Shown: positions 1 to 12,578 of the stretch, in pieces
How positions within the stretch are numbered: the first letter of the stretch is position 1
Layout: every line of letters begins with the position of its first letter
Source of the DNA: Thermotogota bacterium
GTDB taxonomy: Bacteria > Thermotogota > Thermotogae > Petrotogales > Kosmotogaceae
Assembly: GCA_034660555.1 (NCBI GenBank)
Contig: JAYEJL010000087.1
Coordinates: 1 to 12,578, forward strand
Direction: 5' to 3'
Length of the DNA: 12,578 nt
Notes under the pieces: model-generated
The model's database searches: none
What the model was told of the DNA's origin: nothing
Seen by the model: only the letters and a program-made list of their open reading frames with translations
Program-made: the position numbers and the translations under genes

Positions 1-4
1 GCAA

Positions 5-10
5 CCTCCT
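5..10 (-). promoter_or_regulatory. Probable Shine-Dalgarno (AGGAGG) of a divergent gene starting just outside the window
   Basis: CCTCCT at 5-10 reads AGGAGG on the minus strand at the window edge; the start codon is not visible. Confidence 0.4.
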
Positions 11-214
11 CTTTCCCTTCTTGCATTAACTGACACTCTTGTGATAAATAGAGAATAAAACAACACGAAAAATATTTTGTAGTTTGAAATTTCCCAGCAT
101 CTTTTGAATGCTGCGATAAAACTCTGCAAATAACTAGAGTTATGTCCTTCTTATTATGAAATTAAGAGTTTATACTCAATTTACTTCAGTAATCTTCTGG
201 CACATTTATTTTAT

Positions 215-246
215 TTGAAAAACAAAGCAAAAAATGATATTATAAT
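215..246 (+). promoter_or_regulatory. Sigma70-type promoter of the DtxR/MntR-family gene
   Basis: TTGAAA (215-220), 17-bp spacer, TATTAT (238-243) with extended -10 TG (235-236); overlapping TATAAT at 241-246; RBS AAGGAG at 269-274. Confidence 0.6.
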
Positions 247-247
247 A

Positions 248-263
248 GTTAGCTATGACTAAC
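248..263. promoter_or_regulatory. Putative DtxR/MntR operator 1 (GTTAG-ctatga-CTAAC)
   Basis: Perfect 5-bp inverted repeat with 6-bp spacer directly after the -10 box. The same half-sites recur at 794-809 and resemble DtxR-family TTAG...CTAA boxes. Confidence 0.75.
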
Positions 264-282
264 ATTTTAAGGAGTATAAAAT

Positions 283-771
283 ATGCAGAGCGTTTCTGAC
301 AAATTAACAGAAAGTATGGAAGATTATCTCGAAGCAATAGTTGTTCTCACAAATAAAGGAAAACCAGTAAAGGTAACCGATATCAGTAATATGTTAGATG
401 TTAAAAAACCGAGCGTTACTTCTGCTCTGAAGAAATTATCTGAAGCTAATCTTGTTAAACACGAAAAGTATGGCGATGTATCATTTACTGAAGAAGGAAA
501 AAGAATTGGCCATGAAGTTTATAAAAGGCATCGTACACTAAGGCGCTTTTTAACAGAAATACTAAAAGTAGATCAGGGACATGCTGATACCGATGCTTGT
601 AGGATGGAGCATGTAATAAGTAAAACAAGTCTTGAAAAGTTAACGAAATTTCTCGACTTTGTTCTTAATTGTCCACGAGGAAACGCAGAATGGTTAAAAG
701 GTTTAGATTATTATTTTAAACATGGAAAACGTAATAAGAAACTTTTGAAAAAGTGTAGTAGAAAAGAATAA
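283..771 (+). CDS. DtxR/MntR-family metal-dependent transcriptional repressor
   Basis: N-terminal SMEDYLEAI, wHTH (V.DIS..L.VKKPSVTSALKKL), HEKYG, and dimerisation/metal-site motifs RHRTLRRFL and DACRMEHVIS. No C-terminal SH3/FeoA domain. Good RBS; adjacent to a feo operon. Confidence 0.95.
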   Translation: MQSVSDKLTESMEDYLEAIVVLTNKGKPVKVTDISNMLDVKKPSVTSALKKLSEANLVKHEKYGDVSFTEEGKRIGHEVYKRHRTLRRFLTEILKVDQGHADTDACRMEHVISKTSLEKLTKFLDFVLNCPRGNAEWLKGLDYYFKHGKRNKKLLKKCSRKE

Positions 772-793
772 AACTTATTTTTTTTGTTTTAAT

Positions 794-809
794 GTTAGAC
801 AAAACTAAC
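794..809. promoter_or_regulatory. Putative DtxR/MntR operator 2 (GTTAG-acaaaa-CTAAC) upstream of feoA
   Basis: Same half-sites and spacing as 248-263; located in the regulator-feoA intergenic region. Confidence 0.75.
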
Positions 810-951
810 GTTCTTAACAAATTGTATGAAAAGGAAAAATCATAAACAACGAACAATATCCATAAAGTGCTGTTCAGGTTATCCGTAACCAATGTTAATT
901 TTTACTGTTTGTAAAAGGTTATTTTTAATAAAAAAATTAAGGAGGTAATCC

Positions 952-1188
952 ATGGCTGTAAAAATGCTTAGTGAACTTAAAAACGGTGAAAAAGGAAAAA
1001 TAATCAAAATCGGTGGAAAAGGCAATATTCATAAGAGATTACTTGACATGGGACTTGTTTCAGGAAGCGAGGTAACTGTTCAAAGAAAAGCACCGCTGGG
1101 TGATCCAATAGAAATTAGAGTTAAAGGGTATTACCTTTCACTTCGTAAAGATGAAGCGTCAAGTATTCAGGTGGAGATATCATCATGA
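952..1188 (+). CDS. feoA: Ferrous iron transport protein A
   Basis: 78 aa; RLLDMGL..G..V.V.RKAPLGDPIEIRVKGY.LSLRK.EA is the FeoA signature; RBS AGGAGG at 940-945. Confidence 0.95.
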   Translation: MAVKMLSELKNGEKGKIIKIGGKGNIHKRLLDMGLVSGSEVTVQRKAPLGDPIEIRVKGYYLSLRKDEASSIQVEISS

Positions 1189-1427
1189 ATGAACACACCA
1201 TGCCACTGGCAATGGCGAGACCGGGCGAAACGTTAAAAGTTGTCGGCTTACGGGGAGGCTGGGGTATCCATAAAAGACTAACAGATATGGGACTCACCTC
1301 CGGTGTGCATATAAGAGTTATTAATAGTCAGATGCCCGGACCGGTTGTTATTGAACTTAGAGGCTCAAGAGTAGCTTTAGGTAGAGGTATTGCTCAAAGA
1401 GTAATGGTAACTTCAAAGAGCATGTGA
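1185..1427 (+). CDS. feoA: Ferrous iron transport protein A, second paralogue
   Basis: 80 aa; RLTDMGL..G..IRVI....GPVVIELRGSRVALGRGIA; ATGA overlap with the first feoA and GGAG RBS. Confidence 0.93.
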   Translation: MNEHTMPLAMARPGETLKVVGLRGGWGIHKRLTDMGLTSGVHIRVINSQMPGPVVIELRGSRVALGRGIAQRVMVTSKSM

Positions 1428-1439
1428 GGTAACTGTAAA

Positions 1440-1490
1440 ATGTGCGATAGTACAATATTTGGAAGCTTATTTAAAGGGGGAAAGAAGTAA
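1440..1490 (+). CDS. Possible 16-aa micro-ORF MCDSTIFGSLFKGGKK between feoA2 and feoB
   Basis: GAGGT (1426-1430) 9 nt before ATG 1440; TAA (1488-1490) directly abuts and is in frame with the feoB ATG at 1491. Confidence 0.35.
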   Translation: MCDSTIFGSLFKGGKK

Positions 1491-2180
1491 ATGAGTGAAG
1501 AAATAATAGTAGCGCTTGCCGGTAATCCAAACTCAGGTAAGACCACATTATTTAACAATTTAACAGGGTCACGACAGCATGTTGGTAACTGGCCCGGTGT
1601 GACTGTTGAGAAAAAAGAAGGGAGATGCAACTACGAAGGTTACAATATCAGGGTGATTGATCTACCGGGTGTTTACAGTCTCACAGCATATTCACCTGAT
1701 GAAATTGTCGCACGAAATTTTATTGTTGAAGATAAACCAGACGTGGTCGTAAACATAGTTGACGCTTCAAATTTAGAGCGCAACCTTTATCTTACTGTAC
1801 AAATTCTTGAAATGCAGGCACCATTGATAATCGCCTTAAATATGCTGGATATTGCTAAATCCAGGCAATATGATATAGACATTGAGCGGCTTTCAGATGA
1901 AATGGGATCAACGGTTGTTCCAATGGTAGCTACCCGCAATCATGGAACAAAAAAGTTACTTGAAGAAATTGTAAAAGAATTTAAGAGAAAAGATGACCGA
2001 AAGAAAATTAAACTTCATTACGGTAGAGAAATAGAAAAGCACATAAAAGAACTGGAAAATCTTATTTCTCGTGACAAAGAACTTTCAAAACGTTATCCAC
2101 CCAGATGGCTGGCAATAAAACTTCTTGAAGAAGATAATGAAGTTTTGAAGAAGTTAGGAGAGATAAATAATGAATACTGA
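1491..2180 (+). CDS. feoB: FeoB N-terminal GTPase/helical domain (split feoB, part 1)
   Basis: G1 GNPNSGKT, G2 [10 protein letters not shown]3 DLPG, G4 [15 protein letters not shown], and helical-domain RWLAIKLLE. Confidence 0.93.
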
Positions 2181-3510
2181 AGAGATACTAAAAGCAAAGG
2201 ACAGGAGCGTTAATCATCTTAGAACGGTTTTGGGAGAAGATTCGGAAACAGCTATTGCTGATGCCAGATATGGTTTTATTCACGGATTGCTTAATGATGT
2301 AATAAAAAAGCCAGAATACGAGCAACCTACATTCTCCGATAAAATTGACAGAATTGTTGTGAATCGCTGGTTAGGTATCCCACTGTTCTTAGTAATTATA
2401 TACGGTGTGTTTCAACTCGTGTTTAGCCTGTCGGAACCATTTATGAGCTGGATCGAAAGCCTTTTTGGATGGCTTGGTTCTCAAGCATCAAATGTTTCAC
2501 CCGACTGGCTCGGTTCCTTTCTGGCTGATGGTGTGATTGAGGGAATCGGTGCTGTTCTTGTATTCATCCCTCCAATATTCTTGCTATTTATTGCGGTTTC
2601 AATTCTGGAAGATTCAGGTTATATGGCCAGAGCAGCTTTTGTTATGGATAGAGTAATGCACAAAATAGGTTTACACGGTCGTTCTTTTATTCCATTGATT
2701 TTGGGTTTTGGTTGTAACGTACCCGGTATTATGGCTTGCAGAACCATAGAGAACCGTGAAGATCGGTTAACTACAATTTTAATCAATCCATTTATGTCCT
2801 GCGGAGCCAGACTTCCAATTTATGTTCTCTTTGCAGGTGCATTTTTCGCAAAGTATCAGGGTCTCGTTATTTTCTCCATGTATATTATTGGGATAATTAT
2901 AGCTATAATCACAGCCCTAATACTTCGTAAAACCATTCTAAAAGGGCCAAGTGCACATTTTGTTATGGAGTTACCTCCTTATCGTTTGCCCACGATTATT
3001 GGCATATTGACACACATGTGGGAACGTGGCAGGCTGTTTTTAAGGAAAGCAGGAACAATTATTTTTGGAGCAGTTATTCTGGTATGGCTTCTTAGCAGTT
3101 TACCTTGGGGAGTAGAATATGCGAGTGCTGAAAGTCTTATTGGCAGAATCGGTAGTTTCATTGCACCGATATTTTCTTTTAGTGGCTTTGGACAATGGCA
3201 GGCTAGCGTAAGCCTTATTTTTGGTTTGATAGCAAAAGAAGTTGTTGTCGGTACAATGGGCACACTATTTGCTGCTGAAGGAGAAATATTGGGTGGCACA
3301 ATAGCAACCGAACTTGGATGGACTTCACTCAATGCATATGCGTTTATGGTTTTTACCGCGCTATACATACCATGTGTAGCGGCTATTGGAGCGATCAGGG
3401 CAGAAACAAAATCCTGGAAATGGACAGGTTTTTCAATATTGTACTCAACGGGAGTTGCCTGGTTACTTGCCACATTAATTTTCCAGATAGGCAGATTATT
3501 CACAGGTTAA
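2170..3510 (+). CDS. feoB: FeoB membrane (Gate/FeoB_C) domain (split feoB, part 2)
   Basis: [66 protein letters not shown]; many TM segments; own RBS AGGAG (2156-2160). Confidence 0.93.
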
Positions 3511-3636
3511 AGAATTACAATATTTAAACAGAAACCTGGTAAATATAACTGAACAAAACAATTTATCTTTATATATATAGTTTTGTTTCTTTCCCTTCCA
3601 TATGAGAAAATAAGAGCATGATAAGGAGGGATAAAA

Positions 3637-5589
3637 ATGTTGAAAAGAGTGTTAAGTTTCATATTAATTTCAATGCTGGTTTTGGTAGCAGGAACGACAG
3701 TTCTTGCTAATAGTGAGGGAGATTGGCTTCATTTTACAATACTTCACACAAACGATGAGCATTCTTCCTTGATACCACATTCTCCAGCAATAGATCACTT
3801 ATCTAGTGTTGGCGACGATCCAACGGTTGGCGGTTTTGCTCGTGTAGCAACTGTCATAGATGAAATTCGTTCAGAAAAAATCAATGAGAACGAACCCGTT
3901 CTTGTATTCAATGCGGGAGATTTTCTTGGGGGCAGTGCTTTTGGCTGGCTTGCACCAGCTGGGTATGCTGCAGAACTAACTCTTTTACAGGAAATGGGAT
4001 ATGATGCTGTAACTATTGGTAATCATGAATATGACTATGGAACAGAAGTGCTTGCTGAATATTTTATGACTGCAGGTTATCCAAAAGCAAATGAAAAAAC
4101 TATAGTAATTGCCTCAAATACAAAACCGCCGGAAGATCATCCTTTGGCTGAGAAAGAGATAATACACGAAACCAATATTTTCGAATTGGGAAATGGTATA
4201 AAAGTTGGCGTATTTGGTTTACTCGGTATCGATGCTGAATTGGTAACATACGATACAGGTGAATTTGTTTTTCTTGATAGAGTAGAAACCGCTAAGAAAA
4301 TGGTAGAAAAACTTAATTCTCAGAGCGTGGATGTAATAGTGCTTTTAAGCCATTCAGGAGTAAAAGAAGATGTAGAATTAGCAAAAAATGTCGAAGGAAT
4401 AGATGTAATTGTTGGAGGTCATTGCCACACAGCTCTTTTCCAGCCAGTCATTGAAGGAGAAACAATCATTATTCAGGCTGGAGCACTCACCAGATATCTC
4501 GGACGTATTGAATTAGCTTATAATCCAGATACAGGTGAAGTAAAGCCTGATAACGATGAAAATGAGCTTTTTTTGATTCCTATTGATGGAACAATACAGC
4601 CAGATCCTGAAATTTCCATGATGATAGAAGAATACACAGATAAATTGAATCAGCTGGTAAAAGAAATGACAGGTGGACTTGTTGATGATGTTATGAAACC
4701 AATAATAAAGTCAGGTTTTCCTATTAAAGACCTTGCTTTACAGGAATCACCCGTTGGCAATTTCATCACAGACGGTATGCGAATGATTACAGAGGAGGTA
4801 ACAGGAGAACGAGTTGATGTGGCAATCATGGCCAACGGAAGCATAAGAGGTACAATTACACCTGGAACCATGCCAGTCACAAAGGGATTAATTCCTTTCT
4901 ATGAAATAGTCGAAGTCATAGGACTTGGTTATGGTGATGATGGTTATGCAGGGTATTCTATTGTTTCTGTTTACCTCACAGGCGACGAGTTGGCCAGATT
5001 ACTTGAAGTGGATGTTCTTTTAAAAGAATTGATGGGAAACACCTACTTCATTCAATTCTCTGGATTACGATACAACTACAATCCAAAAAACGCAATTTTA
5101 TTTACCATACCAATAATGGATCAACCTCTTCCATCTACCAGAGCAGTAACAAAAGGTGAAATCTATACAGGCGAGGGCATTCAACCTGCAACAGGTGATG
5201 AAGGTTATAAAGCGCTCAAAAAAGGCGATGATGAACTATATCACGTCGTCACGGACTCATATATCCTTTCATTCCTTCCCATGATTGGTGATATATTGCC
5301 AAGTCTTGAAATTGTACCAAAACACGCAGACGGAGAACCGATTGATCTATCAAATAGAGATGAATACGTGGTAAGCAAAAATGGAATGGATCTAAAGGTC
5401 TGGGAAACAGTGGTTAAGTATGCAATGGCCCAGGAAAAAGGTGAAGATGACCTTCCTGTCATGCACGATTATTATTCTGACAAAGCAGGGAGAATAAACG
5501 AAGTAAAACGTATATCATACATGCAAATTGCTGGTCTGACACTTGCGGGGATTACAGCAGCCCTTTTGATATTCTTCCTTGCAAAATAG
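3637..5589 (+). CDS. Extracytoplasmic bifunctional metallophosphatase/5'-nucleotidase (UshA/CpdB-like family) with C-terminal membrane anchor
   Basis: Signal peptide; calcineurin-like motifs HTNDEH, AGD, GNHEYD, LSH, GGHCH; C-domain ESPVGNFITD and NGSIRG; hydrophobic C-tail IAGLTLAGITAALLIFFLAK; AGGAGG RBS. Confidence 0.9.
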   Translation: MLKRVLSFILISMLVLVAGTTVLANSEGDWLHFTILHTNDEHSSLIPHSPAIDHLSSVGDDPTVGGFARVATVIDEIRSEKINENEPVLVFNAGDFLGGSAFGWLAPAGYAAELTLLQEMGYDAVTIGNHEYDYGTEVLAEYFMTAGYPKANEKTIVIASNTKPPEDHPLAEKEIIHETNIFELGNGIKVGVFGLLGIDAELVTYDTGEFVFLDRVETAKKMVEKLNSQSVDVIVLLSHSGVKEDVELAKNVEGIDVIVGGHCHTALFQPVIEGETIIIQAGALTRYLGRIELAYNPDTGEVKPDNDENELFLIPIDGTIQPDPEISMMIEEYTDKLNQLVKEMTGGLVDDVMKPIIKSGFPIKDLALQESPVGNFITDGMRMITEEVTGERVDVAIMANGSIRGTITPGTMPVTKGLIPFYEIVEVIGLGYGDDGYAGYSIVSVYLTGDELARLLEVDVLLKELMGNTYFIQFSGLRYNYNPKNAILFTIPIMDQPLPSTRAVTKGEIYTGEGIQPATGDEGYKALKKGDDELYHVVTDSYILSFLPMIGDILPSLEIVPKHADGEPIDLSNRDEYVVSKNGMDLKVWETVVKYAMAQEKGEDDLPVMHDYYSDKAGRINEVKRISYMQIAGLTLAGITAALLIFFLAK

Positions 5590-5616
5590 TGTTACATTAA
5601 TCTAATTATCTTTAGT

Positions 5617-5649
5617 AAAAAAACCGCTCTATAAAAGGGCGGTTTTTTT
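5617..5649. terminator. Bidirectional intrinsic terminator
   Basis: AAAAAAA-CCGCTCT-ataaa-AGGGCGG-TTTTTTT between convergent genes. Confidence 0.85.
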
Positions 5650-5754
5650 AAATATTTCATGTATTATGCTACTATTAGGATTATTTACTTTTGATGAACC
5701 ATAGTTTAAGCATTTCAGCAATATTTATGGCAATAAATTGAAGGACCTTTAAAG

Positions 5755-6063
5755 TTATTTCCTTTCTAATTCTTTCATGTACATTTTTGCATCTTCTATT
5801 GTTCTGAAGGACTTCTGTAAATTTCTGCGACTGAACAATTTGCCGTTATTATCTTGAATAACGAAAATGCAAAAAATATCCTTGTAGTTTCCATCTTCGC
5901 CCTGGCTCATTTCAACATACAAGCCATTATTCAAATCGTAATAGTCCGTATATAATAACTCTCCACTTATTTTTCTGAAAAACCTTTCCGACAACGATTT
6001 AGGCTTTTCACCTTGTTGTTTTTTGTAAACCTCGTTGAAAATAACCTTCGCTTTCTCGTCCAT
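5755..6063 (-). CDS. Hypothetical protein, ~102 aa (MDEKAKVIFNEVYKKQ...MKELERK)
   Basis: Part of ORF 5755..6117; GAGGG SD-like sequence just before ATG at 6063 favours that start; converges on the terminator; no recognisable motif. Confidence 0.6.
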   Translation of the reverse strand: MDEKAKVIFNEVYKKQQGEKPKSLSERFFRKISGELLYTDYYDLNNGLYVEMSQGEDGNYKDIFCIFVIQDNNGKLFSRRNLQKSFRTIEDAKMYMKELERK

Positions 6064-6179
6064 CCTAACCCTCTTTTTCTTTTGTCCATTAAACAGACAA
6101 TTTAAAGAATATTGCATCTATATTCTAATATATAAACCAATGCCAAATAAAATTATGTTCAGTAAAAATCACATATATT

Positions 6180-6276
6180 GAAAAACAGTTATTGAAGAAA
6201 AAAACAATACCCAAGAGAGGTAAGGCGTTAGTTACTTATGGCCCTGGGGACAATGAACTATTGTTTTATACATGGG
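6180..6276 (+). repeat. Structured ~95-bp non-coding element, copy 1 (direct repeat with 9643-9744)
   Basis: Core 6200-6249 matches 9664-9713 at 46/50 positions, with gapped similarity continuing on both sides; contains nested inverted repeats. Confidence 0.9.
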
Positions 6277-9200
6277 ATTCAGGTCATTTTTACAGCAGGT
6301 ACTTGACACAACCAATTATATTAATAAAATTACTTATATTGGACACGATAAAGACCTAAATATCAACATATATGAGATCGATCATGAAAGCGAGCATGAC
6401 CCAAGAGTATCTTTAACAAAAGAAACATTTCGATTGATGGCAGAACTAAACCACAGTAAATCTTTAGCAGTCTTCAAATCAAGAAATTCTGATAATTACA
6501 GGTTCTCTTTTATCTCAGTGGATCTAAAAGAAAAAGAAGGCAAAGTTGTCAAAGAATTCTCAAATCCACGACGTTACTCATTCTTTCTAGGTCCTCAAGC
6601 GAAGATTCATACTCCTGAGCAGTTTTTAAGAAAAAAAGGAAGAGTTAAAAGCCTTGAAGATCTTGAAAATAGATTTTCAGTTGAAGTGGTAAACAAAGAA
6701 TTCTACAAAAATATCGCAATAAAGTTTACAGAACTAGTTGGTGGAACAAGAGTATATAATGGTAAACAAACAGATTTTGAGCCAGCTTTAAAAATGCCAG
6801 GAAATCCTTCACATAAAACCATGCAAGAATTTGGAGTCCGTTTAATTGGAAGAATAGTTTTTTGCTGGTTCTTAAAAAAGAAAGTATCATACGATAATAC
6901 ACCGCTAATACCAAATGATTTGCTTAATAAAAAAACAGCTCAAAAAGAGCTTTCTTTCGGATATTATCATAATGTTTTAGAACCATTATTCTTCGAAACA
7001 TTAAATACTCCCATGGATGAAAGAAGTTACGAGTTTTTCAATTATATTCATGATGACTTGCACTCATTGTTTAGGTCAGTTCCATTCCTTAATGGTGGAC
7101 TATTCGAGCCAAATAGATATGATTTCTACGATTCAAAAGATGGAATATCTAATTATTTAAATACACTTAATATACCAGATAAATGGTTTGTTGATTTGTT
7201 TGAAATACTTGAACTTTTTAACTTCACAATTGATGAAGCAACTGATTACGATATTGAACTTTCAGTAGATCCAGAAATGTTAGGAAGAATCCTTGAGAAT
7301 CTTCTTGCTGAGATAAATCCTGAATCACAAAAAACAGCAAGAAAAATGACAGGAAGCTACTATACTCCAAGAGAAATAGTTGATTTCATGGTTAAAGAGA
7401 GTCTTAAGGAATACTTGAGTTCAGAAACAGGCATTGATACTAAAAAAATCGAGCAACTATTAACTCTTGAAACAGATCCTGAATTAAGACTTGAAGAAAA
7501 AAAGAACTTAATTGATACTATTGATTCAATGAAAGTAATTGACCCTGCATGTGGTTCTGGTGCTTTCCCTATGGGAATTTTGAATAAACTCTTAATGATA
7601 TTAGATAAAGTTGATCCAAAAAATACTCTTTGGTTAGAAAAGCAACTAAATATCAGCGATCCTATATTAAAGCATGAAGTAACCCAAAGCCTTGAAAACG
7701 AAAACAAAGAATATATTAGAAAACTAAGTCTTATTCAAAAGGTCATTTATGGAGTAGATAATCAGGAAATGGCTATTGATATGGCTAAATTAAGGGTATT
7801 TCTTTCACTGGTCGTTGATTCAAGATTAGAAAATAAAAAAGAAAACAGAGGCTTAAAACCCTTGCCAAACCTCGATTTTAAATTTGTATGCGCAGATACT
7901 TTGATTGATTATAATAGAGAATCAAGTACTAAAACTTCACTTGGATATAATTTGAATAAAATAGATAAATTAGAACAATTAAGAGAAGAATATTTTACTT
8001 CATCAGGAAAGCAGAAAGAAAGAATTCAAAAGGAATTTTTAGAGACACAAAAACAAATCTTTACTAGTGCTGATCAATGGGGACTTGCGAATGATTACAT
8101 TAGCAAAATTATTTCTTGGAATCCATTCAGCTATAAACCAAGTAGCTGGTATAATCCAAAATGGATGTTTAATGTAAAAAGTTTTGATATAGTGATTGGA
8201 AATCCACCTTATATTCAGTTGCAGAAAAATCATGGGGGATTAGCTGATAAATATAATGATCATAAATACTTAACCTTTGCAAGAACTGGTGATATATATT
8301 GCCTTTTTTATGAAAGAGGGACACAACTCCTAAAAGAAAATGGAATTTTAACGTTTATCAGCTCAAACAAGTGGATGAGAGCTGCGTATGGGAAAAAATT
8401 AAGAGAATTCTTTATAAATGAAACTAAGCCTTTGAAATTAGTAGATTTATCTGGTTACAAAGTATTTGAATCAGCAACAGTTGACACATGTGTTGTTATT
8501 TTGCAAAAACAGAAAAATAAAAACCATAGTATGAAAGCAGTTGCTATCAAAGATGACTTCAATATAAAATCATTGAGTGATTACGTAAAAGAAAAATCTA
8601 TCAATATTTCTGAACTAACTCAAGAAAATTGGGTAATTCTATCTAATAAAGAAATGAAAATCAAGAAAAAAATAGAGAGTATAGGTAAACCTTTAAAAGA
8701 CTGGGATATCAATATATTTAGAGGTGTATTAACTGGTTATAATCCAGCATTCATTATTGATACGGAAACTAAAGAACGTCTATGCAAAGAAGACCCAAAT
8801 AGTGAGAAACTAATTAAACCAATTTTACGTGGTAAGGATATCAAGAGATATCAAGCAAAGTGGAAAAAATTATGGTTGATAGCAACTTTTCCAGCTTTAA
8901 AAATTAACATTGAAGATTATCCAGCTATAAAAAAACATTTACTTAGTTTTGGTAAAGAGAGATTAGCTCAAGAAGGAAAGACTTTATCAAACTGTACGAA
9001 GTCACGAAAGAAAACCGGAAATAAATGGTTTGAAACACAAGATCAAATTGGATATCACAAAGAATTTGAAAAAGAGAAAATAGTCTACCCTAACATGTCA
9101 AAATATCTACCTTTTTATCTTGATAGAAAGAAATTTTATACCAACCAGAAATGCTTTATTATAACCAATAATGAAAATCTTAGATTCTTAACAGGATTTT

Positions 9201-9496
9201 TTAATTCTAAGATAGTTTCTAAATGGATAATAGAAAATTGTCCTGAATTACAAGGAGGAACCAGAGAACTAAGTAAGATTTTCTTTGAAAATATTCCTCT
9301 ACCAAGTCCGTCCACAAATAACTCAATAGCAAAAAAAATTACTAACCTAGTTGATGAAATCATCTCAGAGAAGGAAAAAGATAAAGACACTTCTAAGCTT
9401 GAAGAAAATATTGATTATCTTGTATATGAATTTTATGATCTTAATTCAGGTGAGATTGATGTTATTGAAAAATCAGTCGAAAATATCCGAAAATAG
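6272..9496 (+). CDS. Eco57I/TaqI-like N6-adenine DNA methyltransferase with C-terminal target-recognition domain (Type IIG-like RM protein); N-terminus possibly truncated
   Basis: PFLNGGLF, DPEMLG.ILENLL, motif X GSYYTP, motif I IDPACGSGAF, YGVD, motif IV FDIVIGNPPY (gamma order), DIYCLFYERG, TaqI_C-like RGVLTG..AF/PILRGKDIKRY/EKIVYP. No SD near the ATG. Confidence 0.9.
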   Translation: MGFRSFLQQVLDTTNYINKITYIGHDKDLNINIYEIDHESEHDPRVSLTKETFRLMAELNHSKSLAVFKSRNSDNYRFSFISVDLKEKEGKVVKEFSNPRRYSFFLGPQAKIHTPEQFLRKKGRVKSLEDLENRFSVEVVNKEFYKNIAIKFTELVGGTRVYNGKQTDFEPALKMPGNPSHKTMQEFGVRLIGRIVFCWFLKKKVSYDNTPLIPNDLLNKKTAQKELSFGYYHNVLEPLFFETLNTPMDERSYEFFNYIHDDLHSLFRSVPFLNGGLFEPNRYDFYDSKDGISNYLNTLNIPDKWFVDLFEILELFNFTIDEATDYDIELSVDPEMLGRILENLLAEINPESQKTARKMTGSYYTPREIVDFMVKESLKEYLSSETGIDTKKIEQLLTLETDPELRLEEKKNLIDTIDSMKVIDPACGSGAFPMGILNKLLMILDKVDPKNTLWLEKQLNISDPILKHEVTQSLENENKEYIRKLSLIQKVIYGVDNQEMAIDMAKLRVFLSLVVDSRLENKKENRGLKPLPNLDFKFVCADTLIDYNRESSTKTSLGYNLNKIDKLEQLREEYFTSSGKQKERIQKEFLETQKQIFTSADQWGLANDYISKIISWNPFSYKPSSWYNPKWMFNVKSFDIVIGNPPYIQLQKNHGGLADKYNDHKYLTFARTGDIYCLFYERGTQLLKENGILTFISSNKWMRAAYGKKLREFFINETKPLKLVDLSGYKVFESATVDTCVVILQKQKNKNHSMKAVAIKDDFNIKSLSDYVKEKSINISELTQENWVILSNKEMKIKKKIESIGKPLKDWDINIFRGVLTGYNPAFIIDTETKERLCKEDPNSEKLIKPILRGKDIKRYQAKWKKLWLIATFPALKINIEDYPAIKKHLLSFGKERLAQEGKTLSNCTKSRKKTGNKWFETQDQIGYHKEFEKEKIVYPNMSKYLPFYLDRKKFYTNQKCFIITNNENLRFLTGFFNSKIVSKWIIENCPELQGGTRELSKIFFENIPLPSPSTNNSIAKKITNLVDEIISEKEKDKDTSKLEENIDYLVYEFYDLNSGEIDVIEKSVENIRK

Positions 9497-9524
9497 TTAT
9501 CATTATATAGTGAGGGGTTTATTA

Positions 9525-9656
9525 ATGAAAAAAAGCCTTAAATCTCGTATTCTCAGACTGGATAAACATATAAAAAGACAAAGCTTTAACCATAGTTTTA
9601 TTGGACAGAATTACACACAATGCCTTAACAATAAACATGACAGAAAACATTTATAG
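9525..9656 (+). pseudogene. Short ORF (43 aa, MKKSLKSRILRLDKHIK...), possibly a gene remnant
   Basis: GAGGGG SD (9512-9517) before ATG 9525; ORF ends inside the left edge of repeat copy 2. Confidence 0.3.
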
Positions 9657-9744
9657 AAGAACAAAAAACAATACCCAGGAGAGGTAAGGGGTTAATTACT
9701 TATGACCCTGGGGGGTCAATAAACTATTGACTATATACACTGGA
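9643..9744 (+). repeat. Structured ~95-bp non-coding element, copy 2
   Basis: See copy 1; outer stem CCCAGG/CCTGGG and perfect palindrome GTCAATA-aac-TATTGAC (9715-9731). Confidence 0.9.
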
Positions 9745-9755
9745 AAATGTAGTAT
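9727..9755 (+). promoter_or_regulatory. Sigma70-like promoter at the right end of repeat copy 2
   Basis: TTGACT (9727-9732), 17-bp spacer, TAGTAT (9750-9755); the -35 overlaps the GTCAATA/TATTGAC palindrome. Confidence 0.5.
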
Positions 9756-10026
9756 TCCTTTTTTACCAAATAATATGTATATTAACGGTTTGCCTATAAC
9801 TAGCTTTTTTATAACTCATTTTTGGTTAGATAAATGGGCTTATTATGGTGATTATGGTTGTTCTGCAACAGTTGATTCTCAGCTTTTTGGTTTTGCAAAA
9901 GTAGAAGGATTATCAGAAATTATTGATGGTAGAACATTAACATTAGAAATTAAAACACCCTCTGATAAAATATATTTCACTCTATCTCCTCAATTAGAGA
10001 AATATATTAACTTTATTGGTTTATAA
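9727..10026 (+). pseudogene. Probable 3' fragment of a hypothetical gene
   Basis: Protein-like reading frame to TAA 10026; its TTG start lies within the repeat/promoter; stop is followed closely by the next gene's RBS. Confidence 0.5.
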
Positions 10027-10038
10027 AGTGGTGAAGGC

Positions 10039-10941
10039 GTGAAAAAATAAACAATATTCATAATTTTGTCTTTTATGATTATTGGTATTCTTATTCTCAT
10101 AGCTGGATTAAATGGTTTGGACAAAAATAATGATGCCTTTAGTAACAAAGAATCATTACGATACACAGTATACAGTCAAGAAGATGAAAGTCATGCTGGA
10201 GCAAAACGTTATTCTGCAATTATTCTTCTAGATAAGCATTACACAAAAGAAGTAATTAAAACTATCATACAAGATGCAACTGAAAAAATTAAAGCATCTA
10301 ACTATTACCGAAATGAAAGTGTAAAAAACCAATGGTGAGAATCTCCTGCACATGTTGTATGGCTATCTCTGGCATATGAAGTAGAGGATATTCAAATTGC
10401 GAACTGGGTTTGTCAAATCAACTGGATAGATCCAAATTTATCCAAAAACATGCGGCCATCAGAACTAAACTATAATGATGAAATTGGAGAAATAAAAATT
10501 TTTTGGAATGATAATTATGAAATACAAAAAGAAAATTATGAAAAATATTTCAGTACAAAAGAAAAATATCTAGAGACCCTTGAACCTATTCTAGATAAGA
10601 TGCTTAATTACGGCAGGATGGCAATTGATTACTTTGAACAGTACAAACAAGGAAGTATATCAGAAAGCACTTTTATCTCAAAAATGCAGGAATCAGAAGG
10701 CAAAGTTACTGAGCTTTATTTTAAATCTGGAAATATTCCATTCCCTCCAATAGAATGGGAAGATTACGACCAAGCTTGTCAAAGTGTTTTTGCAATAGTC
10801 GATAACATGTTTTTATACTTTTCAGAAGAAGGGTTAAAAACATGGCCTAAAAGGAATAGGGATGAGCTAATGCAAAATGCAATAAAACATTATTATGAAG
10901 ACTTAGAAAAGGTCAGATTTGAAGAAAAGAAAATTCATTGA
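10039..10941 (+). pseudogene. ~300-codon N-terminally membrane-anchored hypothetical protein interrupted by two in-frame stops
   Basis: GTG 10039 gives MKK*TIFIILSFMIIGILILIAG (TAA at 10048); ORFs 10066-10338 and 10450-10941 are in the same frame, joined through one TGA (10336): NQW*ESPAHVVWLSLAYEVEDIQIANWVCQINWIDPNLSKNMRP. Confidence 0.8.
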
Positions 10942-10957
10942 TATGTGAGGTGGAAAG

Positions 10958-11167
10958 ATGAGTAAAGCAACTGGTTGTGCTGTGTCTTTTCTTGTCTTTC
11001 TTGCGATAATAATAATTATTTCACTTGCCACTATGGGTGGAGATAATAGTAAACCAACTGAAACTGATGCATATTATTTTGCAAGAGAATTTGTAAAAAA
11101 ACATTTAAAAGCACGACTTCTGGGACAGACTCCATTCTTTACCAACATTCTATCCGGCTGTTTATGA
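10958..11167 (+). pseudogene. Membrane-anchored hypothetical protein, probably 3'-truncated at ~11113
   Basis: Strong RBS GAGGTGG; TM segment then TDAYYFAREFVKKHLKA; afterwards runs into the TGGGACAG motif and sequence leading to the transposase repeats. Confidence 0.6.
11121..11133 (+). mobile_element. Candidate left terminal motif (TGGGACAGACTCC) of the Y1/RAYT element
   Basis: Resembles the GGGG(A/T)(C/G)A(C/G)-type short terminal motif I recall for some Y1 HUH transposase subclasses; lies where the upstream ORF loses coding character. Confidence 0.4.
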
Positions 11168-11210
11168 GTATTTGGGGCTATTTGGAATGAAGTAAAATAA
11201 CAGAAAGGTT

Positions 11211-11300
11211 GATTTGCGATTTGATAAGCAATCGGATATGCTGCTTGAGGAACAGCAGGATATGCATGCCAGGAGAAGGCATGGATATGCGACTACGTCG
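11211..11300 (+). repeat. Tandem array of four hairpins joined by a constant GAT(A/T)TG linker
   Basis: GATTTG-CGATT/AATCG, GATATG-CTGCT/AGCAG, GATATG-CATGCC/GGCATG, GATATG-CGAC/GTCG; unit lengths 24, 24, 25, 17. Confidence 0.85.
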
Positions 11301-11303
11301 GAG

Positions 11304-11385
11304 ACACCCCTCCCCGCTTTGCGGTACTCCCCTCAAGTGGAGACTACCCCTAGCCACTTAAAGCAACTCTTTTCAAGGAAAGATT
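11304..11385 (+). repeat. REP-like ACACCCC / TCAA-loop hairpin units (one clear, one degenerate)
   Basis: ACACCCC, CCGC-ttt-GCGG, CTCCCC-tcaa-GTGGAG; then ACCCC ... TCTTTT-caag-GAAAGA; counterpart at 12356-12399. Confidence 0.7.
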
Positions 11386-11444
11386 TTTTAATAGCGCTTG
11401 TATACAGTATAATTTGAGATAGACAAATCAAATGAGGTGGAACT

Positions 11445-12170
11445 GTGCCGAGGAATGCGAGGATTGTTTTTAAGGGGATAGCTCATCACATTACTCAACG
11501 TGGCAATTACAGACAAAACATTTTTTCAGAGGATGAAGATAGGGAAAAATATATCGAGTTTCTAAAGAAATATTCAAGGAAGTACAAGTTGAAGATATAT
11601 GCTTATTGTCTTATGACCAATCATGTTCACTTTATTGCTGTTCCTGAGAAGGAGGATTCTCTTGCTTTTACCTTTAAATATACCAATATGTGTTATTCCA
11701 ATTATTATCACAGGAAAAACAGGAAATCAGGTCATTTATGGCAGAGCAGGTTTTATTCCTGCCCTTTACATTACAATCATGCAGTTGAAGCCTTGAGATA
11801 TGTGGAGAGGAATCCTGTTCGAGCAAAGATGGTTGAGTTTCCCTAGGATTATAAATGGCCCAGTGCCAGAGCTCATGTATTAGCTTCTATTGATGAAAAA
11901 ACAGGTGATGGACCAAGAAAGAAAAATAATGAGAAAGAACCTTCATTTTACTCCTGTACACTTCCTTTGTATTCTCTTAATGATTTAGATGTCAACTGGA
12001 GTCCTGAAGGTTGGAAAGATTATTTAGGTTATCCAGATGATGAGGATTTTCTTTCCAAGATGAGAAGCAATACGTTTTCAGGAAAACCTTTCTTTGGTGA
12101 TACTTTGCTTGAGAAAGTTGAAGAGAAGTTGGGGGTTTCTTTGAGGAGAAAGATATCTAAGAAAAAATGA
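11445..12170 (+). pseudogene. REP-associated tyrosine transposase (RAYT; IS200-like Y1 HUH superfamily) with one premature TAG
   Basis: MPRNARIV, HHITQRGN.RQ.IF, AYCLMTNHVH (HUH), GHLWQSRFYS, RYVERNPVRA (catalytic Tyr), P*DYKWPSARAH, RSNTFSGKPF. ORFs 11445-11846 and 11967-12170 are in frame across TAG 11844-11846. RBS GAGGTGG; TATAAT at 11408-11413. Confidence 0.9.
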
Positions 12171-12229
12171 CGTCCAACGTTCCACTTGGTCCACGGTCCA
12201 ACGCTTGTTATTACAAGCTTCGTCCATCG
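12171..12229 (+). repeat. Degenerate GTCCA-core short repeats with an internal hairpin (related block at 12533-12578)
   Basis: cgtccaa, cgttcca, ggtccac, ggtccaa, cgtccat; hairpin GCTTGT-tatt-ACAAGC at 12203-12218. Confidence 0.7.
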
Positions 12230-12301
12230 ACAATTCAACAATGCAAATAACGTTGTCGGTTGTCCGTTGTAGGTTGTTCGGAAGTTCAAGTGCTAAATGC
12301 T

Positions 12302-12329
12302 GATATGCGAATCTAACGATTCGGGTATG
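12302..12329 (+). repeat. GATATG-hairpin unit downstream of the transposase
   Basis: GATATG-CGAATC-taac-GATTCG-GGTATG, the same grammar as 11211-11300. Confidence 0.8.
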
Positions 12330-12355
12330 AGCTTCGCAGTTAAAGATCAAAAATC

Positions 12356-12399
12356 ACACCCCCAGCTAAGCACAGCTGGCCACCCTCAAGGGTGGAATC
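12356..12399 (+). repeat. REP-like ACACCCC / TCAA-loop double hairpin
   Basis: ACACCCC, CCAGCT-aagcac-AGCTGG, CCACCC-tcaa-GGGTGG. Confidence 0.75.
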
Positions 12400-12472
12400 C
12401 TCAAAATAGACGAAACACGTTGTACGATAGTTCGTTGTAGGTTGTTCGGAAGCTCAGAAAATGAAAAACAAG

Positions 12473-12522
12473 AACCGAGAAGGACCAAGGAGACGAGAGT
12501 CCGAGAAACCGAGAACCCGAGA
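12473..12522 (+). repeat. Degenerate CCGAGA-core short tandem repeats
   Basis: aaccgagaa, gacgagag, tccgagaa, accgagaa, cccgagag; about 8-nt period near the end. Confidence 0.7.
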
Positions 12523-12578
12523 GTAAAAACAACGTCCATCGTCCAACGCTCACCTTGCAGCTCGCTTGGTCCATCGAA

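Follow-up and report, generated by a model that had tools for sequence, protein, structure and literature searches.

A Y1 gene and its flanking hairpins

The window (the whole stretch of DNA analysed here, 12,578 nt of a Thermotogota genome) holds a Y1 HUH gene on the + strand (11445–12170), whose product matches Pfam Y1_Tnp at 1.2e-12 and carries the motifs NHVH, WQ and YVERNP. Its frame contains an in-frame TAG at 11844–11846, which the first-pass annotation had taken to replace a TGG (Trp) codon, and the alignment bears this out, all 12 aligned homologues having Trp at this site. That two confident genes end in TAG shows it to be a true stop here, and since the gene is broken, activity from this copy can only have been a past one. 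Read through the TAG, the protein has 241 aa and aligns over its full length to the 12 homologues, with a C-terminus that is devoid of the GRPKK of their RGRPKK tail. It scores 64.7 bits against the NCBIfam model of REP-associated tyrosine transposases (cut-off 80) and 22 bits against that of IS200 (cut-off 55). Class 2, subclass 2.1 proteins are defined by NHVH, W[EQ] and Y..xNP motifs, a length of ~238 aa and a C-terminal domain (Quentin 2018); judged by these features, the gene is of the TIRYT/subclass 2.1 kind.

Upstream of this gene, at 11211–11300, four perfect stem-loops of unlike sequence abut on one another, each preceded by GATTTG or GATATG, which was read directly and re-derived by a script. 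U1 (11211–11234, + strand like all that follow) consists of GATTTG at 11211–11216 and CGATT/AATCG with a loop of 8 nt at 11217–11234, U2 (11235–11258) of GATATG at 11235–11240 and CTGCT/AGCAG, again with a loop of 8 nt, at 11241–11258, and U3 (11259–11283) of GATATG at 11259–11264 and CATGCC/GGCATG with a loop of 7 nt at 11265–11283. The shorter U4 (11284–11300), with GATATG at 11284–11289 and CGAC/GTCG around the 3-nt loop TAC at 11290–11300, adjoins unit a described below. The distances from start to start are 24, 24 and 25 nt. Beyond the gene lies U5 (12302–12323), with GATATG at 12302–12307 and CGAATC/TAAC/GATTCG at 12308–12323, directly followed by a weaker U6 (12324–12341), with GGTATG at 12324–12329 and AGCT/TCGC/AGTT, including one G.T pair, at 12330–12341. 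The four stems with GAT(A/T)TG at a period of ~24 nt and the fifth unit are thus present exactly as the first-pass annotation had claimed; a search of the remaining 11 kb of the window found no further copies. The 5' flank of U1, AAAGGTTGATTTGCGATT, is similar to that of U5, the two agreeing at 14 of 18 bases when read by eye. The constant word of the array measures 8 nt rather than 6, the window containing just three exact copies of GGATATGC, at 11234, 11258 and 11283. This design escaped ordinary repeat finders, as had been predicted: Tandem Repeats Finder gave no report, and the array is absent among the repeat families shown by a seed-based search.

Both the only good -10 element near the array (TATAAT at 11408–11413, + strand, a candidate since the consensus scan lists no promoter-like site) and the ribosome site of the Y1 gene (GAGGTGG at 11434–11440, + strand) are found downstream of it. 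A weak hairpin followed by T6 (11368–11389) intervenes, which makes the proposed location in the transposase leader unlikely. Open frames do span the array (67 aa at 11214–11417, 50 aa at 11209–11361 and, on the minus strand, 59 aa at 11178–11357), but that any of them is a small protein gene is extremely improbable: the period of 24, 24 and 25 nt does not keep the frame, no ribosome site is suitably placed, no homologue was found for the 67-aa frame and none among 1.84 billion representatives for the 59-aa minus frame. A 90-aa minus frame over U5 has no homologue found either.

The U units are the 5' part of a wider hairpin-rich module that flanks the Y1 gene on either side, in direct orientation. 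Unit a (11300–11342, + strand) contains GGAGACACCCC, one mismatch away from GGGGWSAS, the hairpins GGAG/CTCC and CCGC/GCGG, and then a hairpin with TCAA in its loop. Unit b (11339–11389, + strand) is a second a-type copy, running from GGAGACTACCCC to TCAAGG, whose last hairpin (TCTTT/AAAGA) precedes the T6 already mentioned and together with it looks like a weak terminator. On the other side of the gene, unit c (12355–12395, + strand), homologous to units a and b, comprises CACACCCCC, the hairpin CCAGCT/AGCTGG and the hairpin CCACCC/TCAA/GGGTGG. A covariance model (R1) built from unit b scores unit b itself at 56.5 bits and unit c at 46.3 bits. When the three units are aligned, ACCCC and TCAAG are invariant at a fixed spacing, and in their last hairpin 16 of 18 cells are paired, with three of the six pairs changed on both sides, which 16 of 500 shuffles reach. 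The order is the same on the two sides of the gene, in the same orientation: first unit, ACACCCC, a hairpin, then the hairpin with TCAA in its loop; the patterns at the module ends are TGATWTGCGA and ACACCCC-hairpin-CCCTCAAG. Window-wide, TCAAG occurs 43 times against 34.1 expected, which is not significant (13 of 200 shuffles are as high), and YTCAAGKG 4 times against 1.7 (26 of 200 shuffles). The locus also contains element C1 (12257–12292, + strand), a heptad-like GTTGTNN run with GTTGTTCGGAAG that ends in TTCAAGTG, its second copy C2 (12425–12456), 100% identical over 20 nt, a possible weak further copy at 11168–11193, and other low-complexity repeats at 12252–12277 and 12501–12522.

Chance, folding and compensated stems

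Chains of at least three abutting perfect hairpins are common, the window holding 8 where 100 dinucleotide shuffles average 5.9, and those of at least four units number 2 against 0.52. Chains in which all linkers are identical number two in the window, being one array seen on both strands, against 0.02 per shuffled window, an enrichment over shuffled sequence of the kind for which the first-pass annotation had asked as a check. In 80 listed comparison loci (967,397 bases, both strands), identical linkers, be it only two of at least 5 nt, were seen in none of 1109 hairpin chains. Of the 35 G[AG]T[AT]TG sites in the window, 6 are immediately followed by a perfect hairpin, U1–U5 accounting for five of them; in the same comparison loci this is so at 59 of 1879 sites (3.1%). 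The array is real and not due to chance.

The ATAT core of the linker is self-complementary and each unit is therefore a ~30-nt imperfect palindrome, with an AT foot, a constant G.G mismatch, a C-G pair and a variable top. This departs from the first-pass view of GATATG as a single-stranded foot word comparable to GTAG, since the core pairs with the next linker to form the outer stem. Read by eye, the G.G mismatch beside the stem is kept in 5 of 5 units, and U3 with both of its linkers makes an 11-pair stem that includes it. Folded as DNA, extended U3 reaches -9.5 kcal/mol on the + strand (z -5.0) and -6.0 on the minus strand, while U5 with its flanks, a 34-nt palindrome, reaches -9.1 (z -5.1) and -6.2, respectively; extended U2 gives -7.0 kcal/mol (z -3.05). 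The + strand thus folds better by 3 kcal/mol for U3 and U5 alike, and extended U5, U6 and unit b have T.G or G.T pairs on this strand that are A.C on the opposite one. GC skew is +0.10 over the window and positive in each 2-kb block, which we take to agree weakly with exposure of the + rather than the minus strand at the replication fork. The inner hairpins are weak as RNA (-1.4 to -7.5 kcal/mol at 37 °C, 0 to -2.2 at 65 °C), and in a thermophile their folding needs the foot or a protein.

The claim that structure is kept while sequence varies has stood up well. The three outer stem pairs that can be aligned across U1, U2, U3 and U5 are paired in 12 of 12 cells, and two of the three are changed on both sides, which was reached by 4 of 500 shuffles, slid controls pairing in 11–42%. 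U1 and U2 are about 58% identical, and three of their five stem pairs differ, each time in both partners; counted by base, they differ at 6/10 positions in the stem, 3/8 in the loop and 1/6 in the linker. Quasi-palindrome correction, in which intrastrand template switching copies the mutations of one arm to the other, is a process that keeps stems perfect, and the array could be a functionless minisatellite in which a 24-nt palindromic unit was duplicated, drifted and was maintained in this way. Descent by duplication would fit the identity between U1 and U2 and what the units share (the GATATGC start, a purine-rich loop and the final G), the locus is decaying, with a broken gene and low-complexity repeats, and no relatives of the array turned up in any search made. 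However, stems that vary more than loops and linkers are the opposite of drift under a pairing constraint, correction should have removed the G.G mismatch, and U5, 1 kb off, has the same design with another stem and stands beside a second family of compensated hairpins. We consider this explanation unlikely.

A transcribed element would be another way of accounting for the hairpins, and one that we regard as possible, if on the unlikely side: + strand RNA forming the 3' end of the upstream operon (acting as a hairpin-cluster terminator or blocking 3' exonucleases), or a GGA sponge sRNA for a CsrA-type protein. It overlaps with the REP-like reading given below because transcribed REPs are known to act so. 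The position is suggestive, the array starting 44 nt past the stop of a same-strand ORF (10958–11167) and the U5/U6/c module 132 nt past that of the Y1 gene; the weak hairpin and T6 could end such an RNA, and the + strand G.T pairs are compatible with RNA. The sponge RNAs CsrB and RsmZ have several short hairpins with unlike stems and GGA in loops and single-stranded joints, a description that the array resembles, its GGAs alternating between loops (U2, U3) and linkers; the six GGA in 11211–11310 are the window maximum per 100 nt, and 0.24% of stretches reach this number. Moreover, the hairpin spacing near the stop fits proposed termination units, in which hairpins are <15 nt apart and within 80 nt of the stop codon (Gupta and Pal 2021), and REPs lie mostly downstream of genes, many being plausibly transcribed (Di Nocera 2013). 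Against this, half of the GGAs (3/6) stem from one repeated linker and, unlike in the sponge RNAs, the flanks of U5 have no GGA, which is therefore not a conserved feature, and the loops are not conserved. The 26 pairs in the inner stems of U1–U5 include zero G.U, the RNA fold of 11180–11420 is no better than shuffles (z -0.92 on the + and -1.49 on the minus strand), the consensus scan lists no convincing promoter upstream of the array, and all Rfam families, at E up to 10, give no match in 11170–11444 or 12171–12578. Elsewhere, a match to sau-66 at 11464–11536 (E 6.2) lies inside the Y1 gene and was set aside as chance, and no tRNA or tmRNA was found.

Homologous loci and wider searches

The comparison set consists of 80 listed homologue loci at 39–53% identity, with the exception of the partial match L055 (61% over 145 residues); it does not include the source genome or Kosmotoga pacifica, which has a 59% homologue. 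The protein homologues P0001–P0086 have identities of 55–92%, P0001 being the one at 92%. None of these distant loci has the hairpin array, and the association with homologous genes that the first-pass annotation had proposed as a further check was thus not observed in this set. There are no a/b/c-type units in them either (best covariance-model match 15.6 bits, E 0.59), and short-word blastn detected no flank similarity better than E 0.79. What these loci do have is GGGAC[AG][GC] upstream of the gene in 72 of 80, with an inverted copy downstream in 66 of 80. In the two Thermotogota loci, L001 and L002, the GGGACAG motif is present and the array is not, and other family members, such as L045 and L036, have repeat clusters beside them whose tandem periods are about 23–30 nt. 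Collections of plasmid and phage DNA gave no match to the region, and tblastn of the homologue P0001 in plasmids returned 28 records, all below 60% identity (19.6–38.7% among the 15 matches listed). In the titles and abstract openings of the listed papers on RAYTs, Thermotogae, tandem hairpins and IS608, no such array is mentioned.

Several known repeat types were considered and rejected. A CRISPR array needs a constant part of at least 23 nt, whereas it has 6–8 nt here, the variable part is a palindrome of 11–19 nt and there are no cas genes. Type III antitoxin repeats and ANTAR dual hexaloops do not fit units that are unlike one another, with a period of 24/24/25, 6–8 constant nt and loops of 8, 8, 7 and 3 nt. 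The likeness of GGATA to a DnaA box, assessed by eye, extends to only 5–6 of 9 positions.

The promoter motif of the relatives has a bearing on whether the array could work as duplex DNA, that is as iteron-like sites in which the direct repeat GGATATGC, spaced by 24–25 bp, would be the target of a regulator or of the Y1 protein's C-terminal domain and the palindromes would be incidental. Its presence right at the promoter in 72 of the 80 listed relatives makes protein–DNA contacts upstream of these genes likely in general, and the three exact 8-mers are regularly spaced just upstream of the control region of the gene. In homologues the C-terminal domain has been likened to helix-turn-helix domains (Quentin 2018) and is accompanied by the RGRPKK tail. 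However, the motif of the relatives is a different one (GGGACAG), the tail is missing from the protein of the window, and neither the perfect compensated palindrome in every spacer nor the lone U5, 1 kb away and downstream of the gene, is explained. We find this reading improbable.

A candidate substrate and its counterparts in known systems

Most likely, the array is part of a repeat element flanking a broken transposase-like gene in a bacterium of the Thermotoga group. The units, their non-randomness, the compensated stems, the homology of the modules, the gene family and the gene break being established, the reading that we prefer, tentatively and at somewhat less than even chances, is a REP/BIME-like cluster, specific to this lineage, of hairpins that are recognised as single strands by their shape and foot. 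In such a scenario, a strand-asymmetric, hairpin-rich repeat module would flank the broken TIRYT-type Y1 (HUH) gene of this Thermotogota genome, and in each unit the + strand would fold so that the ATAT of one linker pairs with the next ATAT, followed by the G.G mismatch, the C-G pair, 3–5 variable pairs and a loop of 3–8 nt. Because the foot is self-complementary it can be common to neighbouring units, and it is this joint use that gives rise to the appearance of variable hairpins on a constant linker. A protein would read the constant parts (foot, mismatch and closing pair), while the variable top need only pair, much as Y1 enzymes are known to recognise the shape of a hairpin in single-stranded DNA instead of a duplex sequence. 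The likeliest reader would be the neighbouring Y1 protein or an intact paralogue, single-stranded DNA would be the active form, and the units may have spread by reiteration.

To our knowledge, neither a DNA substrate nor a role has been described for the subclass 2.1 Y1 HUH proteins. They are found in about 15% of the surveyed strains (Quentin 2018, Table 1), and the present locus, where hairpins with constant structural marks, but tops that vary freely, stand on either side of a subclass 2.1 gene, offers a concrete candidate for such a substrate. A bolder and distinctly doubtful proposal is that a Thermotogota branch of the large TIRYT/subclass 2.1 family has these units as its natural substrate; they would form a shape-defined repeat class able to stack head-to-tail because its foot is self-complementary, and might spread as small IS200/IS605-style gene-less elements bounded by TCAA. 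If this were true, no sequence-based repeat finder would see the class, which could be widespread. Should further copies exist, low-GC thermophile genomes could turn out, on a shape-based search, to harbour a repeat class that has been overlooked; if there are none, the array would be a local curiosity at a decaying mobile-element locus.

Among known systems, the attC sites of integrons are single-stranded hairpins with conserved foot bases, unpaired recognition marks and a variable centre that is always paired, all of which have a parallel in the array. However, attC sites measure 57–141 nt, are handled by a tyrosine recombinase and have gene cassettes between them, features that do not apply here.

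With TIRtrons the locus shares a protein with NHVH, WQ and Y..NP, about 240 aa long, with a common C-terminal region. In the cited parts of Quentin (2018) and Di Nocera (2013), the subclass 2.1/TIRYT genes are reported with inverted repeats containing GGGGWSAS only, and not with REPs. GGAGACAC (11300, one mismatch) and GGAGACTA (11339) resemble this motif and lie upstream, on the strand of the gene. There is no inverted copy in the 408 nt downstream, at which point the window ends; the flanking modules, unlike those of TIRtrons, are direct, and the GATATG units have no counterpart in the 80 listed relatives.

Like the REPs and BIMEs around RAYTs, the units are imperfect palindromes of ~30 nt in regularly spaced clusters that flank a Y1 HUH gene on either side, lie for the most part downstream of coding sequence, and are likely to be active as single-stranded hairpins recognised by a Y1 enzyme. 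The extended units are indeed stem-loop palindromes (-7.0 to -9.5 kcal/mol, z -3.05 to -5.1). However, a conserved GT[AG]G or CGTC foot is a criterion for REPs (Quentin 2018; Di Nocera 2013), and U1–U5 have no GTAG, GTGG or CGTC at their foot but G[AG]T[AT]TG. REP stems are near-identical between copies and rarely arranged head-to-tail, pairing head-to-head or tail-to-tail instead (Di Nocera 2013), whereas the inner stems here vary and the units follow one another head-to-tail with common feet. The Y1 gene falls outside the REP-associated subclasses, and the units on its two sides are in direct orientation. The first-pass idea of an uncharacterised REP class is therefore only partly sustained: hairpins do occur on both sides of a Y1 (IS200-like/RAYT-like) gene, but the gene is of the TIRYT/subclass 2.1 kind, for which the parts of these papers cited above report no REPs.

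Finally, the ends of IS200/IS605 elements such as IS608, and of their gene-less derivatives, provide an analogy, with like-oriented hairpins of one strand on both sides, recognised by shape, as may be the case here. The TnpA of IS608 reads subterminal imperfect palindromes on one strand, on lagging-strand template DNA; in this element TCAA is located 3' of the right hairpin at a distance of 10 nt, and TTAC 5' of the left hairpin at 19 nt (He 2011). In the window, TCAA follows a hairpin after 6–8 nt in units a and c, and another copy lies 18 nt before the foot of U5. Differences are that the Y motif belongs to class 2 (Y..NP; YVERNP) and not to the Y...Q type of subclass 1.1, and that the four bases before the hairpins are not complementary to TCAA, with no guide complementarity seen. 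In their arrangement the like-oriented modules are more reminiscent of IS200/IS605 ends than of the inverted repeats found at other TIRYT loci.

A hairpin array with constant linkers and variable stems

Reading of the sequence confirmed four abutting perfect stem-loops at 11211–11300 on the + strand, each preceded by a 6-base linker: GATTTG before stem CGATT/AATCG in unit U1, and GATATG before CTGCT/AGCAG in U2, CATGCC/GGCATG in U3 and CGAC/GTCG in U4. The units start 24, 24 and 25 nt apart, and the constant word of the array spans 8 bases, GGATATGC, with exactly three copies in the window (11234, 11258 and 11283). The fifth unit placed at 12302–12323 by the first-pass annotation is present (U5; GATATG, then CGAATC/TAAC/GATTCG) and is directly followed by a sixth (U6; 12324–12341, +), in which GGTATG precedes a weaker hairpin, AGCT/TCGC/AGTT, with one G.T pair. 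The expectation that repeat finders would miss the array was also borne out, since Tandem Repeats Finder was silent and a seed-based finder did not return it.

Runs of short hairpins are not by themselves rare in the AT-rich DNA of the window (34.8% GC overall), which has 8 chains of at least three abutting perfect hairpins versus an average of 5.9 over 100 dinucleotide-shuffled versions. Chains of at least four number 2 versus 0.52 per shuffle, and chains with one and the same linker throughout 2 (one array, both strands counted) versus 0.02 per shuffle. Across 80 comparison loci around homologues of the Y1 protein encoded in the window (967,397 bases), none of 1109 hairpin chains has two or more identical linkers of at least five bases. 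Of 35 occurrences of the word G[AG]T[AT]TG in the window, 6 lie directly 5' of a perfect hairpin, U1–U5 accounting for five; in the comparison loci the proportion is 59 of 1879 (3.1%). The array is a confirmed, non-random feature.

Its stems are also compensated. U1 and U2 differ in three of five stem pairs, every change being two-sided, and in the outer three alignable pairs of U1, U2, U3 and U5 all 12 cells pair while two pairs change on both sides, a level of compensation reached by 4 of 500 shuffles (slid controls pair 11–42%). A reading as iteron-like sites recognized in duplex form, which is quite improbable, leaves these compensated palindromes unexplained. That the array is coding is scarcely credible: it has no homologues, translated frames across the repeats found no relatives and the repeat period breaks the frame.

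Taken alone, the inner hairpins are weak (RNA folding energies between -1.4 and -7.5 kcal/mol at 37 C and between 0 and -2.2 at 65 C). ATAT, the core of the linker, is self-complementary, so that the inner hairpin extends through a G.G mismatch, G flanking the stem on both sides in 5/5 units, into four A-T pairs drawn from both linkers. With linkers included, DNA folds of the + strand reach -9.5 kcal/mol for U3 (z -5.0; minus strand -6.0), -9.1 for U5 (z -5.1; minus strand -6.2) and -7.0 for U2 (z -3.05). Wobble pairs that exist only on the + strand are found in extended U5 (T.G), in U6 (G.T) and in unit b of a second hairpin family (two T.G). The self-complementary linker, the extended folds and the constant G.G therefore define the unit as an imperfect palindrome of ~30 nt, with a constant foot, a mismatch, a C-G pair and a top that is free in sequence yet always paired; adjoining array units share one foot. 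A neutral minisatellite whose stems are kept perfect by intrastrand templated correction is an unlikely origin for this design: the units plausibly derive from one 24-nt ancestor, but divergence is greater in stems than in loops and linkers, the G.G mismatch is kept in 5/5 units and the distant copy retains the unit design.

Modules on both sides of the Y1 gene

The second hairpin family comprises units a (11300–11342, directly 3' of U4) and b (11339–11383), tandem units of ~40 nt, and c (12355–12395, reported as 26 bases 3' of U6). The three can be aligned, ACCCC and TCAAG being invariant and their spacing fixed, and each carries TCAA in or at the loop of its 3'-terminal hairpin. This last hairpin has 16/18 cells paired and two-sided changes in three of its six pairs (16/500 shuffles were as good). 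The 5' flanks of U1 and U5 are also alike (AAAGGTTGATTTGCGATT versus AAATGCTGATATGCGAAT, 14/18). Together, the homology of a, b and c and this common flank indicate that one module lies on both sides of the Y1 gene, its two copies oriented alike, in the order first unit, optional extra units, ACACCCC, variable hairpin and TCAA hairpin. GGGGWSAS-like words occur at 11300 (GGAGACAC) and 11339 (GGAGACTA). Element C, a direct repeat 3' of the gene (12257–88 and 12425–56, 20 bases identical), has a doubtful copy at 11168–93. The DNA 3' of the gene further holds odd low-complexity repeats (12171–12260, 12252–12277 and 12460–12578), namely GTCCAACG-type words (12189–12205 and 12534–12550), 3.7 copies of a GTTGTNN heptad and 2.8 of CCGAGAAA; this field reaches the window end and may continue.

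A scaffold in the transposase leader had been one proposal for the array, but it is unlikely to be a leader element. A role at the RNA level is possible, though doubtful. The array starts 44 nt past the stop of an ORF on the same strand (10958–11167). Six GGA within 100 nt at the array, the window maximum, are reminiscent of CsrA sponges, whose architecture is one of repeated GGA. Gupta and Pal (2021) proposed as termination units hairpins that are closely spaced and no more than 80 nt from a stop, and according to Di Nocera (2013) REPs are often transcribed and act as 3' elements. Against such a role, there is no Rfam match and no promoter-like site, RNA folding is no better than in shuffles, U5 is devoid of GGA and none of the 26 inner pairs of U1–U5 is G.U.

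A broken Y1 gene, its surroundings and its relatives

The HUH gene at 11445–12170 matches Pfam Y1_Tnp (1.2e-12) and scores 64.7 bits, under the cut-off of 80, against the NCBIfam REP-associated tyrosine transposase. By its motifs (NHVH, WQ, YVERNP) and length it belongs to class 2, subclass 2.1 (Quentin et al. 2018, Table 1), a subclass that these authors identify with the TIRYTs of Di Nocera et al. (2013). As first proposed, the gene is broken, since a TAG at 11844–46 replaces a Trp found in 12/12 aligned homologues and TAG terminates two confident genes of the window. The C-terminus (...RRKISKKK, 12145–12170) is also altered and lacks the homologues' AT-hook-like RGRPKK tail (...R(K/R)PRGRP(K/R)K in 11/12, ...LPMGRPRK in one). 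Named homologues come from Kosmotoga, Mesotoga and Kosmotogaceae; identity is 92% for the top match and falls to about 61–63% for those that follow.

GC content rises from ~30% to ~40% in windows starting at 11000–11200, close to the array start at 11211, and does not drop again before the window end; a joint acquisition of array, Y1 gene and downstream repeats is possible. The other genes encode an iron-dependent repressor, two FeoA, FeoB in two overlapping frames, a 5'-nucleotidase, a type IIG restriction-modification enzyme and four small ORFs of no known family. The FeoB frames (1491–2180 and 2170–3510, 11-nt overlap) part inside the cytosolic helical domain (profile positions 1–46 and 48–90), which points to a frameshift, whether in a pseudogene or through a sequencing error. 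A 51-nt direct repeat (6199–6249 and 9663–9713, 92% identical, no Rfam match) immediately precedes both the restriction-modification gene (start 6272) and ORF 9727–10026; it holds the inverted repeat CCCAGG...CCTGGG around GGAGAGG and may serve both as a 5' leader or regulatory hairpin, or else mark recombination sites on either side of the enzyme gene.

The comparison set, at least 80 loci with 80 listed, came from a contig scan with the Y1 protein; it covers proteins 39–53% identical (except L055, a partial match of 61% over 145 residues), leaving out the source genome and closer Thermotogota homologues. Among the matches listed, GGGAC[AG][GC] occurs within 300 nt upstream of the Y1 gene in 72/80 loci, mostly 52–58 nt before the start and abutting TTGACA, and inverted within 600 nt downstream in 66/80, an arrangement known from TIRtrons; in several loci the copies are tandem or paired, with a period of ~23–30 nt. 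That the array might accompany this transposase type family-wide was not upheld: of the 80 loci listed none has a GATATG-type array, similarity to the window flanks or an a/b/c unit (best covariance-model match 15.6 bits, E 0.59), and the two Thermotogota loci listed (L001 and L002) have GGGACAG upstream and no array. Plasmid and phage sequence collections gave no match to related DNA.

The strongly conserved small hairpin motif of these loci, AATAGGGACAG(C/A)(G/C)ACCTATTT (e.g. L006 8859, L022 9946), lies ~50–60 nt upstream of the Y1 start, its TTGACA box at a nearly fixed distance from the start codon, with an inverted copy 36–70 nt after the gene end, and spans Planctomycetota, Omnitrophota, Nitrospirota, Desulfobacterota and others (72/80 among the matches listed). 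The fixed fusion of motif and promoter suggests autoregulation; GGGGWSAS repeats of TIRYT genes are known, and their promoter fusion may be undescribed. In many cases 'stuttered' tandem copies of part of the motif's 5' portion stand before the upstream motif, such as AATAGG-AAAT three to four times and then the full motif (L056 ~490–560, L022 ~9920–9960, L009 ~3190–3250, L020, L036, L054 and L059), as if the left arm had been repeatedly re-copied or internally deleted.

Likeness to REPs and to IS200/IS605 ends

Our tentative preference is for a lineage-specific REP/BIME-like cluster of single-strand hairpins on the + strand, read by shape. Besides the hairpin itself, the constant foot, the mismatch and the closing pair would serve as recognition marks, the likeliest candidate reader being the Y1 protein encoded next to it or an intact paralogue. 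The whole window has positive GC skew, which fits weakly with the + strand as lagging-strand template. Y1 enzymes recognize subterminal imperfect palindromes on one strand, not duplex sequence, and act on the lagging-strand template (He et al. 2011). Several findings speak against a REP-like reading: TIRYTs have flanking inverted repeats with GGGGWSAS and, in the account of Quentin et al. (2018), no REPs by automatic or manual search, none of the 80 loci listed has the array and the Y1 gene is broken. The boldest reading, an improbable one, is that a shape-defined repeat class provides the substrate so far missing for Y1 proteins of subclass 2.1.

In their shared orientation the modules resemble IS200/IS605 ends. 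Units a and c have TCAA 6–8 nt after a hairpin, and another TCAA precedes the U5 foot by 18 nt; the IS608 cleavage sites lie 10 and 19 nt from hairpins (He et al. 2011). This likeness is a lead only: no guide complementarity was found, and TCAAG is not enriched across the window (43 versus 34 expected). Of the proposed uncharacterized REP class, the part that stands is a hairpin-based repeat linked to a Y1 gene, not a canonical REP. Known REPs have a GTAG or CGTC foot and conserved stems, whereas the array units have neither foot, vary in their stems and run head-to-tail, an arrangement described as rare for REPs (Di Nocera 2013). The array is best filed as a new REP/BIME variant, from a single locus, at a decaying TIRYT locus.
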